Source: a virus | Lineage: Duplodnaviria > Heunggongvirae > Uroviricota > Caudoviricetes | Length of the DNA: 8,026 bases | Reading direction: 5' to 3' (one strand) | Virus record (IMG/VR): IMGVR_UViG_2654587792_000015 | In this document: positions 1 through 8,026 of the stretch, one piece after another | Position numbering within the stretch: the stretch's first letter is position 1 | Layout of the letters: every line of letters starts with the position of its first letter | Notes under the pieces: model-generated | Told to the model about the DNA's origin: nothing | Database searches by the model: none | Seen by the model: only the letters and a program-made list of their open reading frames with translations | Position numbers and translations under genes: made by a program

Positions 1-95
1 CCGATAAACCGGGTCGGCGAACTGCTCCCCTGGCGCGTAGCACTGCCGACTGAATAACACATCCCCGTCAATACGGTTCTTGCTGCACGCTTACG

Positions 96-1571
96 TTGAT
101 CATGAATGGGCAGCATACCGAGTTTAATCGCCTTCTCGGGCTCGGTAATGAATTACTTCAGCAGCGACAGGGGCTGGTGAATGTACCGTTACGGCTACCA
201 CAGGCAACCCTGGATGATAAACAGCAGACTGCACTGAATAACAGCGAGCGCGAACTGGCTCTGTCCCGCCTGAAGGGGGAAGCCCGTGAGCGTGCCCGCT
301 TGGGTTATGCTGCGGATGATCTCGGCTTTGTGGGAGAGGCGTATCAGACAGCCAGACAGAATTATATCAATAACTCACTGGATGCCTGGCGAAATAACCA
401 GGCAAATAAACCCAAAGCGCATAAAAAGACCGAAGCGGAAAAAACAGAAGATATTTATAAACGGCTGATTAAACAGCAAAAAGAACAAATAGCACTGGCA
501 GGGCAGAATACTGAACTGGCTAAGATGAAATATCAGGTCAGTCAGGGCGAATTATCAACCCTGTCAGAAGCGCAGAAAAAAACGCTTTTGCAGAATGCAG
601 CACTCATCGACCAGAAAAAGATTCGTGAGCAGCTTGCTGCGTATGAAAGCAGCCTGGCGGACAGTAATGCCAGTACCCGGGCGTCTAACGACGCGCAGTT
701 ACTGGGATATGGTGAAGGCTCACGGATGCGTGAACGACTCCAGGAAATGTGGAGTATCCGGCATGAGTTTGAGCAGAAAAATAACGAGCTGCTGAGACAG
801 TATCAGGCCGGAGAAATTGAAGAAGCCCTGTGGAAACAGGAGAAAGAACTGAATAAAAAATATCTGGAAGAGCGTCTCAGCGATCAGCAGGATTATTATG
901 CAAAGGCCGATGCTTTACGTAATAACTGGAATGCAGGACTCCAGGAGGGGCTGACCAACTGGGCAGACAGTGCCACCGATTATGCTTCGCAGGCGGCAGA
1001 TGCTGTCGTTTCCACTATGGACGGACTGGTATCAAATATTTCCGATGCACTGGCCGGAAATGTTGTGGACTGGAGAAACTGGGGGAGTTCAATTCTCCAG
1101 GAAGTTTCAAAAATTCTGATGAATGCGGCCATTGTTAACGGACTGAAGTCACTCTCCGGTGCCGGAGGGTGGCTTGGTACGGTCGGCGGATGGATTTCGG
1201 GGGCGGTGGCAAACGCAAAAGGTGGTGTTTACACATCAGCAAATCTGAGTGCTTACAGTAACACTATTGTGGATACACCGACGTATTTTGCTTTTGCGAA
1301 AGGTGCCGGGCTGATGGGCGAGGCCGGGCCTGAAGCTATCATGCCACTGACACGGGCAGCGGACGGCTCTCTTGGGGTCAGAGCCATTGGCAATGTGAAT
1401 AGTGGCGGGGGGGTTGTTTATTCTCCCGTGTATCACATCAGCATTCAGAATCAAGGGAGCAATGGCGAGATAGATGCGCGCTCAGCCAGGGGACTGGTGG
1501 ATCTGATCGACAGCAGGGTTGTGTCAATTATGCAGTCATCGCGTCGGGATGGAGGATTGTACAGTGCCTGA
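96..1571 (+). CDS. H: Phage tail tape measure protein (lambda gpH-like), C-terminal ~490 codons only; probably a 5'-truncated remnant rather than a complete gene
   Basis: Open frame 96-1571 (TTG at 96, first ATG at 102), ending ...RRDGGLYSA then TGA at 1569-1571. The Gly-rich, hydrophobic C-terminal segment (NWNAGLQEGLTNWADSATDYASQ...ILMNAAIVNGL...) and the Q/E/K/R-rich coiled-coil-like region before it match the C-terminal architecture of lambdoid tape measure proteins, and the ORF sits immediately upstream of M-L-K-I-J. No Shine-Dalgarno motif precedes 96 or 102, and all three forward frames contain stops within nt 1-57 (frame 0 TGA 51-53, frame 1 TAA 55-57, frame 2 TAA 5-7 and TAG 38-40). 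Confidence 0.75.
   Translation: MIMNGQHTEFNRLLGLGNELLQQRQGLVNVPLRLPQATLDDKQQTALNNSERELALSRLKGEARERARLGYAADDLGFVGEAYQTARQNYINNSLDAWRNNQANKPKAHKKTEAEKTEDIYKRLIKQQKEQIALAGQNTELAKMKYQVSQGELSTLSEAQKKTLLQNAALIDQKKIREQLAAYESSLADSNASTRASNDAQLLGYGEGSRMRERLQEMWSIRHEFEQKNNELLRQYQAGEIEEALWKQEKELNKKYLEERLSDQQDYYAKADALRNNWNAGLQEGLTNWADSATDYASQAADAVVSTMDGLVSNISDALAGNVVDWRNWGSSILQEVSKILMNAAIVNGLKSLSGAGGWLGTVGGWISGAVANAKGGVYTSANLSAYSNTIVDTPTYFAFAKGAGLMGEAGPEAIMPLTRAADGSLGVRAIGNVNSGGGVVYSPVYHISIQNQGSNGEIDARSARGLVDLIDSRVVSIMQSSRRDGGLYSA
1549..1571 (+). promoter_or_regulatory. H/M translational-coupling junction: Shine-Dalgarno GGAGG plus overlapping stop and start
   Basis: GGAGG at 1551-1555, GTG 1564-1566, H stop TGA 1569-1571 (GTGCCTGA). 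Confidence 0.5.
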
Positions 1572-1905
1572 GCCTGAAGTTTTTAACTGGATCCCCCGTG
1601 AGGGGATGGAGACGACACGAAAGCCATCAGTTATTACGGTAAAGTTTGGTGACGGATATGAACAGCGACGGGCTGGTGGTCTGAATGCGGATCTGAAAAC
1701 GTTTAAACCGGTATTTCGTGTCACAGATGAATATTCCCGTGCCGCGCTGGACAGTTTTTTATCCCGTCATGCCGGGATTCGTGCTTTTTTGTGGCGTCCG
1801 CCAAAACACAACAGGACTGTCCGGGTTGTCTGCAGGGAGTGGAGCATTTCGGATAATGCCATGTATACCGATTTTAACTGTACCTTTGAAGAGGTCACTC
1901 ACTGA
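1564..1905 (+). CDS. M: Phage minor tail protein M (lambda gpM-like)
   Basis: Frame-1 ORF containing ...VKFGDGYEQRRAGGLNADLKT...FLWRPP..., which I recognise as gpM-like. Preferred start is GTG 1564, preceded by GGAGG at 1551-1555 (8-nt spacer) and overlapping the H stop (GTGCCTGA); an alternative in-frame ATG at 1549 has no Shine-Dalgarno motif. The stop TGA at 1903-1905 overlaps the L start ATG at 1905-1907. Confidence 0.85.
   Translation: MPEPEVFNWIPREGMETTRKPSVITVKFGDGYEQRRAGGLNADLKTFKPVFRVTDEYSRAALDSFLSRHAGIRAFLWRPPKHNRTVRVVCREWSISDNAMYTDFNCTFEEVTH
1672..1679 (+). other. Chi octamer 5'-GCTGGTGG-3' (RecBCD recombination hotspot motif) inside M
   Basis: Exact match GCTGGTGG at 1672-1679 on the + strand. 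A single occurrence is near chance expectation, so functional significance is uncertain. Confidence 0.4.
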
Positions 1906-2604
1906 TGCAGGATATACAGCAGGAAACACTCAATGAGTGCACTAAAACGGAGCAATCCGCGCAGCATCGTGCTCTGGGAAATCGACCTGACAGAGGTCGG
2001 CGGAGAACGTTATTTCTTCTGTAATGAGCAGAACGAAAAAGGTGAACCAGTCACCTGGCAGGGGCGACAGTATCAGCCCTATCCCATTCAGGGAAGCGGA
2101 TTTGAAATGAATGGCAAAGGCACCAGTACGCGCCCCACGCTGACGGTTTCTAACCTGTACGGTATGGTCACCGGGATGGCGGAAGACATGCAGAGTCTGG
2201 TCGGCGGAACGGTGGTCAGGCGTAAGGTTTACGCCCGTTTTCTGGATGCGGTGAACTTCGTCAACGGAAACAGTGACGCCGATCCGGAGCAGGAGGTGAT
2301 CAGCCGCTGGCGCATCGAGCAGTGCAGCGAACTGAGCGCGGTCAGTGCCTCCTTTGTACTGTCCACGCCGACGGAAACGGACGGCGCCGTTTTTCCGGGC
2401 CGCATCATGCTGGCCAACACCTGCACCTGGACCTATCGCGGTGACGAGTGCGGTTATCACGGTCCGGCGGTCGCGGATGAATATGACCAGCCGACGTCCG
2501 ATATCACGAAGGATAAATGCAGCAAATGCCTGAGCGGCTGTAAGTTCCGCAATAACGTCGGCAACTTTGGCGGCTTCCTTTCCATTAACAAACTTTCGCA
2601 GTAA
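1905..2604 (+). pseudogene. L: Phage minor tail protein L (lambda gpL-like), reading frame disrupted by an apparent 1-nt insertion near 1959-1962
   Basis: ATG 1905 (coupled to the M stop) opens frame 0: MQDIQQETLNECTKTEQSA..., which hits TAA at 2022-2024 after 39 codons. Homology continues in the +1 frame from 1963 (SIVLWEIDLTEVGGERYFFCNEQNEKGEPVTWQGRQYQPYPIQ...) to TAA at 2602-2604; the six-frame track shows only the +1 piece (1933-2604). Joining the two gives 19 + 213 = 232 aa, the length I recall for lambda gpL. Confidence 0.8.
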
Positions 2605-2609
2605 ATCCC

Positions 2610-3353
2610 ATGACACAGACAGAATCAGCGATTCTGGCGCACGCCCGGCGATGTGCGCCAGCGGAGTCGTGCGGCTTCGTGGTAAGAACGCCGGAGGGGG
2701 AAAGATATTTCCCCTGCGTGAATATCTCCGGTGAGCCGGAGGCGTATTTCCGTATGTCGCCGGAAGACTGGCTGCAGGCAGAAATGCAGGGTGAGATTGT
2801 GGCGCTGGTCCACAGCCACCCCGGTGGTCTGCCCTGGCTGAGTGAGGCCGACCGGCGGCTGCAGGTGCAGAGTGATTTGCCGTGGTGGCTGGTCTGCCGG
2901 GGGACGATTCATAAGTTCCGCTGTGTGCCGCATCTCACCGGGCGGCGCTTTGAGCACGGTGTGACGGACTGTTACACACTGTTCCGGGATGCTTATCATC
3001 TGGCGGGGATTGAGATGCCGGACTTTCATCGTGAGGATGACTGGTGGCGTAACGGCCAGAATCTCTATCTGGATAATCTGGAGGCGACGGGGCTGTATCA
3101 GGTGCCGTTGTCAGCGGCACAGCCGGGCGATGTGCTGCTGTGCTGTTTTGGTTCATCGGTGCCGAATCATGCCGCTATTTACTGCGGCGACGGCGAGCTG
3201 CTGCACCATATTCCTGAACAACTGAGCAAACGAGAGAGGTATACCGACAAATGGCAGCGACGCACACACTCCCTCTGGCGTCACCGGGCATGGCACGCAT
3301 CTGCCTTTACGGGGATTTGCAACGATTTGGCCGCCGCATCGACCTTCGTGTGA
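2610..3353 (+). CDS. K: Phage tail tip assembly protein K (lambda gpK-like), with an N-terminal MPN/JAMM-like motif and a C-terminal NlpC/P60-like region
   Basis: Uninterrupted 247-codon ORF starting 5 nt after the L stop. A JAMM-type motif H-x-H-x7-S-x2-D is present (HSHPGGLPWLSEAD, about nt 2811-2852), and candidate NlpC/P60 Cys and His lie in VTDCYTLF and PNHAAIY. The 3' end overlaps the I start by 103 nt in a different frame, as in lambda. Confidence 0.9.
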   Translation: MTQTESAILAHARRCAPAESCGFVVRTPEGERYFPCVNISGEPEAYFRMSPEDWLQAEMQGEIVALVHSHPGGLPWLSEADRRLQVQSDLPWWLVCRGTIHKFRCVPHLTGRRFEHGVTDCYTLFRDAYHLAGIEMPDFHREDDWWRNGQNLYLDNLEATGLYQVPLSAAQPGDVLLCCFGSSVPNHAAIYCGDGELLHHIPEQLSKRERYTDKWQRRTHSLWRHRAWHASAFTGICNDLAAASTFV

Positions 3354-3899
3354 AAACGGGGGCCGAAGCCATCCGGGCACTGGCCACACAGATCCCGGCG
3401 TTTCGTCAGAAACTGAACGAGGGCTGGTATCAGGTGCGCATTGCCGGGCGTGATGCAGGCGAAAACGAATTATCAGCCCGTCTTAATGAGCCGCTGAAAA
3501 ATGGTGCCGTGATCCACATCGTACCGCGTCTGGCGGGAGCAAAAAGTGGCGGTGTGTTTCAGGCGGTGCTGGGGGCGGCGCTGATTGCAGTGGCATGGTG
3601 GAACCCTGCAGGCTGGCTGGGAGCCGCGGCTGTATCGGGCATGTATGCGGCAGGGGCCAGTATGATCCTGGGCGGAGTGGCGCAGATGCTGGCACCGAAA
3701 GCCAGAACGCCCACGTACACACACAACAGATAACGGCAAACAGAACACCTATTTCTCCTCACTGGATAACATGGTTGCCCAGGGCAATGTTCTGCCTGTT
3801 CTGTACGGTGAAATGCGCGTGGGGTCACGGGTGGCTTCTCAGGAGATCAGCACGGCAGACGAAGGGGACGGTGGTCAGGTTGTGGTGATTGGTCGCTGA
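3251..3899 (+). pseudogene. I: Phage tail tip assembly protein I (lambda gpI-like), reading frame disrupted by an apparent 1-nt insertion near 3708-3713
   Basis: ATG 3251 (GAGAGAGG upstream, inside the K 3' end) opens frame 2: MAATHTLPLASPGMARICLYGDLQRFGRRIDLRVKTGAEAIRALATQ..., which terminates at TAA 3731-3733 (...KARTPTYTHNR). The conserved gpI-like C-terminus (...TTDNGKQNTYFSSLDNMVAQGNVLPVLYGEMRVGSRVASQEISTADEGDGGQVVVIGR) is in the +1 frame (frame 0) and ends at TGA 3897-3899, just before the J ribosome-binding site. The switch point is at or near the CCC run 3710-3712. Confidence 0.75.
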
Positions 3900-3917
3900 T
3901 GCAAAATGTTTTATGTG

Positions 3918-3937
3918 AAACCGCCTCAGGGCGGTTT
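3918..3937 (+). promoter_or_regulatory. Intergenic hairpin between I and J; possible weak terminator, attenuator or mRNA-stability element
   Basis: AAACCGCC (3918-3925), loop TCAG (3926-3929), GGCGGTTT (3930-3937), followed by TGTCGTTT. It lies between the I stop (3897-3899) and the J ribosome-binding site (3948-3951). Confidence 0.3.
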
Positions 3938-3959
3938 TGTCGTTTATGGAGCGTGAGGA

Positions 3960-6900
3960 ATGGGTAAAGGCAGCAGTAAGGGGCATACCCCGCGCGAAGC
4001 GAAGGACAACCTGAAGTCCACGCAGCTGCTGAGTGTGATCGATGCCATCAGCGAAGGGCCGATAGAAGGTCCGGTGGATGGATTAAAAAGCGTGCTGCTG
4101 AACAGTACGCCGGTGCTGGACACTGAGGAGAATACCAACATCTCCGGCGTCACGGTGGTGTTCCGGGCAGGTGAGCAGGAGCAGACACCGCCGGAGGGGT
4201 TTGAATCCTCCGGCTCCGAGACGGTGCTGGGTACGGAAGTGAAATATGACACGCCGATCACCCGGACCATCACGTCGGCAAACATCGACCGTCTGCGCTT
4301 TACCTTCGGTGTGCAGGCACTGGTGGAAACCACCTCAAAGGGGGACAGGAATCCGTCGGAAGTCCGCCTGCTGGTTCAGATACAGCGTAACGGTGGCTGG
4401 GTGACGGAAAAAGACATCACCATTAAGGGCAAAACCACCTCGCAGTATCTGGCCTCGGTGGTGGTGGATAACCTGCCGCCGCGCCCGTTTAATATCCGGA
4501 TGCGCAGGATGACGCCGGACAGCACCACAGACCAGCTGCAGAACAAAACGCTCTGGTCGTCATACACCGAAATCATCGATGTGAAACAGGGCTACCCGAA
4601 CACGGCACTGGTCGGCGTACAGGTGGACTCGGAGCAGTTCGGCAGCCAGCAGGTGAGCCGTAATTATCATCTGCGCGGACGCATTCTGCAGGTGCCGTCG
4701 AACTACAACCCGCAAAAACGGCACATACAGCGGTATCTGGGACGGAACGTTAAAACCGGCATACAGCAACAACCCGGCCTGGTGTCTGTGGGATATGCTG
4801 ACCCACCCGCGCTACGGCATGGGGAAACGTCTTGGTGCGGCGGATGTGGATAAATGGGCGCTGTATGTCATCGGCCAGTACTGCGACCAGTCGGTGCCGG
4901 ACGGCTTTGGCGGCACGGAGCCGCGCATCACCTGTAATGCGTACCTGACCACACAGCGCAAGGCGTGGGATGTGCTCAGTGATTTCTGCTCGGCGATGCG
5001 CTGTATGCCGGTATGGAACGGGCAGACGCTGACGTTCGTGCAGGACCGACCGTCGGATAAGGTGTGGACCTATAACCGCAGTAATGTGGTGATGCCGGAT
5101 GATGGCGCGCCGTTCCGCTACAGCTTCAGCGCCCTGAAAGACCGCCATAATGCCGTTGAGGTGAACTGGATTGACCCGAATAACGGCTGGGAGACGGCGA
5201 CAGAGCTTGTTGAAGATACGCAGGCCATTGCCCGTTACGGTCGTAACGTCACGAAGATGGATGCCTTTGGCTGTACCAGCCGGGGGCAGGCGCACCGCGC
5301 CGGGCTGTGGCTGATTAAAACAGAACTGCTGGAAACGCAGACCGTGGACTTCAGCGTGGGTGCAGAAGGGCTTCGCCATGTACCGGGCGATGTCATTGAA
5401 ATCTGTGATGATGACTATGCCGGTATCAGCACCGGCGGGCGCGTGCTGGCGGTGAACAGCCAGACCCGGACGCTGACGCTCGACCGTGAAATCACGCTGC
5501 CATCCTCCGGTACCACGCTGATAAGCCTGGTTGACGGAAGTGGCAATCCGGTCAGCGTGGAGGTTCAGTCCGTCACCGACGGCGTGAAGGTAAAAGTGAG
5601 CCGTGTTCCTGACGGTGTTGCTGAATACAGCGTGTGGGGGCTGAAGCTGCCGACGCTGCGCCAGCGCCTGTTCCGCTGCGTGAGTATCCGTGAGAACGAC
5701 GACGGCACGTATGCCATCACCGCCGTGCAGCATGTACCGGAAAAAGAAGCCATCGTGGATAACGGGGCGCACTTTGACGGCGACCAGAGCGGCACGGTGA
5801 ATGGTGTCACGCCGCCAGCGGTGCAGCACCTGACCGCAGAAGTCACCGCAGACAGTGGGGAATATCAGGTGCTGGCGCGCTGGGACACGCCGAAGGTGGT
5901 GAAGGGCGTGAGCTTCCTGCTTCGCCTGACCGTGGCAGCGGACGATGGCAGTGAGCGGCTGGTCAGCACGGCCAGGACGACGGAAACTACATACCGCTTC
6001 ACGCAACTGGCGCTGGGAAATTACAGGCTGACAGTCCGGGCGGTAAATGCGTGGGGACAGCAGGGCGATCCGGCATCGGTATCGTTCCGGATTGCCGCAC
6101 CGGCAGCACCGTCGCGGATTGAGCTGACGCCGGGCTATTTTCAGATAACCGCCACGCCGCATTTTGCGGTTTATGATCCGACGGTACAGTTTGAGTTCTG
6201 GTTCTCGGAAAAACGGATTGCTGATATCAGGCAGGTTGAAACCAGCGCGCGTTATCTTGGTACGGCGCTGTACTGGATAGCCGCCAGTATCAATATCAAA
6301 CCGGGCCATGATTATTATTTTTACGTTCGCAGTGTGAACACCGTTGGCAAATCGGCATTCGTGGAGGCTGTCGGTCGGGCGAGCGATGATGCGGAAGGTT
6401 ACCTGGATTTTTTCAAAGGAGAAATCGGGAAAACACATCTGGCCCAGGAGCTGTGGACGCAGATTGATAACGGTCAGCTTGCGCCGGACCTGGCTGAAAT
6501 CAGGACGTCCATTACGAATGTCAGCAATGAAATCACGCAGACCGTCAATAAAAAACTGGAAGACCAGAGTGCGGCAATCCAGCAGATACAGAAAGTTCAG
6601 GTTGATACAAATAATAACCTGAACAGCATGTGGGCCGTGAAACTGCAGCAGATGCAGGACGGACGCCTTTATATTGCGGGTATCGGAGCCGGTATTGAGA
6701 ATACGCCAGCAGGTATGCAGAGTCAGGTGCTTCTGGCTGCTGACCGGATTGCGATGATTAATCCTGCGAATGGCAACACAAAGCCGATGTTTGTTGGTCA
6801 GGGCGATCAGATATTCATGAACGAAGTGTTCCTGAAATACCTGACGGCTCCCACCATTACCAGCGGCGGTAATCCTCCGGCATTTTCCCTGACACCGGAC

Positions 6901-7440
6901 GGGCGGCTGACGGCGAAAAATGCCGATATCAGCGGTAACGTGAATGCGAACTCCGGGACGCTCAACAACGTCACGATTAACGAAAACTGTCGGGTTCTGG
7001 GAAAACTGTCCGCCAACCAGATTGAAGGCGATCTCGTTAAAACAGTGGGCAAAGCTTTCCCCCGGGACTCCCGTGCACCGGAGCGGTGGCCATCAGGGAC
7101 CATTACCGTCAGGGTTTATGACGATCAGCCGTTTGACCGGCAAATTGTTATTCCGGCGGTGGCATTCAGTGGCGCTAAGCATGAGAGAGAGCATACTGAT
7201 ATTTACTCCTCATGCCGTCTGATAGTGCGGAAAAACGGTGCTGAAATTTATAACCGTACCGCGCTGGATAATACGCTGATTTACAGTGGTGTTATTGATA
7301 TGCCTGCCGGTCACGGTCACATGACGCTGGAGTTTTCGGTGTCAGCATGGCTGGTAAATAACTGGTATCCCACAGCAAGTATCAGCGATTTGCTGGTTGT
7401 GGTGATGAAGAAAGCCACCGCAGGCATCAGTATCAGCTGA
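3960..7440 (+). pseudogene. J: Phage host-specificity / central tail fibre protein J (lambda gpJ-like), reading frame disrupted by an apparent 1-nt insertion at the A5 run 4714-4718
   Basis: ATG 3960 with GGAG at 3948-3951 (8-nt spacer). Frame 0 reads MGKGSSKGHTPREAKDNLKSTQLLSVIDAISEGPIEGPVDGLKSVLLNSTPVLD..., which I recognise as the gpJ N-terminus. After ...SNYNPQ (about 4715) frame 0 degenerates and stops at 4851-4853, while the gpJ-like sequence continues in the +1 frame from about 4720 ([39 protein letters not shown]...) uninterrupted to TGA 7438-7440. Removing one nucleotide in 4713-4719 yields a single ORF of about 1159 codons. Confidence 0.85.
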
Positions 7441-7458
7441 ATTTTATAACCCATATAC

Positions 7459-7483
7459 GGGCGCCAGAAATGGCGCCTTTTTT
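7459..7483 (+). terminator. Rho-independent terminator downstream of J
   Basis: Stem GGCGCC (7460-7465), loop AGAAAT (7466-7471), stem GGCGCC (7472-7477), followed directly by TTTTTT (7478-7483). It lies 19 nt after the J stop and before the lom-like ribosome-binding site. Confidence 0.65.
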
Positions 7484-7507
7484 ATTGCAGAAAAGCGAGA
7501 GGTAATT

Positions 7508-8026
7508 ATGCGTAAAGTTTGTGCAGCCATTTTGTCCGCAGCCATCTGTCTGTCCGTATCCGGTGCGCCTGCATGGGCGTCTGAACATCAGTCCACACTG
7601 AGCGCGGGGTATCTTCATGCCCGTACGAACGCTCCCGGCAGCGATAATCTGAACGGGATTAACGTGAAATACCGTTATGAGTTTACGGACGCGCTGGGGC
7701 TGATTACGTCCTTCAGTTATGCCAATGCTGAGGATGAGCAAAAAACGCACTACAGCGATACCCGCTGGCATGAAGATTCCGTGCGTAACCGCTGGTTCAG
7801 CGTGATGGCGGGGCCGTCTGTGCGCGTGAATGAATGGTTCAGCGCGTATGCGATGGTGGGTGTGGCTTACAGCCGTGTGTCGACTTTCTCCGGGGATTAT
7901 CTCCGCGTAACTGACAACAAGGGGAAAACGCACGATGTGCTGACCGGAAGTGATGACGGTCGCCACAGCAACACCTCTCTGGCGTGGGGAGCTGGCGTGC
8001 AGTTTAACCCGACCGAATCCGTGGCC
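7508..8026 (+). CDS. lom: Lom-like outer membrane protein (Ail/Lom/PagC/OmpX family), 5' part; the 3' end lies beyond the window
   Basis: ATG 7508 preceded by GAGAGG (7497-7502). The frame is open to the end of the window (173 codons): MRKVCAAILSAAICLSVSGAPAWA-SEHQ... The N-terminus is a typical signal peptide with an A-x-A cleavage site; GINVKYRYEF and the alternating aromatic/hydrophobic strands are characteristic of the Lom/Ail beta-barrel family. It occupies the position immediately downstream of J, as lom does in lambda. It is absent from the ORF track because no stop occurs within the window. Confidence 0.8.
   Translation, partial: MRKVCAAILSAAICLSVSGAPAWASEHQSTLSAGYLHARTNAPGSDNLNGINVKYRYEFTDALGLITSFSYANAEDEQKTHYSDTRWHEDSVRNRWFSVMAGPSVRVNEWFSAYAMVGVAYSRVSTFSGDYLRVTDNKGKTHDVLTGSDDGRHSNTSLAWGAGVQFNPTESVA

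What the first reader, a model, noticed from the sequence alone, without database searches (positions are those of the whole stretch)
1..1571. Tape measure gene is represented only by its C-terminal ~490 codons, with stops in all frames just upstream
Lambdoid tape measure proteins are about 850 aa (length sets tail length), but this ORF can start no earlier than nt 96. Frame 0 has TGA at 51-53, frame 1 TAA at 55-57, and frame 2 TAA at 5-7 and TAG at 38-40; no Shine-Dalgarno motif precedes the TTG or ATG at 96/102. This suggests a deletion or rearrangement breakpoint within nt 1-100 that removed the 5' part of H and possibly the upstream phage genes, or another frame disruption there. The H-like protein also appears more divergent from lambda gpH than L, K, I and J are from their lambda counterparts, hinting at mosaicism.
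Basis: partly seen in the sequence, partly recalled or inferred. Interest (0 to 1): 0.5.

Follow-up and report, generated by a model that had tools for sequence, protein, structure and literature searches.

The report
Insertion sequence splits prophage tape-measure gene
The tape measure gene looks cut off because a common E. coli insertion sequence (ISEc22) landed in the middle of it and the draft-genome contig stops inside that repeat, which is an ordinary way for a prophage to be disabled.

Summary
ORF 96-1571 encodes 491 aa and is the 3' part of a tail tape measure gene. Stops lie upstream in all three frames, and there is no Shine-Dalgarno motif.

Nt 1-94 are 100% identical to the right end of ISEc22, a 2454-bp IS66-family element. 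Nt 1-57 encode the last 18 codons of its transposase TnpC (stop TAA 55-57). The terminal inverted repeat ends ...GCACGCTTAC at nt 94.

From nt 95 the sequence is 99.9% identical to a 1075-aa HK97-type tape measure gene, entering at codon 584 in the middle of a Pfam domain. TTG 96 and ATG 102 are internal codons (Leu585, Met587), not starts.

The window is an entire draft contig (JHTM01000182.1), so it simply ends inside a multi-copy repeat.

The complementary left junction, ...CCCTGTTGATCA|GTAAGCG..., carries the same 8 bp (GTTGATCA). It exists in two ENA metagenome contigs, where intact upstream phage genes are followed by ISEc22. I could not find it in the window's own assembly, so a simple insertion there is inferred, not shown.

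Verdict: ordinary, already known kind.

The parts
1..94 (+). Right end of ISEc22, an IS66-family insertion sequence (element positions 2361-2454 of 2454). The contig starts inside the element.
   Evidence: 94/94 identical to AP012536.1 (L001 4001-4094), where the IS spans 1641-4094, 2454 bp. RefSeq annotates the same sequence as 'IS66-like element ISEc22 family transposase'.
1..57 (+). Last 18 codons and TAA stop of the IS transposase gene tnpC (PINRVGELLPWRVALPTE*).
   Evidence: The tnpC CDS in L001 ends at 4057, which is window nt 57. Translation. The full TnpC carries PF03050 and PF13817.
73..94 (+). Right terminal inverted repeat of the IS. Its reverse complement starts GTAAGCGT, as does the left end.
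   Evidence: IRL GTAAGCGTCGTCTCAGCACCGT against the reverse complement of IRR, GTAAGCGTGCAGCAAGAACCGT. The first 8 nt are identical and 15 of 22 match by my count.
95..102 (+). Target sequence GTTGATCA, the right-hand copy of the expected 8-bp target site duplication.
   Evidence: The left junction in L006 and L007 reads ...cagtccctGTTGATCA|GTAAGCG. The uninterrupted gene reads ...CAGTCCCTGTTGATCATGAATGG (L002).
95..1571 (+). 3' remnant of an HK97-type tail tape measure gene (third base of codon 584 through codon 1075, plus stop). TTG 96 and ATG 102 are internal Leu585 and Met587.
   Evidence: 99.9% identical to intact 3228-nt genes in many E. coli genomes. Pfam domains, with PF06120 entered at profile position 193.
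1549..1905 (+). Minor tail protein gene (M-like), overlapping the end of the tape measure gene.
   Evidence: PF05939, 110 bits. 40% identical to lambda M.
1905..8026 (+). Lambda-like tail tip module: L, K, I, J and a lom-like gene cut by the contig end. The mosaic boundary with the HK97-like H-M module lies near nt 1905.
   Evidence: tblastn against lambda and HK97 proteins. Called genes and Pfam families.

Best explanation
An ISEc22 insertion sequence (IS66 family, 2454 bp) transposed into codons 584-586 of the 1075-codon tape measure gene. The gene belongs to an HK97-head/lambda-tip mosaic prophage of E. coli, and the IS lies in the same orientation as the gene.

The window is a whole short-read draft contig. 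It begins 94 nt inside the right end of this multi-copy IS, which is where the assembler broke. The stops 'in all frames' are the end of tnpC and its out-of-frame codons. The apparent TTG/ATG start is a pair of internal tape measure codons.

The split gene cannot make a full-length tape measure protein, so the prophage cannot build tails and is defective. This last step is inferred from the established requirement for tape measure protein in siphovirus tail assembly.

Shown: the identity of both sides of the junction, its exact position, and the existence of the complementary left junction with the same 8 bp in other assemblies.

Inferred, at about 70%: that in this particular genome the 5' half of the gene and the upstream phage genes still sit on the other side of the IS. 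The confidence given (0.9) is for the core claim, an ISEc22 right end abutting a tape measure remnant at a contig edge.
For: - Nt 1-94 are 100% identical to the ISEc22 right end, and nt 95-1600 are 99.9% identical to intact tape measure genes.
- The tnpC stop falls at window nt 55-57.
- Full copies of the element have tnpA, tnpB and tnpC with PF01527, PF05717 and PF03050. They have GTAAGCGT termini and 8-bp duplications at three other sites: TCTGAATC, ATTTCATC and GGTGAATG.
- The window equals the whole contig JHTM01000182.1, 8026 bp. A second assembly (JHRS01000262.1) has the same junction.
- The IS end occurs in 2466 of 5426 complete genomes, at a median of 2 and up to 12 places per genome. 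That explains the contig break.
- I predicted the left-junction product as tape measure residues 1-586 plus SKRRLSTVWQILKFLRE read from the IS left end. It exists exactly in the collection as P0121.
- P0121 is encoded on ENA contigs L006 and L007. L006 carries terminase, portal, capsid, tail chaperones, the tape measure 5' half and then ISEc22 tnpA, tnpB and tnpC. Its junction reads GTTGATCA|GTAAGCG.
- Two complete genomes show ISEc22 sitting in tape measure genes with both halves retained. Strain 219 has it in the same gene, 81 bp downstream and in the same orientation. GPEC657 has it in a lambda-type tape measure gene.
- PF06120 is entered at profile position 193 of 295, so the truncation is mid-domain.
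Against: - The left junction was found only in other samples (ENA metagenomes), not in the window's own assembly.
- Fourteen predicted N-terminal-fragment alleles were looked up. Only one is on record, and not from NCBI.
- The allele on L006 is of a type whose continuation differs from the window (NNSKRELA against NNSERELA in related proteins). The ENA strains and the window strain may therefore not share one event.
- No complete genome, viral, metagenome or species-representative contig holds either junction.
Confidence: 0.9

Rival explanations
1. IS-associated deletion or rearrangement. After or during insertion, recombination between ISEc22 copies, or an adjacent deletion, removed the 5' half of the tape measure gene and possibly the upstream head and tail genes. 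Under this reading the genome holds only the distal tail module.
For: - The window's own left junction could not be found among 14 allele guesses.
- The contig carries further window-specific frameshifts in L, I and J, which would fit a decaying remnant.
- IS66 copies are known to mediate such deletions, which are recognised by non-matching 8-bp flanks (PMC6778807).
Against: - The exact complementary junction with the same 8 bp exists elsewhere, with the full upstream phage module attached.
- Both complete-genome examples of ISEc22 in tape measure genes are simple insertions.
- The failed look-ups depend on guessing an exact 603-aa sequence, so they are weak negative evidence.
Confidence: 0.22
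2. Point disruption: the tape measure gene is contiguous upstream and is broken only by an indel or nonsense mutation near nt 50-100.
For: None found.
Against: Nt 1-94 have no similarity to the tape measure gene. They are 100% ISEc22. In the intact gene the 94 nt before the breakpoint are different sequence (L002 4981-5000 against window 75-94).
Confidence: 0.01
3. A genuinely short tape measure protein of about 490 aa that starts at nt 96 or 102.
For: An open frame with TTG and ATG. A gene caller did-1571.
Against: - There is no ribosome binding site.
- The ORF begins at position 193 of 295 of a Pfam domain.
- All close homologues with complete ends are 1075 aa.
- Among the exact-sequence look-ups made, the 489-aa form was on record only on the two contigs that start in the IS.
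Confidence: 0.01
4. Assembly chimera: the first 94 nt were wrongly joined to the tape measure sequence by the assembler.
For: The joint is at a contig end and involves a repeat.
Against: - The same junction appears in a second, sequence-distinct assembly that differs by 1.6% further downstream.
- The junction sits exactly at the IS terminus.
- It has a matching left junction with the same 8 bp in two other data sets.
Confidence: 0.02

Closest known systems
ISEc22 (IS66 family) insertions in E. coli prophage tail genes, for example the tape measure gene of strain 219 (NZ_CP020514.1), the tape measure gene of GPEC657, and the J gene of Stx2a phage 1447 (AP012536.1)
   Same: Same element: 100% identity over the 94 nt visible. 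Same terminal sequence. Same kind of target, a large tail gene. In strain 219 it is the same gene and orientation, 81 bp away, with an 8-bp duplication.
   Different: This exact site (GTTGATCA, codons 584-586) is absent from 5426 complete E. coli genomes. Only the right junction is visible here.
HK97 gp16 tail length tape measure protein (NP_037710.1, 1089 aa)
   Same: Same Pfam family (PF06120) and similar full length in the intact relatives (1075 aa). 54% identity over 403 aa.
   Different: Only the C-terminal 46% is present here. The downstream M-L-K-I-J genes are not HK97-like (33-39% identity).
Lambda gpH (NP_040595.1, 853 aa)
   Same: It shares the C-terminal PF09718 Tape_meas_lam_C domain and the gene position just upstream of M-L-K-I-J.
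   Different: Only 36% identity over 104 aa, and a different length class.

Membership tests
IS66 family insertion sequence (ISEc22) | Three genes tnpA-tnpB-tnpC, with an IS66-type DDE transposase | tested here: met
   Full copies (L001) carry PF01527, PF05717, and PF03050 with PF13817. The window holds only the last 18 codons of tnpC, at 100% nucleotide identity.
IS66 family insertion sequence (ISEc22) | Imperfect terminal inverted repeats that begin GTAAGCG | tested here: met
   Window nt 87-94 read ACGCTTAC, the reverse complement of GTAAGCGT. The left end in L001, L005, L006 and L010 reads GTAAGCGTCGTC.
IS66 family insertion sequence (ISEc22) | 8-bp target site duplication flanking the element (8 bp reported for IS66: PMC6778807 citing Machida 1984) | tested here: inconclusive
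   Met for three complete copies. For this insertion the right copy GTTGATCA is in the window and the left copy is in L006 and L007, which come from other samples. Both flanks were not seen in one genome.
Phage tail tape measure protein (HK97 TLTM type) | Matches to PF06120 and PF09718 above the gathering scores | tested here: met
   75.4 bits (cut-off 24) and 54.5 bits (cut-off 23).
Phage tail tape measure protein (HK97 TLTM type) | Complete protein with the N-terminal TMP_3 domain and a full PF06120 domain | tested here: not met
   The window ORF starts at PF06120 profile position 193 and lacks PF20155. The intact homologue has TMP_3 at 83-272 and TLTM at 395-686. It is a gene fragment.
Phage tail tape measure protein (HK97 TLTM type) | Gene lies between the tail assembly chaperone genes (G/T) and the M-L-K-I-J tip genes | tested here: inconclusive
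   The downstream side is met in the window. The upstream side is not visible in the window, but is met in relatives L002, L006 and L010.
Lambda gpH orthologue | Sequence similarity along the length, comparable to that of the neighbouring tail genes | tested here: not met
   36% identity over 104 aa only, against 92-98% for L and K.

The most novel reading that the evidence does not exclude
ISEc22 may have a regional preference for tail tape measure genes, or selection may favour its insertion there. In the data seen here it hit this HK97-type gene twice, 81 bp apart and in the same orientation. It also hit a lambda-type tape measure gene, a J gene and other tail genes. The four target duplications all contain or abut a TGAA/TGAT-like core. 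If real, this would be a recurrent route of prophage domestication. The sample is four sites and was not collected without bias.
Probability: 0.1. Interest if true: 0.25.

Novelty: already known. Interest (0 to 1): 0.06.

Why it matters
It matters mainly for annotation. The 489/491-aa ORF should be labelled as a tape measure pseudogene fragment next to an ISEc22 end, not as a short tape measure protein or a deletion endpoint. The prophage should be scored as defective. It also shows that an abrupt gene truncation at the edge of a draft contig usually marks a repeat, here an IS, and not missing DNA.

Tried and rejected
- I searched for the exact right junction in 5426 complete E. coli genomes and found none covering at least 80% of nt 1-190.
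- I searched for both junctions as exact patterns in viral contigs, metagenome contigs and genome contigs and got zero hits.
- I tried to recover the window's own left-junction contig. I predicted the 603-aa N-terminal fragment from 14 tape measure alleles, and also two alternative 489-aa C-fragments. Only the P0004-type allele is on record, from ENA samples. Alleles from the closest complete genomes (L010-L014) duplicated ones already tested, so I did not spend the third look-up.
- Literature searches for the assembly accessions found nothing.
- The primary IS66-family paper (PMC95320) is not held. I cite the 8-bp duplication through PMC6778807.
- An outward promoter from the IS end that could express the remnant was not found in the consensus scan.
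- I rejected a point frameshift, a genuine short gene and an assembly chimera; see the rival explanations.

Full report
**Observation**

The sequence is as described. ORF 96-1571 on the + strand encodes 491 aa, with TTG at 96 and ATG at 102. Upstream stops close all three frames: TGA 51-53 in the ORF's own frame, TAA 55-57, and TAA 5-7 with TAG 38-40. The 20 nt before the ATG hold no Shine-Dalgarno-like purine run. No sigma-70-like site is found in nt 1-400.

The product is a tape measure fragment. It matches PF06120 (Phage_HK97_TLTM) and PF09718 (Tape_meas_lam_C) above their gathering scores. PF06120 is matched only from profile position 193 of 295, so the ORF opens in the middle of a domain.

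**What lies on each side of the break**

BLAST against phage records and 5426 complete E. coli genomes splits nt 1-1600 cleanly at nt 94/95.

Nt 95-1600 are 99.9% identical to intact 'phage tail tape measure protein' genes. One example is WP_053897428.1, 3228 nt and 1075 aa (L002 3250-6477). Window nt 95 corresponds to the third base of codon 584. TTG 96 and ATG 102 are Leu585 and Met587 of ...AYQSLLIMNGQ....

Nt 1-94 are 100% identical to the right end of an IS66-family element that RefSeq names ISEc22. In the Stx2a phage 1447 record the element is 2454 bp, and its tnpC CDS ends at the base equivalent to window nt 57. Window nt 1-57 translate to PINRVGELLPWRVALPTE*, the C-terminus of TnpC.

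The element's three genes carry the expected Pfam domains: HTH_Tnp_1, TnpB_IS66, and DDE_Tnp_IS66 with its C-terminal element. Both termini read GTAAGCGT inward. Three complete copies at other sites are flanked by 8-bp duplications: TCTGAATC, ATTTCATC and GGTGAATG. This agrees with the 8 bp reported for IS66 (PMC6778807).

The stops in every frame are therefore the real tnpC stop plus out-of-frame codons in an unrelated gene.

**Why the upstream is missing**

The exact 489-aa product is on record on only two contigs. One of them, JHTM01000182.1 of GCA_001506145.1, is 8026 bp long and is the window from first to last base. The other, JHRS01000262.1, is 8025 bp and starts 2 nt further into the IS.

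The ISEc22 end occurs in 2466 of 5426 complete genomes, at a median of 2 and up to 12 places per genome. A short-read assembler is expected to break there. That the window begins at this point reflects the assembly, not necessarily the genome.

**Is the 5' half still there?**

If this is a simple transposition, the other IS end should be preceded by tape measure codons 1-586 ending in GTTGATCA. Reading on into the IS left end would then give a 603-aa product ending ...AYQSLLISKRRLSTVWQILKFLRE*.

I built this product from several tape measure alleles and looked them up by exact sequence. One is in the collection, as P0121. It is encoded on two ENA metagenome contigs.

L006 (13,098 bp) carries HNH, terminase, portal, protease, capsid, connectors, tail tube, the chaperones G and T, the 603-aa fragment, and then ISEc22 tnpA, tnpB and the start of tnpC. 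Its junction reads ...cagtccctGTTGATCA|GTAAGCGTCGTC. The window reads ...GCACGCTTAC|GTTGATCAtgaatgg. Together these are the two halves of a textbook insertion with an 8-bp duplication.

Complete genomes give precedents. E. coli strain 219 has the same prophage type with ISEc22 in the same orientation, 81 bp further into the same gene. It has duplication GGTGAATG and both gene halves in place. GPEC657 has ISEc22 in a lambda-type tape measure gene, again with both halves.

**Limits of that inference**

- The left junction comes from other samples.
- Thirteen other allele guesses were not on record.
- Neither junction occurs in complete E. coli genomes or in the viral, metagenome or species-representative collections.

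I therefore put about 0.7 on the 5' half being present in this genome. I put about 0.2 on a later IS-mediated deletion. IS66 copies are known to cause such deletions, and non-matching 8-bp flanks would reveal one (PMC6778807).

**Mosaicism**

| Gene | Identity to lambda | Identity to HK97 |
|---|---|---|
| H | 36% over 104 aa | 54% over 403 aa |
| M | 40% | 39% |
| L | 92.5% | 33% |
| K | 98.5% | 35% |
| I | 72-91% | 36% |
| J | 80-98% | 28-35% |

The module boundary lies near nt 1905, between M and L. Intact relatives such as L002 have the same arrangement. This is ordinary lambdoid mosaicism and is unrelated to the truncation.

**Consequence**

A split tape measure gene cannot supply the full-length protein needed to nucleate and measure a siphovirus tail. 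This follows from established knowledge of lambda gpH and is inferred here. The prophage is therefore very probably defective.

**Verdict**

This is a known insertion sequence in a known gene, seen at the edge of a draft contig. The particular site is rare, but nothing about it is new in kind.

Noticed in passing
window ~1965 (L), ~3712-3716 (I), ~4720-4724 (J): There are three window-specific single-base insertions relative to the sister contig L004, the intact prophage L002 and lambda. They frameshift L (223 aa against 232), I (127 aa called) and J (split into 3960-4853 and 4795-7440). None lies in a long homopolymer. They could be real decay or consensus errors.
   Followed up: partly
window 1750-5900 against L004: The two contigs that share the IS junction are identical over nt 1-1750 and about 5900-8026. 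In between they differ at about 120 positions. In nt 2000-3000 the window's variants are mostly the lambda base (34 of 38), and that stretch is 99.4% lambda-like at 2500-3000. This suggests patchwise recombination with, or assembly blending of, a second lambda-like prophage.
   Followed up: partly
window 7508-8026: The contig also ends inside a gene at its 3' end. The gene is an Ail/Lom-family outer membrane protein gene, cut about 81 nt before its end by comparison with L011. The sister contig stops within 3 nt of the same place, which points to another repeat boundary.
   Followed up: no
L010 6179-8633 (E. coli 219); window-equivalent 176-183: An independent ISEc22 insertion sits in the same tape measure gene, 81 bp downstream and in the same orientation. 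The four target duplications seen are TCTGAATC, ATTTCATC, GGTGAATG and GTTGATCA (the last followed by TGAATG). They share a TGAA/TGAT-like core. Four sites are too few to call a preference.
   Followed up: partly
P0004, P0031, P0080 (proteins returned): Several database proteins are in-frame fusions of the tape measure N-terminal part to the C-terminal part of J. They carry PF06120 together with PF09327 and PF12421. This indicates deletions spanning M-L-K-I in other E. coli prophages of this type.
   Followed up: no

What the first reader, a model, noticed from the sequence alone, without database searches (positions are those of the whole stretch)
1905..2604. Minor tail protein L gene is split by a +1 frame disruption about 19 codons into the gene
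The ATG at 1905 overlaps the M stop (TGATG, 1903-1907) and encodes MQDIQQETLNECTKTEQSA in frame 0, but that frame reaches TAA at 2022-2024 after 39 codons. The rest of the gpL-like protein (SIVLWEIDLTEV... to ...FLSINKLSQ) is in the +1 frame. The two parts sum to 232 aa, the length I recall for lambda gpL, so a single extra base around 1959-1962 (tcc gcg C agc atc) breaks the gene. As written, L cannot be made as a full-length protein unless translation reinitiates at ATG 1933, which would lose the conserved N-terminus.
Basis: partly seen in the sequence, partly recalled or inferred. Interest (0 to 1): 0.55.

Follow-up and report, generated by a model that had tools for sequence, protein, structure and literature searches.

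The report
One extra base breaks prophage gene L
The lambda-type tail gene L in this window is broken by one extra base, but so are genes I and J, the sequence is a short contig of a draft E. coli assembly from a prophage already cut by an insertion sequence, and the break is either an assembly error or ordinary gene decay.

Summary
ATG 1905 opens 19 gpL codons, then the frame runs to TAA 2022-2024, and the rest of L is in the +1 frame (1933-2604). Every intact homologue is one base shorter at this spot. Deleting any one base of 1960-1965 restores a 232-codon L that is near-identical to lambda gpL.

The window is a whole contig (JHTM01000182.1) of a fragmented draft assembly. It starts with 94 nt of ISEc22 inserted in tape-measure gene H. 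It carries exactly three single-base insertions, in L, I (3713) and J (4720-4724), and no other indels.

A sister contig from the same project has the same IS/H junction, identical flanks, and intact L, I and J. The two differ only within 1963-5988, and the first difference is at the L lesion.

All three lesions, plus a fourth in a related contig, are +1 and lie in hypervariable patches. At L, J and the fourth site the sequence is the exact union of two equal-length natural alleles; the I site is a looser hybrid. The L variant occurs nowhere else that I searched. It is not conserved, so it is not programmed.

Best reading: a consensus artefact from co-assembled prophage copies (about 0.55). 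The main rival is a real pseudogene (about 0.38). Only the reads can decide. Either way it is ordinary.

The parts
1..94 (+). Right end of ISEc22 (IS66 family), ending in the terminal ...CGCTTAC and inserted in tape-measure gene H. The contig breaks inside this repeat.
   Evidence: 100% identical over 94 nt to ISEc22 copies; about 1,700 E. coli records have a best match of at least 99%. The IS terminus directly abuts H sequence at position 95.
95..1571 (+). 3' part of tape-measure gene H, truncated by the IS.
   Evidence: aligns to the C-terminal 489 codons of 1,075-aa tape-measure proteins (PF06120, PF09718).
1549..1905 (+). Gene M (118 aa), intact.
   Evidence: PF05939; no differences from intact relatives.
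1905..2024 (+). L 5' fragment: 19 authentic gpL codons, then 20 out-of-frame codons, then TAA.
1960..1965 (+). Site of the extra base in L (window GCGCAGCATCG; natural alleles GCGCTG-ATCG and GC-CAGCGTGG). It is the first position that differs from the sister contig.
1933..2604 (+). L main ORF in the +1 frame (223 aa). From residue 11 onward it is gpL residues 20-232.
   Evidence: (PF05100).
2610..3353 (+). Gene K (247 aa, JAB/NlpC-P60), intact.
   Evidence: the exact protein is WP_059111265.1. One search lists it on 5 contigs, and read 8 contigs that carry it.
3350..3899 (+). Gene I, broken by an extra A at 3713. The frame stops at 3733, and the remainder is ORF 3771-3899.
3960..7440 (+). Gene J, broken by one extra base at 4720-4724 (AAAAACGGCACATAC). 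It is split into ORFs 3960-4853 (297 aa) and 4795-7440 (881 aa).
1963..5988 (+). Block holding all of the roughly 129 differences from the sister contig JHRS01000262.1 apart from two lom SNPs (7975, 7990) and the ragged contig ends. The flanks 1-1962 and 5989-7974 are identical.
7508..8026 (+). lom (Ail/Lom family), cut off by the contig end.

Best explanation
The split L gene is a non-programmed, non-conserved one-base insertion in a deposited draft contig. It most likely arose when the consensus was built, not in the cell. The source genome probably holds two or more lambdoid prophages whose L-to-J tail modules are about 95-98% identical. Reads from those copies were co-assembled from L codon 20 onward, which is where the copies first become alignable. 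At short hypervariable patches, two equal-length alleles align best with a pair of compensating gaps. If the consensus kept the base rather than the gap in both gap columns, the result would be one base too long. That would explain three things: why L, I and J each gained exactly one base, why the divergence from the sister contig starts exactly at the L lesion, and why the flanks are untouched. Shown: the lesion, its uniqueness, its union composition, its placement, the intact sister contig and the IS in H. Inferred: that co-resident copies exist in this genome and that the assembler's consensus step produced the union.
For: The window is a whole 8,026-bp contig of draft assembly GCA_001506145.1, bounded by an IS end and by lom, which are both repeats. 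E. coli genomes carry a median of 2 and up to 13 copies of this module. There are exactly three indels across 7.9 kb, all +1, in L, I and J. After repair no gene has a stop, and substitutions are mostly synonymous. Sister contig JHRS01000262.1 has the same IS/H junction, identical flanks, and intact L (232 aa), I (183 aa) and J (1,159 aa). All differences except two SNPs near the lom end and the contig termini fall in 1963-5988, and the first is at the L lesion. The L site is the column-wise union of GCGCTG-ATCG and GC-CAGCGTGG. The J site is the union of AAAAAC-GCACATAC and AGACGCGGCA-ATAC. A fourth lesion, in contig L018, is the union of GACGG-AAGTGG and GACGGGCAG-GG. The I site is a hybrid of two natural families. 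All sites lie in dense difference patches covering 9-16% of the block (p about 0.0007-0.004 for the three window sites). All four lesions are +1 and none is -1. The truncated L, I and J products each occur on one contig among about 15 billion proteins. Repaired L is also absent from that collection. The L junction is absent from finished E. coli genomes, GTDB, IMG/VR and metagenomes. [quoted passage not shown]
Against: The J-site variant recurs, with identical base choices, in two different contigs of another assembly from the same project (JHSO01). One has 42 mismatches to the window over 4,095 nt (about 1%) and the other is 6% divergent. Inheritance explains that more simply than a repeated artefact. 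The contig overhangs into the IS are 94 and 96 nt, which is k-1 for odd k. That hints at a de Bruijn assembler, which cannot create sequence absent from the reads. The prophage is already dead (IS in H), so real frameshifts would be tolerated. Two controls did not single out the window. The intact sister contig is equally distant from finished genomes (96.9%). The window's block needs 49 copy-phrases against 51 for the sister and 1-87 for natural controls. The assembly method could not be found. No reads or other contigs of this genome were available.
Confidence: 0.55

Rival explanations
1. The frameshift is a real pseudogene lesion. After ISEc22 destroyed the tape-measure gene, the tail module was no longer under selection. 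Recombination or gene conversion with other resident lambdoid prophages replaced about 4 kb (1963-5988). Exchange end points inside hypervariable patches, where allele families differ by paired compensating indels, left net +1 junctions in L, I and J. Full-length L is then truly not made.
For: There is a genuine IS terminus inside H. The J lesion is shared by three sequence backgrounds in two assemblies, within 129-373-nt exact tracts. L017 is a prophage remnant, and L018 has a second J frameshift. The contig overhangs suggest a de Bruijn assembly. The block is no more mosaic than natural alleles.
Against: Four exchanges would each have to end inside a 3-4-nt interval, and all would have to give +1 rather than -1 (1/16 by chance for direction alone). 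In-register homologous exchange between equal-length alleles preserves length. The L and I variants are private to one contig among about 15 billion proteins and all DNA collections searched. The sister strain, with 0 differences in about 4 kb of flank, has all three genes intact. No in-frame or frameshifted version of these hybrid alleles occurs outside this sequencing project.
Confidence: 0.38
2. The extra bases are plain base-calling or insertion errors of the sequencing platform, unrelated to any paralogous copies.
For: All lesions are single-base insertions in a draft assembly. An unrelated draft (DEC12B, AIHB01000056.1) shows three homopolymer deletions within 32 nt of the same gene. The second L018 lesion is a GG-to-GGG extension.
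Against: The L and I insertions are not in homopolymers. All sites coincide with hypervariable patches. Their sequences are unions of known alleles. The J lesion recurs identically in three contigs. The IS end, H, M and 2 kb of J show no indel at all.
Confidence: 0.05
3. L is expressed despite the split, either by a programmed +1 ribosomal frameshift near codon 19-20 or by initiation at ATG 1933, giving a functional gpL variant.
For: An AGGA lies 8 nt upstream of ATG 1933. The 223-aa ORF retains PF05100 and the C-terminal cysteines.
Against: No homologue shares the arrangement. That covers 79 of 79 panel copies and thousands of finished-genome copies, including the sister contig. By inspection there is no recognisable shift-prone motif or in-frame stop at the site. 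Rfam finds nothing. The AGGA is part of the conserved codons Q-E-T-L-N-E. I and J are broken in the same way, and H is interrupted, so no functional tail could be built anyway.
Confidence: 0.02

Closest known systems
Bacteriophage lambda tail tip protein L (gpL; Pfam PF05100 Phage_tail_L; PDB 8IYK chain L)
   Same: The repaired ORF is 232 aa and aligns end to end with lambda gpL (E = 1.8e-156). It sits in the lambda order H-M-L-K-I-J-lom, with the M stop overlapping the L start.
   Different: As deposited, the ORF is split after codon 19 by one extra base. The first 19 codons follow a non-lambda allele (MQDIQQETLNECTKTEQSA) linked to a non-lambda M gene.
Collapsed-repeat or merged-paralogue consensus errors in draft bacterial assemblies (for example the E. 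coli EC958 454 draft, PMC4134206)
   Same: A short contig bounded by repeats. A cluster of substitutions plus indels relative to a near-identical genome. The lesions are confined to the part of a multi-copy element that is alignable between copies.
   Different: I could not see reads, coverage or the other copies of this genome. One of the lesions (J) recurs in another assembly of the same project.
Frameshifted tail genes of defective lambdoid prophages in E. coli
   Same: An IS insertion in the tape-measure gene plus frameshifts in L, I and J would be a typical decayed tail module.
   Different: There are no deletions, no nonsense codons and no excess of non-synonymous change. A near-clonal sister prophage is intact in all three genes.
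Programmed frameshifting in lambda tail genes (G/GT, -1)
   Same: It occurs in the same tail-gene cluster, and two overlapping frames encode one protein's parts.
   Different: G/GT is a conserved -1 slip at a slippery heptamer (established knowledge). Here the shift would be +1, there is no motif, and there is no conservation in any homologue.

Membership tests
Lambda gpL / Phage_tail_L (PF05100) | Full-length sequence homology to gpL | tested here: met
   repaired ORF 1-232 against 8IYK_L 1-232, E = 1.8e-156. PF05100 on the 223-aa ORF.
Lambda gpL / Phage_tail_L (PF05100) | Position between M and K in an H-M-L-K-I-J tail module | tested here: met
Lambda gpL / Phage_tail_L (PF05100) | One uninterrupted ORF of about 232 codons | tested here: not met
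   stop at 2022-2024 after 39 codons, with the rest in the +1 frame.
Lambda gpL / Phage_tail_L (PF05100) | C-terminal cysteine motif (the Fe-S ligands of gpL, from my own knowledge of the literature) | tested here: met
   the C-terminal cysteine-containing segments (CTWTYRGDECGY and CSKCLSGC) match lambda at every cysteine.
Programmed ribosomal frameshift site | The frame change is conserved among homologues | tested here: not met
   every other copy examined is in a single frame. That covers all 79 panel copies, the sister contig, and the listed best matches in finished genomes (all 120 nt against 121).
Programmed ribosomal frameshift site | Shift-prone motif and/or a stimulatory RNA element | tested here: not met
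   No known +1 motif by inspection of 1950-1975. No Rfam match in the window. No dedicated structure search was run.
Pseudogene of a defective prophage | A disabling lesion relative to intact homologues, with other inactivating lesions in the same element | tested here: met
   IS in H, and +1 lesions in L, I and J.
Pseudogene of a defective prophage | The lesion is reproducible in independent sequence data | tested here: inconclusive
   L and I occur only on this contig. J occurs also in JHSO01 contigs of the same project. Reads were not available.
Collapsed-repeat consensus artefact | Contig bounded by repeats, from a multi-copy element | tested here: met
   The copy number in this particular genome was not testable.
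Collapsed-repeat consensus artefact | The aberrant sequence is explainable as a merge of two real alleles | tested here: met
   exact unions at L, J and the second L018 site, and a hybrid at I.
Collapsed-repeat consensus artefact | Mixed read populations and raised coverage over the affected block | not testable with these tools
   No reads or coverage data were available, and the assembly method was not found.

The most novel reading that the evidence does not exclude
The lesions are real and reveal a recombination hazard. Lambdoid tail-gene allele families differ at short hypervariable patches by paired compensating indels. Exchange between co-resident prophages that ends between the two members of a pair would then create a frameshift. 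This would be an intragenic hybrid incompatibility that disables mosaic tail genes, seen here four times in one strain lineage.
Probability: 0.25. Interest if true: 0.35.

Novelty: already known. Interest (0 to 1): 0.12.

Why it matters
It matters mainly as a caution. A frameshifted prophage gene on a short draft contig should not be read as biology until the reads are checked, and annotation pipelines will call L, I and J pseudogenes here on uncertain grounds. If the lesions are real, they only add three pseudogenes to a prophage that an insertion sequence had already inactivated. The one point of wider interest is the pattern. All four lesions are +1 merges of two natural alleles at hypervariable patches. 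That is either a recognisable signature of merged-paralogue consensus errors, useful for quality control of prophage-rich genomes, or a hint that recombination between diverged alleles can itself generate frameshifts.

Tried and rejected
1. "The window is abnormally distant from all natural alleles." Rejected. The intact sister contig is just as distant from finished genomes (96.9% against 96.5-96.6%).

2. "The block is an abnormally fine-scale chimera." Rejected as a global claim. A longest-match parse gives 49 phrases for the window, 51 for the sister and 1-87 for natural controls.

3. Alternation between L016-like and L017-like sites as proof of chimerism. Rejected. With three sequences every variable site must fall on one branch.

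4. Frequency-weighted local diversity as a placement test. This was weak for the J site (top 21-45%). I replaced it with a dense-patch test, which is post hoc.

5. DEC12B as independent confirmation of the J lesion. Rejected. Its break is three homopolymer deletions elsewhere in the gene.

6. Contigs carrying the identical K protein as donors of the block. Rejected. They are only 95-98% identical at the DNA level.

7. Searches for the project's paper and assembly method by accession and topic found nothing.

I solved this through a homology search.

9. Contig-end comparison to establish the assembler type was only suggestive.

Full report
**1. The observation**

- The M stop and the L start overlap as TGATG at 1903-1907.
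- The ORF from ATG 1905 encodes MQDIQQETLNECTKTEQSA and then runs out of frame to TAA at 2022-2024.
- The +1 frame ORF 1933-2604 (223 aa) carries the rest of gpL.

Aligned with intact L genes from lambda and from E. coli prophages, the window has one extra base. Its placement is ambiguous within 1960-1965. Deleting any one base of 1960-1965 gives a single 232-codon ORF. The repaired protein aligns over residues 1-232 with lambda tail tip protein L (PDB 8IYK chain L, E = 1.8e-156). In a panel of about 100 related loci, all 79 natural copies have 13 nt between the flanking anchors, and the window has 14.

**2. What surrounds it**

A whole-window alignment to close relatives shows exactly three indels in 7.9 kb, all single-base insertions:
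- L, at about 1965;
- I, at 3713 (CCC[A]CGT);
- J, at 4720-4724 (AAAAACGGCACATAC).

After their removal, H, M, L, K, I, J and lom contain no internal stop. Differences from relatives are patchy and mostly third-position synonymous.

Window 1-94 is not phage DNA. It is the terminal 94 nt of ISEc22 (IS66 family). It is 100% identical to ISEc22 copies (about 1,700 records have a best match of at least 99%), and it ends in ...CGCTTAC directly against tape-measure gene H. So the prophage has a genuine IS insertion in H and cannot build a tail whatever the state of L.

**3. Where the window comes from**

An exact-protein look-up shows that the window is the complete contig JHTM01000182.1 (8,026 bp) of NCBI draft assembly GCA_001506145.1. 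It is bounded by two repeats, the IS and lom.
- The truncated L, I and both J products are each on record for one contig only among about 15 billion proteins.
- Three repaired versions of L (S, Q or L at codon 20) are also absent from that collection.

**4. The sister contig**

The IS-truncated H fragment occurs on one other contig, JHRS01000262.1 (8,025 bp, GCA_001265595.1). Its accession is from the same series. Its L (232 aa), I (183 aa) and J (1,159 aa) are all intact.

Base by base, the two contigs are identical over 1-1962 and over 5989-7974. They differ at about 129 columns, all between 1963 and 5988, and the first differing position is the L lesion itself.

**5. Is any lesion seen elsewhere?**

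- **L junction:** absent from 5,426 finished E. coli genomes (best 95.9%, always 120 nt against 121). It is also absent from GTDB representatives, IMG/VR and 241 million metagenome records.
- **I variant:** absent from finished genomes and IMG/VR.
- **J variant:** absent from finished genomes, GTDB and metagenomes. It does occur, extra base included, in two IMG/VR contigs. These are whole contigs of a third assembly of the same series, JHSO01, GCA_001266005.1.
  - L017 has 42 mismatches and no gap against the window over 4.1 kb, with the same 297 + 881 aa split of J.
  - L018 is only 94% identical and has a second +1 in J.
  - The exact tracts shared around the site are 129-373 nt long.
- **DEC12B:** an 881-aa J fragment from the independent DEC12B draft turned out to be a different lesion, three homopolymer deletions within 32 nt.
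- **In-frame J allele:** among 110 close full-length J proteins, 109 read NYNPQTRQY and one (the sister's) reads NYDPEKRTY. None has an in-frame NYNPQKR... allele.

**6. Anatomy of the lesions**

At each site two natural allele families of equal length differ by a dense multi-base patch. A gapped alignment of the two families puts one gap in each.

| Site | Family 1 | Family 2 | Observed |
|---|---|---|---|
| L | GCGCTG-ATCG | GC-CAGCGTGG | GCGCAGCATCG |
| J | AAAAAC-GCACATAC | AGACGCGGCA-ATAC | AAAAACGGCACATAC |
| L018, second lesion | GACGG-AAGTGG | GACGGGCAG-GG | GACGGGAAGTGG |

In each of these cases the observed sequence keeps both "extra" bases.

At the I site the window begins and ends like family GACGCCCACGG...ACAGAT, with a core like family CCCCGTACACAGACAACGG. 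It differs from its nearest natural allele by four changes within 23 nt.

All three window sites fall in dense difference patches, which cover only 9-16% of the block. The chance of that is 0.0007-0.004. This test was chosen after seeing the data, but it gave the same answer at three thresholds. All four lesions are +1 and none is -1.

**7. Interpretation**

A programmed frameshift or a functional restart is effectively excluded. No homologue shares the arrangement, there is no shift motif and no Rfam hit, and I, J and H are also broken.

The choice is between a consensus artefact and a real pseudogene.

For the artefact:
- The union composition, the invariable +1 direction and the placement in patches fit it.
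- The divergence from a near-clonal sister begins exactly where lambda-type and sister-type L genes first become alignable.
- The L and I variants are unique to this contig.
- The behaviour is documented. [quoted passage not shown]
- In-register homologous exchange between equal-length alleles should preserve length, whereas a gapped read alignment need not.

For a real lesion:
- The J variant recurs with identical base choices in three backgrounds and two assemblies.
- The 94- and 96-nt overhangs into the IS equal k-1 for odd k. That suggests a de Bruijn assembler, which cannot invent sequence.
- The prophage is already dead.

Two controls I ran removed arguments I had been inclined to use:
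- The intact sister contig is just as far from any finished genome.
- The window's block is no more finely mosaic than natural alleles.

My estimates are: artefact from merged paralogous copies about 0.55, real pseudogene about 0.38, simple base-calling error about 0.05, and functional expression about 0.02.

**8. Comparison with what is known, and verdict**

The gene is a member of the gpL / Phage_tail_L family by sequence and synteny, but it fails the test of an uninterrupted ORF. Both surviving explanations are well-known kinds of thing. Nothing here would surprise a phage or genome-assembly specialist.

The only mildly interesting residue is the union signature. It could serve as a quality-control flag for prophage-rich draft genomes. 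If the lesions are real, it points to frameshifts generated by recombination between diverged alleles. The reads of this isolate, or a junction-anchored PCR, would settle the matter.

Noticed in passing
window 1-94 (junction at 94/95): The contig starts with the right end of ISEc22 (IS66 family), inserted in tape-measure gene H. The prophage is therefore defective whatever the state of L.
   Followed up: yes
window 3713: Gene I is broken by an extra A (CCC[A]CGT). The nearest natural allele differs by four changes within 23 nt and is otherwise identical over 121 nt.
   Followed up: yes
window 4720-4724: Gene J is broken by one extra base. The same variant occurs in two contigs of another assembly of the same project (JHSO01) and nowhere else that I searched.
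   Followed up: yes
window 5989-7856: This 1.87 kb of J and the J-lom spacer is identical in the window, the sister contig L016 and L017, although the adjacent J sequence differs by 1-3% between them.
   Followed up: no
window 1921-1924: An AGGA lies 8 nt upstream of ATG 1933 and could act as a ribosome-binding site for the 223-aa ORF. It is part of the conserved L codons, so it is probably coincidental.
   Followed up: no
window 2610-3353; L003 (lambda) 1352: K is a 247-aa ORF starting 6 nt after the L stop, both here and in prophage annotations. The lambda reference annotates K from an internal ATG (199 aa), leaving a 148-nt gap after L.
   Followed up: no
L008 5558-7931 (E. coli MLI106K4): A related prophage in a finished genome has a separate ISEc22 insertion between L and K. 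Its transposase is annotated as frameshifted (CCCCC against CCCC near the IS end).
   Followed up: partly
L022 460-515 (E. coli DEC12B, AIHB01000056.1): The J gene of this independent draft has three single-base homopolymer deletions within 32 nt, which looks like a sequencing-error cluster. An IS66-family transposase lies downstream on the same contig.
   Followed up: partly
L018 5397-5403: There is a second +1 lesion in the J gene of JHSO01 contig L018 (GACGGGAAGTGG). It is also an exact union of two natural allele families.
   Followed up: yes
window 7975, 7990 and 7976-8026: The only differences from the sister contig outside the block are two SNPs in lom near the contig end. The last 51 nt match the L018-type lom allele.
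   Followed up: no

Follow-up and report, generated by a model that had tools for sequence, protein, structure and literature searches.

Gene organization of the contig

The analysed window is a complete contig (JHTM01000182.1; 8,026 bp) from a draft assembly of E. coli. The Pfam families of the called genes and comparison with annotated relatives revealed the gene order H'-M-L-K-I-J-lom', all on the + strand, which, together with the matching protein families and 96% DNA identity, places the contig within a lambda-like tail-tip module. The module starts with the 3' part of the IS-interrupted tape-measure gene H (positions 95–1571, approximately the last 492 of about 1075 codons; PF06120, PF09718) and ends with the 5' part of lom (7508–8026), encoding an Ail/Lom outer-membrane protein and open to the contig end. 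Between them lie genes for the minor tail proteins M (1549–1905; PF05939) and L (1905–2604; PF05100), the JAB/MPN and NlpC/P60 tail-tip assembly protein K (2610–3353; PF14464, PF00877), the tail assembly protein I (3350–3899; PF06805), and the tail tip/host specificity protein J (3960–7440; PF24801, PF13550, PF24421, PF24489, PF09327, PF12421). A preliminary description of this DNA had claimed that M and K are intact, and both were found to be uninterrupted. M is identical to the WP_001330090-type M, and this exact protein was found on at least 1000 contigs; K is the exact protein WP_059111265.1, labelled E. coli. The H-to-lom region is multi-copy in the species: of 5,426 complete E. coli genomes, 5,090 contain it, at 21,133 places altogether (median 3 per genome, up to 20 copies).

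The window opens with 94 nt from the right end of an ISEc22-like element of the IS66 family (1–94, + strand), which runs to ...GCACGCTTAC and is joined to the interior of H. This segment is 98.9% identical to the annotated ISEc22 end in CP117053 (L097, 6337–6431), and positions 95–136 match H at 1501–1542 of L097. The ISEc22 end abuts H at approximately nt 1752 of 3228, at window position 94/95, and the contig holds one side of the element only. The IS–H junction does not appear in the preliminary description. With an IS element in an essential virion gene, the prophage looks defective even without the frameshifts described below; this disruption, which is independent of them, counts in favour of their being real.

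Single-base insertions in L, I and J

When the window was aligned globally with the intact prophage CP068041 of E. coli (identity 96.2%), it showed three 1-base insertions, at about 1965 (L), 3713 (I) and 4724 (J), and no further indel between 95 and 8026. The same 3-base excess was found against the isolated phage vB_EcoS-640R1 (7,932 query bases versus 7,929), which confirms the earlier claim that each of these genes carries a +1 disruption relative to intact orthologs. When the three bases are removed, every gene is full length and free of stops.

In L, the extra base lies near codon 20. The gene reads MQDIQQETLNECTKTEQSA from 1905, after which the frame changes to that of the 1933–2604 ORF; an in-frame ATG at 1933 leaves L a 223-codon ORF. 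The lesion patch, TCCGCGCAGCATCGTG (1955–1970), has 16 nt, while the intact alleles have 15 (TCCGCGCTGATCGTG or TCGGCCAGCGTGGTG), and the extra base was located to approximately 1961–1965. In I, the extra base is near codon 121 (approximately 3713–3716), and the frame changes between 3350–3733 and 3771–3899, with the 0 frame stopping at 3731–3733. The patch AACGCCCACGTACACACACAACAGAT (3705–3730) corresponds on its left to one allele family (ACGCCCACG) and on its right to the other (CGTACACA..ACAAC). J, with one extra base near codon 255, is split into the ORFs 3960–4853 and 4795–7440; its patch, CCGCAAAAACGGCACATACA (4711–4730), compares with the intact alleles CCGGAAAAACG-CACATACA or CCGCAGACGCGGCA-ATACA, and the extra base (approximately 4720–4724) can be read as a G (CG to CGG) or as a C. 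Each lesion sits in a small patch mixing bases from two in-frame allele families.

Uncompensated coding frameshifts were detected in 3 of 56 related prophage segments (4.4 kb each), amounting to 7 events, 5 of them within one error-prone contig. With a Poisson mean of 0.125, P(≥3) is approximately 3e-4 by our own arithmetic; given this low panel frequency, the three lesions of the window exceed the background rate. When the window was included in a MAFFT alignment, every one of the 56 panel sequences received paired 1-nt gaps at the L site, whereas panel-only alignments had no gaps at the L, I or J site. As the gaps vanish without the window, the +1/-1 reading of the site is one possible alignment of clustered substitutions and no established polymorphism.

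Neither programmed frameshifting nor homopolymer error accounts well for these lesions. The former would restore L, I and J by a +1 ribosomal shift, and J does have a rare CGG codon after AAA, where a one-base skip would yield ...PQKRTYS..., as in an intact allele family. However, the lesions are missing from thousands of related prophages and viable phages, which have continuous ORFs in all cases, the three sites lack a common motif, and in L and J a 0-frame stop occurs 20–43 codons downstream of the lesion. The probability of such programming is negligible, and its rejection in the preliminary description is borne out by the close relatives, viable phages among them, all of which are in frame at these positions.

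The second possibility, platform indel errors (454, Ion Torrent or long-read) at homopolymers, had been raised earlier on the grounds that two of the three sites are homopolymers (C3 and A5). Short runs (C3, A5, CC, GG) are indeed found at or adjoining the sites, and panel contig L029 shows that such errors occur in public prophage sequences: it has true homopolymer-type indels (C2>C3, G2>G3, T4>T5, G5>G4) with otherwise identical flanks. However, the same or longer runs are present in intact alleles. The A5 run of J also occurs, for example, in CP066032 (CCGGAAAAACG-CACATAC), and the CCCA of the window corresponds to CCCC in the nearest intact allele of I, so that the C3 run is no expansion; at the L site, no run exceeds 2. 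No run-length change against an otherwise identical allele was found, each lesion being accompanied by additional local base differences. Two of them fall among the 1–10% most variable patches of the region (L at approximately the 90–94th percentile of local diversity, I at the 98–99th); at J, whose second allele family has few representatives in the panel, diversity is for that reason not elevated. The J lesion was, moreover, seen again in another assembly. The lesions look unlike ordinary run-slippage mutations, each being a small complex change within its patch; in contrast to the positive control L029, they do not alter homopolymer length, which counts for real lesions. The homopolymer claim, and long-read indel error with it, is not supported, and we consider platform error very improbable.

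Selection on the tail genes

Another explanation is a long-standing cryptic prophage that slowly gathered independent point frameshifts. It agrees with the disruption of H by an IS and with the presence of three broken genes, but not with the pattern of selection: pN/pS is 0.09–0.12 in L, I and J and 0.07–0.21 in the intact genes (0.07 for H versus CP068041), there are no stop codons and no other indels across 7.9 kb, and the window-private substitutions number 5 synonymous to 1 nonsynonymous. Between the two copies of J that share the lesion, there are 28 synonymous and 7 nonsynonymous differences. Such gradual decay is improbable, and of the earlier view of a defective prophage accumulating mutations, the defect itself stands (the IS in H) and the long decay does not. 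The absence of relaxed selection also counts against the lesions being real at all, as does the mutational spectrum: in spontaneous mutation of E. coli, mutation-accumulation studies give an indel-to-substitution ratio of roughly 1:10, from which three indels against at most six private substitutions are far removed.

Distribution of the lesions

The preliminary description had proposed that identical disruptions in other assemblies would speak for genuine pseudogenes. For L and I, there were no matches. The L lesion had none in IMG/VR (2.9 M contigs) or the GTDB representative genomes, and 12-mers across its patch occurred in no fetched relative; the I lesion had none in IMG/VR (2.9 M contigs) or JGI metagenomes. 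Screening of 5,426 complete E. coli genomes turned up neither among the best local matches, and no +1-length allele of either patch was present in the 2.9 M IMG/VR contigs. The J lesion was detected in none of the complete genomes, metagenomes or GTDB representatives. This distribution argues against real lesions. The same applies to the truncated products, which an exact-protein look-up among approximately 15 billion proteins confined to the window contig; no Logan contig carries them, which is uninformative if the reads were not deposited. Searches of IMG/VR, JGI metagenomes and GTDB representatives for in-frame parent alleles (optional-base patterns, and the right-hand patch halves of L and I) also found none. 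As regards a template-switch origin, nearby direct or inverted copies of the patches were sought, and only distant 9–10-mers, as expected by chance, were found.

For J, the expectation held in part: an identical lesion allele is present on two contigs (L093 and L094), both from one other, possibly non-independent draft genome, and with differing sequence backgrounds, a recurrence that counts for real lesions. L093 is 98.97% identical to window positions 3929–8023, without gaps, and L094 is 94% identical to the window; both begin at IS5 ends. SNPs specific to each copy are retained as near to the lesion as 34 nt (4758) and 92 nt (4628), which argues against indiscriminate read mixing at this site. 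The second draft genome may, however, share a laboratory pipeline with that of the window, in which case the recurrence would possibly be non-independent, and this counts against real lesions.

The complete genome of E. coli O111:H2 12A carries an ortholog of L093 in which J is intact. The two agree at every base over 905 nt on the upstream and 2,576 nt on the downstream side, and all 28 differences lie in a tract of approximately 660 nt around the lesion; the other in-frame allele family is found on a co-resident prophage in 12A. The clustering of the differences and the co-residence of the second family together give the picture of a conversion tract between copies, which likewise favours real lesions.

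Assembly artefact or real lesions

The main competitor of real lesions is a repeat-induced assembly artefact, to which we assign an appreciable, though clearly minority, probability. Reads from several 90–97% identical H-to-lom copies would have been merged during consensus calling or polishing, the genes themselves being intact; where the alleles of a patch form a +1/-1 pair, a caller keeping the base in both columns would produce a net +1. If the lesions are artefactual, consensus error induced by repeats is the form they would take. The limits of the contig are exactly those of the conserved multi-copy block, with repeats on both sides (the IS 5', lom 3'), and its genes look fully functional once the three bases are removed. 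The lesions are column-wise mixtures of two real alleles: at all three, the two in-frame families mix within 15–30 nt and the 'inserted' state of both is held, and nowhere else in the window do three very short exact-match phrases follow one another. They are, moreover, confined to two draft assemblies and never seen in complete genomes. All four lesions observed (the three of the window and a second one in the J of L094) are +1, with no -1 event, which fits a caller preferring a base over a gap, unlike natural mutation, and counts against real lesions.

Several observations run against the artefact. Three contigs share an identical J lesion, yet each retains SNPs of its own 34–92 nt away, and immediately before the L lesion a single family accounts for all 9 family-specific SNPs, without mixing. 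Mosaicism is evidence of both kinds. A greedy exact-match parse and a copying-model Viterbi analysis, with leave-one-out controls on the 56 related segments, found the window to be highly mosaic (rank 1–3 of 57), yet no outlier, since its 35 switches fall within a continuum with the next sequences (33, 33 and 32). Finally, the window and L094 both start with approximately 94 nt of IS sequence, which is compatible with a de Bruijn-graph assembler of k about 95 that builds contigs from read k-mers only; if this is so, hybrid k-mers could not have arisen without later polishing.

Real defect and assembly error are inseparable from the sequence alone, and both alternatives of the preliminary description remain alive, with its details (decay, homopolymers) in need of correction. 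On balance, we give about an even chance to the reading that L, I and J each carry a real, recent +1 lesion in an IS-inactivated lambda-like prophage. We infer both that the extra bases are present in the DNA and not in the assembly alone, and that recombination introduced them. Pools of defective prophages, as in O157 Sakai, recombine with each other. Under the real-lesion reading, the IS66-family insertion in H would have inactivated the prophage first. Short-patch ectopic recombination (gene conversion) between co-resident, 90–97% identical lambdoid prophages would then have made the patches; where a local offset of one base separates the two in-frame allele families, the window, as a fine-scale mix of both, would keep the extra base of each. 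Selection would have spared the lesions because the prophage could no longer make tails. A broader form of this proposal, in which the tail genes of an IS-killed prophage are inactivated by short, imprecise conversion patches from co-resident lambdoid prophages and not by random point mutation, with +1 scars such as that of J spreading between copies within one cell line, is put forward only tentatively and is rather unlikely to hold in full; if true, prophages would be domesticated along a route driven by recombination, and the sequence would bear a recognisable signature of it.

Under either reading, the finding is an ordinary one, of little importance outside curation. If the lesions are real, the prophage is one more defective lambdoid prophage of E. 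coli, with the modest twist of frameshifts that look recent and recombination-derived. If they are artefacts, the contig gives a small warning that draft assemblies may overstate the number of prophage pseudogenes in multi-copy tail modules, through errors that can lie outside homopolymers.

Comparison with known systems

Among sequenced phages, the one closest to the window is Escherichia phage vB_EcoS-640R1 (ON470612.1); it shares gene order and Pfam families with the window, at 96.4% DNA identity over 95–8026. Its genes are continuous, whereas the window has the extra base in L, I and J and the IS66-family element in H. As regards collapsed or near-identical repeats, which give rise to consensus errors in draft assemblies, the window resembles them in being a short, repeat-bounded contig from a multi-copy family, with lesions of one sign where copies differ; it is unlike them in that one lesion recurs in contigs with copy-specific flanking SNPs. 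Among the defective lambdoid prophages of EPEC/EHEC-type E. coli, the IS66/IS2-riddled prophage of O111:H2 12A (CP077479), whose J is 98.7% identical to that of the window, differs in having IS elements in L/K instead of H, an intact J and no +1 lesions, but it likewise has an IS-disrupted tail module, and its host carries several co-resident lambdoid prophages with different alleles.

Gene content of the contig and an IS element in H

An exact-protein look-up identified the window as the complete contig JHTM01000182.1 (8,026 bp) of draft assembly GCA_001506145.1; its K protein is RefSeq WP_059111265.1, labelled Escherichia coli. The called genes and their Pfam families constitute the distal tail module of a lambda-like phage: the 3' part of H (to position 1571), M (1549-1905), L (1905-2604), K (2610-3353), I (3350-3899), J (3960-7440) and the first 173 codons of lom (7508-8026). 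The nearest sequenced phage is vB_EcoS-640R1 (96.4% identity), and among 5,426 complete E. coli genomes the best match to the whole window reaches only 96.5% identity. The tail block is multi-copy in these genomes, with a median of 3 places per genome.

Sequence matching revealed that positions 1-94 are the right end of an IS66-family element, ISEc22 (terminal repeat ending in GCACGCTTAC), and that the interior of H follows from base 95, at about nt 1752 of 3228. Since the IS end is joined directly to the H interior, the tape-measure gene is interrupted. This fourth lesion of the tail module had been overlooked in the preliminary description. Irrespective of L, I and J, tail formation by this prophage is very probably abolished. 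The IS end also explains the contig break. L094, an IMG/VR contig of one other draft genome, likewise starts with ~94 nt of an IS end (IS5). The equal overhangs suggest that both assemblies were made with one assembler setting, perhaps k of ~95 in a de Bruijn graph, and the assemblies possibly stem from a common project.

The sequence AAACCGCC-TCAG-GGCGGTTTT between I and J (3918-3939) has the form of a GC-rich hairpin with a trailing T run and resembles an intrinsic terminator; a similar element is present in L093, a second contig of the genome that yielded L094. The 562-codon ORF antisense to J (4750-6438, minus strand) most likely reflects the GC-rich codon usage of J rather than a gene of its own.

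Single-base insertions in L, I and J

Global alignment with the intact E. coli prophage CP068041 revealed exactly three 1-base insertions, at positions ~1965 (L), ~3713 (I) and ~4724 (J), and no further indels across 95-8026. The segment 1800-4950 comprises 3,151 bases, versus 3,148 in each top match, and L, K, I and J are annotated as intact in all of these matches. The surplus base proposed earlier for each of the three genes was thereby confirmed, and M and K indeed proved to be undamaged. Uncompensated coding frameshifts were detected in only three of a panel of 56 related 4.4-kb prophage segments (7 events, five of them in one contig), and by our own arithmetic the Poisson probability of three frameshifts in one segment is ~3e-4. 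The lesion count in the window exceeds this background rate.

In L, a 223-codon ORF (1933-2604) starts at an ATG that has an AGGA in front of it and continues past the lesion; its product has a new 11-residue N-terminus followed by L residues ~21-232. Given this ORF, the L lesion may do less damage than the I and J lesions.

Two of the lesions had been ascribed to homopolymer sites (C3 and A5), but changes in run length do not account for them. The A5 run beside the J lesion is also found in intact alleles (CCGGAAAAACG-CACATAC in CP066032), and the surplus J base is G, or C if the other allele family is the comparator. At the I site, the nearest intact allele reads CCCCGT versus CCCACGT in the window, and the longest run in the L patch is two. 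The window lesions are dissimilar to those of the panel contig L029 (IMGVR_UViG_2534681675_000017), where run lengths are altered in both signs and the flanks are otherwise identical. The L and J genes of L029 carry five single-base indels, all of them run-length changes (C2>C3, G2>G3, T4>T5, G5>G4, plus one deletion), which makes this public prophage contig a textbook example of sequencing errors at homopolymers.

Mixed alleles at the lesion sites

Each lesion lies within a short patch in which two in-frame allele families differ by clustered substitutions, and in all three patches the window is a fine-scale mix of both. The L patch reads TCCGCGCAGCATCGTG in the window, TCCGCGCTG-ATCGTG in family 1 and TCGGC-CAGCGTGGTG in family 2; the I patch ACGCCCACGTACACAC, ACGCCCACG-GCAGCC and ACTCCC-CGTACACAG; and the J patch CAAAAACGGCACATAC, GAAAAACG-CACATAC and CAGACGCGGCA-ATAC, respectively. 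The window retains a base at both gap positions of the gapped family alignment, which results in the +1. At the L site, MAFFT gapped exactly one of two columns in 56/56 panel sequences when the window was included, whereas without it the families align gap-free; the +1/-1 reading thus corresponds to one valid alignment and is unproven as a polymorphism. Three successive very short exact-match phrases occur window-wide only at the three lesion patches, and local diversity is in the top ~10% for the L patch and the top ~1-2% for the I patch. The lesions are local events of a complex kind, as opposed to random errors or simple slips of one base.

A template-switch origin was rejected, as a search for a nearby template of the patches found none. 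Programmed +1 frameshifting, already dismissed in the preliminary description, was discarded here as well, because all relatives, viable phages included, are in frame at the lesion sites.

Distribution of the lesions

An exact look-up against ~15 billion proteins found the four truncated products in this contig only. In 5,426 complete genomes, the best local alignments lack all three insertions (top matches of 160 nt versus 161 nt, ≤97.5% identity). In 2.9 million IMG/VR contigs we found, for the L and I patches, neither a copy nor an identically flanked in-frame parent nor a +1-length allele; nor was the L patch found in GTDB representative genomes, or the I patch in JGI metagenomes. Neither metagenomes nor GTDB representatives yielded the J lesion allele; an identical allele is carried by L093 and L094 (IMG 2648501437). 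Thus, the comparison with related strains proposed earlier showed recurrence of the J lesion, in one other draft genome, but not of those in L and I.

L093 matches positions 3929-8023 at 98.97% identity, gap-free, and its J is split identically. The two J genes differ by 28 synonymous and 7 nonsynonymous changes, which indicates that their divergence arose under selection and that the lesion patch was introduced later. L093 starts with an IS5 end and an unrelated short gene, with no I gene upstream of J. This AT-rich gene, whose product is listed as a hypothetical protein in the annotation of the complete E. coli O111:H2 12A genome, and the IS5 end (L093 1-426) directly precede J, replacing I, and represent a different, IS-associated arrangement of the I-J junction. 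L094 shares 94% identity with the window; its IS5 end is joined to H, and L, K and I are intact. Its J contains a second +1 (GACGG to GACGGG, L094 5398-5404), also where the allele families differ (GACGGAAGTGGC versus GACGGGCAGGGG).

Strain 12A carries an ortholog of L093 with an intact, annotated J (99.3% identity). A ~660-nt tract holds all 28 L093-12A differences in J and the lesion, and the two sequences are identical over the 905 nt preceding it and the 2,576 nt following it. A second, co-resident 12A prophage has the other in-frame allele family; within the tract L093 and the window mostly follow this allele, with the ortholog base at a few positions, and the ortholog G kept alongside the co-resident allele's C produces the J +1. 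The tract looks like a conversion tract between co-resident prophages, although an assembler mixing two copies would yield the same pattern.

Origin of the lesions

With the three bases removed, all genes are full length and free of stop codons. Values of pN/pS versus CP068041 are 0.12 (L), 0.11 (I) and 0.09 (J) in the lesioned genes and 0.07 (H) and 0.21 (K) in intact ones, and five of the six substitutions private to the window versus its 56 relatives are synonymous. The long decay implied by the proposal of accumulating inactivating mutations is thus unsupported; the lesions, if real, would be recent. Spontaneous mutation in E. coli gives an indel-to-substitution ratio of roughly 1:10, and three indels against at most six private substitutions are far from it, which argues against ordinary point mutation as their source.

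We consider it an even call that the L, I and J lesions are real and recent. With H interrupted by the IS, later tail-gene lesions would be selectively neutral. Moreover, the ~94-nt IS starts suggest a de Bruijn assembler, which cannot create k-mers absent from the reads. A repeat-induced consensus error is a less probable but substantial possibility: the four lesions are all +1, each retains the base of both families, and no complete genome carries any of them, their occurrence being confined to two draft assemblies that may share an origin. The contig also coincides exactly with the conserved multi-copy block and is bounded by repeats, its genes look perfectly functional once repaired, and in overall chimerism tests the window ranks 1-3 of 57, but within a continuum. 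Against such an error, three backgrounds share an identical J lesion yet retain copy-specific SNPs at distances of 34 and 92 nt, which would also have been evened out had reads been mixed indiscriminately. The remaining readings, taken jointly, seem unlikely.

Compared with lambda, the window contains the well-known tail-tip module. It belongs to a lambdoid prophage that is defective, as is common in E. coli, or else the draft assembly of such a module is in error. No feature lies outside the known kinds of system, and the one mildly unusual trait is the recombination-like, mixed-allele signature of the frameshifts, in place of a slippage signature.

What the first reader, a model, noticed from the sequence alone, without database searches (positions are those of the whole stretch)
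3251..3899. Tail assembly protein I gene is split by a +1 frame disruption near a CCC run (3710-3712)
The N-terminal 153 codons (frame 2, from ATG 3251) and the conserved C-terminal 62 codons (frame 0, ending TGA 3897-3899) are both gpI-like but lie in different frames. The frame-2 reading terminates at 3731-3733 with the non-conserved tail TYTHNR, whereas frame 0 from 3711 reads PRTHTTDNGKQNTYFSSLDNMVAQGNVLPVLYGEMRVGSR... Frame 0 upstream of about 3700 is junk (TGA at 3663-3665), which places the switch at roughly 3700-3715. The listed frame-1 ORF 3595-3888 is not the real C-terminus.
Basis: partly seen in the sequence, partly recalled or inferred. Interest (0 to 1): 0.5.

Follow-up and report, generated by a model that had tools for sequence, protein, structure and literature searches.

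The report
Frameshifted lambda-type tail gene I
The phage tail gene I in this draft E. coli contig really is broken by one extra base, but the break is most likely an assembly artefact (or else decay of a dead prophage), so it is ordinary.

Summary
ORF 3251-3733 encodes the N-terminal 153-154 residues of a lambda-type tail tip protein gpI. The conserved C-terminal 62 codons (3711-3899) lie in the next frame. Removing one base at 3710-3713 restores a 215-codon gene that is 97% identical to intact E. coli homologues.

The extra base is the A at 3713, just after the CCC run. It sits in the 22-nt linker that encodes the gpI 'plug'. That linker is 22 nt in 129 of 130 relatives and 23 nt here.

The window is the whole 8,026-bp draft contig JHTM01000182.1. 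It starts with an IS66-family end cut into tape-measure gene H. It carries two more uncompensated +1 insertions, in L (~1961-1966) and in J (~4720-4724).

All three insertions lie in local zones where the contig is a fine-grained blend of two known allele classes. In each zone the contig keeps the 'extra' base of both classes. The K gene between the zones is a normal haplotype.

No complete E. coli genome, phage record, viral contig or metagenome contig searched carries the I junction. Neighbouring accessions came from an assembly pipeline that merged Velvet and Edena contigs with Minimus.

- Merge/consensus artefact: about 0.6.
- Real pseudogene in a decaying prophage: about 0.33.
- Programmed frameshift: about 0.02.

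The parts
1..94 (+). Right end of an IS66-family (ISEc22-like) insertion sequence. It abuts the middle of tape-measure gene H.
   Evidence: 98.9% identical to the end of the annotated ISEc22-family element in E. coli MLI106K4 (L137 5137-5231). The tail-module homology starts at base 95. No complete E. coli genome has this IS-H junction.
96..1571 (+). 3' part of tape-measure gene H, truncated by the IS.
   Evidence: The ORF list and the gene call on the identical contig L008 carry the Pfam family Tape_meas_lam_C. Homologous to the annotated tape-measure CDSs.
1904..2604 (+). Gene L (minor tail protein) with an uncompensated +1 insertion at about 1961-1966. The native start MQDIQQETLNECTKTEQSA runs into stops. 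The rest is read from a fortuitous ATG at 1933 (223 aa instead of 232).
   Evidence: 92 of 94 grouped relative alignments make the window +1 here.
2610..3353 (+). Gene K (JAB/MPN + NlpC/P60 peptidase), intact. It overlaps the start of I.
   Evidence: The 247-aa product is found identical on 8 public contigs. This region is a normal haplotype in the blend test.
3251..3712 (+). Gene I, N-terminal part in frame 2. It holds the ubiquitin-like Lambda_tail_I domain, the two hydrophobic helices and KARTP.
   Evidence: Pfam PF06805 matches residues 14-97, E 7e-25. Aligns to lambda gpI 1-162.
3713..3713 (+). The extra base (A) that shifts the frame by +1.
   Evidence: It is the only gap in alignments to relatives with the B-type linker. 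The linker is 23 nt here against 22 nt in 129 of 130 relatives. In grouped alignments 128 of 129 make the window +1 here.
3714..3899 (+). Gene I, C-terminal part in frame 0. It holds the rest of the plug and the beta-strands that thread through gpJ. Stop TGA at 3897-3899.
   Evidence: Matches PDB 9e7m and 8iyk gpI chains and PHROGs 4554 and 32. Role from PMC11101478 and PMC12617516.
3731..3733 (+). Premature TAA that ends the frame-2 reading after the junk tail TYTHNR.
3960..7440 (+). Gene J (central tail fibre) with an uncompensated +1 insertion at about 4720-4724. It is split into ORFs 3960-4853 (297 aa) and 4795-7440 (881 aa).
   Evidence: 107 of 107 grouped alignments +1. The same junction occurs in IMG/VR contigs L142 and L143.
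7508..8026 (+). 5' part of lom; it runs off the end of the contig.
   Evidence: Gene call on L008. Homologous to the annotated Ail/Lom CDSs.

Best explanation
As written, gene I is an ordinary lambda-type gpI gene interrupted by one extra base (A3713). The extra base is most likely not in the bacterium's DNA. It looks like a consensus artefact made when contigs from two different co-resident lambdoid prophages were merged.

Proposed mechanism (inferred):
- Two allele classes of the I linker differ by a short multi-base patch. An aligner renders that patch as two offsetting 1-nt gaps: CCC-CGTACACAG... against CCCACG-GCAGCA...
- A two-sequence consensus that prefers a base to a gap keeps both extra bases. 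The result is a 23-nt linker and a +1 shift.
- The same thing happened in L and in J.

Shown: the insertion, its position, its absence from relatives, and the local two-allele blending.
Inferred: that the blending happened in software rather than in the cell.

In either case the encoded 160-aa product would lack most of the plug and the whole C-terminal beta-strand anchor of gpI, so it could not take its place in a tail tip.
For: 1. The window is the whole 8,026-bp draft contig JHTM01000182.1. It is bounded by an IS end, so it lies in repeat-rich territory.

2. There are three uncompensated +1 insertions in about 2.8 kb and no net deletions. Almost all relatives lack each one.

3. At each site the relatives form two allele classes that align with a pair of offsetting 1-nt gaps. 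The window has the inserted base of both.
- I: B-type AACTCCC-CGTACACAGACAACG, A-type GACGCCCACG-GCAGCAAGTACA, window AACGCCCACGTACACACACAACA.
- L: GCGC-TGATCGTG, GC-CAGCGTGGTG, window GCGCAGCATCGTG.
- J: CGCGGCA-ATAC, AACG-CACATAC, window AACGGCACATAC.

4. Blend test on the I gene.
- The window differs at 22-23 columns from its nearest of 97 unique relatives.
- One B-type plus one A-type sequence explain all but 3 columns, but only with at least 23 switches.
- The 88 relatives that are equally well explained need at most 13 switches (median for all relatives 2).

5. Positions 1950-2300 are an outlier in the same test. So are 4500-5050 once L142 and L143 are left out. K (2650-3350), which lies between the zones, is 1-2 differences from a known haplotype with 1 switch.

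6. Only 4 private substitutions were found in 6,142 well-covered positions, against 3 private insertions. From my own knowledge, spontaneous indels are about ten-fold rarer than substitutions.

7. The I junction is absent from everything searched:
- 5,426 complete E. coli genomes, where the best match over 100 nt is 96%;
- 50,697 phage records;
- IMG/VR viral contigs;
- GTDB representative genomes;
- JGI metagenomes.
The truncated product exists on no other contig in the gene-position index.

8. Accessions in the same block (JHTC, JHTD, JHTI, JHTK) are GEMS EPEC genomes sequenced on HiSeq2000. Their Velvet and Edena contigs were merged with Minimus, an overlap-consensus step (PMC4433268 supplements).
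Against: - JHTM itself is not listed in that paper. The pipeline is inferred only from neighbouring accession numbers.
- No reads were available, so the artefact is not demonstrated.
- The prophage is genuinely damaged, because an IS sits inside H. Real pseudogenes would therefore not be surprising.
- The J junction recurs in two contigs of another assembly (IMG genome 2648501437). That could mean a real, heritable allele.
- One base of the I linker (C at 3722) and one at 3523 are explained by neither parent class.
- Patchy heteroduplex repair in vivo could in principle also give a fine mosaic.
Confidence: 0.62

Rival explanations
1. The insertion is real. Gene I is a pseudogene in a decaying lambdoid prophage remnant that has also lost H to an IS66-family insertion and carries frameshifts in L and J. 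The blends would come from recombination or gene conversion between co-resident prophages, or the +1 would be a spontaneous insertion in the CCCC run of a B-type allele.
For: - The IS end abuts mid-H inside the contig.
- E. coli O111:H2 strain 12A, which carries a near-identical prophage remnant, has IS66-, IS679- and IS2-riddled prophage remnants with a truncated K.
- The J frameshift junction is shared by L142 (same 297 + 881 aa split, 98.97% identity, no gaps) and by L143, both from another assembly.
- Other database sequences also have frame problems in this linker. L032 is 2 nt short, and PHROG 28576 contains a misframed C-terminus.
- Illumina assemblies rarely contain non-homopolymer indel errors (my own knowledge).
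Against: - There are three insertions and no net deletions, each exactly where two allele classes have offsetting gaps, and each time with the base kept.
- The salt-and-pepper two-parent pattern is unmatched among about 90 natural relatives.
- There are too few private substitutions for a locus old enough to have gained three indels.
- None of the three junctions occurs in any of 5,426 complete genomes.
Confidence: 0.33
2. Programmed or tolerated +1 ribosomal frameshifting at CCC-A. The tRNA-Pro would slip from CCC to CCA, reading ...KARTP-RTHTTDNGKQ... and producing full-length gpI from the split gene.
For: A +1 slip at CCC_A would give exactly the homologous protein (sequence). CCC-N sites are known to be shift-prone for tRNA-Pro (my own knowledge).
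Against: - It is not conserved: 129 of 130 relatives are in frame at this site.
- There is no Shine-Dalgarno-like stimulator upstream (sequence).
- The downstream RNA folds no better than shuffled sequence (z = -0.27).
- L and J would each need their own independent recoding events.
Confidence: 0.02
3. gpI is made and functions as two separate polypeptides: the 160-aa N-terminal product, plus a C-terminal peptide started at ATG 3771.
For: A 42-codon ORF starts at ATG 3771 in the correct frame.
Against: - There is no ribosome-binding site before 3771 (sequence).
- The peptide would lack the plug residues.
- All relatives encode one chain.
- In the lambda structure a single gpI chain runs from the helices through the plug into the beta-strands.
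Confidence: 0.01

Closest known systems
Bacteriophage lambda tail tip protein gpI (223 aa; PDB 8IYK, 8IYL, 8K35, 8XCG, 9E7M)
   Same: - Same domain order: N-terminal ubiquitin-like Lambda_tail_I domain, two hydrophobic helices, plug, C-terminal beta-strands.
- The repaired 215-aa protein aligns over its full length (E 3.5e-108).
- Same gene order H-M-L-K-I-J-lom, with the K/I overlap.
   Different: - The window's copy is 8 residues shorter in the hydrophobic region, as in many E. coli prophage alleles.
- It is interrupted after the residue equivalent to lambda P162, inside the plug (lambda 159-175).
Intact 215-aa 'tail assembly protein' of E. coli prophages and lambdoid phages (e.g. WP_032338103.1 in strain Ecol_AZ147; phages mEp460, vB_EcoS-640R1, cdtI)
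   Same: 96-97% nucleotide identity over the whole gene, with the same neighbours. 97% protein identity after repair.
   Different: Their gene is 648 nt in one frame. The window has 649 nt and a linker (PRTHTT after repair) seen in none of them.
Frameshifted J genes on IMG/VR contigs IMGVR_UViG_2648501437_000007 and _000009 (L142, L143)
   Same: The identical +1 junction CAAAAACGGCACATACAGCGG in J. L142 has the same 297 + 881 aa split.
   Different: They do not carry the window's I allele: L143 has an intact 213-aa I, and L142 has no I gene. L143 has a further +1 at window position 5535.

Membership tests
Lambda gpI tail tip / tail assembly protein I | N-terminal Lambda_tail_I (ubiquitin-like) domain, Pfam PF06805 | tested here: met
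   Residues 14-97 of the frame-2 ORF, E 7.4e-25, 87.6 bits against a cut-off of 23.8.
Lambda gpI tail tip / tail assembly protein I | Central hydrophobic helices (H1, H2) followed by the KARTP/plug segment | tested here: met
   Aligns to lambda gpI 101-162 with two short gaps. Helix roles are taken from PMC11101478.
Lambda gpI tail tip / tail assembly protein I | Conserved C-terminal segment (TTDNGKQNTYFSSLDNMVAQGNVLPVLYGEMRVGSR...) that threads through gpJ | tested here: met
   Present at 3711-3899, but in a different frame from the N-terminal part. Matches the PDB 9e7m and 8iyk gpI chains and PHROGs 4554 and 32.
Lambda gpI tail tip / tail assembly protein I | Position between K (JAB + NlpC/P60) and J in an H-M-L-K-I-J-lom module | tested here: met
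   ORF list, annotated relatives, and Pfam calls on the identical contig.
Lambda gpI tail tip / tail assembly protein I | One uninterrupted reading frame of about 213-223 codons | tested here: not met
   The frame changes at 3713 and a premature TAA follows at 3731. As written it is a disrupted copy, not a functional member.
Programmed +1 ribosomal frameshift site | The frame change is conserved in homologues | tested here: not met
   129 of 130 relatives have an in-frame 22-nt linker. All top E. coli and phage hits are 648 nt.
Programmed +1 ribosomal frameshift site | Stimulatory elements (upstream SD-like sequence, slow A-site codon or stop, downstream structure) | tested here: not met
   No SD-like motif upstream (sequence). 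The A-site codon is ACG, not a stop. Downstream fold z-score is -0.27.
Assembly / contig-merge consensus artefact | The sequence is a column-wise blend of two real alleles, with bases preferred over gaps | tested here: met
   The two-parent test puts the window as an outlier in exactly the three zones that hold the insertions. The kept-both-bases pattern is seen at all three sites.
Assembly / contig-merge consensus artefact | No raw read supports the junction; two read populations are present instead | not testable with these tools
   Reads for GCA_001506145.1 could not be accessed.
Assembly / contig-merge consensus artefact | The assembly was produced by a pipeline with an overlap-consensus merge step | tested here: inconclusive
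   Neighbouring accessions (JHTC, JHTD, JHTI, JHTK) were assembled with Velvet and Edena and merged with Minimus. JHTM itself is not listed there.

The most novel reading that the evidence does not exclude
The three frameshifted alleles are real and were made in the cell. They would be uncompensated intermediates of 'compensated frameshift' evolution, kept alive in defective prophages where selection is relaxed. Such alleles could later be rescued by a nearby compensating indel and return to functional phages as new short peptide patches.

The J site fits this path. The rare functional allele CGC-ACA-TAC (RTY) equals the window's CGG-CAC-ATA-C minus one G. The common allele CGG-CAA-TAC (RQY) equals it minus one C.
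Probability: 0.08. Interest if true: 0.35.

Novelty: not a real feature. Interest (0 to 1): 0.08.

Why it matters
It matters little for biology. gpI is a well-studied, structurally solved tail tip protein, and a broken copy in a draft contig is either an assembly error or routine prophage decay.

The practical value is as a warning. Short, repeat-bounded prophage contigs from merged assemblies can be chimeras of several co-resident prophages. They can carry false frameshifts exactly where alleles differ by complex patches. Pseudogene counts, prophage 'intactness' calls and protein databases built on them inherit these errors.

If the insertions were real, the contig would simply document a prophage remnant inactivated at H, L, I and J.

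Tried and rejected
- Programmed +1 frameshifting was rejected. It is not conserved, and the downstream RNA has no structure beyond shuffles.
- Dinucleotide (AC)n slippage as the origin was not supported. A pattern scan allowing (AC)3-5 and an optional A found no such allele in the GTDB representative genomes or in IMG/VR.
- Exact look-ups of the truncated products (160 aa, 127 aa, 297 aa, 881 aa) found only this contig. This test is strict and so only weakly informative.
- P0059, listed with a longest contig of 8026, turned out to be an unrelated contig of the same length.
- A search with J's out-of-frame tail found only other, unrelated frameshifted J fragments.
- Searching papers for JHTM accessions found nothing. 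The project was reached only through neighbouring accessions.
- A whole-contig column-wise mix of two copies was rejected. Exact runs of 100-1,200 nt shared with single relatives show the blending is local.
- The IS-H junction is in no complete E. coli genome or IMG/VR contig, so no orthologous reference prophage could be found.

Full report
**What the window is**

The window is identical to the complete 8,026-bp contig JHTM01000182.1 of the draft assembly GCA_001506145.1. It carries a lambda-type tail module:
- the 3' part of tape-measure gene H (96-1571);
- M (1549-1905);
- L (about 1904-2604);
- K (2610-3353);
- I (3251-3899);
- J (3960-7440);
- the start of lom (7508 to the end).

Bases 1-94 are not tail module. 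They are 98.9% identical to the right end of an annotated IS66-family ISEc22-like element and abut the middle of H. No complete E. coli genome or IMG/VR contig has this IS-H junction.

**Check of the observation**

- ATG 3251 opens a 160-codon ORF ending ...APKARTPTYTHNR, with TAA at 3731-3733.
- The next frame has TGA at 3663-3665. It is then open to TGA 3897-3899 and reads PRTHTTDNGKQNTYFSS...VVVIGR from 3711.
- The CCC run is at 3710-3712.
- The N-terminal ORF contains Pfam Lambda_tail_I (residues 14-97, E 7e-25).
- The 62 C-terminal residues hit tail PHROGs 4554 and 32 (E 5e-33 and 6e-21).
- Deleting A3713, or equivalently one C, gives a 648-nt, 215-codon ORF. It aligns over its whole length with lambda gpI in PDB 8IYK (E 3.5e-108). 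It is 97% identical to intact 215-aa E. coli proteins.
- Every close relative has 648 nt where the window has 649.

The third-frame ORF 3595-3888 is not the C-terminus.

**Where exactly the break is, and what it would do**

The break lies in the short variable linker between ...LAPKAR and DNGKQ...

I extracted this linker from 130 relatives: IMG/VR contigs, phages, E. coli genomes and metagenome contigs. It is 22 nt in 129 of them and 20 nt in one (L032). It is 23 nt in the window.

There are two main allele classes:
- B-type: AACTCCCCGTACACAGACAACG (PRTQTT);
- A-type: GACGCCCACGGCAGCAAGTACA (PTAAST).

The window reads AACGCCCACGTACACACACAACA. That is B-type plus an A after CCC, with A-type states at two further positions and one private base.

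In lambda numbering the break follows P162. It therefore falls inside the gpI 'plug' (residues 159-175). In the closed tail tip the plug seals the tube lumen. It precedes the beta-strands that thread through the hub domains of gpJ. A gpI trimer also holds the C-terminus of the tape-measure protein (PMC11101478; PMC12617516).

A 160-aa product would keep the ubiquitin-like domain and the two hydrophobic helices. It would lose most of the plug and the whole anchor. As written, the gene should not be able to supply a working tail tip protein (inference).

**The I defect is not alone**

Against essentially all relatives the window has three uncompensated +1 insertions:
- about 1961-1966 in L (92 of 94 grouped alignments);
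- 3713 in I (128 of 129);
- about 4720-4724 in J (107 of 107).

L loses its native N-terminus, and the called 223-aa ORF starts at a fortuitous ATG. J is split into 297-aa and 881-aa ORFs. K and M are intact.

**The common signature**

At each site the relatives fall into two allele classes. The classes differ by a short multi-base patch that aligns as a pair of offsetting 1-nt gaps. The window contains the 'inserted' base of both classes.

| Gene | Allele class 1 | Allele class 2 | Window |
|---|---|---|---|
| I | CCC-CGTACACAG | CCCACG-GCAGCA | CCCACGTACACAC |
| L | GCGC-TGATCGTG | GC-CAGCGTGGTG | GCGCAGCATCGTG |
| J | CGCGGCA-ATAC | AACG-CACATAC | AACGGCACATAC |

I then asked how well each sequence in a region is explained by the best pair of other sequences, and how many switches between the two that needs.

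| Region | Distance from window to nearest relative | Window columns explained by neither parent | Switches the window needs | Most switches among equally well explained relatives |
|---|---|---|---|---|
| 1950-2300 (L site) | 15 | 2 | 15 | 11 (48 relatives) |
| 2650-3350 (K, two windows) | 1-2 | 0 | 1 | normal haplotype |
| 3354-3899 (I) | 22-23 | 3 | at least 23 | 13 (88 relatives; median for all 2) |
| 4500-5050 (J site), L142 and L143 left out | 8 | 0 | 10 | 9 (81 relatives) |

For I, the best pair is one B-type sequence (L045) plus one A-type sequence (L121).

Elsewhere the contig follows single known haplotypes for 100-1,200 nt. The frameshifts therefore sit in three local zones where two alleles are blended base by base. 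In each zone a base has won over a gap.

Only 4 private substitutions were found in 6,142 well-covered positions, against 3 private insertions. Independent spontaneous mutation does not give that ratio. My own knowledge here is that indels are roughly ten-fold rarer than substitutions in E. coli.

**How widespread the junctions are**

The I junction was not found in:
- 5,426 complete E. coli genomes (best 96% over 100 nt);
- 50,697 phage records;
- IMG/VR viral contigs;
- GTDB representative genomes;
- JGI metagenomes.

The truncated products occur on no other contig of the gene-position index. The L junction is likewise absent from IMG/VR and from the complete genomes (best 96.2%).

The J junction is the exception. 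It is absent from complete genomes (best 96.9%), phages, metagenomes and GTDB representatives. But it occurs in two IMG/VR contigs of one other genome, IMG 2648501437:
- L142 has the same 297 + 881 aa split.
- L143 has one further +1 at window position 5535.

L142 is 99.3% identical to a prophage remnant of E. coli O111:H2 strain 12A, which has an intact J. All 40 differences plus the indel are confined to one stretch (about window 4500-5400 and the downstream end; the J-region ones fall at 4619-5280), and there L142 alternates between the states of that strain's two J copies.

**Likely source of the blending**

No paper lists JHTM itself. Its accession block does belong to the GEMS EPEC genomes: JHR*-JHT*, including JHTC, JHTD, JHTI and JHTK. 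[quoted passage not shown]

Minimus merges overlapping sequences of imperfect identity and then calls a consensus. Suppose the two inputs come from different co-resident prophages a few percent apart. The overlap then becomes a two-sequence consensus: a fine mosaic that is too long wherever the alignment has offsetting gaps. That is the pattern seen.

The link from JHTM to this pipeline is an inference from neighbouring accession numbers.

**Verdict on mechanism**

- **Merge/consensus artefact (about 0.62).** The contig would be a chain of pieces from several prophages.
- **Real pseudogene in an IS-disrupted, decaying prophage (about 0.33).** This is supported by the IS in H, by the IS-riddled remnants in strain 12A, and by the shared J junction.
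- **Programmed +1 frameshifting at CCC-A (about 0.02).** It would give the right protein, but it is not conserved and has no stimulators. L and J would need the same.
- **A two-piece gpI (about 0.01).** It has no support.

Reads were not available, so the first two cannot be separated here. A k-mer count of the three junctions in the raw reads would decide.

**Comparison with what is known, and novelty**

The gene is a plain member of the lambda gpI family in every feature except an intact frame (see the membership rows). Nothing here is new biology. The record shows either an assembly error or routine prophage decay.

The most novel reading not excluded is that these are real, uncompensated intermediates of compensated-frameshift evolution held in defective prophages. 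The J alleles RQY, RTY and the window's form are related in exactly that way. I give that about 8%.

Noticed in passing
window 3960-7440 (break at about 4720-4724); L142 1211-1234; L143 4574-4597: Gene J is also split by a +1 insertion (ORFs 3960-4853 and 4795-7440). The identical junction CAAAAACGGCACATACAGCGG occurs in two IMG/VR contigs of another genome (IMG 2648501437) but in no complete E. coli genome. L143 has a second +1 at window position 5535.
   Followed up: yes
window 1904-2604 (break at about 1961-1966): Gene L has a +1 insertion 20 codons into the gene. The called 223-aa ORF starts at a fortuitous ATG (1933) in the shifted frame. Upstream the contig is the 'X' allele type and downstream the 'Y' type.
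   Followed up: yes
window 1-94: The contig starts with the right end of an IS66-family (ISEc22-like) element inserted in the middle of tape-measure gene H. This junction is in no complete E. coli genome and no IMG/VR contig.
   Followed up: partly
window 3714-3888 (third frame); L032 10979-11035: The downstream half of the junk ORF 3595-3888 hits PHROG 28576 (E 3e-19). This family of K-I fusion-like calls therefore seems to contain a member whose I 3' end is read in the wrong frame. IMG/VR contig L032 has a 20-nt linker (2 nt short) at the same place. The I linker is a recurrent site of frame problems in databases.
   Followed up: partly
proteins P0002, P0006, P0007, P0037, P0043, P0046: Several NCBI assemblies encode 335-377-aa proteins that fuse K (JAB/NlpC-P60) sequence in frame to a full I protein. 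In P0002, for example, K sequence runs straight into MAATHTLPL... I did not determine whether these are real deletions or fusions, or miscalls.
   Followed up: no
window 3915-3945: By eye, a GC-rich hairpin followed by a T-rich run lies in the 60-nt I-J spacer (AAACCGCCTCAGGGCGGTTTTGTCGTTT). L142 has a similar one. The terminator scan did not list it.
   Followed up: no
window 2603 and about 3900: The window is 1 nt longer than 31 relatives in the L-K spacer (CGCAGTAAATCC against CGCAGT-AATCC). It is also 1 nt longer than 10 relatives just after the I stop. Both differences are intergenic and harmless.
   Followed up: no
L144 and L145 (E. coli O111:H2 strain 12A, NZ_CP077479.1): This complete genome carries two lambdoid tail modules whose J genes provide both 'parent' states seen blended in L142 and in the window. 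One module is a remnant cut by IS679, ISCro1 and IS2. This suggests the window's strain has a similar, EPEC-like set of prophages.
   Followed up: partly

Follow-up and report, generated by a model that had tools for sequence, protein, structure and literature searches.

The split of tail-tip gene J in a lambdoid prophage contig is best explained as an assembly artefact from co-resident prophage copies

Introduction

Is gene J of this lambdoid prophage broken, or does its split into two reading frames stem from the way the sequence was put together? The question is raised by a stretch of 8,026 nucleotides (the window) that is an entire draft contig, JHTM01000182.1 of assembly GCA_001506145.1, and that carries a lambdoid tail module (3' part of H, then M-L-K-I-J and the start of lom) with 94-97% nucleotide identity to annotated relatives and phage lambda. 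A first-pass annotation of this DNA took J to be disrupted by an extra base in a run of five A's and concluded that no adsorption-competent tail could come from the locus, rightly adding that a real lesion would be refuted by an error of sequencing or assembly. Our comparisons with related contigs, complete genomes and phage collections lead us to put at roughly 0.88 the probability that the gene is not broken and the frameshift is an assembly or consensus artefact to which at least two co-resident prophage copies contributed.

Results

All features of the window lie on the + strand. At the contig edge, positions 1-94 form the right end of an IS66-family (ISEc22-like) element which abuts the tape-measure gene; they match panel locus L004 (5837-5931) with 0 mismatches and 1 gap, just beyond the 3' end of an annotated ISEc22 transposase pseudogene (L004 4355-5894). 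The junction between IS and H at position 95 is also present in a sister contig, L130 (JHRS01000262.1; 8025 nt), which has an adjacent WGS prefix and shares both of its ends with the window. The IS-truncated 3' part of H (95-1571; PF06120, PF09718), part of a stretch (1-1962) identical to L130, is followed by the minor tail genes M (1549-1905; PF05939) and L (1905-2604), by gene K for a JAB/NlpC-P60 peptidase (2610-3353; intact by gene call, relatives and Pfam), by the tail assembly gene I (3350-3899) and by J (3960-7440), after which the 5' part of lom (7508-8026), a gene for an Ail/Lom outer-membrane protein, runs off the contig end. The contig is bounded by repeats, the IS end on one side and lom on the other.

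As deposited, J is made up of two overlapping ORFs, 3960-4853 (297 aa) and 4795-7440 (881 aa), in place of the one uninterrupted ORF of ~1132-1159 codons that belongs to a gpJ gene. From ATG to stop it measures 3481 nt, as opposed to 3480 nt in intact 1159-aa relatives, and the removal of any one base within 4714-4724 regains a 1159-codon ORF. Pfam assigns FNIII-A_GpJ to the first piece and Phage-tail_3, Ig_J, Ig_J_second, Phage_Tail_Tip and Ig_GpJ_C to the second, and this full gpJ domain set is carried by a single protein in L130. Length and the division of domains over the two pieces therefore identify the split as a +1 insertion that is real in the given sequence. Length, Pfam and base deletion agree with the first-pass reading of 3960-7440 as one lambda-type J carried through two frames by one extra base, and the 45-residue out-of-frame tail of the first ORF is exactly as it had been quoted (it ends WCGGCG). 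Both the domain set and the position in the order H-M-L-K-I-J-lom, judged from relatives and gene calls, place the locus in the gpJ family.

Which base is extra depends on the allele used for comparison. The frameshift site (4703-4724) starts from C4703, within the 22-nt allele CTACAACCCGCAAAAACGGCAC, and contains both G4720 and C4724. Closest among intact alleles are those of L001 (FDAARGOS_1059), O111:H2 strain 12A, L082 and the sister contig. L001 and L130 read ...CCGGAAAAAC-GCACATAC..., AAAAA included, with the peptide EKRTY (in codons, CCG GAA AAA CGC ACA TAC for PEKRTY). Relative to this L001-type allele, the extra base belongs to the GG pair at 4720-4721 (G4720), and there are three substitutions besides. 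Compared with lambda-type alleles (...CAGACGCGGCA-ATAC...; codons CAG ACG CGG CAA TAC for QTRQY) it is C4724, again together with at least three substitutions. Deletion of G4720, of C4724 or of one A each reopens 1159 codons, yet only the first two yield a natural-like peptide: without G4720 the frame reads KRTY, as in the L001-type allele, and without one A it reads NYNPQNGTY, which matches no natural allele. The 125 J proteins at hand have YNPQTRQY (123) or YDPEKRTY (2) at the site and no other peptide; an intact YNPQKR.Y allele is absent among them. So while the A5 run does lie at 4714-4718 as first annotated, it is not the mutated element: the closest intact alleles have the identical five A's, which rules out slippage in this run and places the extra base outside it.

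Two further lesions accompany that in J. Gene L has a +1 lesion at 1963-1966 (the called ORF, 1933-2604, encodes 223 aa instead of 232) and gene I another at ~3713 (the called ORF stops at 3733); neither these nor the IS end at 1-94 had been mentioned in the first-pass annotation. Deleting base 1965 gives back a 232-aa L and deleting base 3713 a full-length I. Both lesions lie outside homopolymers and, like that in J, each comes with a small cluster of substitutions when compared with intact relatives. At site 1, in L, the window's GCGCAGCATCGTG is a mix of the natural alleles GCGCTG-ATCGTG and GC-CAGCGTGGTG, and at site 2, in I, it mixes A-type (ACTCCC-CGTACACAGACAACG) and B-type (ACGCCCACGGCAGCCAGTACA) alleles of the gene. 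With two natural alleles at each of these sites, the window has the column-wise alphabetical minimum (A<C<G<T), and the same holds for site 3, in J. Here nine columns distinguish the lambda-type from the L001-type allele, and two of the nine form a compensated indel pair (CGGCA-ATAC versus C-GCACATAC). In 9/9 columns the window carries the alphabetical minimum and, at both indel columns, a base and not a gap, which makes a net +1. The resulting blended 24-mer, CCGCAAAAACGGCACATACAGCGG, has the two natural counterparts CCGGAAAAACGCACATACAGCGG and CCGCAGACGCGGCAATACAGCGG. What is found at sites 1-3 is what collapsed paralogues should leave behind, namely column-wise mixes of alleles in which both inserted bases are kept and none is private to the window.

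The same order governs a much longer stretch. The window is identical to L130 over 1-1962 and 5989-7974, and nearly all of the 120 differing positions and 10 gap columns between these blocks fall inside 1963-5988. L130 has L (232 aa), I (183 aa) and J (1159 aa) all intact. Over 3101-5800 the window carries the alphabetically lower base at 75/75 substitutions (p=5e-23), distributed over A/G (25), C/T (25), G/T (10), A/C (6), A/T (5) and C/G (4) with 0 in the reverse direction, whereas control pairs from outside the JH* records (three complete-genome or lambda loci and the DEC12B draft contig) are lower at 42-51%. The differences are not unbiased in direction, as those of a genuine pseudogene would be; in all six substitution classes variant columns follow a fixed rule that is independent of biology, as is expected of collapsed paralogues. 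No mutational or recombinational process orders bases alphabetically over both transition and four transversion types. Against natural sequences the window is lower at 61-73% of differences and L130 at only 30-43%, and compared with L001 the differences private to the window are all lower (about 15) and those private to L130 all higher (about 13), by our own tally from the difference tracks. The GenBank record of L130 was deposited in reverse orientation, and its bias is opposite to the window's, because the alphabetically first base on the opposite strand is the last on this one. In our reading of these sequences, the window and L130 would both be consensus blends made under one orientation-dependent letter rule. 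Of the window-versus-L130 variant bases in 1963-5800, 114/114 occur in natural sequences and 0 are private, so the window's differences represent no new mutations. Two intervals, 2101-2300 and 5801-5988, do not obey the direction rule; there the window and L130 seem to be built on different backbones. The NCBI protein of the sister record (P0061) is without X and equals the translation of L130, which suggests that, for this record, the letters were settled before deposition. A downstream conversion of IUPAC codes is accordingly unlikely for the sister record, and the extra bases are not encodable by IUPAC in any case.

We also looked for parental sequences that would yield the window. A single crossover in the GCA between the two indels would call for a donor, CAAAAACGGCAATAC, that was not found in IMG/VR, among GTDB representatives or in the 125 J proteins, and it would leave at least five switches unexplained. 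Neither does one second parent N, for which min(L130, N) equals the window, do justice to the data: the best candidates, L131 (DEC12B) and L006, leave 14-20 violations and explain 16-22/77 columns, L131 accounting for 16/77 only. As no single panel sequence serves as second parent throughout, one has to suppose either that the copies number more than two or that one of them is missing from the panel. When mosaic segments were counted globally (greedy exact-match cover with ~125 loci), the window needed 59 and the intact sister 56, so that with this panel the count does not discriminate.

The frameshift allele is confined to three contigs in two assemblies with adjacent WGS accession prefixes, and the exact 297-aa and 881-aa products occur in this contig only. 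None of 5,426 complete E. coli genomes contains the 22-nt allele; there the best match over 81 nt reaches 95.1%, and each of the matches listed falls one base short of the window at the site. The allele is likewise absent from metagenome contigs and GTDB representative genomes, and in IMG/VR it recurs nowhere beyond L006 and L007 (two contigs, one genome). L006 is JHSO01000129.1 of GCA_001266005.1, and the adjoining prefixes JHSO and JHTM suggest the same submission batch; in no independently produced related genome did we find the lesion. The two contigs differ in background, L006 being DEC12B-like (lambda-type) and L007 L001-like, so that their assembly has two J contigs, one per allele background. 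The blended patch is nonetheless identical and extends over 373 nt in L006 and 129 nt in L007. Both JHSO contigs are held in forward orientation and bear the directional signature: L007 is lower than L130 at 39/41 positions (L007 3658-5072) and L006, compared with L131, is lower or has a base over a gap in 14/14 cases around the frameshift. Moreover, L007 has one more base-over-gap frameshift downstream. For comparison, E. coli genomes have a median of 2 places with J and up to 14.

Discussion

Our findings that the window follows the alphabet over 3101-5800, that three sites are blends of natural alleles and that the frameshift allele is limited to two assemblies with adjacent prefixes are consistent with the following scenario. 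The middle of the contig (~1963-5800), comprising L, K, I and the first two thirds of J, would be a composite consensus of two or more lambdoid prophage copies and thus represent no single real haplotype. Wherever the copies disagree, the alphabetically first base (A<C<G<T) would have been written in the contig's own orientation, and a base in one copy facing a gap in the other would have been written as the base. At three places, where 1-nt indels come in compensated pairs a few bases apart, both extra bases would then have been kept with a net gain of one, and the J split at 4720-4724 would be one of these, the underlying J alleles each being in frame. The cause may be sought in the assembly pipeline, at a step of consensus calling, tie-breaking or polishing; the strain probably carries both allele types, in at least two J-bearing prophages with in-frame alleles. 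At least one assembler offers consensus options of the kind 'conflict resolution = vote (A,T,C,G)', in which ties may be broken in a fixed letter order, and an option of this kind could conceivably bear on the present assembly. A search of the literature on the WGS accession prefixes, for platform and assembler, found nothing, and we know of no description of the fingerprint seen here (an orientation-dependent alphabetical minimum with a union of insertions) nor of a named assembler tied to it.

That J is a genuine +1 frameshift pseudogene seems unlikely to us, albeit less so than other alternatives. Such a reading sees a prophage killed by the IS66-family insertion in H, with real frameshifts acquired afterwards in L, I and J, and has gene conversion pass the J lesion on between co-resident prophages. 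It draws on the IS end that abuts H at 95, a junction common to the sister contig, on the recurrence of the J lesion in three contigs of two assemblies, on the fact that a long-homopolymer miscount underlies none of the lesions at the three sites, and on the J fragments and other J frameshifts that are common in public assemblies. What it does not account for is why the lesion should sit inside a stretch with 75/75 alphabetical bias and why each lesion should bring 1-3 extra substitutions that all go toward the second natural allele and all to the lower letter. Site 3 as a recombinant would need at least five switches within 22 nt, L, I and J are intact in the sister contig with the same IS junction, and 5,426 complete genomes are without the allele. 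A related option, namely that the +1 allele is real and a surviving evolutionary intermediate between the lambda-type (CGGCA-ATAC, TRQY) and the L001-type (C-GCACATAC, KRTY), strikes us as rather improbable. If true, it would imply that J alleles cross a non-functional frameshifted state in defective prophages and are then repaired and recirculated.

Very improbable, to our minds, is a simple miscount in which five A's were called for four. Deletion of one A would indeed open the frame, and J of DEC12B (L131) is split nearby by short-homopolymer deletions; however, AAAAA is also found in the intact L001, L130 and L082, it is removal of G4720 and not of an A that restores a natural peptide, and of the two further +1 lesions in the contig neither lies in a homopolymer. 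Hardly credible at all is the idea that J consists of two genuine genes, or that programmed ribosomal frameshifting lets it be expressed from both frames. The first-pass annotation had proposed that homologues split at the same point would indicate two real genes, and same-split homologues do exist in L006 and L007. But these come from the adjacent-prefix assembly and bear the same artefact signature, one of them with a further frameshift, and so they are no evidence for such an arrangement. Each J gene inspected in complete genomes and phages (L001-L004, lambda) is one continuous ORF, and these collections yielded no +1 allele, the matches listed being one base shorter. An internal Met codon is all that the second ORF offers by way of a start, and neither the site nor the two-frame layout is conserved among homologues.

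The preferred reading, a consensus artefact from several prophage copies, has loose ends of its own. L130 shows the substitution bias but no frameshifts, which counts against a blend unless indels were handled differently in both assemblies, and an IS in the tape-measure gene makes real decay downstream unsurprising. Together with the second parent, the gaps in the direction rule and the mosaic count, the indels of L130 and the IS in H are imperfect fits, and for these we leave a small share of the probability to a genuine pseudogene.

As for known systems, the locus shares the gene order H-M-L-K-I-J-lom, the Pfam set and 94-99% nucleotide identity with phage lambda J (gpJ, 1132 aa) and with a 1159-aa lambdoid gpJ (WP_000515345.1, NZ_CP068041), whose length it equals once one base is removed; it differs from them in that the deposited gene lies in two frames and in that no complete genome and no phage record contains the 4703-4724 allele. 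In itself the gene is an ordinary representative of lambda gpJ/TipJ, and the lambdoid tail module around it is equally unremarkable. Defective lambdoid prophages with IS insertions and frameshifted tail genes are familiar from EHEC and EPEC, as in the prophage pool of O157 Sakai. Our case resembles them in its IS-interrupted tape-measure gene, its lambdoid tail module and its probable setting in an E. coli genome with several similar prophages, but differs from them in that the lesions in L, I and J behave unlike real mutations. It is closer to collapsed-repeat or chimeric errors of short-read assembly, with which it has in common a multi-copy target, a repeat-bounded contig, variant columns settled according to a fixed rule and spurious indels at the points of greatest divergence between copies. 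Peculiar to it, in comparison with such errors, is the orientation-dependent alphabetical minimum combined with a union of insertions.

The split is thus best explained as an assembly or consensus artefact and, as such, constitutes no real biological feature. The first-pass view that a broken J leaves the locus without an adsorption-competent tail lacks support if, as we propose, ~1963-5800 is a blend of prophage copies and not a real haplotype. With no good evidence of a broken J in the strain, the lesion says nothing on adsorption or on the viability of the prophage. Its use may lie in data quality: differences to a close relative that are all lower, that reverse in contigs of the other orientation and that go along with spurious +1 insertions at compensated indels make up a simple, checkable fingerprint which flags blended paralogues in public draft assemblies. 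In assemblies of this kind, pseudogene counts in multi-copy prophage genes would be inflated.

Natural alleles and +1 lesions in the tail module

At the site where J (the tail-tip, host-specificity gene) is split in the window, two natural and intact allele types can be told apart, and what separates them is two 1-nt indels, 4 nt apart, that compensate each other (window 4713-4724 compared with 4654-4664 of L001, the closest intact allele type, and with lambda). One type reads CGG CAA TAC (RQY) and the other CGC ACA TAC (RTY), and this double-indel difference is a real polymorphism, present in complete genomes.

J is not the only window gene to carry a +1 lesion. In gene I, the lesion is accompanied by three nearby substitutions (window 3709-3728) and brings the reading to a stop at 3733 rather than at 3899; column by column, the whole stretch is a mixture of two natural alleles of I. 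In gene L, the lesion (window 1963-1966) forms the exact left boundary of the region in which the window differs from its sister contig, L130 (JHRS01000262.1), and the ORF called there (1933-2604) is L without its true first 20 codons. Gene L also holds a hypervariable patch (window 2112-2163), where the window has the lambda-type allele. L130 has a different natural type there, in which indels compensate one another, and between these two sequences the alphabetical rule, by which the lower base (A<C<G<T) would be kept wherever prophage copies disagree, does not hold in this patch.

L130 itself looks intact and its ORFs are open. Its positions 3103-5802, read on this strand, are however skewed towards bases that come later in the alphabet (only 30-43% lower in comparisons with natural sequences), and the record is stored in reverse orientation. 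Given this bias and the reversed record, L130, despite its open ORFs, is probably a blended consensus, too.

Other broken copies of J and flanking sequences

In public assemblies, J fragments with frameshifts near the window's J site are seen repeatedly. In L007, one of two contigs from another assembly with the same J +1 allele, J comes in three pieces (3821-4798, 4656-5474, 5392-7302) because of a further extra G at L007 5397 (window 5535), a case of base-over-gap when compared with L001 and L130. J is likewise broken in a draft contig of E. coli DEC12B (AIHB01000056.1), which leaves a fragment plus an ORF of 881 aa. The cause differs from that in the window: on a lambda-type allele, three short homopolymers within some 35 nt (482-513) have suffered deletions of 1 nt. 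A lambda-type J fragment from a Logan assembly (P0020, 208 aa) has a different frameshift, about 40 nt downstream of the window's J site (...GIWDGTFKPKIQQQHGLVSV...).

Between the I stop and the J start of the window (3918-3945), a G+C-rich hairpin with the sequence aaccgcc tca ggcggtt runs into T's and looks like a terminator. In L006 (JHSO01000129.1, positions 1-426), the companion contig of L007, gene I does not precede J; what stands there instead looks like the end of an IS and the short, AT-rich tail of an ORF, so that this prophage seems to be a remnant. The window, for its part, opens with the right end of an ISEc22-like, IS66-family element (1-94), and in comparison with the ISEc22 copy of the related L004 it shows a gap of 1 nt. 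Tape-measure gene H adjoins this end at 95, a junction common to the window and L130, and because the IS66-family right end abuts it, H is truncated or interrupted.

Follow-up and report, generated by a model that had tools for sequence, protein, structure and literature searches.

The question raised by this locus is whether the distal part of a lambda-type tail tip protein, J, has been exchanged for another, and which receptor it would then recognize. The window analysed here, a stretch of 8026 bases, is the entire draft contig JHTM01000182.1 (assembly GCA_001506145.1), an 8 kb contig bounded by repeats. It is filled by a lambdoid prophage tail module, for which the ORFs and Pfam matches give the gene order of lambda, H-M-L-K-I-J-lom, and it is colinear with lambda 13409–18002. 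The ORF list places the 3' half of the tape-measure gene at 96–1571. M lies between this gene and L (1933–2604), K is at 2610–3353 and I at 3251–3733, and a lom-like gene starts from 7508. J comes after H, M, L, K and I and before lom. The first 94 nucleotides (border at about 95) are the end of an IS66-family element, ISEc22, which breaks into the middle of the tape-measure gene. Between J and the lom-like gene there is a terminator-like hairpin with a T-run (7459–7488, plus strand; one found against 0.1 expected), and phage 21 has an annotated terminator at the matching spot. Minus-strand ORFs within the J region (for example 6807–7103) were unsupported and were taken as spurious.

For a lambda-type J an uninterrupted ORF of about 1130–1160 codons is expected. 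Here the gene is instead split between two ORFs on the plus strand. The 5' ORF (3960–4853) covers the FNIII-A domain and the start of the hub; it follows the true J frame to about 4723 and is out of frame after that. It matches PF24801 (FNIII-A_GpJ, E = 5.7e-43) and has 98–100% amino acid identity to lambda J. The 3' ORF (4795–7440, stop included; 881 aa) covers the hub, two Ig/FNIII domains, the tail-tip fibre and the receptor-binding domain (RBD), with Pfam matches to PF13550, PF24421, PF24489, PF09327 and PF12421. The two are split by an extra C at 4724 (plus strand), which has no counterpart in six relatives, namely lambda, phage 21, 2G7b and three complete E. coli genomes. J was therefore reconstructed as window positions 3960–7437 minus the C at 4724, which gives one frame of 1159 codons and a protein of 1159 aa. 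Residue numbers given below refer to this protein unless they are marked as lambda numbers.

The reconstructed protein has the domain series of a lambda-type J. The N-terminal hub and the FNIII/Ig series are represented by PF24801, PF13550, PF24421 and PF24489, with E values of 8e-40 to 1e-43. They are followed by the tail-tip fibre domain PF09327 at about residues 872–1000 (E = 1.6e-31) and then by the Ig-like domain PF12421 (Ig_GpJ_C; Tip attachment protein J, C-terminal RBD) at residues 1029–1159, nt 7045–7437 (E = 1.9e-37). Chains of gpJ in the PDB match the reconstructed J at E = 1e-108 to 1e-130. The best is A8 gpJ (9WCA, E = 1.3e-130), and there are further matches to lambda gpJ with LamB (8XCJ/8XCK) and to full lambda gpJ (8IYK). 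At the level of sequence, these matches to solved structures fix the predicted fold of the C-terminal region. In lambda gpJ an alpha-helical shaft comes after the two FNIII domains, then the central straight fibre, which is a beta-sheet prism, and finally an Ig-like RBD, of which four bottom loops enter trimeric LamB; binding is relayed upward by the fibre, and the tail tip opens (Ge & Wang 2024, PMC11101478).

Reconstructed J was compared with lambda gpJ (NC_001416 15505–18903; 1132 aa; P03749) by global protein alignment. The earlier note described the N-terminal and central parts as nearly identical to lambda gpJ, and this is what the alignment gives: residues 1–820 (3960–6420, plus strand) match lambda at 804 of 820 positions, or 98%, with 96.4% nucleotide identity. 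Over residues 821–1159, 165 of 311 aligned columns match (49% counting gaps), and the window protein has 28 extra residues. By a maximum chi-square scan the break is located after residue 820 (nt ~6421), at DFFKG|EIGKTH, where chi2 is 372; in 200 permutations it never exceeded 18, and the Fisher p value for the change in identity at residues 820/821 is about 1e-75. This is the same place at which the earlier note had begun the divergence. Its statement that the last ~330 residues differ substantially holds for the segment as a whole, which is far from the uniformly high identity over the C-terminal 300 residues that would have spoken against it, but not for every part of it, because residues 951–1014 form an island with 86% identity to lambda. 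The comparison at DNA level has the same shape: blastn aligns the window to lambda over 1885–6457 at 93.9% and over 6627–6990 at 75.8%, and gave no alignment to lambda past 6990.

The divergent part can be divided into three. Sub-module A, the shaft and upper central straight fibre (residues 821–950; 6421–6810, plus strand), is a 'long' allele with the 28 extra residues. Its amino acid identity to lambda is 48% over aligned columns and 38% counting gaps, whereas phage 21, VT1-Sakai and E. coli 602687 match it at 97–100%. By comparison with the lambda sequence, the shaft would begin at residue 821 and would contain the 28 extra residues. The conserved island (residues 951–1014; 6811–7002, plus strand) has 83% nucleotide identity to lambda. 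It includes lambda residue 964, the graft point of engineered chimeras (PMC11338833, methods), and is likely to be a recombination junction. Sub-module B is the Ig-like RBD already described as PF12421 (residues 1029–1159; 7045–7437, plus strand; compare PDB 9wca, 8xcj and 8iyk), and is here called the 1A2/VT1-Sakai type. Its identity to the corresponding domain is 41% in lambda, 57% in A8, 61% in phage 21, 98% in 2G7b and VT1-Sakai, and 100% in the prophages of E. coli 602687 and O111:H2 12A.

These parts are found in different pairings. Phage 21 has the long allele of the shaft and upper fibre (98% aa) together with the 61% RBD, and its DNA is ~95% identical to the window over 6440–7040 and ~50% identical past 7040. 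Conversely, 2G7b has a lambda-type short shaft with the 98% RBD, being lambda-like over 6440–6800 and 95–100% identical to the window in DNA from ~6800 to the end. VT1-Sakai combines the long shaft with the 98% RBD, and the 602687 and O111:H2 12A prophages combine it with the 100% RBD and are identical to the window in nucleotide sequence over 6000–7500. Lambda has the short shaft and the 41% RBD. Because phage 21, 2G7b, VT1-Sakai and lambda differ in their pairing, all combinations of shaft allele and RBD allele exist. The crossover points, at 6421, ~6800 and ~7040–7060, lie on either side of the conserved island and at the borders of domains: the FNIII region gives way to the shaft at 6421, and Ig_GpJ_C (from 7045) begins at 7040–7060. 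On these alignments, the C-terminal third is made up of two independently assorting sub-modules joined by the conserved island. The idea of a swapped host-range module, put forward in the earlier note, is thus borne out by alleles that recur, 95–100% identical, in other phages and prophages and in discordant combinations.

The cassette is common. Of 5426 complete E. coli genomes, 2832 contain the 1041 nt C-terminal third at a coverage of 80% or more, mostly with 90–99% identity; two complete E. coli genomes have it at 100% identity. The nucleotide identity of this third is 97.7% for the VT1-Sakai and PPompW prophages, 96.3% for PhiR55_1 and 95.0% for vB_EcoS-640R1. VT1-Sakai (Sp15) and PPompW, both from E. 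coli O157:H7, have the same long shaft and RBD class as the window, but the J body of VT1-Sakai is more diverged (85.8% nucleotide identity over the gene). Phage records with a J-type RBD number 243; in 53 of these the RBD is at least 95% identical to that of the window, and the remainder fall into discrete classes at ~55–60% (phage 21, A8, BP-4795), 42% (lambda) and 37–40% (434, 2851). Both the host-range cassette and its allele in the window are known, the allele is widespread, and there is nothing new in kind.

Natural gpJ C-termini have been grafted onto lambda J at lambda residue 964, and tested in a recipient that lacked lamB and had its ompC only on a plasmid (Brödel et al., Nature 2024, PMC11338833). 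In that work chimera 1A2 delivered DNA efficiently only via the EDL933 variant of OmpC and not via LamB or the OmpC of MG1655 (K-12), whereas chimera A8 used the OmpC of both strains (PMC11338833). The DNA sequence given for 1A2 in the supplement is recoded and contains OCR errors, which make identities to it approximate; its alignment to the window protein was made by dynamic programming that tolerates frameshifts. Over the C-terminal 189 residues, 174 are identical to this damaged text; seven codons are damaged and most of the other differences adjoin the damage. Only two differences are credible, HEREH in the window for HEKEH in 1A2, in a variable stretch, and GISIS for GITIS near the C-terminus. 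Both are conservative, both are the state found in VT1-Sakai, and they are natural polymorphisms within the allele class. From lambda residue ~971 to the end, the window segment is thus ~99% identical to the grafted 1A2 segment. Since experiments show that 1A2 makes lambda use OmpC in place of LamB, the receptor of window J is most likely OmpC, in EDL933-like, non-K-12 variants, and not LamB. The suggestion of a receptor specificity different from that of lambda is in this way given a candidate receptor. Against lambda itself, the RBD has only 41% identity over residues 1029–1159 and its variable stretches differ in length, which is not what a lambda-type LamB-binding domain would look like. 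The two substitutions leave some doubt on the receptor. OmpC use was measured for 1A2, on EDL933-type OmpC, whereas for window J it is a prediction from the sequence.

Comparison with other J proteins of known receptor indicates how far such a prediction can be carried. Lambda gpJ (PDB 8IYK, 8XCJ, 8XCK) has the same C-terminal domain series as window J and binds LamB, but its shaft is 28 residues shorter and its RBD differs by indels in the variable stretches. The J of phage 21 (OL657228) shares the long shaft and upper fibre, and the island (94%), with the window, but its RBD is of an A8-like class. Its native receptor is LamB, and OmpC use was gained by one mutation (PMC11336670). The RBDs of phage 21 and A8 are 80% identical, and A8 binds OmpC; since phage 21 nevertheless uses LamB, similarity at the level of RBD class does not fix the receptor. 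That porin use in the J family can shift through single substitutions, as in phage 21, counts against our main explanation. A8 gpJ (PDB 9WCA/9WCB) and phage 434 J are OmpC binders with the same fold family as the window protein, but with RBD identities of 57% and ~39% they belong to separate allele classes, and the details of contact probably differ between their RBDs and that of the window. Phi330 is another siphophage that uses OmpC, with another class of RBD according to the paper that describes it, in which long-tailed Stx phages are also said to use OmpC (PMC12502783). The only paper found that mentions the PhiR/mEp phages (PV340xxx), which carry the window allele, contains no receptor data for them (bioRxiv 10.1101/2025.11.03.685801). 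In gut lambda-like phages four main J clusters have been described, which do not track host range (Mathieu et al. 2020, PMC6969025).

The state of J in this contig is a separate matter. Three substitutions are clustered just upstream of the extra C at 4724, and the window has two more +1 insertions of its own, at ~1961 in the 5' end of L and at 3713 in I, where there is an early stop at 3733. None of the insertions in L, I and J is within a long homopolymer. As the assembly is a draft, they are either real mutations or errors of sequencing or assembly. Programmed ribosomal frameshifting at 4724 was rejected, because J of the relatives is a single ORF that lacks the extra C, and because L and I have +1 insertions too. 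Since J is split, a working tail tip that includes the module may not be made. If the insertions are real, the prophage would be unable to build a tail, and the cassette would be only a potential donor for recombination. The J gene of VT1-Sakai is also split by mutation, at a different place.

Taking this together, we consider it very probable that 6421–7440 encodes the receptor-recognizing distal part of J, that this is a composite made by homologous recombination and directed to EDL933-like OmpC and not LamB, and that the copy of J seen here is probably non-functional. According to this explanation the distal segment would have been acquired by recombination and not by point mutation, in three pieces: a long shaft and upper-fibre segment that is also present in phage 21; the conserved lower-fibre island, which would have served as the crossover site; and an Ig-like RBD of the class found in VT1-Sakai and in many E. 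coli prophages. As in lambda, the tip of the fibre would carry three copies of the RBD, each inserting four loops into a trimeric porin; these loops would presumably be formed by the variable stretches, one of which follows AFPR and another surrounds HEREH, and binding would be relayed up the fibre so that the tail tip opens. The porin would be OmpC in its EDL933-like variants, and neither K-12 OmpC nor LamB. In this contig, with J probably inactivated by the +1 split and neighbouring tail genes that look damaged, the cassette would be at most a recombination donor.

Two other accounts of the origin of the segment have to be considered. One is that a lambda-type J diverged in place, through diversifying selection or a raised rate of point mutation. 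Host-range regions are indeed under diversifying selection, and the J proteins of lambda and phage 21 gain receptors by point mutation in experiments (PMC11336670). Nevertheless, identity to lambda at third codon positions falls from 92% over residues 1–820 to 43% over 821–950 and 35% over 1015–1159, and GC content changes from ~0.59 to ~0.51 across the break. Because silent sites are nearly saturated, the length differs and there is a single sharp edge, the segment is read as imported and not as locally mutated. The abrupt change at one codon and the presence of the same alleles at 95–100% identity in other phages, in shuffled combinations, point the same way, and we regard divergence in place as very improbable. 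The other account is that the join of a lambda-like body to a non-lambda end is an artefact of short-read assembly, in which several prophage copies of J were collapsed into one. A repeat-bounded draft contig of 8 kb, three odd +1 insertions and three matching places in the median E. coli genome would all be compatible with this. However, the same join is present in the complete genomes L002 and L003 (100% over 6000–7500, 98.6% over 3929–8023) and in phage isolates such as vB_EcoS-640R1 (96.4% over 95–8026). Assembly chimerism was rejected on the evidence of the complete genomes, and we give it even less credence than divergence in place.

With a recombined host-range module as the preferred reading, there is an alternative view of its receptor, namely that it is LamB, OmpF or some other porin, or OmpC in variants unlike those used by 1A2. 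The lability of receptor choice, with RBDs 80% identical in phage 21 and A8 serving LamB and OmpC natively and a single mutation adding OmpC, argues in its favour, as do the R/K difference from 1A2 in the variable HE[R/K]EH stretch and the S/T difference near the C-terminus. But these two differences are conservative and naturally polymorphic in a segment that is otherwise the same throughout the graft, and the RBD is remote from the LamB-binding one of lambda, so we think this alternative unlikely. A further possibility complements the main explanation and does not compete with it: that the cassette has no current function in the source strain, being part of a decaying, tail-defective prophage. 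The insertions peculiar to the window in L, I and J, the IS66-family element in the tape-measure gene and the similarly split J of VT1-Sakai are in keeping with decay, whereas the draft status of the assembly, the otherwise intact module within an 881-aa ORF, and the identity of 6000–7500 to intact J genes elsewhere speak against it. We judge the two sides to be evenly balanced.

The locus is of use mainly as an illustration, because one gene shows how lambdoid phages change receptor, by swapping ready-made distal fibre cassettes at conserved junctions on domain borders. For annotation, two points matter: OmpC, and not LamB, is the receptor to be expected, and the tail module appears to be defective. 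What is added here is the exact breakpoint, the two-part module with its conserved junction, the assignment to the 1A2/VT1-Sakai OmpC class and the likely defect in J. The practical gain is small, since this widespread allele already stands in hundreds of genomes under the annotation gpJ, and lambda particles have been redirected to OmpC with it.

The 1A2 chimera has a lambda body and the short lambda shaft up to lambda residue 964, whereas the window has the long shaft. There is a slim chance that the long shaft, together with the R and S residues, gives a range of OmpC variants or a trigger for tail opening unlike that of 1A2. In that case the length of the shaft would not be a neutral passenger but a second determinant of infection, and one that can be exchanged independently. 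The combination of this RBD with a long shaft, although absent from 1A2, does occur in nature, since the phages vB_EcoS-640R1 and PhiR55_1 have a closely similar C-terminal third.

Three single-base insertions, at window positions ~1961-1965, 3713 and 4724, are seen in this contig only, and all three are missing in every relative that aligns at the respective site (lambda, phage 21, 2G7b and three complete E. coli genomes). The insertion at ~1961-1965 causes a frameshift in the 5' end of L, that at 3713 leads to truncation of I at 3733, and that at 4724 splits J. All three lie outside long homopolymers. As the contig comes from a draft assembly, real decay and sequencing error are indistinguishable for these insertions.

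The G at window position 2744 (equivalent to lambda 14267) is common to the window and the other relatives, and is lacking in the lambda reference. When this G is present, K is 247 aa long, starts 6 nt past L, and holds two domains, namely JAB/MPN and NlpC/P60, whereas lambda K is annotated as a protein of 199 aa that starts 148 nt past L.

Within I, the stretch at 3485-3684 has only ~67% identity to lambda and carries numerous small indels, while the sequence flanking it is 86-98% identical. The stretch has the appearance of a patch in the gene that is locally hypervariable or recombinant.

A further mosaic boundary, the second in the window, is located at ~nt 1885, near the junction of M and L. 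Window 1-1885 contains the C-terminus of the tape-measure protein together with M, neither of which is of lambda type: blastn gave no match to lambda. The GC content of this part is ~0.47-0.54, and its tape-measure portion matches the Pfam families Phage_HK97_TLTM and Tape_meas_lam_C. Window 1-94/95 is the terminal part of ISEc22, an IS66-family element; two complete genomes hold copies that are 98.9-100% identical to it. The contig terminus falls within this repeat (window 1-95). From base 95, right after the end of ISEc22, the sequence runs on inside the mid-portion of a tape-measure gene, and the gene is therefore interrupted by an IS in the source strain.

The J gene of VT1-Sakai, an Stx1 prophage (L006, 1069-4541), is annotated as being split in two by mutation. 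It has the same C-terminal cassette as the window J and is likewise split, but at a different position. A broken J seems to be common among resident lambdoid prophages. In the annotation of E. coli 602687 (10109-10707 of L002, the locus carrying the same J cassette), the lom-like gene 3' of J has a frameshift, and the T found at window 7857 is absent there. In the window, the lom-like ORF continues past the end of the contig.

Follow-up and report, generated by a model that had tools for sequence, protein, structure and literature searches.

The window, by which we mean the whole stretch of 8026 nucleotides that was analysed, ends downstream of the tail-tip gene J in an open reading frame that raises a simple question: what does this gene encode, and is it an intact piece of lysogenic-conversion cargo in a prophage whose virion genes are decaying, as a preliminary description proposed? 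Very probably, positions 7508 to 8026 (+ strand) hold the first 87%, from the 5′ end, of a lom-type gene of the ordinary kind, an Ail/Lom-family "moron" located between J and the side-tail-fibre gene. The frame (frame 2) opens with the ATG at 7508, and its translation runs without a stop codon through the last base, 8026, giving the first 173 of an expected 199 codons and reaching the contig end. A Shine-Dalgarno motif, GAGAGG, is present at 7497–7502 (+), 5 nt before the ATG, and a terminator hairpin at 7459–7478 lies between it and J; the description of a separate gene behind the J terminator, with its own Shine-Dalgarno motif, thus holds. Base composition does not set the gene apart, the GC content being 0.50–0.55 over lom and 0.47–0.56 in the adjoining 3′ part of J. 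No Rfam family matches within the window. Two antisense open reading frames, one of 177 amino acids opposite lom (7433–7966, − strand) and one of 562 amino acids opposite J (4750–6438, − strand), have no Pfam match and are probably due to chance.

The 173 residues match the Pfam family Ail_Lom (PF06316) with 361.7 bits where the gathering score is 23 (E = 1.3e-108), covering profile positions 1–173 of 199, and on such a score chance can be excluded as the source of the match. The general Pfam model OMP_b-brl also matches, with E = 7e-17. When compared with the sequences of solved structures, the fragment matches lambda Lom (chain C of PDB entry 9wso) with E = 8e-31, and OmpX and Yersinia Ail over the whole mature part with E values of about 1e-14 to 1e-15; these profile and structure matches confirm the beta-barrel family that had been named from the letters of the DNA. 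Against the NCBIfam equivalog model for OmpX the product scores 84 bits (cut-off 176), and against the complement-resistance model PRK15240 it scores 82 bits (cut-off 258). Both scores are far under the cut-off, so the product is a Lom-type member of the family and not an orthologue of OmpX or of the PRK15240 protein. OmpX of E. coli and Ail of Yersinia are eight-stranded barrels like the one predicted here, with loops that are shorter than those of the window's Lom. Over its full length the fragment aligns with the chains of lambda Lom, OmpX and Ail, and the window breaks off before strand 7 is complete; strand and loop positions, here and below, were set by eye on the OmpX topology.

The product begins with a predicted Sec-type signal peptide, MRKVCAAILSAAICLSVSGAPAWA, encoded by 7508–7579 (+). 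By inspection of the sequence, its n-region is the basic MRK, containing two basic residues, a hydrophobic core follows, and cleavage is predicted after AWA, at residue 24, with alanines at positions −3 and −1; the mature protein would then start with SEHQ. The mean Kyte-Doolittle value is 2.13 in the hydrophobic core, as compared with −0.62 in the mature part. The signal peptide of lambda Lom aligns with it. The same inspection found no lipobox, the residue preceding Cys14 being an isoleucine. The signal peptide noticed beforehand is therefore supported.

Lambda Lom (NP_040601.1) is the obvious standard of comparison. Lambda lom shares its genomic position, the T-tract upstream and the Shine-Dalgarno region with the gene in the window. 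Across the whole 173 residues the two proteins share 36% identity, and their difference is therefore not concentrated at the N-terminus, as had been supposed; the only lambda-like portion is the 3′ end, which the window lacks. Lambda Lom is 206 residues long instead of 199, and its loop 1 is longer by 8 residues. Predicted membrane strands are kept between the two proteins (GINVKYRYE, SVMAGP, SAYAM and AWxAGxQxNP), whereas the predicted surface loops 1–3 are unrelated in sequence. Full-length proteins of the window's type score 416–418 bits with the Ail_Lom profile and lambda Lom scores 182, by which measure the window's type is the family's mainstream form and lambda Lom the outlier. A PDB sequence search found neither the carboxy-terminus of lambda J nor the side tail fibre in entry 9wso, and a literature search for the entry code found no paper on it.

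How common this type is can be seen from complete E. coli genomes. Positions 7300–8026, which comprise the last 141 nt of J and lom, are matched in 4790 of 5426 of them, at a median of two and up to 14 places per genome; in 1783 records the identity is at least 95%. Among the best matches listed, the gene is in every case annotated as "Ail/Lom family outer membrane beta-barrel protein" and stands beside "gpJ". In the closest E. coli genome, lom is 600 nt long and encodes 199 amino acids. The 199-residue protein WP_001233154.1 of E. coli O111:H2 strain 12A is identical to the window's Lom at 172 of 173 residues, and WP_001233546.1 of E. coli strain XJW9B277 is 95% identical. These prophage genes share with the window the position after gpJ, the terminator, the spacer and the ribosome-binding site; the window's copy differs in lacking the last 26 codons and in having a last 52 nt of another allele type. 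Among deposited phages, many Stx-converting phages carry the window's Lom type at 88–91% identity. Phage 434 has a 199-residue homologue (UMO75287.1, annotated as an Ail/PagC/OmpX porin) that is 89% identical over 173 amino acids, and its terminator, ribosome-binding site, gene and second terminator are laid out between J and the side tail fibre as here. In the window lom adjoins the 3′ side of J; a tail-fibre gene follows lom in loci L001, L011 and L012, in lambda and in 434. The gene is thus already known, is routinely annotated and is among the commonest of E. coli prophage genes. The suggestion that it may be a distinct allele is right relative to lambda and wrong otherwise, the type being the commonest in E. 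coli prophages and that of phage 434. Past its tail fibre genes, phage 434 carries further cargo in this region (L093, 6027–7719): an NleB-like pseudogene and a gene for an NleC-like type III effector.

The strong intrinsic terminator after J (7459–7486, +) was identified by a scan and by folding. It consists of an 8-bp stem, a GAAA loop and a T-tract; the stem-loop, GGGCGCCA-GAAA-TGGCGCCT at 7459–7478, has six G-C pairs out of eight, is followed by TTTTTTATT, and starts 19 bases after the TGA of J (7438–7440). A centroid RNA fold shows the same hairpin. The scan of the + strand from 7000 to 8026 gave two terminator-like sites, the second being a weak 5-pair site within J. Across 83 related loci, L013–L092 among them, every variant keeps all eight pairs; two double substitutions that restore pairing (G:C to A:T and C:G to T:A) and one G-T intermediate occur. 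Because pairing is kept in all stem variants, the terminator is real and conserved. In one variant, the loop is inverted from AGAAAT to ATTTCT, with the stem unaltered. Lambda has a different hairpin at this position, followed by the same T-tract, and in phage 434 a terminator is annotated at the same place after J. In the intact relative L012, lom is followed by a second terminator ahead of the side-tail-fibre gene, and one is annotated there in phage 434 as well; this downstream terminator is a feature seen in the relatives only. With terminators upstream and downstream, lom forms a terminator-bracketed unit inside the late operon. The leader of 33 nt from T-tract to ATG is the same in all of the 83 related loci but one, which has one T fewer, and lambda lom has kept GAGAGGT in its leader. 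The stretch from the J stop to the terminator (7441–7458, AATTTTATAACCC...) is conserved even beside unrelated J carboxy-termini and is absent in lambda.

From where lom would be transcribed is less clear. A search for a promoter within the 3′ end of J had been suggested; a consensus scan of the + strand from 7000 to 8026 finds no sigma-70-like site for lom, a kind of scan that weak or non-consensus sites could escape. No promoter can sit between the T-tract and the ATG, since the gap is just 21 nt. The sequence TATAAC at 7445–7450, which by eye is conserved across related loci, was considered as a −10 element and rejected: it has no acceptable −35 element or extended −10, and transcription from it would start right at the base of the terminator hairpin, which leaves a promoter here unsupported. 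In lambda late transcription, Q-modified polymerase reads through terminators. A preprint reports that lambda lom expression rises strongly late in infection, which fits Q read-through of the J terminator. For the lysogen, the literature on lambda reports that lom is active, but one microarray study did not detect its expression in a lambda lysogen and remarked that little is known of the lom promoter.

Whether this particular copy is intact depends on what lies beyond the window. A look-up of the K protein led to the 8026-bp draft contig JHTM01000182.1 of assembly GCA_001506145.1, to the whole of which the window is identical. The contig ends inside the gene; the lom frame is therefore incomplete and cannot be extended from this record. 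The 26 of 199 codons beyond 8026 should encode the end of strand 7, loop 4, strand 8 and a carboxy-terminal ...GY(K/R)F. To insert outer-membrane proteins, the Bam machinery requires the aromatic motif at their carboxy-terminus. The ...GY[KR]F terminus is present in the intact relatives L001, L012, lambda and 434 and in three loci identical to the window in its last 52 nt. As the last 26 codons lie beyond the contig end, this copy cannot be called intact, and a stop codon, frameshift or insertion just past 8026 is possible.

The last bases before the contig end are themselves peculiar. Positions 7441–7974 are identical to loci L001, L014 and L017, while the final 52 nt (7975–8026, +) are identical only to L063, L067 and L075, marking a switch of allele type within lom. 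These 52 nt reflect either true recombination or a switch of assembly path where the contig ends. In a contig collection with one genome per species, the last 70 nt of the window have no exact match. It is quite possible, if somewhat short of probable, that the last ~52 nt are an assembly artefact, taken from a paralogous lom copy elsewhere in the genome. Besides the abrupt change from one allele group to another, the three positions that depart from the best E. coli match all sit in these 52 nt, and the multiplicity of matching places in E. coli genomes would offer the assembler such paralogous copies. On the other hand, recombinant alleles with different 3′ ends do exist: among lom alleles of the window's type, dS is 0.11 in codons 25–173 and 0.61 in codons 174–199. 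Given these recombinant alleles and the jump in dS, a real mosaic junction near codon 156–170 is equally plausible. The assignment to the Ail/Lom family is unaffected by the choice between the two.

The 3′ end of lom also has a history of its own. The final 81 nt are identical at 74 of 81 positions between lambda and L012, despite the 36% protein identity elsewhere, and we infer a mosaic joint inside lom near codons 156–173. A shared 3′ block of 81 nt (~91% identical) is found at positions 11930–12010 of L012 and 4506–4586 of L002. The occurrence of a common lom 3′ block in several prophages of one genome is the most probable reason, as we infer, for the break of the contig inside lom.

Most of the other genes in the window belong to the tail module, and their condition bears on that of lom. 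The first 94 nt (1–94, +) are the end of an IS66-family, ISEc22-like insertion sequence, 99% identical to the terminus of ISEc22 in L011, and 2109 E. coli genomes contain matches whose annotation reads ISEc22 transposase. This end abuts codon 585 of the tape-measure gene, of which the fragment at 96–1571 (+) encodes only residues 585–1075 of 1075, and the tape measure is thus truncated by insertion of the element. With the intact relative L012 (E. coli XJW9B277) as reference for frameshifts, the minor tail gene M-like (1549–1905, +) and tail gene K (C40 peptidase/JAB; 2610–3353, +) are intact. Minor tail gene L (1905–2604, +) carries a +1 frameshift near 1962–1965, tail assembly gene I (3350–3899, +) one near 3712, and J (3960–7440, +) one near 4722–4725, where tblastn matches pass from frame 3 to frame 1. 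Relative to L012, the change in J is an insertion of one base, and those in L and I are likewise of one base each. Of the six tail genes present, four (tape measure, L, I and J) are therefore damaged, in agreement with the decay of virion genes that had been proposed, and the tail module can no longer make tails. None of the insertions in L, I and J lies within a homopolymer run. In complete E. coli genomes no independent copy of the J frameshift was found, the best match being 97.4% identical; since no identical copy was found among complete genomes, the three frameshifts may be sequencing errors of the draft. The IS junction is harder to explain away in this manner.

In such surroundings lom could itself be a pseudogene, disrupted just past the contig end by an insertion sequence, a deletion or a frameshift. 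Apart from the damage to its neighbours, the IS junction at the opposite contig end and the precedent of L036, the single locus out of 80 IMG/VR loci of the window's Lom type that stops prematurely, at codon 109, point in this direction. We nevertheless consider disruption unlikely. The 173 open codons are one residue off an annotated intact protein, and the other 79 of the 80 loci have the full 199-codon frame. A break at an insertion sequence should leave bases of the element, as the 94 nt at the left end do, and at the right end the sequence is lom through the final base; the shared 3′ block of lom accounts for the break of the contig without any lesion. Among 65 distinct lom alleles dN/dS is 0.17, a value that points to purifying selection acting on the Lom family, with no direct word on the copy of this genome.

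If the gene is intact and selected, the question arises who benefits. Lambda Lom, when expressed, gave strong defence against lambda-vir and not against T7, an effect that the authors of the preprint mentioned above credit to a block of adsorption. Lom might accordingly be selected for the benefit of the phage and not for host virulence, by blocking the adsorption of related phages (superinfection exclusion) to lysogens or to cells about to lyse. Its sharp rise in expression late in infection would suit such a role, as would its place in the late tail operon, beside the receptor-binding end of J. Within 4795–7440, residues 279–800 of J are 94–100%, mostly 98–100%, identical to lambda J, while the last 130 amino acids, the receptor-binding end, are 33–48% identical, with a sharp mosaic boundary between them; J and Lom thus diverge from lambda together. 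We regard selection for phage benefit as possible but doubtful. In the same preprint, expression at the level of the lysogen gave no protection against lambda-vir, and the tail defects of this prophage make a benefit to phage kin moot. Nor do Lom and J behave as a strictly matched pair, as the comparison of loci described next makes plain.

Because the receptor-binding end of J and the loops of Lom both differ from lambda, matching of their types was tested. In its strongest form, the receptor-binding end of J and loops 1–3 of Lom would be exchanged as one cassette, each Lom type blocking phages with the matching J tip in a self-recognising exclusion; were this so, a lom gene kept in a prophage with dead tails would protect the host from the relatives of the dead phage. 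Among the 80 IMG/VR loci, however, those with 95–99% identical lom have at least four unrelated J carboxy-termini, and phage 434 combines its 89%-identical Lom with a J end (last 150 amino acids) just 45% identical to that of the window. Strict pairing of Lom and J was rejected on this account, and the cassette is very improbable. A loose association through linkage remains, and a specific lock-and-key pairing is unlikely.

The best explanation is that the window contains most of an ordinary lom gene of the Ail/Lom family, and its product may be expected to behave as its relatives do. Judging from the family, the precursor would be exported by the Sec pathway and cleaved after AWA, and the Bam machinery would insert the mature protein into the outer membrane as an eight-stranded barrel with four surface loops. 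During lytic growth, polymerase antiterminated by Q would read through the J terminator into lom, and in the lysogen the transcript would come from a weak promoter. Some of its relatives, Ail for example, are documented to confer serum resistance; in lambda, this property belongs to Bor. For Lom itself, no report of serum resistance was found in the literature searched, which does report adhesion; lambda Lom has been linked to adhesion to epithelial cells. Of the proposed link to adhesion and serum resistance, the first part accordingly stands for lambda Lom and the second finds no support for Lom. By analogy with lambda Lom, the surface loops may mediate adhesion to host cells, and high expression may hinder the adsorption of related lambdoid phages. 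Both properties would be carried over from a protein that is 36% identical and unlike the window's Lom in the surface loops that are relevant here.

For the biology of lambdoid prophages the locus itself matters little: it is a routine component present in most E. coli genomes, in a copy that is incomplete in the record. Two lessons are of modest use. An "intact cargo gene in a decaying prophage" is not a call that can be made from a contig ending inside the gene, and lom is a mosaic gene, the conserved 3′ end of which is a likely breakpoint in genome assemblies.
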